Shown here piece after piece: positions 1-64,000 of a stretch of 64,000 nucleotides of DNA. The DNA is from Hemiscyllium ocellatum (taxonomy: Eukaryota): the NCBI RefSeq assembly GCF_020745735.1, contig NW_026869311.1, forward strand, positions 62,001-126,000, given 5' to 3'. The notes beneath the pieces are model-generated. The model had not been told where the DNA came from, did no database searches, and saw only the letters and a list, made by a program, of their open reading frames with translations. The translations under genes and the position numbers were made by a program. Numbering within the stretch: position 1 is the first letter of the stretch; each line of letters begins with the position of its first letter.

Positions 1-335
1 AAACAAAATCAAGGTGGTGAAAAACAAACTCCTACAGATGATTTTCGTCACAATGACAGAGATGAAATAGGACTGTAAATATCTTTGTGAGCTACAAGGA
101 CATAAATATCTAACTTTGTTACTGTTCCCATCAAATTCCTAACATTCTATTCTATGGGATATGGATAATGGCCAGGCCAGCATTTACCCCATCCCTAGAG
201 CCAATCATATTGCTGTAGGTGAGTCTGGAGTCCCGTGTAGGCCAGCTCAGGTAAGGACAGCAGATTTCTTTCCCTGAAGAGCAGTTGTGTACCAGGTCGG
301 GATTCTCCCTGACAATGGACAACAGCTTCATGGTC

Positions 336-583
336 GCAGAATGTGGTGCTGGAAAAGCACAGCAGGTCAGGCAGCATCCGAGGAGCAGGGGAATTGATGT
401 TTGGGGTATGAGCCCTCCATCAGGATAAAAGGCTGATACCCGAAATGTCGACTCGAGGGCCGATGGGCCTATACTACGCTGTAACGTTCTCCTGCTCCTC
501 AGATGCTGCCTGACCTGCTGTGCTTTTCCAGCACCACACATTTTGACTCTGACCCCCAGCATCTGCATTCCTCACTTTCTCCT
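336..583. mobile_element. Penelope-like fold-back element (degenerate hammerhead motifs) with a small CR1 3'-end insertion
   Basis: Long inverted arms (gtggtgctggaaaagcacagcaggtcaggcagcatc ... gatgctgcctgacctgctgtgcttttccagcaccac) flanked by a 15-bp direct repeat aacagctYcatggtc (321-335, 584-598). Confidence 0.7.
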
Positions 584-1704
584 AACAGCTCCATGGTCCT
601 CTTTGACTGGATATTTGGATGTGGAGGAGGGTGAAGGTGAAGCATTTACTTCTGTCCACATTGAATTCACAATGCCCTATCTAAATTGGTTAATGGAGCA
701 CTGTTCCACAGACTCCACTCCTGCCAATATCTTAACTTGGCTGCTGTTGAGGTGTACTTGTCTAGGTTATAGAGAGGCTTAGAGAGAGGAGTTTACTTCA
801 AATAGTGAACATTATGGCTACGTTCAGCATCGTCCAAGCAGCCACTCTTGCAGGTTCTCACGGTGTAGGGTTAAACTTCCCCAGTGAGTCTAATGCAGTA
901 ATTGTGGATTGGAGAGAGGGCCTAGGGCCATCACATGTTAAGATTACTGTGACATTCCACAGATTCACCAACTTTTCAGATTACCTAAACCAGGAAAGCT
1001 CTAAAGTAGACAAAAAAAATTCCAACCTTGCAGATTAGACAATAATATTCACAGGACAGTATCCTCACCACTTCAAGCACAGTTTAATGAGCTATGGAGA
1101 TAAGCCTCCAGGCTTTGCTTCTAAGAAAACCAGCAAGTTTAATACAGTTGTGATTTCCAGAGAGAACTTACTGTGAAACTTGCTCTAATTTAGGATGCAA
1201 GGAGTGGGGAAGGTGGTTATGGATTTGAAAAACCAAAACAGCTGAGGTTTTAGTCTAACTGGTGATGGTCAGATAGTGTTAGCAAAGTTATTAACAGCAG
1301 CACTGGCCCTTGCACTTGTCTACAGACAAAGTTTGTAAAACTCCTCTTGCAGATCAGAATCTGGTAGTGCTAGTCTCCCCCCATACTGGGGTAAACATTT
1401 GCTCCATAAAGCCTGCTCTATACCTGGTCTTATACCCACCCCACATATTTGGTGTCAGATGAAGTAATTTGGACTGGATTTAATTATTGATCTGGATCAA
1501 GAGATCCTCTGATAGCAAGTCACAGCACAGACCTATATACAGTTTGACCTACTAGGCAGCAAAAAACAATCCAACAATGAGCAGTTTATTTACAATTGGT
1601 ACATTCCATCATCAAGCCCAGGACAGTAAACTACTTCCACAGCTTCACATTCTATAGAACTCATTCATAGAGAAAACAACAAAGTCTTGCTCCCTGCAGT
1701 CAGT

Positions 1705-3442
<1,738 letters not shown>

Positions 3443-3670
3443 CTTCCCTATTCCCACACTCTATCACCTAGACAACCGCAGAACTAAGCCTCTCAGCCAC
3501 AAGCTCTTCTATTTATCCTCCTAGGACATCCTGCACCCAACAGGGAGTGGCAGCACCAATGATGATTGATGATCCCCAATAGCCTATCAGGAATCACCAG
3601 GCATATAAGTATCAATGAACAAAGGAGGAGGGGTTTGGCAAGGAGCCATAACCTAGAGCCAATCAGAGAT
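3443..3670 (-). promoter_or_regulatory. Ferritin core promoter and short 5' UTR, copy 1 (GGATAAATA TATA-like box, Inr-like TTAGTTC, CCAAT boxes)
   Basis: GGATAAATA at 3518-3510, ~30 nt upstream of Inr-like TTAGTTC (~3485). CCAAT at 3556 and AGCCAATCAGAG at ~3657. The same architecture precedes all eight intact 5' ends. Confidence 0.7.
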
Positions 3671-3850
3671 TTGGAATCAATCTTGCGATCATTGCTTATA
3701 GATGAATAGATCCTGAACAAACTCCTAACTTTCTGTTTGTCTATGGATGGATAAGAATGAATTTGAACAATCTGACCTAAACTGGTTCTTCTGCTTTATG
3801 GTCCAGTTTCTCTGAGGTTTCACACAATGACATCAGGTTCCGTTACAGAT

Positions 3851-4086
3851 GGAGAAAGTGAGGCCTGCAGATGCTGGAGATCAAAGTCGAGAGTGTGGTG
3901 CTAGAAAAACGCAGCCGGCCAGGCAGCATCTGAGGAGCAGGTGAACAGATGTTTTGGGCAAAATCCCAGTAAGGCTTATGAAGGGCTTGATGAAGCCTGA
4001 TTGAAGGGCTTATGCTCGAAATGTCGATTCTCTTTCTCGGACACTGTCTGACCTGCTGTGTTTTTCCAGCACCATAATATTGACTC
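3851..4086. mobile_element. Penelope-like fold-back element
   Basis: Same family arms in inverted orientation around tgaagggcttatgctcgaaatgtcg. Confidence 0.65.
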
Positions 4087-4891
4087 TAGCCAGACTACAG
4101 TTGGAGTACTGGGAACAGTTTTGGCCCCTGATCTAAAAAAGGGTTGGAGGCAGTCCAGAAAAGTATCACTAGGCTGATCCTATGGAAGGACTCTCTCATG
4201 AAGAGACAGTTGAGTGGGTCAGAATAACGAGAAAAGACATGACCTGTAACATGTGTTTCTTCAGGAGGTTGACAAGATGGATGCAGAGACGGTGGTTCCT
4301 CTTGTGAGAGTGACCAGCACCAGAGAGCGTCATCTCAGAGTAAGACATCACCAGTTGAAGATAGATAAGGAGATATTTCTCCCAATCCCTTCTGAATCTG
4401 TGGAATTCTTTCTTGCAGAGGGCTGTTAAGGATGGTTGAGATAGATTTTTAAGTTTGCAATGATCAAAGTTTATGGAGACAACCAAGGATATGGAGATGA
4501 GGATTATCAGATCAGTGATAATCTCATGGGGTGGCTCCCAATATTACACCCTCCCAAGAGGGACAATTCAAACTGGATTGAAGCCACCTGAATAGCAAGC
4601 TCTCAGGATAAACTGTTCCTTTTTATTGAGGTAATGGGTTTTCCACAACATGTGGCTGTCAGACCCAATGGGCTGAATAAGCTCCCTCTGCTCCTATTCG
4701 TTGGGACTCACTGATTTCACAATCACTACCTGCAAAGTGAGAATGGTGATGAGTGTGAAAACAAAGAGGCTGCAACGTTTTTGCATTTTTATTGTTTCAC
4801 AAAGGCATCGGGTGATTCGGTGGCTCATTGGTTAGCACTGCTGCCTCACAGCACCAGGGACCCTCAGGCAACAGTTTGTGTGGAGTTTACA

Positions 4892-6133
4892 GGCAGTGGA
4901 ATGTTCCTCCTGCAGGATGTTTGAGGTAGGGGTGACCACTGATACTCCTGCCAACTTCGTCTGCAGGAAATGCAGTCAGATCCTGCTCCTCACCGAACGA
5001 GTTAGGGAACTGGAACTGGAGTTGGATGAACTGAGGATTATTCGAGAGGCTGAGAGGGTGATTGATAGAAGCTACAGGGACATAGTTACGCCAGAGAACA
5101 GAGGTAGCTGGGTAACAGTTAGAGGTGGGAAGGGGAAGAAGCAGGCAGTGCAGGGATCCCCTGTGGTCGTTCCCCTAAAAAATAGGTATACAGCTTTGGA
5201 AACTGTTGGGGGGGATAGCCTTGCAGGTGTAAGCTGCAGTGAAGGGGTCTGTTGCGTGAGGTCTGTCTCTGAGACTAAGAAGGGAAAGGGGGAGAACAGG
5301 AGAGCGCTAGTTATAGGAGACTCTCTAGTTAGAGGGACGGACAGACGGTTCTGTGGACATGGGCGAGACTCTTGAATGGTTTGTTGCCTCCCGGGTGCCA
5401 GGGTCCGAGACGTCTCGGACCGTGTCTTCAGAATCCTTAAGGGGGAGGGTGTGCAGCCAGAAGTCGTGGTACACATTGGCACCAACGACATAGGTAGGAA
5501 GAGGGGTGGGGAGGTCATTCAAGAACTCAGGGAGTTAGATTAGATTAGATTACTTACAGTGTGGAAACAGGCCCTTCGGCCCAACAAGTCCACACCGACC
5601 CGCCGAAGCGCAACCCACCCATACCCCTACATTAACCCCTTACCTAACACTACGGGCAATTTAGCATGGCCAATTCACCTGGCCCGCACATCTTTGGACT
5701 GTGGGAGGAAACCGGAGCACCCGGAGGAAACCCACGCAGACACGGGGAGAACGTGCAAACTCCACACAGTCAGTCGCCTGAGTCGGGACTTGAACCCGGG
5801 TCTCAGGCGCTGTGAGGCAGCAGTGCTAACCACTGTGCTAACCACTGTGCCACTGTGCCGGCTGGAAGCTAAAAGCTAGGACAGACAGAGTCGTCATCTC
5901 TGGGTTGTTGCCGGTGCCACGTGACAGTGAGGCAAGGAATAGGGAGAGAGTGCAGTTGAACACGTGGCTGCAAGGATGGTGTAGGAGGGAGGGCTTAAGG
6001 TATTTGGACAATTGGACTGCATTCTGGGGAAGGTGGGACCTGTACAAACAGGACGGGTTGCACCTGAACCAGAAGGGCACCAATATCCTGGGGGGTAGGT
6101 TTGCTAGCACTCTTCGGGGGGGGTTTAAACTAA
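4892..6133 (+). pseudogene. CR1 ORF1 (zinc finger/leucine zipper + SGNH esterase), disrupted
   Basis: ORF track 4878-5375 and 5905-. Stop at 5373-5375 and SINE insertion at 5538-5859. Confidence 0.85.
5538..5859 (-). mobile_element. tRNA-derived V-SINE (HE1-like), young, nested in CR1 ORF1
   Basis: Minus strand: A box GGCACAGTGGTTAGCAC, B box GGTTCAAGTCC, V core TGTGTGGAGTTTGCACGTTCTCCCCGTGTCTGCGTGGGTTTCC, CR1-like 3' end and (TCTAA)n tail. Confidence 0.9.
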
Positions 6134-9030
6134 TTTGGCAGGGGGATGGGATCCAGACTTGTAGTCCAGCAAGTAAGCTAGCTGTGTTTCAGGATGTCCA
6201 AGAATGTAGGGAGGCTGTGGAGAAGGTAGCACTGACAGGGAATACTTGCAGACACAGAGATGGGCTCAAGTGCGTATACTTCAACGCAAGGAGTATCAGA
6301 AATAAGGTGGGTGAACTTAAAGCGTGGATCGGTACCTGGGACTACGATGTTGTGGCCATCACGGAAATGTGGATAGATGAGGGACAGGAATGGTTGTTGG
6401 AGGTTCCTGGTTACAGATGTTTCAGTAAGATTAGGGAGGGTGGTAAAAAAGGAGGGGGGGGTGGCATTGCTAATTAGAAATGGTATAACGGCTGCAGAAA
6501 GGAAGTTTGAGGGGGATCTGCCTTTGGAGGTAGTATGGGCTGAAGTCAGAAATAGGAAAGGTGCAGTCACCTTGTTGGGTGTTTACTATAGGCCCCCCAA
6601 TAGCAGCAGAGATGTAGAGGAACAGGAAGGGAAACAGATTTTGGAAAGGTGCAGAAGCCACAGGGTCATAGTCATGGGCGACTTCAACTTCCCAAATATT
6701 GATTGGAAGCTCTTTAGATCAAGTAGATTGAATGGGGCGGTGTTTGTGCAGTGTGTCCAGGAAGCTTTTCTAACTCAGTATGTAGATTGTCCAACCAGAG
6801 GGGAGGCCATATGGATTTGGTACTCGGTAATGAGGCGGGACAAGTGATGGGCTTGTTAGTGGGTGAACATTTTGGTGATGGTGACCACAATTCTGTGACT
6901 TTCACCTTGGTTATGGAGAGAGATAGGTACGCACAACAGGGTAGATTTTACAATTGGGGGAAGGGAAATTACGATGCTGTAAGACAGGATTTGAGGAGCA
7001 TAAGTTGGAAGCATAGGCTGTCAGGGAAGGATGTGGTGGAAATGTGGAACTTTTTCAAGGAGCAGATACGATGCGTCCTTGATATGTATGTACCTATCAG
7101 GCAGGAAAGAAATGATCGTGTGAGGGAGCCTTGGTTGACGAGGGAGGTTGAATGTCTAGTAAAGAGGAAGAAGGAGGCTTACATAAGGTTGAGGAAACAG
7201 GGTTCAGACAGAGCAGTGGAGGGATACAGGATAGCCAGAAGGGACCTGAAGAAAGGGATTAGGAGAGCTAAGAGAGGGCATGAAAAATCCTTGGCGGATA
7301 GGATCAAGGATAACCCCAAGGCATTTTATGCGTATGTGAGAAACATGAGAATGACGAGAACGAGGGTAGGTCCGATCAAGGACAGTAGTGGGAGATTGTG
7401 TATTGAGTCGGAACAGATAGGAGAGGTCTTGAACAAGTACTTTTCTTCAGTATTTACAAACGAGAGGGACCGTATTGTTGAAGAGGAGAGTGTGAAACGG
7501 ACTGGTAAACTAGAAAAGATACTTGTTAGGAAGGAAGGTGTGTTGGACATTTTGAACAACTTGAGGATAGACAAGTCCCCCGGGCCTGACGGGATATATC
7601 CTAGGATTATGTGGGAAGCAAGAGAGGAAATTGCAGTACCGTTGGCAATGATCTTTTCGTCTTCACTGTCAACGGGGGTGGTACCAGGTGATTGGAGAGT
7701 AGCGAATGTTGTGCCCCTGTTCAAAAAAGGGAATAGGGATAACCCCGGGAATTACAGGCCAGTTAGTCTTACTTCTGTGGTAGGCAAAGTAATGGAAAGG
7801 GTACTGAGGGATAGGATTTATGAGTATCTGGAAAGACACTGCTTGATTGGGGACAGCCAGCACGGATTTGTGAAGGGTAGGTCTTGCCTTACAAGTCTTA
7901 TTGAATTCTTTGAGGAGGTGACCAAGCATGTGGATGAGGGTAGAGCAGTGGGTGTAGTGTACATGGATTTTAGTAAGGCATTTGATAAGGTTTCCCATGG
8001 TAGGCTTATGCGGAAAGTCAGGAGGCATGGGATAGAGGGAAACTTGGCCAATTGGATTGAAAACTGGCTAACCGGTCGAAGTCAGAGAGTGGTGGTAGAT
8101 GGTAAATATTCAGCCTGGAGCCCAGTTACAAGTGGAGTTCCGCAGGGATCAGTTCTGGATCCTCTGCTGTTTGTAATTTTTATTAATGACTTGGATGAGG
8201 GAGTCGAAGGGTGGGTCAGTAAATTTGCAGATGATACGAAGATTGGTGGAGTTGTGGACAGTGAGGAGGGCTGTTGTCGGCTGCAAAGGGACTTAGATAT
8301 GATGCAGAGCTGGGCTGAGGAGTGGCAGATGGAGTTCAACCCTGCCAAGTGTGAGGTTGTCCATTTTGGAAGAACAAATAAGAATGCGGAATACAGGGTT
8401 AACGGTAGAGTTCTTAGTCAGGTGGAGGAACAGAGGGATCTTGGGGTCTATGTACATAGATCTTTGAAAGTTGCCACTCAGGTGGATAGAGCTTGTAAGA
8501 AGGCCTATGGTGTATTAGCGTTCATTAGCAGAGGGATCGAATTCAAGAGTCATGAAGTGATGTTGCAGCTGTACAGGACTTTGGTTAGGCCACATTTGGA
8601 GTACTGTGTGCAGTTCTGGTCGCCTCACTTTAGGAAAGATGTGGAAGCTTTGGAGAGGGTGCAGAGAAGATTTACCAGGATGTTGCCTGGAATGGAGAAT
8701 AGGTCGTACGAGGACAGGTTGAGAGTTCTCGGCCTTTTCTCATTGGAACGGCGAAGGATGAGGGGTGACTTGATAGAGGTTTATAAGATGATCAGAGGAA
8801 TAGATAGAGTAGACAGTCAGAAACTTTTTCCCCGGGTACAACAGAGTATTACAAGGGGACATAAATTTAAGGTGAAGGGTGGAAGGTATAGGGGAGATGT
8901 CAGGGGTGGGTTCTTTACCCAGAGAGTGGTGGGGGCATGGAATGCGCTGCCCGTGGCAGTGGTAGAGTCAGAATCATTGACGACCTTTAAGCGGCAATTG
9001 GATAGGTACATGGATGGGTGCTTAATCTAG
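6124..9030 (+). pseudogene. CR1 ORF2 endonuclease/reverse transcriptase (two frameshifts in the endonuclease part; RT segment open, ORF 6751-9030)
   Basis: Three overlapping ORFs (5905-6477, 6377-6847, 6751-9030) join into one APE-RT. Shifts at the G-run ~6455 and at ~6810. Confidence 0.92.
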
Positions 9031-9112
9031 GATAGATGTTCGGCACAACATCATGGGCCGAAGGGCCTGTTCTGTGCGGTATTGTTCTATGTTCTGTGTT
9101 CTATGTTCTATG

Positions 9113-9360
9113 TACACATTCTCTCTGTGTCTGCGTGCTCCAGTTTCCTCCCACAGTCCAAAGATGTGCAGTTTATGGTGGATTCGTGATGGGAAATTGT
9201 CCATAGAGTCCAGAGGTGTGTAGGTAGCTGGGTTAGCCATGGGAAATGAGGGATGTCAGAGATAAGGTAAGAAGGGGTGTATGGGTAAGATGCTTTTCTA
9301 AGCGTCAGTGTGAATTCAATGGGCTGAATGGCTTACTTTCACACTGTCGGGATTCTAAGA
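9113..9360 (+). mobile_element. 3' part of an older V-SINE split by the CR1 (5' part at ~4815-4891)
   Basis: ggagtttaca|...|tacacattct rejoins the V core. Paralog without the CR1 at 14552-14837. Confidence 0.8.
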
Positions 9361-10921
9361 TGGATGACTGAAGATTGAGATTTTAATGAATCGTGTGGCA
9401 TTTTTCAAACACGTGAGACCAACATAAACAATGGGTAATCACAACTGCAATAGCAACCAGGGTGGCACCCATTCAGAGGGGTAATGATACAACCAGATGG
9501 AGCAGAATGTATAAAGATTAAATCATTTGGCTACAATCAGTGCAGATTTACAAGTTGTTAGTTGTCACCCGACTGCTGCTGACAAACGGTTGGAGAATAT
9601 TGTGGGGGCAAGGAGGGAATATTCAGCTCAGTCATCTGGATTATTTCCTTAAATGTACTAGGAACTTTCTTTTTGGAATTCCTGGGGCAGAATTCCTCTT
9701 CCTAATATCTGTACTGGACAAGAACTGAAGGATGCTATTTGATGAGCACTGTGCTCCTGTATTATTTGGCTCCCTTGCAAAAGGAGACAGTAATTATAGG
9801 TCAGATTTGATTGAGTGTAGCATGTTTTGGTGATTTGAATCCAGAGACCTTGCACTGAGCTCTGACTGACCAAGGAGGTCACACTAGTTCTCAGGAAGTC
9901 TATTCCAGTCAAGTGAGTTCACAACCAGCCCAGTCTGGAACTGTTGGAGAGTAGAGGGTCCCTTTCCTACAAGCCCAGATGAGTCAGCGCTTGTTACAAG
10001 TACAAAGCAGCATTGTCTGCTATGAAGACAGCCTCTTAGATGTTGCAGAGCAGTGACATTATGACTACGTTGATGCACCTCAAAAAGGTATAGCATCTTT
10101 TCCATGCCACCCATTTCCTCGATTAATCTACTCCCATTTGGGATGTAAATCACCATACTTATCCAATCCCTGTAGTTATTGGAGTGTTGAAAGTGACAGT
10201 TATATTCCCCTCCACTACTATCTCTAAGCAGTCCATTCCAGAGACTGCACCCTCTGGCCTCTACATCTCTCCCTCTAAACGTATGCCTGGTCATTTTAGC
10301 CTCCCCTACTGAGGGGAGAAAACTCCCTCAATTTCACTCCTACAGAACACTGGAGGGATTGCACGTATTCTGCAAAATGCAGAAACTGCTTTTCCAGTGT
10401 TCACACTGTTAACAATGAACACATTTGAATGTTGCTCAATGCTCCAAAGACAGATTGGACATAAAGCAAGCAGTTCTATGGAGAGCATTCCCAGTGAATT
10501 AGGAACAGCAGTGGGACTGGTCTAAGTGAGGACTTACCAGGAAGCCAGTGTTGCCATGCTCCCTCAAAAAACCTAGATGGAATAAATCTGTTCACTTGTG
10601 CCATGACGACATTTGTGGCCAGTCCTCCTGTTTGGAGAGGAGGAGATTTATAAACCTAGTGTCACCCTCCCCAGAGGGACAATTCAAACTGGATTGAAAC
10701 CATCTGAATAGCAAGCTCTCAGGATAAATGTTCCTTTTTATTGTGGTAATGGGTTTTCCACAACAAGTTACATCTCATCATACCTCTTCACAACTGACAG
10801 ACATTCATCCAAACAAGTAAACAAAGTACAATATTGAGCAGTTTATTTACACTTGGCATATTTCATAATAGAGGGCAGGTCACTTTTTAAGAAAAAGTAA
10901 CCTTACTCTGCACGTCTCCCA

Positions 10922-11792
10922 TTAATACCAGAAGTTACACAGCTTGCTCCCTGCAGTCAGTTCAGTCACTCTCCCCCCCAGGATGAATCTGTCAAACAGG
11001 TACTCTCCCAGGCCATTCTCAGGGGCTCCCAGTCTCTTCAGGTTGGTGATGTGATCTCCCAGCTTCTTGATCATCTTCACTTGCTCATCCAAGTAGTGCC
11101 TCTCCAGGAAGTCACACAGCTGGAAGGGAAAGATGAAGATCAAATGCATCTTTTTCTCCTCTCCACCCCTCACCCCCACCTGAAAAAGAAATATTCCCAT
11201 TAATACAGGGGAGTGGATAGTTAAGTGATGTCACAAACTGCTGAGGAGCCTCTTTAAAATCAAAAAGCGCAGGTCTTGGCAACACCAGAAGCTTCTTCCA
11301 CTCCCATAACACCCTCCACCAGCAGGGATTGATTTTTGATCTGTTATTCAATTTATTACGCTAGAAGCAAAAAAGGTTAAAAATACCAAGAACTCACATG
11401 AGGGTCCATGTGGCCAGAGGAGAGTTTGTGCAGATCCAGCAGACTCTGGTTCACATCCTTCTCCATCTGCAGAGCTCTCTGCATTGCCTCCAGACCATTG
11501 CCCCACTCATCCTGCTCTGGCTTCTAGAGGAAGTGAAAAACATGGTGGTCACTTTCTTACAAGTGGTGTCCAATCCAGTAAAAGGTGGTCACAAGAAAGA
11601 AGAGGGCTGAACAAGGCACAAGTATAAACCAATTCGGTTAAGCCACTTCAAATCCATATTAAGTGAAGTTATTTCTAATTGAGTAGAATAGAAACTAAAT
11701 TAATCCAACCTTGACATCCTGCAGGAGGACTCGGCCTCCATGTTTATTCTGGAATTCCATCGGTTTTTCAGCGTGTTCCTGTTCTTCATGGG
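10922..11792 (-). pseudogene. Ferritin copy 2, 5'-deleted pseudogene
   Basis: Exon 4 (11119-10962, +2 nt in G-run, reads on to a stop at 10922), exon 3 (11523-11398) and only the 3' part of exon 2 (11792-11710, with L66P, R73H, R60Q). At 11793 the sequence jumps into DNA paralogous to the copy-1 upstream flank (~4143). No exon 1 or promoter. Confidence 0.92.
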
Positions 11793-12074
11793 CTGGAGGT
11801 AGTCCAGAAAAGTATCACTGGGCTGATCCTATGGAAGGACTCTCTCATGAAGAGCAGTTGAGCGGATCAGGATAATAAGAAAAGACATGACCTGTAACAT
11901 GTGTTTCTTTGGTAGGTTGACAAGGTGAATGCAGAGAGGCTGGTTCCCCTTGTGACAGTGACCAGGACCAGAGAGCATCATCTCAGAGTAAGACATCATC
12001 CGCTGAAGACAGATAAGGAGAAATTTCTCCTCATCACTTCTGAATTTGTGGAATTCTTTATTGCAGAGGGCTGT

Positions 12075-14298
12075 GATAAGACCATAAGACATAGGAGTGT
12101 AAGTAAGGCCATTCGACCCATCGAGTCCACTCCGCCATTAAATCATGTCTGATGGGCATTTCAACTCCACTTGCCAGCATTCTTCCCGTAGCCCTTAATT
12201 CCTTGTGACATCAAGAATTTATCAATCTCTGCCTTGAAGACATTTAGTGTCCCAGCCTCCACTGTACTCTGTGGCAATGAATTCAACAGGCCCACCAGTC
12301 TCTGGCTGAAGAAATGTCTCCGCATTTCTGTTCTGAATTGACCCCCTCTAATTCTAAGGCTGTGCCCATGGGTCCTAGTCTCCTTGCCTAACGGAAACAA
12401 TTTCCTAGCGTCTACCCTTTCCAAGCCATGTATTATCTTATACGTTTCTATTTAATCTCCCCTTAGTCTTCTAAACTCCAATGAATACAATCCCAGGATC
12501 CTCAGCTGCTCCTTGTATGTTAGACCTACCATTCCAGAGATCATCCGTGTGAATCTCCGCTGGACACGCTCCAGTGCCAGTATGTCCTTCCTGAGGTGTG
12601 GGGATCAAAACTGGACACAGTACTCCAAATGGGGCCTAACCAGAGCTTTATAAAGTCTCAGTAGCACAACGGTGCTTTTATATTCCAACCCTCTTGAGAT
12701 AAATGACAACATTGCATTCGCTTTCTTAATCATGGACTCAACCTGCATGTTTACCTTCAGAGAATCCTCGACTAGCACTCCCAGATCCCTTTGTACTTTG
12801 GCTTTATGAATTTTCTCACCGTTTAGAAAGTAGTCTATGCTTTTATTCTTTTTTCCAGAGTGCAAGACCTCGCATTTGCTCACTTTGAATTCCATCAGCC
12901 ATTTCCTGGACCACTCTCCCAAACTGTCTAGATCCTTCTGCAGCCTCCCCACTTCCTCAGTACTACCTGCCTGTTCACCTAATTTCGTATCATCGGCAAA
13001 CATCGCTAGAATGCCCCAGTCCCTTCATCCAGATCAATAATATATAATGTGAACAGCTGCGGCCCCAACACTGAACCCTGCAGGACACCGCTTGTCACCG
13101 GTTGCCATTCCAAAAAAGAACCTTTTATCCCAACTCTCTGCCTTCTGTCAGACAGCCAATCCACAATTCATACCAGTAGCTCACCTTGAACACCATGGGC
13201 CCTCACCTTGCTCAGCAGCCTCCCGTGTGGCACCTTATCAAAGGCCTTTAGGAAGTCTAGATAGACCACATCCACTGGGTTTCCCTGGTCTAACCTACTT
13301 GTCACCTCTTCAAAGAATTCCAACAGGTTTGTCAGACACGACCTTCCCTAACTAAATCCATGTCGACTTGTTCTAATTAGACTCTGCTCTTCCAAGAATT
13401 TAGAAACCTCATCCTTAATGATGGATTCTAGAATTTTACCAACAACCAAGATTAGGCTAATTGGCCTATAATTTTCCATCTTTTGTCTTGAACCTTTCTT
13501 GCACAAGGGGGTTATGACAGCGATCTTCCAATCATCCGGGACTTTCCCTGACTCCAGTGACTTTTGAATGATCTCAACCAATGCCCCCGCTATTTCCTCA
13601 GCCACCTCTCTCAGAACTCTAGGATATGTCCATCGGGGCCAGAAGATATATCAATTTTAAGACCTTTTAGCTTTTCTAGCACTTTCTCTTTTGTAATGGC
13701 AACCATACTCAACTCAGCACCCAACTCCCTTTAATTGTTGGGATATTACTCATGTCTTCCACTGTGAAGACTGACACAAAGTACTTGTTAAGTTCTCCAG
13801 CTATTTCCTTATCTCCCATCACTAGGCTTCCAGCATCAGTTTGAAGTGGCCCAATGTCTACTTTTGCGTGTCAGTTGTTTCTTATGTATTTTACTATCAT
13901 TTCTAATATTACTGGCTAGCATACCTTCATATTTGATCCTTTCTTCCTTATTTCTCTCTTTGTTATCCTCTGTTTGTTTTTGTAGCCTTCCTAATCTTCT
14001 GATTTCCCACTACTCTTGGCCACTTTATAGGATCTCTCTTTTTCTTTAATACATTTCCTGACTTCCTTTGTCAGCCATCGCTGTCTAATCCCTCCCTGGA
14101 TAATCTTTCTTTTCTTGGGGATGAACCTCTGTACAGTGTCCTCAATTATACCCACAAACTCCTGCCATTTTTCCTCTACTGTCTTCCCCGCTAGGCTCTG
14201 CTTCCAGTCTATTTTTGTCAGTTCCTCTCATGCCCTCATAATTACCTTTATTTAACTGTAACACCATTACATCCAATTTTGCTTCTCCCTTTCAAACT
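12075..14298 (-). mobile_element. 5'-truncated CR1 LINE (second subfamily)
   Basis: Minus-strand RT ORF pieces (12161-12424, 12605-13003 with FADD, 13348-13605). Tail ctatgtcttatggtcttat. Empty site in the paralog at ~4425. Confidence 0.92.
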
Positions 14299-14551
14299 GT
14301 TATGGATGGGTTGAGATAGGATTTCAAGTTTGCATGAGACAACCAAGGATATGGAGATGAGGATTATCAGATCAGCGATACTCTCATTGGGTGGCAGACA
14401 GATCCAATGGGCTGAATAAGCTCCTTCTGCTCCTTTCCACAGGGAGTTACTGATGGCATGTAATGATTGTGAAAAGTGAGAATGGTGATGGGTGTGAAAA
14501 CAAAGATGCTGCAATGTTTTTGCATTTTTATTGTTTCACAAAGGCATTGAG

Positions 14552-14837
14552 AGGCACAGTGGCTCATTAGTTAGCACAGCTGCCTCTCAGCACCAGGGAC
14601 CCAAGATTCCACCCTCAAGCAACTGTCTGTGTGGAGTTTACACATTCTACCTGTGTCTGCGTGGGTTTCCTCTAGGTGCTCCAGTTTCCTCCCACAGTCC
14701 AGAGATGAGCAGGCTGCGGTGGATTGGCGATGGGAAATTGTCCATAGAGTCCAGGGGTGTGTAGGTAGCTGGGTTAGCCATGGGAAATGAGGGATCACAG
14801 AGATAAGGTAAGAAGGGGCGTATGGGAAAGATGCTTT
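14552..14837 (+). mobile_element. Older V-SINE (3' end continues at ~15203-15265)
   Basis: tRNA head and V core. Paralog of the SINE at 4815/9113. Confidence 0.8.
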
Positions 14838-15202
14838 TAGATTAGATTAGACTTACAGTGTGGAAACAGGCCCTTCGGCCCAACAAGTCCACACCGACCC
14901 ACTGAAGCGCAACCCACCCAGACCCCTACATTTACCCCTTACCTAACACTACGGGCAATTTAGCTTGGCCAATTCACCTGACCCGCACATCTTTGGACTG
15001 TGGGAGGAAACCGGAGCACCTGGAGGAAACCCACGCAGACACGGGGAGAACGTGCAAACTCCACACAGTCAGTCGCCTGAGTCGGGAATTGAACCCGGGT
15101 CTACAGGTCTACAGGCGCTGTGAGGCAGCAGTGCTAACCACTGTGCCACCGTGCCACCCTAACTGTGCCACTGTGCTGCCCCTACTGTGCCACTGTGCCG
15201 CC
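14838..15202 (-). mobile_element. Young V-SINE (HE1-like) nested in an older SINE
   Basis: Near-identical to 5538-5859. Absent at the paralogous site ~9298. Confidence 0.9.
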
Positions 15203-16898
15203 CTAAGGGTCACTGTGAATTCAATGGTCTGAATGGCTTACTTTCACACTGTCAGGATTCTAAGATGGATGACTGAAGATTGAGATTTTAATGAATCGTG
15301 TGGCATTTTTCAAACACGTGAGACCAACATAAACAATGGGTAATCACAACTGCAATAGCAACCAGGGTGGCACCCATTCAGAGGGGTAATGATACAACCA
15401 GATGGAGCAGAATGTATAAAGATTAAATCATTTGGCTACAATCAGTGTAGATTTACAAGTTGTTAGTTGTCACCCGATTGCTGCTAACAGAAACGGTTGG
15501 AGAATATTGTGGGGGCAAGGAGGGAATATTCAGCTCAATCATCTGGATTATTTCCTTAAATGTACTAGGAACTTTCTTTTTGGAATTCCTGGGGCAGAAT
15601 TCCTCTTCCTAATATCTGTACTGGACAAGAACTGAAGGATGTTATTTGATGAGCACTGTGCTCCTATATTAATTGGCTCCCTTGCAAAAGGAGACAGTAA
15701 TTATAGGTCAGATTTGATTGAGTGTAGCATGTTTTGGTGATTTGAATCCAGAGACCTTGCACTGAGCTCTGACTGACCAAGGAGGTCACACAAGTTCTCA
15801 GGAAGTCTATTCCAGTCAAGTGAGTTCACAACCAGCCCAGTCTGGAACTGTTGGAGAGGGTCCCTTTCCTACAAGCCCAGATGAGTCAGCAATTGTTCCT
15901 GTACAAAGCAGCATTGTCTGCTATGAAGACAGCCTCTTACAGAAGTTGCAGATCAGTAACATTATGACTACACTGATGCATCTCAAAAGGGAAAGCATCT
16001 TTTCCATGCCACCCACTTTTTAAAATTAATCTACTCCCATTTGGGATATATGTCACCATACTTATCCAATCCATGTAATTATTGGACAGTTATCTTTCCC
16101 TCCACTACTATCTCTAAGCAGTCCAGTCCAGAGACTGCACCCTCCAGTCTCTGCATCTCTCCCTCTAAAACGTATGCCCTGTCATTTTAGCTTCCCCTAC
16201 TGAGGGGGAGAAGACTCCCTCAATTTCACTCCTATAGAACACTGGAGGGATTGCACGTATTCTGCAAAATGCAGAAACTGCTAACAGAGTCAGAGTCAAC
16301 ACTGGAAAAGCAATGAAGACATTTGAGCTTTGCACAATGCTCCAAAGACAGATTGGACATAAGCAAGTAGTTCTATGGAGGGCATTCCCAATGAATTAGG
16401 AACAGCAGTGGGACTGGTCTTAGTCCAGACTTGCCAGGAAGCCAGTGTTGCCAAACTCCCTCAAAAAAAACCTACATGGAATAAATCTGATCACTTGTGC
16501 CATGACTACATTTATGGCCAGTCCTCCTGTTTGGAGGAGAGGAGATTTATAAGCCCAGTGTCTGTTCTTCTCAACATGTCTCAGCCAATGGCTAATATTA
16601 CACCCTCCCAAGAGGGAGGATTCAAACTGGATTGAAGCCACCTGAATAGCAAGCTCTCAGGATAAACTGTTCCTTTTTATTGTGGTAATGGGTTTTCCAC
16701 AACAGGTTACATCTCATCATATCTCTTCACAACTGAGACATTCATCCAAACAAGTAAACAAAGTACAATATTGAGCAGTTTATTTAAACTTGGCATTTTC
16801 ACAATAGAGGGCTGGTCACTTTTGAAAGGAAAGTGACCTTACTCTGCACATCTCCAATTAATACCAAAAAGTTACACAGCTTGCTCCCTGCAGTCAGT

Positions 16899-19581
<2,683 letters not shown>

Positions 19582-19805
19582 CTTCACTATTCCTACTCAC
19601 TATCACTAAAACTAAATTTATTTCCCCCACTAGTTGTTGTATTTATCCTCCTGGGACATCCTGCACTCAACCAGGGCGTGGCAGCACCAATCATGATTGA
19701 CAATCCCTGACAGCCGCTCAAGAATTTCCAATAATCCAGGCACCAATGAACACAACAGGGAGGACTGTGAGGGAGGAGCTGAGACCCAGAACCAATCAGA
19801 GATCT
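19582..19805 (-). promoter_or_regulatory. Ferritin core promoter/5' UTR, copy 3
   Basis: GGATAAATA box plus CCAAT cluster homologous to copy 1. Confidence 0.65.
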
Positions 19806-20063
19806 GGAAGATAGACAGGTTTGAGAGATGAAATTTAATGATATCATTGCTCTTGGAGTAATAGATTCTGTGCACACTCCAAACTAGCTGGATGTGACTG
19901 AATGACAAATGAAGTCTCTTGTCATTGGAAACACAATATTCACCTTCTCTCCACCTTTTCCAAACATATGAATGTGTCCCAGAATTTTACCTGACAAATT
20001 AAATGCTAAGGTTTTATTTTTGCTAGCTTCAAAATGGACCAAATTTCAAATGTTCATTCATTA

Positions 20064-20845
20064 ATGGGACATGGGCATCGCGAGCTTGGCCAACATTTAT
20101 TGCCTGTCCCTGGTTGCCCTTCTGTAGGTGATGGTGAACTGCCTTCTTGAACCGAAGCAGTCAATTGACTTAGCTCCACCCACAGGACTGTTAGGGAGGG
20201 GGATCCAGGACTTTGACCCAGTGACACTGAAGAAACGCCAATGTATTTCCAAGTCAGGATGGTGAGTGACTTGGAGGGACCTTCCTTGTCCTTGTATATG
20301 GTATCGGTCGTGTGTTTGGAAGGTGCAGACTCAGGTCCCGGAGAGAATTACTCTCGTACATCTGGTGGATAGTACACACAGCTGCCACTGAGTGTCAGTG
20401 GAAGGGGGAGTGAATATTTGTGGATGTGGTGCCAATCAAGTGGGCTGCTTTGACCTGGGTGGTGTTGAGCTTCTTGTATGTTGCTGGAGGTGTACTCATT
20501 CAGGGAATTAGGGAATATTGCATCTCACTCCTGAGTTGTGTTTTGAAGGTGGGAGACAGGCTGTTGGGAGTCAGAGATTGGTTACTTGTTGCAGGATCCT
20601 TAGCCTCACTGAATTTATCTGACCAGTCCCGTTCATATTCTGGTCAATGGTAATCCCAGGATATTGATAGTGGGGTATTCAGCCATGGTAATGTTATTGA
20701 ATGTCATGGGGTAATGGTTAGATTCTCCTTTGGTGGAGGTGGCTGTTGCCTGGTACTTGTATGGCTCAAATATAAATTGTCAATTGTCAGCCCAAACCTG
20801 GATATTGTCCAATCCTTACCATATATGGACATGGACCACTTCACT
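20064..20845 (-). mobile_element. Degraded LINE-derived repeat, duplicated with the spacer (also ~26200-26980, ~33150-33870)
   Basis: Begins gggacatgggcatcg...ggccaacatttattgcctgtccct, a repeat end also seen at ~155 and, inverted, at ~48540-48575. Clade not resolved. Confidence 0.45.
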
Positions 20846-21706
20846 TAATGAGAAATTATAAGCTACTTTGTAAAAGCAGTTGAGAAATAAAACCAGAACA
20901 TGCTGGAGAGTCTCCGTGTGTCTGGCCGAATCTGTGGGAGGAAGCATAGAGTTAATGTTGTGTCCAATGACTGAGTCAAAATGTGACTCAAATTATTAAC
21001 TCTGTTTCTCTCTCCAAAGAGGCCGGCAGCTCTGCTGAGATTCTTCAGCAATTTCTGCTGTGGTTCCAGATTTCCATTTTCTGCAGCATTTTGCTTTTTG
21101 TTTTATTGAAGTGGTTGAAGTCCAAGGTGAGGTGGAGATGTGTTCCCTTTGATTAACTTCAATGTGAGATAGGCCTGACAGAGTGGCTTTGATTCCCATC
21201 TGGAGCCACCAATAACATCATGAGAAGCCTCTTGTGAAAGTTTCCTGTGGGCACAGTTGATGTGTCTGACCAGAAACTGTATTCATGTATTTTTGCTCAT
21301 TCTGGTCAAACACGATCCAACACACATTGATATCCAGCGGTCACAAAGACCTTATACAAATGGATGGACATCACATGGTCACTCAATTGTTACCAGAGAC
21401 TTTGAAAAATGCCTTTGGATACTGCCTCTGGGGATAACTATTGACTGATCCTTTAGCTAAGATTACATTGAATTTAGTATCCCTAATATATTCGGGAGCA
21501 GGGATGGGGATAGATTCAAAACAAAATCAAGGTGGTGAACAACAAACTCCTACAGATGATTTTCTTCACAATGACAGATGAAATAGGACTATAAATACCT
21601 TAGTGAGTTACAAGGACATTAATATATTGTTTCATTGCTGTTCCCATCAAATTCCTAACATACTATTCTATGGGATGTGGGTAATGGCCAGGCCAGCATT
21701 TACCCC

Positions 21707-21742
21707 ATTCCTGAAGAAGGGCTCATGCTCGAAATGTCGAAT
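21707..21742 (+). ncRNA. Minimal type-I hammerhead ribozyme motif
   Basis: AUUC-CUGAAGA-A-GGGC-UCAU-GCUC-GAAA-UGUC-GAAU: core CUGANGA/GAAA/UH, stem I AUUC:GAAU, stem II GGGC:GCUC. Confidence 0.55.
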
Positions 21743-21836
21743 CTCCTGCTCCTTGGATGCTGTCTGACCTGCTGCGCTTTTCCAGCAACACATTTTCAGC
21801 TCTGATCTCCAGCATCTGCAGTCCTCACTTTCTCCT
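21709..21836 (+). mobile_element. Penelope-like 3' fragment with a minimal hammerhead motif (also 27849-27966)
   Basis: ccccat target duplication. Absent from the paralogous sites at ~190 and ~34740. Confidence 0.7.
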
Positions 21837-21985
21837 CCCCATCCCTAGAGCCAATCATATTGCTGTAGGTGAGTCTGGAGTCCCGTGTAGGCCAGCTCAG
21901 GTAAGGACAGCAGATTTCTTTCCCTGAAGAGCATTTGTGAACCAGGTCGGGATTCTCCCTGACAACGGACAACAGCTTCATGGTC

Positions 21986-22233
21986 CGAGAACGTGGTGCT
22001 GGAAAAGCACAGCAGGTCAGGCAGCATCCAAGGAGCAGGGGAATTGATGTTTGGGGTATGAGCCCTCCATCAGGATGAAAGGCTGATATCCGAAATGTTG
22101 ACTCCAGGGCTGATGGGCCTATACTGTGCTGTAACGTTCTCCTGCTCCTCAGATGCTACCTGACCTGCTGTGCTTTTCCAGCACCACACCTTTTGACTCT
22201 GATCCCGAGCATCTGCATTCCTGACTTTCTCCT
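21986..22233. mobile_element. Penelope-like fold-back element (paralog of 336-583)
   Basis: Same arms and flanking duplication. Confidence 0.7.
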
Positions 22234-23664
22234 AGTAGCTTCATGGTCCTCTGTAGACGGGATTCCAGATTTTAATTGAATATAAATTCCAGCAGCTGCA
22301 ATGGCTGGATTTGAACATGCCCATACTCCCACCCTGGTCTCATGCTGAGGATTAGGTCATCACCTTCACTGTCTTAGACAGCGGCTAACTGCCGTCAGCA
22401 TCTCTATCCACGTGTACAGGATGGTGAAAGAAATGGAGATAAGCAGAAGGTGGAAGGTACATATGGCGATGAAGTACTACAAAGCACCTAAATACAGCGG
22501 TAACGTCATGGGAAACCCTTACTATTGGTTTGCCAAACTGACTGAAGAAAAAAATACTTGGATGTGGAGGAGGGTGAAGGTGAAGCATTTACTTCAGTCC
22601 ATGTTGAATTCACAATGCCCTATCTAAATTGGTTAATGGGGCACTGTTCCACTCCTGCCAATATCTTAACCTGGCGGATATTGAGGAGTACCTGTCTAGA
22701 TTATAGAGAGCCTTAAAAGAGCAGGAATTTATTTCAAATAGTGAACATTATGGCCGTGTTCAGCATTGTCCAAGCATCCACTCTTGCAGGTCCTCACTGT
22801 GTAGGGTTAAACTTCCCCAGTGAGTCTAATGCAGTAATTGTGGATTGGAGAGAGGGCCTAGGGCCATATGTTAAGACTACTGTGACATTCCACAGATTCA
22901 CCACATTTTCAGGTTACCTAAACCAGGAAAGCTTTGATGTAGACAAAAAATTCCAACCTTGCAGCTTAGACCATAATATTGACAGGACAGTATCCTCACC
23001 ACTTCAAGCAGAGCTTAACGAGCTCTGGAGATAAGCCTCCAGGCTTTGCTTCCAAGAAAACCAGCAAGTTTAATACAGGCGTGATTTCAGAGAGAACTGA
23101 CTGTGAAACTTGCTCTAATTTAAGCTGCAAGGAGTGGGGAAGTTGGTTATGGATTTAAAAAACCAAAACAGCTGAGGTTTTGATCTAACTGGTGATGTTA
23201 GATAGTGTTAGGAAAGTTATTGCTAGTGGCACTGGCCCTTACAAACCTCTTCCTGAGCAGCTTTGTGCAAAACTCCTCTTGAAGATCAGAATGTGGTAGA
23301 GTGCCCATCTCCCACTGTACTGGGGAAAACATTTACTCCATAAACCCAGCTCTGTACTTGGTCTTATACCCACCTCACATACTATTTGCTGTTGGGGTGG
23401 GAGGGGGCTGGAACTCAAATTGAGACAGGGATTAGCTAGTGATCTGGATCAAGAGATCCTCTGACAGCAAGTCCCAGCACAGACCTGTACACACAGTTTG
23501 ACCCAGTAGTCAAACACACACCAATCCAACAATAAGCAGTTTATTTACAGTTGGTACATTCCATGACCAAGCCCAGGACAGTGAGCTACTTCTACAAGCT
23601 TCAGTTTCTATAGATCTCATGCATAGAATACAAAAAAAATGAAGGCTTGCTCCCTACAGTCAGT

Positions 23665-25737
<2,073 letters not shown>

Positions 25738-25955
25738 CTTCACTATCACCTAGATAACTCTAGAACTAAACTTCACTCCCACTAGTTGTATTTATCCTCC
25801 TGGGACACCCTGCACTCAACCAGGGCGCGGCAGCACCAATCATGATTGACAATCCCTGACAGCCAATCAGGAATTTCCAATCAATCCAGGCACCAATGAA
25901 CACAACAGGGAGGACTGTAAGGGAAGAGCAGGGACCCAGAGCCAATCAGAGATCT
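25738..25955 (-). promoter_or_regulatory. Ferritin core promoter/5' UTR, copy 4
   Basis: GGATAAATA box, TGATTGACA and several CCAAT boxes. 5' UTR shortened by a deletion between CACTAT repeats. Confidence 0.65.
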
Positions 25956-28115
25956 GGAAGATAGACAGGTTTGAGAGATGAATTTTAATGATATCATTAC
26001 TTATGGAGTAACAGATTATGTGCACACTCCAAACTAGCTGGATGTGATTGAATGACAAATGAAGGCTCTTATGATTGGAAACACAATATTAACTTTCATT
26101 CCACCTTTTCTAAACATTTCAATGTGTTCCCACAAATTAAATACTAAGTATTTATTTTTGTTGGCTTCAAAATTGACCAAATTTCAAATGTTCATTCATT
26201 AATGGGACATGGGCATCGCGAGCTTGTCCAACATTTATTGCCTGTCCCTGGTTGCCCTTCTGTAGATGATGTTGAACTGCCTTCTTGAAACAAAGCAGCC
26301 AATTGACTTAGCTACACCCACAGGACTGTTAGGGAGGGGCTTCCAGGACTTTGACCCAGTGACACTGAAGAAACGCCAATGTATTTCCAAGTCAGGATGA
26401 TGAGTGACTTGGAGGGATCTTCCTTGTCCTTATAAATGGTATCGGTCGTGTGTTTGGAAGGTGCAGACTCAGGTCCCGGAGAGAATTACTCTCGTACATC
26501 TTGTGGATAGTACACACAGCTGCCACTGAGTGTCAGTGGAAGAGGGAGTGAATATTTGTGAATGTGGTGCCAATCAAGTGGGCTGCTTTGTCCTGGGTGG
26601 TGTTGAGCTTCTTGTATGTTGTTGGAGATGTGCTCATTCAGGTAAGTAGGGAGTATTCCATCTCACTCCTGAGTTGTGTTTTGAAGGTGGGAGACAGGCT
26701 GTTGGGAGTCAGAGATTGGTTACTTGCTGCAGGATCCCTAGCTTCACTGAATTTATCTGACCAGTCCCGTTCATATTCTGGTCAATGGTAATCCCAGGAT
26801 ATTGATAGTGGGGTATTCAGTCATGGTAATGTTATTGAATGTCATGGGGTAATGGTTAGATTCTCCTTTGGTGGAGGTGGCCATTGCCTGGTACTTGTAT
26901 GACTCAAATATAAATTGTCAATTGTCAGCCCAAACCTGGATATCGTCCAATCCTTACCATATATGGCCATTGACCGTTTCACTTTATGAGAAATTAAGCT
27001 ACTTTGTAAAAGCAGTTGAGAAATAAAACCAGAACATGCTGGAGAGTCTCCGTGGATCTGGCAGAATCTGTGGGAGGAAGCATAGAGTTAATGTTGAGTC
27101 CAATGACTGAGTCAAAATGTGACTCAAATTATTAACTCTGTTTCTCTCTCCAAAGAGGCTGGCAGCTCTGCTGAGATTCTTCAGCAATTTCTGCTGTGGT
27201 TCCAGATTTCCATTTTCTGCAGGATTTTGCTTTTTGTTTTATCGAAGTGGTTGAAGTCCAAGGTGAGGTGGAGATGTGGTCCCTTTGATTAACCTCAGTG
27301 TTAGATAGGCCTGACAGAGTGGCTTTGATTCACATCTGGAGCCACCAATAACATCTCACTGAGAAGCCTCTTGTGAAAGATGCCTGTGGGCACAGTTGGT
27401 CTGTCTGACCAGAAACTGTATTCATGTATTTACACACATTCTGGTCAAAAACAATCCAACATGCATTGGTATGCAGCGGTCACAAAGACCTTATCCAAAT
27501 GGATGGACATCACATGGTCACTCAATGATCACCAGAGACTTTGAAAAATGCCTTTGGGCATTGGCTCTGGGGGTAACTATTGACTGATCCTGTATCTAAG
27601 ATTACATTGAATTTAGTATCCCTAATTTATTTGGGAGCAGGGATGGGGATAGATTCAAAACAAAATCAAGGTGGTGATAAACAAACTCGTACAGATGATT
27701 TTCTTCACAATGACAGATGAAATAGGACTATAAATATCTTTGTGAGTTACAAGGACCAAAATATCTAACTTCATTACCATTCCCATCAAATTCCTAACAT
27801 TCTATTCTATAGGATGTGGGTAATGACCAGGCCAGCATTTACCCCATTCCTGAAGAAGGGCTCATGCCCGAACCATCGAATCTCCTGCTCCTTGGATGCT
27901 GCCTGACCTGCTGCGCTTTTCCAGCTACACATTTTCAGCTCTGATCTCCAGTCGTCACTTTCTCCTCCCCATCCCTAGAGCCAATCATATTGCTGTAGGT
28001 GAGTCTGGAGTCCCGTGTAGGCCAGCTCAGGTAAGGACAGCAGATTTCTTTCCCTGAAGAGCATTTGTGAACCAGGTTGGGATTCTCCCTGACAATGGAC
28101 AACAGCTTCGTGGTC

Positions 28116-28369
28116 ACAGAATGTGGTGTTGGAAAAGCACAGCAGGTCAGGCAGCATCTGAGGAGCAGGGAAAAAAAAAATTTGATGTTTGGAGTAGGAG
28201 CCCTCCATCTGGATGAAAGGCTGATACCCGAAATGTCAACCAGGGCCGATGGGCCTATACTGTGCTGTAATGTTTTCCTGCTCCTCAGATGCTGCCTGAC
28301 CTGCTGTGCTTTTCTAGCACCACACTTTTTGACTCTGAGCCCCCACATCTACATTCTTCACTTTCTCCT
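28116..28369. mobile_element. Penelope-like fold-back element (paralog of 336-583)
   Basis: Same arms and flanking duplication. Confidence 0.7.
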
Positions 28370-29790
28370 AACAGCTCCATAGTCCTCTTTAGATTGTATT
28401 CAATAAAGATCTGGAATCCTAACTGCACCAGCTGCAATGGCTGGATTTGAAACACACCCCCAGCCCACCAGGTCTCGTGCTAATGGCACTAGTTCATTAC
28501 CTTTACTGCCTTAGACACTGAATAACTGCAGTCAGCATTTTAATCCATGTATACACGATGAAAGAAATGGAGATAGGTGGAAGGTACATCTTGTGATCAA
28601 GTATTGCAAAGCACCTAAATAGAAAGGTAACATGATGGGAAACACCTACTATTGGCTTGCCAAACTGACTGAAGAGAAAATATTTGGATGTGGAGGAGGG
28701 TAAAGGTGAAGCATTTACCTCTGAATTTGCTCAATGTCTCGCCTAAATGGGTTAATGGAGCACAGTTCCACAGATTCCTCTCCTACCACCATGTTAACCT
28801 GGTGGATGTTGAACGTTACCTGTCTATGTTCTAAAGAGATTTAGAAAGAGTTTGTTTGAAATAAAAGAACCTTATGGTAGAGTTGAGCATTATCTAAATG
28901 CTGTCAGCCTTGGACATTTTGAATGTAGTTCTTCACTGACTGTGCGCAGGGTTAAACTTCCCCAGTGAGTCAGGTCCTAGGTCTACCACTTAAGACTACT
29001 GTGACATTCTATGGATTCACCAAGCTTTCCGGTTCCTCTCTAGATTTGGGATTACTGAAACTAGATGGTCCACTTTAGAACCTAAACAAATTCCAACCTT
29101 ACAGGTTAGACCATAAAATTGGCAGGACGGTATCCTCAACACTTCTCACAGCTTAATGAGCTACATAGATAAGCAAAGGCTAGAGGCTGAAAAGAAAAAT
29201 CAGCAAGTTTAATACAGGTGTAACTTCAGAGAGAAAAAAACCTTACTCTGAAATTTGCTCTAATTTAGTAATGCAAAGAGTGGAAAAGCTGGTTTTGGAT
29301 TTAAAAACCACAACAGCTGAGGTTGTGATCTAACTGATGGTTGGATGGTGTTAGGAAAGTTACCAGTGGCCCTGACCTTTGCACGAAACTGTTCAGGAAG
29401 AAGTTTGTAAAACTCCTCTTGAAGATCAGAATGTGGTAGAGTGCCCATCCCCCACTGTACTGGAGAAACATTTACTCCATAAACCCAGCTCTGTACCTAG
29501 CCTTACACCCACCTCACATACTATTTGCTGTTGGGGTGGGAGTGGAACTCTGATTGGGACAGGGATAAACGAGTGATCTGGATCAAGAGATCCTCTGACA
29601 GCAAGTCCCAGCACAGACCTGTATACACAGTTTGACCCAGTAGTCAAACACAAACCAATCCAACAATGAGCAGTTTATTTACAGCTGGTACATTCCATCA
29701 AGCCCAGGACAGTGAGTTACTTCTACAAGCTTCAGTTTCTATAGATCTCATGCATAGAATAAAAAAGACGACTTCCTCCCTGCAGTCAGT

Positions 29791-32667
<2,877 letters not shown>

Positions 32668-32890
32668 CTTCACTATTCCTACTCACTATCACTAAAACTA
32701 AATTTATTTACCCCACGAGTTGTTGTATTTATCCTACTGGGACACCCTGCACTCAACCAGGGCGTGGCAGCACCAATCAAGATTGACAATCCCTGACAGC
32801 CGCTCAGGAATTTCCAATCAATCCAGGCACCAATGAACACAACAGGGAGGACTGTGAGGGAGGAGCTGAGACCCAGAGCCAATCAGAGGT
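32668..32890 (-). promoter_or_regulatory. Ferritin core promoter/5' UTR, copy 5
   Basis: Homologous to copy 3 promoter. Confidence 0.65.
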
Positions 32891-34883
32891 CTGGAAGCTA
32901 GACAGGTTTGAGAGATGAAATTTAATGATATCATTGCTCTTGGAGTAATAGATTCTGTGCACACCCCAAATGAGCTGGATGTGATTGAATGACAGATGAA
33001 GTCTCTTGTCCTTGGAAACACGATATTAACCTTCTCTTCACCTTTACCAAATATATGAATGTGTCCCAGAATTTTACCTGACAAATTAAATGCAAAGGTT
33101 TTATTTTTGCTAGCTTCAAAATGGACCAAATTTCAAATGTTCATTCATTAATGGGAAATGGGCATCGCGAGCTTGTCCAACATTTATTGCCTGTCCCTGG
33201 TTGCCCTTCTGAAGGTGATGATGAACTGCCTTCTTGAAACAAAACAGTCAATTGACTTAGCTACACCCACAGGACTGTTAGGGAGGGGGATCCAGGATTT
33301 TGACCCAGTGACACTGAAGTAACACCAATGTATTTCCAAGTCAGGATGGTGAGTGACTTGGAGGGACCTTCCTTGTCCTTATAGATGGTATCGGTCGTGT
33401 ATTTGGAAGGTGCAGACTCAGGTCCCGGAGAGAATTACTCTCGTACATCTCGTGGATAGTACACACAGCTGCCACTGAGTGTCAGTGGAAGGGGGAGTGA
33501 ATATTTGTGAATGTGGTGCCAATCAAGTGGGCTGCTTTGTCCTGGATGGTGTTGAGCTTCTTGTATGTTGTTGGAGATGTACTCATTCAGGTAAGTAGGG
33601 AGTATTCCATCTCACTCCTGAGTTGTGTTTTGAAGATGGGAGACAGGCTGTTGGGAGTCAGAGATTGTTTACTTGCTGCAGGATCCCTAGTCTCACTGAA
33701 TTTATCTGACCAGTCCCGTTCATATTCTGGTCAATGGTAATCCCAGGATATTGATAGTGGGGGATTCAGTCATGATAATGTTATTGAATGTCATGGGGTA
33801 ATGGTTAGATTCTCCTTTGGTGGAGGTGGCCGTTGCCTGGTACTTACCATATATGGACATGGACCGCTTCACTTTATGAGAAATTATAAGCTACTTTGTA
33901 AAAGCAGTTGAGAAATAAAACCAGAACATGCTGGAGAGTCTCCGTGTGTCTGGCCGAATCTGTGAGAGGAGGCATAGAGTTAATGTTGAGTCCAGTGACT
34001 GAGTCAAAATGTGACTCAAATTATTAACTCTGTTTCTCTCTCCAAAGAGGCTGGCAGCTCTGCTGAGATTCTTCAGCAATTTCTGCTGTGGTTCCAGATT
34101 TCCATTTTCTGTGGGATTTTGATTTTTTTTAATCGAACTGGTTCAATCCCAGGGTGAGGTGGAGATGTGTTCCCTTTGATTAACCTCAATGTTAGATAGG
34201 CCTGACAGAGTGGCTTTGATTCACATCTGGAGCCACCAATAACATCACACTGAGAAGTATCTTGTGCAAGATGCCTGTGGGCACAATTGGTCTGTCTGAC
34301 CAGAAACTGTATTCATGTATTTACACACATTCTGGTTAAAAAGGATCCAAAACACACTGTTATCCAGCAGTCACAAAGACCTTATCCAAATGGATGGACA
34401 TCACATGGTCACTCAATGATCATCAGAGACTTTGAAAAATGCCTTTGGATACTGGCTCTGGGGGTAACTATTGACTGATCCTGTGTCTAAGATTACATTG
34501 AATTTAGTATCCCTAATTTATTCGGGAGCAGGGATGGGGATAGATTCAAAACAAAATCAAGGTGGTGAAAAACAAACTCCTACAGATGATTTTCTTCACA
34601 ATGGCAGAGTTGAAATAGGACTGTAAATATCTTTGAGCGTAACAAGGACATAAGTATCTCATTTCATTGCCGTTCCCATCAAATTCCTAACATTCTATTC
34701 TATGGGATGTGGATAATGGCCAGGCCAGCATTTACCCCATCCCTAGAGCCAATCATATTGCTGTAGGCGAGTCTGGCATCCCGTGTAGGCCAGCTCAGGT
34801 AAGGACAGCAGATTTCTTTCCCTGAAGAGCATTTGTGTACCAGGTCAGGATTCTCCCTGACAATGGACAACAGCTTCATGGTC

Positions 34884-35131
34884 GCAGAATGCGGTGCTGG
34901 AAAAGCACAGCAGGTCAGGCAGCATCCGAGGAGCAGGGGAATTGATGTTTGGGGTATGAGCCCTCCATCAGGATGAAAGGCTGATACCCGAAATGTCGAC
35001 TCGAGGGCCTATGGGCCTATACTGCGCTGTAACGTTCTCCTGCTCCTCAGATGCTACCTGACCTGCTGTGCTTTTCCAGCACCACACGTTTTGACTCTGA
35101 TCCCCAGCATCTGCATTCCTCACTTTCTCCT
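34884..35131. mobile_element. Penelope-like fold-back element (paralog of 336-583)
   Basis: Same arms and flanking duplication. Confidence 0.7.
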
Positions 35132-36538
35132 AACAGCTCTATGGTCCTCTTTGACTGGATTCCAGATTTTTATTGAATACAAATTCCACCAGCTGCAATG
35201 GCTGGATTTGAACACGCCCCCCCCACCAGTCTCATGCTGATGGCAGTAGGTCATCACCTTCACTGCCTTAGACAGCGGCTAACTGCCATCAGCATCTCCA
35301 TCCACGTGTACAGGATGGTGAAAGAAATGGAGATAAGCAAAATGTGGAAGGTACAGCTGGCGACGAAGTACTGCAAAGCACCTAAATACAACGGTAACAT
35401 CATGGGAAACCCTTACTATTGGTTTGCCGAACTGACTGAAGAGAAAAATATTTGGATGTGGAGGAGGGTGAAGGTGAAGCATTTACTTCAATCCATGTTG
35501 AATTCACAATGCCCTATCTAAATTGGTTAATGGGGCACAGTTCCACTCCTGCCAATATCGTAACCAGGCTGATGTTGAGGAGTACCTGTCTAGATTATAG
35601 AGGGGCTTAAAAAGAGCAGGAGTTTATTTTAAATAGTGAACATTATGGCTGTGTTCAGCATTGTCCAAGCAGCCACTCTTGCAGGTTCTCACGGTGTAGG
35701 GTTAAACTTCCCCAGTGAGTCTAATGCAGTAATTGTGGATTGGAGAGAGGGCCTAGGCCTATCACATGTTAAGATTACTGTGACATTCCACAGATTCACC
35801 AACACTCAGATTACCGAAACCTGGAAAGCTCTAAAGTAGACAAAATTCCAAACTTGCAGATTAGACCACACTATTAACAGGACAGTACCCTCAACACCTC
35901 AAACACAGTCTAATGTGCTCTGGAGATAAGCCACCAGGCTTTGCTTCCAAGAAAACCAGCAAGTTTAATACAGTTGTGATTTCAGAGAGAACTTACTGTG
36001 AAACTTGCTCTAATTTAGGATGCGAGGAGTGGGGGAAAAGTTGGTTGTGGATTTGAAAAACTAAAACAGCTGAGGTTTTAATCTAACTGGCGATGGTCAG
36101 ATAGTGTTAGCAAAGTTATTACCAGTGGCACTGGTCCTTGTACTTGTCTACAGACAAAAGTTTGTAAAACTCCTCTTGCTGCTCAGAATCTGGTAGTGCC
36201 CATCTCCCACCGTAACGGAGAAAACATTTGCTCCATAAACTCAGCTCTGTACTTGGTCTTATACCCACACCACATATTTGGTGTCAGATGAAGTAATTTG
36301 GACTGGATTTAATTATTGATCTGGATCAAGAGATCCTCTGATAGCAAGTCCCAGCACAGACCTATATACACAGTTTGACCTAGTCAGCAAAAACCAATCC
36401 AACAATGAACAGTTTATTTATAGTTGGTACATTTTATAATCAAGCCCAGGACAGTGAGCTACTTCCACAGCTTCACATTCTATAGAACTCATTCATAGAG
36501 AGAGAAAGAAAAATAAAGTCTTGCTCCCTGCAGTCAGT

Positions 36539-38290
<1,752 letters not shown>

Positions 38291-38525
38291 CTTCACTATT
38301 CCTACTCACTATCAGCTAGACTGGGCCACTTTCTCACAAGCTCTTGCATTTATCCTCCTGGGACACCCTGCACCTCACCAGGGAATGATGTCACCAACAA
38401 TGACTGACAATCCCTGATAACCAATTAGAAATCTCCATGAATCCAGGTACCAATGATCAAAGGAGTTGGGGGAAGAGCAGGCGGTGCTGTGGGGAGAAGT
38501 TGAGACCCAGAGCCAATCAGAGATT
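38291..38525 (-). promoter_or_regulatory. Ferritin core promoter/5' UTR, copy 6
   Basis: GGATAAAT box and AGCCAATCAGAG conserved. Confidence 0.6.
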
Positions 38526-39449
38526 GGGACATGGAGAGATTTTGGATTGATAGATCCTGTACCCAGCCGAAAGCAGCTGATTTTTGTTTTTCTTTTAAGT
38601 AGAGAAATAAGAATGAATGGAGCGAAAAAAAAATGTTATTTCTAATGAAACACTTTCTTTTAATTTGACCTAATTTGTTTTTTTGCCTCATACAGCTGTG
38701 ACCTCTGTGATCCCAAGGTGGTTAGGTCCTGGATGAGATGCTGCACCTTGTCTTCTTGCATCAAAATTCTGGTTGTGTTTATTGTTTGGAAGCGGGTAAA
38801 CTCAACCTTTGGACAACCATCATTGACGTCATTTTGTATGAGATTGCTGGAATCTTGCTCATTGTGGAATAGGCTTGCAGCCATCATCTGATATGAGTTT
38901 TGATCCCAGTAGGGTGTTTAATCCAATGTCACAATATTTATGATATCTCTTGTAACAGAAGAAGCTCAGTGCAGTTGTGGTATTACAGAAAATCCAACAG
39001 GTAGTTATTATGTATAAGCACTGTATCTAGAAGCACATGAGTGGCTGGCTACAGCACAGAACTGCTTCAAGTAGTGTGCCATGCTTCAGGAGATCCTCAG
39101 TAAGATGGAGTCTGAAACCTTTATACCCTTGGGTCATATGGTATGATACAATGGTGAGATCCTAGGTGTGTCTTTTAAAGGGGTAATGACTGTGTGCCAT
39201 GATACAACACTATGCTCCTTTTACATTGGGATCTAATCTTTGTCAAGTGTTGCAGAGGAAAATCACTAGGCAGGGCTCATGAGAAGAGACTCATTTTAAA
39301 TAAGAAGAGTTGTAAATAAGATGTATCTTAATGCACGATGACAGAAATTGTTTCAGTGAGATGGTAGGTCTGTCCATTGCTCAATCCAGGGCTGTTCAAC
39401 CATTCCCCACCCAAGTCCTTATGACATCATTAAATTGGATGGTGCTTAA

Positions 39450-39796
39450 GGCACGGTGTCTCAGTGGTTAGCACTGCTAGCTCATGGTGCCGGATGAGCT
39501 TGGGTTCGATTCCAGCCTCAGGCAACTGTCTATGTGGAGTTTGCACATCCTCCCCCTGTCTGTGTGGGTTTCCTCCGGGTGATCCAGTTTCCTCCCACAG
39601 CTCAAAGATGTGCAGGTTAGGTGAATTGGCCATGCTAAATTGTTCATAGTGTGCAGGGATGTGGAGGTTAAGTGCATTAGTTAGGGGTAAATATAGAGTG
39701 GTAGGGGAATGGGTCTGGGTGGGTTACTCTTGGGAGGGTTGGTATGGACTTGTTGGGCATAATGGCCTGTTTCCACACTATAAGGATTCTATGATC
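39450..39796 (+). mobile_element. V-SINE (HE1-like)
   Basis: A/B boxes, V core, CR1-type 3' end with gattctatga tail. Confidence 0.88.
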
Positions 39797-41139
39797 TTAA
39801 TGCTACGCTCAGCATTTAATCTTTCAGAATCATTACCTTTGACAAGCTTCTTTTTTCATAACAAACCTTGATGCATTCTTATGTATAATTACAATTATCA
39901 CGACCCCATCTCTCCCCAAGGCATATTCAGGCAATCTGGAGGTTTCAAAATCTATTCATTCAAAAAGTGATCTCTTCCAATTTGGAGGATGAGCAGAACT
40001 TTGCCTTGAGGATTGCTGACCTTGATTCCACTAGATGCCCTTTTATCCCTTGGCAGATTTTTGTCATCTGAACTCCATTTGTGTTGATAGGATTGGAAAA
40101 CATTTCTGCTAAGATTATGCTTTAAGAGGTTTGTTTTGTCCTGCTTTCTTGTATTGAAGGTTGAGAGAGATTGGGAATAGGTGCTGAGCAGTCAATGAGA
40201 AGATAATCAACTTGTGAGGCTTTGGGTTTTTAAAAAAATAGTTGGAACAATAGAAGCAGCCTGAATGGGTGTGGTTGAGCCCCCACCCACAGAACCAGGG
40301 ATTGTTAGTTGCTGTTGAAGGCTCAGCAGGGTTGAAAGCAGCTAGGATTGGGAAAAGCTGCCACATTTTTCTTTGCTACAGCTGAAAGCTGGAGTTTTTT
40401 CTCTCTCAGAATTGTCTTTTGATGTTCTTTCCTCCTGGATTGGAGAATTGCACGTGAGACAATCTGTTTCCTAAATTTGCCTTTAGTCAAGGATTCAAAT
40501 AGTAAAGGAATTGCAATTGATAGTGAACAGTTGAATTATAGTCAATTATGCCAAGTGTCTTTAAAGGGAGTCTACGTCAAGTCAAGGAGCAACCAGATAT
40601 GGATCCAAAGGAAATATTAAGCACTGAATAAGCAGTTGCTGGACAACCTGTTTATGGCATGTTACTATGTTGGAACAGTTAATTAGTAATAATTGCTGTA
40701 TATGTTATTTTGTTAAGCATTCCAATAGTTACAGCTAGGCTAATTCTATTCTACTCTTCTGTGGTATTTCAATTGTAGTATTTGACCAAATTGTGTTGTG
40801 CTTAACATAAAGTAGTTTGACCAATCAAATTTCAGCTGGAAAGCAGAACAACACATTTATCTTTAAAATCAGAAAAAGTGAGGGTCTAGACTACCTTCTT
40901 AATATATTTGGAGGAAGTCTGGTCCAGTCCATAAAACTATGTAGGCCAATCCTACGTAGTCACAGATTTCCATCCTGTGGACCATCTGAAACAATTCCCT
41001 GATAATTGACCTTATTAATCTCAGCAATTTCTCTCTTTGTGGTGGTCCATAAAAGGTCTAGGAAGCTGAATGACTTCACCTGTAGGTTGTTCACTACTAA
41101 TTCAACTGTTCACTATCAATTTCAATTCCTTTACTATTT

Positions 41140-43020
41140 GAATAATGTACCGCAAGGATCTCTTTTGGGGCCCTGCTCCCGTAAAGATCTGTTTTGGGTC
41201 CACTGCTGTTTGTCATTTTTATAAATGACCTGAATAAGGGTGTAGAAGGATGGGTTAGTAAATTTGCGGATGACACTAAGGTCAGTGGAATTGTGGGTAG
41301 TGGCAAAGGCTGTTGCAGTTTACAGAGAGGCATAAATAAGCTGCAGAGCTGGGCTGAGAGGTGGCAAATTGAGTTTAATGTGGAAAAGTGTGAGGTGATT
41401 GACTTTGGAGGGAGTAAGAGAAATGCAGAGTACTAGGTTAATGGTAAGAATCTTGATAGTGTAGATGAACAGAGAGATCCCAGTGTCCACGTACATAGAT
41501 CCCTGCAAGTTGCCACCAGGTTGATAGGGTTGTTAAAAAGGCATATGTGTGTTAGCTTTTATTAGTAGAGGGATTGAGTTTCAGAGCCATGAGGTCATGC
41601 TGCAGCTGCACAAAGCTCTGGTGCGACTGCACTTAGAGTATTGCATACAGTTCTGGTCACCGCATTATAGGAAGGATGTGGAAGTTTTGAAAAGGGTGCA
41701 GAGGAGATTTACTAGAAGCTTGTCTGGTATAGAGGGAAGGTCTTATGATAAAAGGCTGTTTTTGTTGGAGAGAAGAGGGTTAAAGGTGACTTAATTGACA
41801 CATATAAGATCATTAGAGGGTTAGATAGGGTGGACAGTGAGAGCCTTTTTCCTTGGATGGTGATTACTAGCACGAGGGGACATTGCCTTTAAAGGCAGTT
41901 TCTTTACTGAGAGAGTAATAGACTCACCAACTTTAAGGTCATTTGAATGGTCATTGGATAGACATATGGATGAAAATGAAATCGTGTAGGTTAGACGGGC
42001 TTCCGAAGGTGCAACATCGAGGGCCGAAAGGCCTGTACTGTGCTGTATTGTTCTACGTTCTATAATGTTCTGCAAAGGTGGCCTTTGTGTGGAGCCACAG
42101 AAAATGGGGGAGATACTAAATGAATACTTTTCATCAGTATTTACTATGGAAAAGGATGGAAGATATAGACTGTAGGGAAATAGATGGTGACATCTTGCAA
42201 AATGTCCACATTACAAAGGAAGAAGTGCTGGATGTCTTGAAACTGTTAAAGGTGGATAAATCCCCAGGACATGATCAGGTGTACCTGACAACTCAGTGGG
42301 AAGCTAGAGAAGTGATTGCTGGGCCTCTTGCTGAGATATTTGTATCATCGATAGTCACAGATGAGGTGCCAGAAGACTGGAGGTTGGCAAATGTGGTGCC
42401 ACTGTTTAAGAAGGGTGGTAAAGACAAGCCAGGGAACTATAGACCGGTGAGCCTGACCTCAGTGGTGGGCAAGTTCTTGGAGGGAATACTGAGGGAGAGG
42501 ATTTACATATAATTGGAAAGGCAAGGACTGATTCGGGATAGTTAACATAGCTTTGTGCATGGGAAATCATGTCTCACAAACTTGAAAGCTATAGAGAGAG
42601 GCTGAACAAGCTGGGGCTGTTTTCCCTGGAGCGTCAGAGGCTGAGGGGTGACTTTATAGAGGTTTACAGAATTGAGGGGCATGGATAGGATAAATTGACA
42701 AAGTCTTTCCCTGGGATCGGGGAGTCCAGATCTAGAGGGCATAGGTTTAGGATGAGAGGGCAAAAATATAAAAGAGACCTAAGGGGCAACTTTTTCACGC
42801 AGAGGGTGGTACATGTATGGAATGAGCTGCCAGAGGATGTGGTGGAGGCTGGTACAATTGCAACATTTAAGAGGCATTGGATGGGTATATAAATAGGAAG
42901 GGTGTGGAGGGATATGGGCTGGGTGCTGGCAGGTGGGACTAGATTAGGTTGGGATATCTGGTTGGCATGGACAGGTTGGACCGAAGGGTCTGTTTCCATG
43001 CTGTTCATCTCTTTAACTCT
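41140..43020 (+). mobile_element. Two adjacent decayed CR1 LINE fragments (~41140-42065 and ~42070-43020)
   Basis: RT ORF pieces 41194-41436 (FADD), 41549-41794, 42120-42512, 42695-42892 and two 3' ends. Confidence 0.9.
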
Positions 43021-43419
43021 ATGTTTAAGACCTTCATTCACAAGTGAATATTCAATTGTGAAACATATCTACATTTTCTTCTTTATTTGTATTGCAGAGT
43101 TGCTTGTATTATACCCTTAACCTTACATGGTATTCCTCCTGGACCATGTAGTTGCACTATTGTGGATTGCAAATAGTATTTTTCATCCATAGTATATGAT
43201 CTTATAATCCTGACCTTAACTCTAACTGTAATACAGTAACACTTGCTGGCTTGTACATGGACAAGAATTGTTACTTACCAAAATGTATTGGTTGGATTGT
43301 CTAGGAATAAATTGGATGATTCTTCAATTGTGAGTTGCTTCAGCTCATGAAATACTTTTGACCCTTTGCTGCGCTGTATCTAAAGATGATGTGCTACTTA
43401 TGGAATTAGCTAGTATAGT

Positions 43420-43630
43420 GTCATAGAGGTGTACAGCACAGAAACAATTTGTCCATGCCGACCTCACATCCAAACCTAATCTAATCTCGTTTAGCAGCAC
43501 TTGGCCCATATCCCTCTTGACTCTTCCTATTCAGATACGCATCCAGATGCCTTTTAAGTGTTGCAATTGTACCAGCCTCCACCACTTCCTCTGATGGCTC
43601 ATTCCATACACACACCAGCCTCTGCATGAT
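43420..43630 (-). mobile_element. CR1 3'-end fragment
   Basis: Reverse complement of gtggtggaggctggtacaattgcaac plus 3' UTR. Confidence 0.7.
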
Positions 43631-44236
43631 GTCTGACACTAGAGTAAATTTGCACAGTTACTGCCTTTGCTGTTTGATTTCAAATATCTCTGGACAAAAA
43701 GTGTGAGTCTGGGAAAAGTTAACACCATCAAAGTTAACAGCTGATTTTAGCCATACCTGTGTGGGAGACCTCACAGCACAGGATCAGAAAGGTGCATAGT
43801 GTTAGAGTACAACCTTGCTGTAAATATCTAGTAGTGAGTCGAGTCAGATCTTTCTTGAAGAGATATTTTCCCCTTGATTAAATTTTAAAAGTATATTCCA
43901 TAAGGACTAGGTTAGCAGTTTGTACAGCCAAGGTCAGCATTTCATGACATGCCCGTTAGTGGCAACTACTGTTCACGTCAAGGGATGAGGTTGACGTTGA
44001 ATGTCAAGATCAAGGAGAGAACTCCCTGTGCACTAAACTATGCTTCAAAGTTGCTGCATCATTTCAATCCTTGTGTTATGGGGAAAGGAATCCAAAATGA
44101 GGCCATTCTTAGTCCTATATGGAGCAGTTTATTTAAAGTTTATGTATAGTCACAGTAGTGCCCAGGTCTCAGATACTCCAAAAGATCTTGTCTCCATTTT
44201 ACACATCAAAAAGCTCACTTCCTGCAGTCAGTTGAG

Positions 44237-46242
<2,006 letters not shown>

Positions 46243-46465
46243 CTTCACTATTCTTGCTCACTATCACCCAGACAATTCTAGAACTGAGCTTCCCTCCTAC
46301 AAGCTCTCCATTTATCTTCCTGGGACACTGTGCACCCACCCAGAGAGAGGCAGCACTAATGATGATTGGCTATTAGGGATTGTCAATCAGAAATCCTCCA
46401 TTAATCCAGACACCACCAAACAAAGGAGAGGTGGATGTGGAGGAGGAGCTTAGAGCCAGAGATTT
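46243..46465 (-). promoter_or_regulatory. Ferritin core promoter/5' UTR, copy 7
   Basis: AGATAAAT box. Proximal CCAAT cassette inverted, distal CCAAT deleted (gagccagagatt). Confidence 0.6.
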
Positions 46466-46949
46466 GGAATACAAAGAGGATTGGGAAGTTTGCCTAATTA
46501 ATGTCACTGCTTTTCAATTCCATGACCTTTTCCAAATCTGAAGATGAGTCACCAGATAACAGTCTGGAACCACAACTTTGAATTTAGTGATAATTTCTCA
46601 CATTTTGCTGAGATGGATTATCCGAATGAGGGGCTGTGAAGCTGATACAATACCTTAAACAAACTGACTTGCTTTGAGGGGAATTCTAACCAGCCATTGG
46701 ACAGAAAAATGGAAATGTGAGACTGAGAGGGAGTGAATGTGACTGTACCCAATGTCACCCACAGACCCGTCCCTCATTGGCTGCAGTGGGGTTGGGGACA
46801 GACTCGATGGAGCAGCTGGTCTATTCCTGCCCATCTGTGTTGTTTGTTCAATGAGTCCATTTCTGGTCGACTTTCAAATTGGCTGAGTAATATTTGAATC
46901 TGATAGTTGTCGATTCAGGTTTTCTTAAACTCTTCAGCTCATCCAAAAA

Positions 46950-47480
46950 ACCTAAGAACTAGCAGCGGGAGTAGGCAGTCTGGCCCTTTGAGCCTGCTCC
47001 ACCAGTCAGTAAGACCATGGCTGATCTTTTTATGGACTCTGCTCCACCTACCTACCCTCTCTCCATAATCCTTCACTCCATTAATGTTCAAAAGTTTACC
47101 TGAAAAACATTCAACGAGATAGCATCAACTGCTTCACTGGGCAGGGAATTCCACAGAACCACAACCCTTTGGGTGAAGAAGTTCCTCCTGAACCCAGTCC
47201 TGAATCTGCTCCCTCTTATTTTAAGGCAATGCCCCCTAATTCTATTTTCACACTCCAGTGGAAACAACCTCTCTGTTTTTATCTTATCTATTCCCTTCAT
47301 AAATGTTATATATGTCTCTAAGAGCTCCCCAAATTCCAATGAGTATGGTCCTAATCTATTAATCGCTCCTCCTAAACCAACCTTCTCAATTCTGGAATTA
47401 ACCTAGTGAACCTCTTGTGTATCCCCTCTATGCCACTACATCCTTTCTCAAGCAAGAAGACCAAAATTGGAGACAGTTTT
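46950..47480 (-). mobile_element. CR1 3' fragment
   Basis: ORF 47088-47339 (FFTQRVV..WNSLP). Confidence 0.8.
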
Positions 47481-47744
47481 TCATTTACTCATTGTCACAC
47501 AATGAGGGTATTTGGCACACCCTCTCTGTTACAGCTTTTTTTTAAAAAAAAGAGCTGCCCAATTTGTCTCATTTCCAGATCCTTTCCTGATGGCCCTGCA
47601 ATTTGAGCCCTAGAGTCATACAGCACGGCAACCAACCCTTCAGTCTAACTTGTCTATGCCAACTAAGTTTCCCAAACTAATCTAGTTCCATTTGCCTGCA
47701 TTTAGCCCATATCTCTCTAAACCTATCTTATCCATGCCTCTGAT

Positions 47745-48039
47745 ATTAGATTAGATTACTTAGTGTGGAAACAGGCCCTTCGGCCCAACAAGTCCACACC
47801 GACCCGCCGAAGCGCAACCCACCCATACTCCTACATTTACCCTTTACCCAACATTACGGGCAATTTAGCATGGCCAATTCACCTGACCTGCATATCTTTG
47901 GACTGTGGGAGGAAACCGGAGCACCCAGAGGAAACCCACGCAGACACGGGGACAATGTGCAAACTCTACACAGTCAGTTGCCTAAGTCGGGAATTGAACC
48001 CGGGTCTCTGGCGCTGTGAGGCAGCATTCTAACCACTGT
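47745..48039 (-). mobile_element. Young V-SINE (HE1-like)
   Basis: Near-identical to 5538-5859 with (TCTAA)n tail. Confidence 0.88.
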
Positions 48040-48654
48040 TCAGTCTGGTTCCCTCAACCTTTCCGAATCCTTTCTGGTTAAAATGAACTAATTAGAACGG
48101 TCATCATTTAAACTTTAAATCCATTCACGGTGTGAAGGACACCAATAAGGATCCAGCAGGATTTGGAAATGGAAGATTCCCATCGTCTATTGTTGTATAA
48201 GGAAACATACACGAAAGGGTTAATCTATGAGTGAACATGAAGCTCCACCCGCTCTGGAGTATAGCACAGCCACTGGATGAAGCATTGGCTATTTGGCAAT
48301 TGGAGCAAGTCAGGTCAAATCCCAACACAGCAGATGATGCAATTTGAATTCAATAAAATAAAAAAAAAGGACCTGGCATTACAAATTTACTGCTGACCAT
48401 GTAACCATTATCGAATGTTGGTAAAAATCCATCAGCTCACCTATATCCTATTGGAAAGAAATCCACCATCCTCACCTGGTCTGGCCTACATGTAACTCCA
48501 GAGCCACAGTAATGTGGTCGACTCTCAACTGCCCTCTGGACAATGAATGCTGGCCTAGCTAGTGATGCCCACATCCTCTGAATGAATTGAAAATAGAAGT
48601 GGTTGTGGGACACAAGGTCTTTGTAGAGAGGCAAATATCTTCCCTGTTTACGTG

Positions 48655-49130
48655 AATGGTGTTGTGAAACTTGAAAGAGTTCAGAAAAGATTTAAAACAA
48701 TGTTACCAGGGTTGGAGGGTTTGAGCTGTCAGGAGAGGCTGAATAGACTGGGGCTGTTGTCCCTGGAGCATCAGAGACTGAGGGGGTGACTTTACAGAGA
48801 TTTATAAAATCATGAGGGGCATGGTGAGGGTAATAGACATGGTCTTTTCCTTGGGTTGATGGAGTCCAGCAGTAGAGGGCATAGGCTTAGGGTGAGAGGG
48901 GAAAAGGTATAAAAGGGACTTAAGGAACAACATTTTCACACGTGTATGGTGGTGCGTGTACAGACTGAGCTGCTGGAGGAAGTGGTGGAAGCTGGTACAA
49001 TTACAGCATTTAAAAGTATCTGGATGGGTACATGAACAGGAAGCGTTTAGAGGGATAGCAACCAATTGCTGTCTAATGGGACTAGATTAATTTAGGATAT
49101 CTGGTCAGAATGGACGAATTGGACTGAAAG
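48655..49130 (+). mobile_element. CR1 3' fragment
   Basis: Homologous to the CR1 ends at 42590-43000. Confidence 0.8.
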
Positions 49131-49164
49131 AAGTGCACAGCACAGGCACAGACCTATGACTCTG

Positions 49165-49516
49165 AGTGGAATACAAGGGTAAGTGACCGTGAGGAGGGCA
49201 GAGAAAAGGACACTATAAAAGCCTGTCTGAAGAAATGCAAAATGTCCACTGACAGAAAGGAATCACTTGCCCTCAAAATGCACAAACTGGAGAAACAACA
49301 TCCACGAAGACACCAACCACACTGAGAGAAGACCAAGTACCAGTAGCAGGAAGAGCAGGCAGTATCCAGAGGGTCCCACCCCTCCTCCTCCACACCTGAC
49401 CCCACTTGGGACACATTCTGCACCTCCAGGATTGGTCTGTTCAACCATCGTAGAACCCACACTGGCAGAAGAAAGCAAGTTATTCTCAACCCTGAAGGAC
49501 TACCAATGAAGAAGAG
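49165..49516 (+). mobile_element. RTE-clade LINE 3' fragment
   Basis: Translates to WRNNIHE... and a C-terminal CTSRIGLFNHRRTH motif typical of RTE ORFs, followed by a short gaagaag tail. Confidence 0.6.
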
Positions 49517-50652
49517 TTATGTAATAAAATACTTAAGGTAAGGAGAGACTTTTTGTCATTCATCCTGCACCACAGCTTTTGAAACCATCCCTTTAACTGG
49601 CATCAAAGGGAGAATTGGTGACAATAAACACAGGTGGTTAGTATCTAGGTACCAAGATACAACAGGTTTGAAATGGATGTTGCACCCAAACATAAACAGA
49701 TTGTTTAATGGAGGAGCTGTTGGTTTGAGGAAGGGGGGGGGAAAGAGAGGAGGTTTATAAGTTGATGGAACAGGTCTGCAAAGCGGAGTATCTAAATTGC
49801 TTCGGTCATGACAATGGATCAAAATCCCTGTCTACTTACAGACAGATTGAACTTTTCATGAGAATGTGCTTTTGAAAAGAGGACGTACAGCCAACAGTTG
49901 ACTAGATTTAGATTCAGTGACTGGCAAAGACCTGAGAGAAAGCATGGAATGTCATACCAGAAAAAGCTACTCAGAAAACCTCAAACAGCAACACCTCAAA
50001 GGGAAAGATGCCGTTGAAAACAAGCTAGACACTGATCCTCTGTGGCTATAACAGTAATGAGGGGTTGAATATCCCTCAACAGAAAGCCAACTCCTGAAGA
50101 TCATGCCTCACTTAACTTTCCAAGTTATGAAAAGGGTTAAATATGTATTGTAGTGCCTTATGTTAATGGGCTGTAAAGATCACAACCTAAGAACAGGTTT
50201 TAGAACTCCCACCTCCCTTCTCTTCCCTCCGTCAATGCTGCAGCTAAGAGATTGAACCTCACTGTGGTGGAAGCAGAAAACACCACAAAAGGTCTTCCAA
50301 CAAATGCACAAAGCTAGGTCTCTTGAAATAAACTGCTTCAAGAGTATCACGATTACACTCTAACATAGTGGCCAATGTTTCACATACTCTTCACAGAAGA
50401 AGAATGATACATAAACCTTCAAAGGAATTTCTTCTACGAGAGAGTGGTTAATGGGTAGAATTCATTCCTAGAGGGCTGTGGAAACCAGGTCATGGAGGGT
50501 GTTTCAGACAGAAATGGATAGGTTTTTCATTAAGGGGAAATCAAGGACTGCAAGGAAAAGGCAGGAGAATGAGATTGAGAAACATGCTTGAATGGGAGAG
50601 TTGATTCAGTGGGCTGAATGACCTAATTCTTCTCCTAATCTTGAATTTACTT

Positions 50653-50865
50653 AAAAATCTCACTACCAGGTTATAGTCCAACAGGTTTAATTGGAAGCAC
50701 ACTAGCTTTCAGAGTGACGCTCCTTTATCAGGTGATTGTGGAGGGCTCCATTGTAACACCACCGCTCCGAAAGCTAGTGTGCTTCCAATTAAACCTGTTG
50801 GACTATAACCTGGTGTTGTGTGATTTTTAAACTTTGTACACCCCAGTCCAACACTGGCATCTGCA
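50653..50865. mobile_element. Second Penelope-like fold-back family with hammerhead-like core
   Basis: Inverted arms ccaggttatagtccaacaggtttaattggaagcacactagctttc / gaaagctagtgtgcttccaattaaacctgttggactataacctgg. 16-bp flanking direct repeat aatcttgaatttactt. Fragment also at ~59100-59180. Confidence 0.7.
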
Positions 50866-52006
50866 AATCTTGAATTTACTTGGTAAATTTCTTAGCTACT
50901 GAGCACAATGACCTTTTTGGTTTAGAGCCTGATTAATTTGTCTCCTTTGAAAAGCAAGGTATTTGTGCCAGTAAAAGGTGTCAAGGGATAATGGTATTGG
51001 TGACCCACCCAGAAGTTGGTTTATCCCTTCTCTCCTGAAGGATGAATATCTGATCAGGAATAACCATGGCTTAAAAAAGGGCACCTGCCCAGTAAATGGT
51101 TACAGCATATCAGGGAATTGGAGGGAGGGGTTAGAGAACAGTGCACAGCCAGAATTACACCACACACACACCAAGGAAAAGGAATTGTTCAGGAAAGCAT
51201 ATTGTTACTTTGAAGTTTAAAAAAAAATGCAGCTGTGAAGTGGGAAGCTTCCCACATTTGAAGTTAGTGCTTTCCTAGCAGCATAGGGGACTCTGCCTCT
51301 AAACCCTGAAAAACCAGTCACTTGGACAGTTGATAGCACCCTAACCTAATCTTACAAAATGTAGATTTTTGGGTGAAGTCTTTAAGATCTGATATAGATC
51401 CTGGACTAGTGGTTAACAGGCTGACCTTCCACAGAAGAGAGCCATCCTAGTGATACTAAAGTCAGTCAAACTCTCCAACCTTCAATGGATGATCATTCTC
51501 AATTTGGTCAAAGATTAGGTTCGGTGGAAATATGGAATAAGATTGGTCCTTATCTTATTGCATGGCAATTAGCCTTGAAAATATTCTATTAGCTAATGGG
51601 CTGTTGCATTGCAATCAGTAAACTTTAGGCTACACTGAGCTGAGATATTAGTGGTCACAGCTAAGTTTGTGCTTTGTATTTTAAACAAATAGCTGAAGTT
51701 AATCATTAGAGCAACAGGAAATAGTCAAGCATTCAGGTTTCAACATCCCAGACAGGAACTCCCAATAATGCTCAGAAATTAACATTGATTAATATTAGAA
51801 GGTTAGCTGGAACAGTGGGTCTTCCCAGCTTGTAGAGGGTAACATTTTCAGATTTTGCTTTCAAAAAAAACCAAAACAAGTGTTTAGACTACAGGTAGTG
51901 AACATTTATTCACTGTAGATAGTTTCACAATATATCCCAGGTCACCACTAGAAGTCAGGCCATTCATCTCTACAGCATAGCCCAACAATAGTCTCAGTCC
52001 CTGCAG

Positions 52007-54420
<2,414 letters not shown>

Positions 54421-54779
54421 TTAAAATACAGAGAAGTTTGGGAAATTCATCTCATTGATGTCACTGCTTTTGAGTTCCATGACCTTCTTCCAATATTGAA
54501 ATGTCTCGTTGTTCAACACTCTAGTTTAAGCTTAATAACAAGTTACTACTTTTACTGATGATGCTTTGCTGGTCAAGTTTTTTTTACTTGCGAGGAGCTG
54601 TGAAACTAATGCAACAACCGTAGCAAATCAAGTTGCCTTAAGGGGATTTGCAAACCAGCCACTGGACAGAGAAATGGAAATGTGAGAATGAGAGGGAGTG
54701 AATGTTACTTAATAGTATGTCACCCACAGACTCAATCCCCCATTGGCTGCAGTGAGTTTGGGGACAGACGCGACGGAGC

Positions 54780-55261
54780 ATTCACAAGGATGGTCCCTGG
54801 AATGGTAGGCCTAACATACGATGAACAGCTGAGGATCCTGGGATTGTATTCGTTAGAGTTTAGAAGGTTGACAGGAGATCTAATAGAAACTTACAAGATA
54901 ATGAATGGCTTAGAAAGGGTGGACGCTGGGAAATTGTTTCCTTCCGGCGGGGATACTAGGACTCGTGGGCACAGTCTTAAGATTACAGGGGGTCAATTTA
55001 AAATGGAAATGAGGAGATATTTCTTCACCCAGAGAGTGGTGGGCCTGTGGAATTCATTGCCATGGTACGCTGTGGAGGCTGGGACGTTAAATGTCTTCAA
55101 GGCAGAGATTGATAAATTCTTAATCTCGCAAGGAATTAAGGGATACGGGGAGAGTGCGGGTAAGTGGCGTTGAAATGCCCATCAGCCATGATTGAATGGT
55201 GGAGCGGAATCGATGGGCTGAATGGCTTTACTTCCACTCCTATTTCTTATGGTCTTCTTAT
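54780..55261 (+). mobile_element. CR1 3' fragment upstream of copy 8
   Basis: ORF 54682-55173, same subfamily as 12075-14298. Splits the block conserved upstream of copies 7 and 9. Confidence 0.88.
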
Positions 55262-55929
55262 GCAGCAGCTGGCCTTTTCCTGGCCGACAGCGTTGTTTGA
55301 TCGATGAGTCCTTTTCTGGTCGACTTTCAATGTGGCTGAGGAATATTCGAACCAGATTGAAATATTAAGACACAATTGTTCTCGAATTCTTTGGCTTATC
55401 ATTGATTTGTGGGCATAAAGTGTGGCAATGTAGCTCATTGTGACAATTGCTACCCTTCGGATCTTTCCAATGAATCCCAGTTCCCTTATCTTTCTCACAT
55501 TTCATTAAATGTCTACGATCTAATTCCCTCTGGAGAGTTCTTATTGAATATACTTCCAACATCCTTCCAGGCTCTGCATTTCCGATCATAATGACTCATT
55601 GTTTAAGATGAATTCTCTTCATCTCTACCTCTGCTTCCTTTCTTTCACATTACTGTTTCTCTGAGATCACATGTTAATAGCTGATTTTTAAACAGAAGTG
55701 TTTCAGTCCATGAGCAGGTGTTCCAAGGGATTAGCTCCAACTTAGATGGGATGCCTGTGATATTTGCATTAGTTTCTGTGTTGACTTTGGTGTTCAGCAT
55801 GTGTTTGTCAATTTTCTTTGGATATGCAATGTTATAAGCTTCTAGTCCATAAAGTGGAATCTATTGCCCTCCAGAACACATCCCTCTAAGAGTTTTTGAT
55901 TTCCCACCTGAACTTCCCGTGGGAACATT

Positions 55930-57056
55930 GAACATTACAACGCAGTACAGATCCTTCAGCCCTCGATGTTGCGCCAACCTATGGAACCAATTTGAAGCCC
56001 ATCTATCCTATCACTCTTCCATTTTCAGCCATATGTTTATTGAATGATCATTTAAATGCCCTTAAAGTTGGCGAGTCTACTACTGTTACAGGCAGTGCGT
56101 TCCATGTCTCAACTACTCTCTGAGTAAAGAAACTACCTCTGACTTCTGTCCCACATCCATCGCCCCTCAATTTAAAGCTATGTCCCCTCGTACTAGTCAT
56201 CACCATCCAAGGGAAAAGACTCTCACTGTCCACTCTATATCTAACTCTCTGGTTATTTTATATAGAACATAGAACAGTACAGCACAGAACAGGCCCTTCA
56301 GCCCACGATGTTGTGCCGACCACTGATCCTCATGTATGCACTGTCAAATTTCTGTGACCATATGCATGTCCAGCAGTCTCTTAAACGTCCCCAATGACCT
56401 TGCTTCCACAACTGCTGCTGGCAACGCATTCCATGCTCTCACAATTCTCTGTGTGAAGAACCCACCTCTGACATCCCCTCTATACTTCTCTCCGACCAGC
56501 TTAAAACTATGATCCCTCAATTAAGTCACCACTCAACCTTCTCTCTCTAATGAAAACAGCCAGATATCCCTCAGCCTTTCCTCATAAGACCTTCCCTCCA
56601 TACTAGGCAACATCCTAGCAAATCTCCTCTGAACCCTTTCCAAAGCTTCCACATACTTCCCATAATGCAGTGACCAGAACTGTATGCAATACTCTAAATG
56701 TGGCCACACCAGAGTTTTATACAGCTGCAGCATGACCTCATGGCTCCAAAATTTAATCCTTCTGCCAATAAAAGCTAATACACACAATCCTATCAACCTG
56801 GTGGCAACTTTCAGGGATCTATGTACATGGATACCGAGATCTCTCTGCTCATCTACACTACAAGAATCTTACCATTAGCCCAGTACTCTGCATTCCTGTT
56901 ACTCCTTCCAAAGTGAATCACCTCACACTTTTCCACATTAAACTCCATTTGCCACCTCTCAGCCCAGCTCTGCAGCTTATCTATGTCCCTCTGTAACCTA
57001 CAACATCCTTCTGCACTGTCCACAACACCACCAACCTTAGTGTCATCCACAAATGT
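55930..57056 (-). mobile_element. CR1 fragment with a nested younger CR1 3' end (~56263-56517)
   Basis: ORF pieces 56048-56233, 56533-56796, 56853-57071. Internal (TTCTATG) tail at ~56263. Confidence 0.85.
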
Positions 57057-59531
57057 AGTATGTATATCCATTTATCACCAGTACACAGTAAATCTTTTTA
57101 CAAACATTCATCTCAAGTGCTGAAAGGATCATGTAAAAAACTTAGATAAAAAAAACTATCTTTTTATGATTATATTAATTTTATTCAAGTAGGACTAGTT
57201 TAGTTTGGGAACATGGTCAGTGTGGAATAGTAGGATCGAAGGGTCTGTTTCCTTGCTGTTTGACTCTATAAGTGTTTGACTTTGTCCACACAGTGAGTCA
57301 CATTCACAATATGAAAACAAGGCTCTCGCACTCTGAAACATCAACCTGGTCAGTCTGACTGCTAACCTCACATATGAATTTATGCTTATGCAGCTCTCTG
57401 ACAAACAGCCTCTTGTGTTGCATATTCCTTAGTTCATTTGTGTCTTATTCTAGCCTTTGCTTGCTTCTCTGGAATCAAATTTCTTGCCTGATGTCCATTT
57501 ATACAATGAGACTTGCAAAGATCATGGATCTCAGGGCAGCTTTGCAATGTTAACAGACAAACCATGGTTACGCACAGCTTGCTTTGTCAGCATCCAGCTT
57601 GGAAGTATTGTCAACCACATCTAGTCATTGATCAGCTACAATGGCTTCATACTTCCTGCCGTCTTTAAGCAGAGTATTGATGTCATGACCTTTCTATTTT
57701 TCTGAAGTCTTTTTAAGAATGGTTCAAAAGTTACGACTAGCTCCATTCTTCTTTCAGAAAGCCTACCCACCATAAAAACCATCCTTTCCCCTGTCTCAGA
57801 CAGTCCCACAAACTGGACAATTGATTTTGTGTGACAGTGGCCTGTTAAAATATCCAGATTGTGAATTTTAAAGTTTACTTCTCCATTGAGTTTTTTTTCT
57901 GCATGTCCCACAGTTTAGTAGGATCACATTAATCTTCTAAAGAATATTCAGATGTTGAATCTGTGCAACCCCTTGTCCCCAGTGGTCTTAATTTTCACTG
58001 CTTGGTGATCTGGCTGTATGACAGCCAGCTCTAAAAGGTGGAGCTCCATTTTATTTAGAATATGGAAATTCAGAAAGGATGTCTGTGACCTCCAACTCAC
58101 ACTAAGTAGATTAGGATAACGTTTTTGATGCTATCACTTTAAAATGCTACTTATAGCCTGTTAGGCTGTGTTGGGGGAAAAGCAATCCCTACTCAAAAGG
58201 TTTTGGTAAAAATCAAGATACTGCTATTAGTGCAGTTTGATGTAAACGTAACATTTGAAATACTTAGTCTTGTGGAAACTTTCTCCCATGATATTCAAGC
58301 TGGAATGCTGCTTTTCTTTCTTCCAACAATAAAGCACATGGCTTTTGCTTGATCAGTAAATACCTAATGGTTTACTTTGTTGTTTGTAACTGAAAGTTTC
58401 AACTTTTAGAACCTTTGACAGCATGGCCCCTTGGGTGGAGGCACATCACGGTTAATCATGTGTGAATACACCAATAATTCATGTAAACCTGATCAAGTGC
58501 TTAAACCAAAAGACTGACAATTTGGGAGCTATCCCGATCACTAATCATTACAACAGCTAATAAGTACATGATCTGGAAACTGTGGCTCTTCACTACTTTC
58601 CTCAGTTTGGGGGGTGGGGAAGAATATAAGAAAAAAGTAAATAATTGAGGAGAATTTATTGGGTCTAGAAGTATCTGTGGGGAAAAAAGTTAGCCTACAT
58701 TCTGTCCAAGATGCTGCAGCTCTTCAGAGCTGCTCCCCCAAGGTGCTACAAACCTGTTGCATTTCATTTGCATCAAGATCAGATTTCCAGTATTTCACTT
58801 GCCCAGAGAGCAGTAGGATATTTGGATTAATGACCTGTCTCAAGGCATTCCACTCCTAATTCCATGTTCAATTTTAGATGTCGCACCCAAAAGAGATACA
58901 ATTATTGTCTCTGTGGGCAGGAGATGCTGAAAGATTCAAGGCACTGTTCCTTCTGCAATTCTTAACCATGAATATCTGGGGAATTGATATTGATGCAAGA
59001 AAAATATTCAGGATCAAGGGCAACAGTCCAGGTTTTGATCTCAGATCCAATCCAGTCAGCATTAGCCCAAATGTTTTTTGGGATTTTTTTTTTAAAAAAG
59101 CCAACACTAGTTAACAGCTCAACAGGTTGATTTGAAAGCACTAGCTTTCTGAGTGCTACTCCATCAGGTGATTGTGGAGATTTTTGGGGGTTGGGGCAGG
59201 GAGTGATCTGGCTGCTCACCATTCAGGTGGAAATTTTAGTCCAAAGAAAAAAAAATGCACTGAACAGTTTACATGGGTGACATAACATTCTATGATTGCA
59301 ACATAGAAAAATGCCAAAGAGAGAGTTGAGTATTTTTAAAATTTTTGCAGCAAACTCATGATAAAACTGAAGTAGCCCAGTGTACTTACTTGTCTTGTGT
59401 TTAAGAACAGGCACCCATTTAACACCATCTTGTCTATTGAGCAGTTTATTTAATGTTGAGCTGTCATTAACATCAAGCCAAATCTGTCATTACAGGACAA
59501 TTTCAACTACACAAGCTAAGTACTAAACAGT

Positions 59532-61742
<2,211 letters not shown>

Positions 61743-64000
61743 GACTGCAGAGAAATTTGGGAAATTAGATCTGATGATATCATTGAAGTTTTCATAATCT
61801 GCAAAGATCTCAATGTTTAATACCCTGGAACTACAACTTTCAATTTAATGAAAACATATTACTTTTGCTGGGGCAGCTTTTCATAACCTGGTCATGTTTG
61901 TTACTTGTGAGGAGTTGAGAAGCTGACACAATACTCAAAGTAATGAAGCTATCTTGAATTCAAGTTGAATTTGCAAATCAGGTATTGGATAGAGAAATGG
62001 AAATGTGAGACTGAGAGGGAATGAATGTGACTGTAGCCAGTGTCACCCACAGACTCATTCCACATTGGCTGCAGTGGGGTTAGGGACAGGCTCAATGGAG
62101 CAGCTGGTCTTTTCCTGCCCGTCTGTATTGTTTGTTCGATGAGTCCTTTTCCATTGACATTCAATGTGGCTGAGGAATATTTTCTAATTGATCTGTTCAG
62201 AGATTTTATTGTATACCTCTGGAGCAGATGAGCCTTGAGCCGGTGCCTCCTATCTCTAATGTCAGAACATTACCACTGTCCTACAAAAGCTTCTTTGTGG
62301 TCACAAAGGATCATATGCAAACTGATAGGCATCACGTAATCACTCAGTTTCCAAGAGAAATGTTGATTGAGACCTGAATTTACTGTGACTGGGGGGAAAA
62401 TGATTGGTCTTATCTACAAGAACTCAGAATTCAGTATTTACCTTTAGGGACAGTGATAAGAATTGCCATTTTGTGTTGGAGGATTTTGATAGTAACCTCC
62501 TTGTAAGATGCAAAATTAATACTAATCTCCTTGGCCTTCACAGCATTTCTTAAGCAAGTTCCTGAAGTGAATGGTTAAACATTGGATAGTTCCAGTTGTA
62601 AAAAAGATGAAAACATTGACAGCATGAAGGAAAATGGTGATCCGGTAGAGTGGAGGACAAATTAATGTGTGATGACACTCCATGTAAACATTACAGTTTG
62701 TTATGTTGGGGTTTTGTTAATGGAGAGAACGACTGTAAAGTGAGTTAACTTGAGTTTGATAGCTTTTAACTCCCCTTCAAAGCTACTGCTTGAGATTTAA
62801 TTAGGAGTTTTAAAGAAACAACTTTACAATCAATTTTCAACACAGATTTCCACTTGGCTCTTTCAAGAATAAAATGTGCCAGTCAAGGAAGCTTAATAGA
62901 ACACTGGCCTCAAATCTTCTTGCTAAAAGGTTGTTATACAAAACCCTGATTATACCCTCCACCCCCCTTGGAGCAGTGAACAGATCTGGGTATCATAACT
63001 TGAATAGATTGACATTGGAAGAGAGTGTAGGCTTACAAGAATGGCACTGGAATGTCAGGTGTTGATTTATGGAAGGGAGATTATACAATCCCTCCTTGTT
63101 TTCCCCAAGTATTTACATGGGATAGGTGGTAATCTGAAGTCAGATCACAGGAAAGACAAAACAAATTATTTCAATTTGTAATCCCTGGGTTGTTGATTCT
63201 AGAACGAGTGCTATTGTCTGAGAATTAGTACCACTGTTCAGTAGAGTGGTTAGGAAACACTTCTGCAGCAAGTCAAGCTGGAGATTTTGTAAACTTTTCC
63301 ACTAAGAAATTGTTTTGTTAATTTTGGACTTGTTAAAAGAAAAATGTGGAAGACATATGGAGCTAGGCCATAGATCAGCTTGAAGTGGTAGACTAGGCTC
63401 AAATGACTGCATGGGCCTACATGTAAAGAACTCCAAGCCCCAGGTGATTCTATAAACTACTCTGCACAGGATTTCATGAATATTATAATCAGAGGGATCC
63501 ACCATTCTATGAAGGGTCATAACCTGAAACATTAGAGAAAAATCAGCCAGATGCTATTAGCCCAGCTTTTAGAGCTGCATCTGTTTGTACTGCAAGGGTA
63601 TTTCACTCTAGCACTATTCTTTCGTGAGAATGCTAACACTCCTGGCTTCACTAGGTCAGTTTCTCATTGACTGAGGAGAATTTCAGCAGCTTGTTTTCAA
63701 GCAGCTAGTGTTTCCTAAACCCACTACCATCTAAGACTGGAATCTGTCCCATGCCCTCTAGGAGAAAGGCACTACACAAATTCAAGTTGGTGAATTGCAA
63801 TTGGATTAAGTAACCTTCTGCAATGCAATTAAGCAAACTAGGACTTTGTTATGTCATAACCATATCTTGATGTGTTCACTTAAAGTGAATATCTTCACTT
63901 TGGTGTTGAAAGAGAATTAGCAGCTATTGAAAACAAAATCCAGTCTTTGAAAGTTTTATTGAGTTAGTGATCAGAACACTTGAATCCCAGGTCTCCCAGC

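Follow-up and report, generated by a model that had tools for sequence, protein, structure and literature searches.

Tandem Ferritin Genes With Short Predicted Leaders and No Iron-Responsive Element in Hemiscyllium ocellatum

Introduction

Whether a vertebrate cytosolic ferritin gene can dispense with the iron-responsive element (IRE) is the question raised by the locus described herein. The ferritin IRE, a textbook instance of control at the level of translation, is generally assumed to be present in all vertebrate cytosolic ferritins; iron regulatory proteins (IRPs) can hold back ferritin translation only where the mRNA has a cap-proximal IRE. The 64 kb of DNA from the epaulette shark Hemiscyllium ocellatum under study (henceforth the window, by which the entire stretch is meant) holds a tandem array of ferritin genes, and the original prediction, drawn from the nucleotide sequence without database searches, was that none of its eight 5' UTRs carries an IRE, that the genes consequently escape IRP repression, and that they are controlled transcriptionally.

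Gene Content and Protein Products of the Array

Mapping of the copy 1 exons onto the 64 kb resolves nine head-to-tail ferritin genes, all on the minus strand (Table 1). Seven of the nine have intact open reading frames, while copy 6 contains a premature stop and copy 2 is without its 5' part. The eight complete copies are built of exons of 102, 147, 126, and 156 nt, with GT-AG boundaries at every intron and introns placed as in other vertebrate ferritins; their exons are 95–100% identical among copies, and the spacers are unalignable past the promoter. The original count of eight 5' UTRs thus stands, with the qualification that only seven of the genes behind them are intact (copy 6 being interrupted by its TGA) and that copy 2 lacks exon 1 altogether. 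The proteins of copies 7 and 8 terminate slightly early, with GEE followed by the stop.

Among recorded assemblies, GCA_020745735.1 alone has a protein identical to that of copy 1, on a 155,646-bp unplaced contig and on a 50-Mb chromosome, and the protein of copy 5 is a RefSeq protein of Hemiscyllium ocellatum that is likewise placed on both scaffold and chromosome; the unplaced scaffold therefore duplicates part of a chromosomal array. The TGA of copy 6 stands where the protein of its chromosomal twin, which is intact, has Cys, and copy 6 on the unplaced scaffold is a nonsense allele or a pseudogene.

The 176-aa product yields full-length matches to frog M ferritin (E 1.5e-87) and human H ferritin, which are its best solved relatives, and its homologues carry PF00210, the ferritin four-helix bundle. 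In a residue alignment against frog M ferritin, the ferroxidase ligands Glu, Tyr, Glu, His, Glu, and Gln are all kept, as they are in every intact copy, and the alignment to the 176-aa frog protein is collinear, with neither an insertion nor an N-terminal extension. The array subunit is of the H/M type, with an intact ferroxidase site. Its closest proteins are models named "ferritin heavy chain A-like" or "higher subunit-like" from Chiloscyllium, Stegostoma, Rhincodon, Heptranchias, Pristiophorus, and others, and several of the corresponding genes sit in very large clusters.

Two features unrelated to the ferritin genes were also recorded in the window. The interval between copies 1 and 2 holds a non-LTR retrotransposon (5905–9030, plus strand, opposite to the ferritin genes), whose open reading frames encode GDSL-esterase-like, endonuclease (Exo_endo_phos), and reverse-transcriptase (RVT_1, E 2e-36) domains and which accounts for the strong GC skew at 6–10 kb. 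A long, near-perfect hairpin with GTGCTGGAAAAGCACAGCAGGTCAGGCAGCATC-type arms gives an Rfam mir-750-like match at 45781–45855 (minus strand; 40 bits against a gathering score of 60); as the arm motif recurs in the window, for example at about 380–570 and 3860–4080, a curated miRNA identity was dropped and the hairpin is read as a dispersed repeat.

Table 1. Coordinates of the ferritin array features and of the related vestiges (window positions unless another locus is named).
Feature	Position	Strand	Remarks
Copy 1, coding region	1705..3442	-	Exons 3442-3341, 2622-2476, 2255-2130, 1860-1705; 176 aa, H/M-type, ferroxidase residues intact
Copy 1, ATG	3442-3440	-	
Copy 1, predicted leader (43 nt)	3443..3485	-	Runs from the initiator A up to the ATG; purine-rich, no IRE
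Leader motif GGTGATAG(T/A)G(A/T)G, all copies	e.g., 3462-3473 (copy 1), 46262-46273 (copy 7)		
Copy 1, TATA box GATAAATA	3510..3517	-	TATAAATA/TATAAGTA in other species
Copy 1, proximal promoter	3518..3672	-	Inverted CCAAT (ATTGG) boxes at 3663, 3580, 3560; sole upstream block common to copies
Copy 2, truncated pseudogene	10962..11792	-	Exon 1 absent; exon 2 without first 64 nt, last 83 nt kept; exon 4 indel (2-nt length difference)
Copy 3, gene and TATA (19647)	16899..19647	-	ATG 19581; predicted leader 19613-19582
Copy 4, gene and TATA (25796)	23665..25796	-	ATG 25737; predicted leader 25767-25738
Copy 5, gene and TATA (32733)	29791..32733	-	ATG 32667; protein identical to XP_060679569.1, Hemiscyllium ocellatum
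Copy 6, gene and TATA (38354)	36539..38354	-	ATG 38290; TGA at 36689-36691, second codon of exon 4
Copy 7, gene and TATA (46316)	44234..46316	-	ATG 46242; proximal ATTGG boxes lost; C-terminus GEE-stop
Copy 8, gene and TATA (54263)	52004..54263	-	ATG 54188
Copy 9, gene and TATA (61583)	59532..61583	-	ATG 61508
Distal conserved element, two forward CCAAT boxes	46660..46790	-	About 420-550 nt upstream of copy 7 ATG
Distal element, further copies	54633-54754 (copy 8), 61976-62078 (copy 9)	-	Only copies 7-9 in window
IRE 5'-half vestige TTCTTGCTTCAA	Heptranchias perlo leader (locus 2950-3000); Amblyraja (locus 3973-4000)		Sevengill 3' stem gone

Search for Iron-Responsive Elements

The Rfam models IRE_I and IRE_II have no match in the whole 64 kb, whether at the gathering score (34 bits for IRE_I, RF00037) or at E<=10, so that the RF00037 scan proposed with the original prediction, extended here from the genes to the entire window, returned nothing. 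The 5' region of copy 1 searched by itself with laxer filters (3341–4000, 660 nt) is likewise without an Rfam IRE, and in neither strand of the window did a SIREs-like scan for C-N5-loop-N5 with paired stems pick up a candidate with a canonical loop, so that the IRE signature of a CAGWGH apical loop on a 5-bp upper stem with a bulged C on its 5' side is lacking. An IRE is thereby absent from the leaders, introns, 3' ends, and all spacers of the 64 kb, and the central claim, that the eight 5' UTRs are free of the element, is upheld by the Rfam models, by the motif-plus-stem scan, and by the folding results given below. Neither CAGTG nor CAGAG occurs between the TATA box and the ATG of any copy with an exon 1, in agreement with the statement that CAGTG is missing from this interval in copies 1 and 3–9. 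Given that about 0.5 CAGTG would be expected by chance in the roughly 560 nt concerned, the lack of the pentamer is close to what chance would give, and it is the model-based scans that constitute the informative tests.

The sensitivity of these scans was gauged on IRE-bearing ferritins of relatives (skate and Chiloscyllium-type, rather than the Hemiscyllium ocellatum genome). Skate FTH1, represented by two genes and two spliced transcript contigs, scores 46.7 bits in the same Rfam scan, its IRE being located 100–136 nt upstream of the ATG and folding as a textbook bulged hairpin (-21.3 kcal/mol), and a bamboo-shark ferritin mRNA, from a shark nearer to the source species and represented by three spliced contigs, carries IRE_I at 42–42.6 bits; the method thus detects IREs in cartilaginous-fish ferritins. 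The three bamboo-shark contigs encode a protein identical to the Chiloscyllium plagiosum "ferritin heavy chain-like" protein, whose gene shares a 27.9-Mb contig with an array gene of that shark. IRE-bearing ferritins thus occur side by side with the arrays in this family of sharks. The Chiloscyllium-identical spliced contigs come from ENA assemblies labeled as metagenomes and are host or animal transcripts or cDNA. Exact-protein look-ups for copy 1 and for its homologues in Chiloscyllium, Scyliorhinus, and Carcharodon yielded no transcript contig belonging to the array lineage.

Promoter Architecture and Predicted Leaders

An alignment of the 360 nt upstream of the ATG reveals a conserved block in eight copies that extends from about -280 to the ATG, carries an invariant GGATAAAT(A), and contains a TATA box, GATAAATA, that is invariant in all eight copies with an exon 1. 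The distance from TATA box to ATG, previously put at about 50–70 nt, is measured at 59–75 nt across the eight copies (75 nt in copies 1, 8, and 9, 74 in copy 7, 66 in copies 3 and 5, 64 in copy 6, and 59 in copy 4), and an initiator-like YYANWYY/YAGTT lies 29–34 nt downstream of the TATA box in each of them. Start sites are predictions from this TATA and initiator geometry; as the position of YAGTT sets the predicted start, leaders of 30–43 nt are obtained, with lengths of 43 nt in copies 1, 7, 8, and 9, 32 nt in copies 3, 5, and 6, and 30 nt in copy 4. For copy 1, the predicted leader (3485–3443) coincides exactly with the stretch that had been quoted as a leader of about 43 nt.

Inverted CCAAT boxes are plentiful upstream of the TATA boxes, with a mean of 3.0 ATTGG per promoter against a window background of 0.53 per 300 nt, and the Y-box-like CTGATTGGCT cores of these promoters presumably recall oocyte promoters. 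Copy 7 has lost all of its proximal ATTGG boxes and keeps the distal CCAAT element listed in Table 1. This element is conserved in the Rhincodon, Heptranchias, and Pristis array loci and contains no IRE; in Heptranchias it is interrupted by an insertion, again without an IRE. A distal promoter or enhancer module seems a better description of it than an exon.

The predicted leaders are 60–69% purine in the eight copies, that of copy 1 having been described earlier as purine-rich, contain no upstream ATG in any of the eight, and end in a strong AAGATGG start context. Their minimum free energies of -2.3 to -13.5 kcal/mol correspond to z-scores of -1.36 to +1.42 against dinucleotide shuffles; shuffled sequence thus folds as well as the leaders do, and no stable hairpin of the sort that an IRE would place within about 40–60 nt of the predicted cap site is seen. 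A hairpin of 6 bp that the 43-nt leaders can form was considered and dropped, being weak, missing in sawfish, and devoid of covariation, as was an HSE-like palindrome, TTCTAGAA, that is not conserved among copies. What is conserved is the motif GGTGATAG(T/A)G(A/T)G, with its GATA-like core, in Hemiscyllium, Rhincodon, Heptranchias, and Pristis; the leader block AGTTCTAGARTTGTCYRGGTGATAGTGAG is near-identical from Hemiscyllium to Rhincodon and Heptranchias, and Pristis also has GGTGATAGTGAG. Such conservation is not what one usually sees in a 5' UTR whose known regulatory element is gone.

Conservation in Relatives and Vestiges of the Element

Array loci of Heptranchias (two loci), Rhincodon, Pristis, Amblyraja, and Callorhinchus, amounting to 97 kb, were compared with the window. 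The same promoter and short leader accompany 18 of the 18 first exons in the whale shark, sevengill shark, sawfish, skate, and chimaera loci, in the common layout CAATCATCATTGGTG..TGCAGG.TGTCCCAG.AGTATAAATACAAGAGCTTGTG, with YAGTT about 32 nt on and then the short leader. Exon 1 ends at the same point in the skate, chimaera, and shark loci as in the window genes, tandem arrays are present in the Rhincodon, Heptranchias, and Pristis loci, and no IRE is detected by Rfam in the 97 kb at E<=10. Between copy 7 of Hemiscyllium and Heptranchias, only the exons, the promoter with the leader (-272 to +106), the distal element, and a short block in intron 1 can be aligned, so that the promoter and leader are under constraint. 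The intron-1 block of copy 7 (45982–46042, minus strand) matches three Heptranchias copies at about 80% over about 45 nt, and the rest of the intron is unalignable.

In a maximum-likelihood tree, the window lineage forms a clade of its own that includes a chimaera gene (support 95/92). This array clade stands apart from the FTH1 clade (skate FTH1 with its IRE, chimaera, teleost, and axolotl) and from a tetrapod and coelacanth M/A-like clade; its batoid members nest inside the sharks, probably owing to long branches. The lineage is specific to cartilaginous fishes and dates back at least to the divergence of chimaeras from sharks and rays.

Remnants of an IRE were sought with a 17-nt query comprising the 5' half and the loop, matched without gaps and with up to four substitutions against all sequences gathered. 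The matches with two or fewer substitutions, of which about 0.02 would be expected by chance in everything searched, consist of the canonical FTH1 sites and the leader of one sevengill array gene (2 mismatches in 17, the loop CAGTG having become TAGAG). This sevengill leader aligns to the IRE-bearing 5' UTR of the bamboo shark better than all 1000 shuffles, and the IRE 5' half is likewise recognizable in a skate array-gene leader (p about 0.003); neither of the two scores as an IRE by Rfam. These vestiges point to ancestral loss of the element, and on the reading adopted here the lineage goes back to an IRE-bearing gene whose promoter and leader position were the same, the IRE having presumably decayed and, in Hemiscyllium, been erased. 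Two further candidates were set aside. The sequence TCCTTGCTTCAAT, upstream of the TATA box in two sevengill copies, has an IRE-like look but stands more than four substitutions from the 17-mer in the ungapped scan, and a vestige in the window leaders themselves (TAGAG at about +8 and GATAGTG at about +22) is not claimed, the alignment of these leaders to IRE-bearing 5' UTRs giving p 0.17–0.99 against shuffles.

Regulation of the Array and Alternative Explanations

Because IRP repression operates through a cap-proximal IRE and the leaders have none, we infer that the array genes escape it, a part of the original prediction that is well supported by sequence. The further part, that the genes are controlled transcriptionally, is plausible, in view of the conservation of the TATA box, initiator, and inverted CCAAT boxes from chimaera to sharks and of the ovary expression reported for Greenland shark in a preprint; expression of the array would then be promoter-driven and probably ovary-biased. 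Each gene has a compact promoter of its own, which combines several inverted CCAAT boxes with a TATA box and an initiator. It is considered likely that each mRNA carries an unstructured, purine-rich leader of 30–43 nt with the AAGATGG context and no IRE, and that the lineage came to this state through decay of the element. With no cap-proximal IRE in the message, IRP1/2 would be unable to block ribosome recruitment, and output would depend on how active the promoters are and how many genes there are, not on an iron-dependent translational brake. IRE-bearing ferritin genes persist in cartilaginous fishes, where they would serve iron-responsive storage.

A tentative extension, which we regard as rather doubtful, is that a single ferritin gene lost its IRE by decay in the cartilaginous-fish ancestor and then evolved a short leader whose conserved block, AGTTCTAGARTTGTCYRGGTGATAGTGAG, is a new cis-element, which together with the Y-box-like inverted CCAAT boxes would drive iron-independent, oocyte-type expression of a hugely amplified ferritin serving as a maternal iron store, an independent counterpart of snail yolk ferritin.

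The conservation of the leader block across sharks and sawfish leaves room for other post-transcriptional or promoter-proximal control, and the leader could hold another regulatory element (a non-canonical IRP site, or a translational or promoter-proximal element) such that the genes are not simply promoter-driven. The persistence of the AGTTCTAGARTTGTCYRGGTGATAGTGAG/GGTGATAGTGAG block across more than one order, while introns have become unalignable, speaks for such an element, as does a MAFFT alignment that sets the conserved GATAGTG of the window opposite the vestigial sevengill loop (AATAGAG), which is treated as a lead only. No stem surrounds the motif, however, its loop would begin with U where an IRE has C, and a bulged C is missing; the leaders show no more folding than their shuffles and have no significant similarity to IRE-bearing 5' UTRs, and the conservation may act at the level of DNA, through the initiator or a downstream GATA-like site. 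An additional element in the leader is, on balance, unlikely.

That the copies are decaying, unexpressed duplicates, in which absence of the IRE reflects nothing other than pseudogene erosion, is very improbable. The truncation of copy 2, the stop in copy 6, and the missing proximal ATTGG boxes of copy 7 are what erosion would produce, and searches of sequencing runs found no RNA record for Hemiscyllium ocellatum (the RNA status of other runs being guessed); nevertheless, seven open reading frames are uninterrupted and retain correct splice sites and ferroxidase residues, exons have remained 95–100% identical beside spacers that cannot be aligned beyond the promoter, conservation of the promoter and leader reaches as far as chimaera, the chromosomal twin of copy 6 is intact, and expression of such clusters has been reported (10.1101/2024.09.09.611499).

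An upstream non-coding exon carrying an IRE, which the original prediction had named as evidence against itself, was looked for by Rfam, by inspection for acceptor sites, and by comparison of spacers, and none was found in the window. No acceptor-like AG occurs within 80 nt upstream of the ATGs, where the pyrimidine tract reaches at most 0.61 against a mean of 0.89 in 24 true acceptors, and the only block common to five or more copies in the 2.5–7.5-kb spacers is that at -284 to -1, with no conserved upstream exon; for copy 9, 2.4 kb of upstream sequence lies inside the window. Residence of the IRE in an unrecognized upstream exon or in an alternative-promoter transcript can be given hardly any weight, since, against a start site that is predicted, a distal CCAAT element 420–550 nt upstream of copies 7–9, and the short coverage upstream of copy 9, there stand the lack of an IRE on both strands of the 64 kb with all inter-copy spacers and in the 97 kb of orthologous arrays, the lack of an acceptor-like site before the ATG, and the lack of any shared upstream block other than the promoter. 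Escape from the IRPs, with promoter-set output from IRE-less leaders, is retained as the preferred reading.

Comparison With Known Ferritin Systems

A vertebrate lineage here possesses, in dozens or hundreds of copies, genes for a ferroxidase-competent ferritin without an IRE beside genes that bear one, which amounts to a natural experiment on the purpose of IRP control. The array is also a candidate system for maternal or yolk iron provisioning in animals with very large eggs, and the leaders compared herein form a dated series of IRE decay, from an intact element through a 5' half only to one that has been erased.

A close precedent is the Greenland shark, in which 155 FTL-like and 179 FTH1-like copies have been described in clusters that are syntenic with those of white shark and have an age of 250 My or more; the main ferritin cluster is reported to be expressed specifically in the ovary (10.1101/2024.09.09.611499). 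These clusters are of the same tandem, old, and distant-shark-conserved kind as the array in the window, with its nine copies in 64 kb. The preprint is silent on iron and on the IRE (10.1101/2024.09.09.611499), and the loss of the IRE, the anatomy of promoter and leader, and the vestiges are not described there. Amplification of the clusters is thus already published, whereas the missing IRE of these arrays was found in no paper, including in searches of the shark ferritin and IRE literature.

The canonical H, M, and L ferritin mRNAs (RF00037) share with the array genes the fold, the four exons, and the ferroxidase residues of the H/M type, but have a cap-proximal IRE in a leader of about 150–200 nt, where the array genes have 30–43 nt and no IRE. 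The promoters of the array genes are rich in TATA and inverted CCAAT boxes, in contrast to the GC-rich promoter of skate FTH1, and the array genes, unlike canonical ferritins, are massively amplified in tandem.

Among IRE-less ferritins, the yolk ferritin of the snails Lymnaea and Biomphalaria has a 5' UTR without an IRE, and the soma ferritin of these animals keeps its IRE (PMC10799875). The ovary expression of such clusters in Greenland shark would fit a role in maternal iron provisioning and parallels this snail system, in which a reproductive-tissue ferritin without an IRE stands in the same division of labor. Snail yolk ferritin is nevertheless secreted by means of a signal peptide and carries a 42-aa insertion, whereas the shark proteins are of the ordinary 176-aa cytosolic type, and the origins of the two are independent. 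Within vertebrates, FTMT is an H-type ferritin paralogue without an IRE (PMC13010531). It is intronless, single-copy, and furnished with a mitochondrial presequence, whereas the array genes have three introns, encode a 176-aa product that begins where the mature H/M chains do and bears no N-terminal extension, and stand in tandem.
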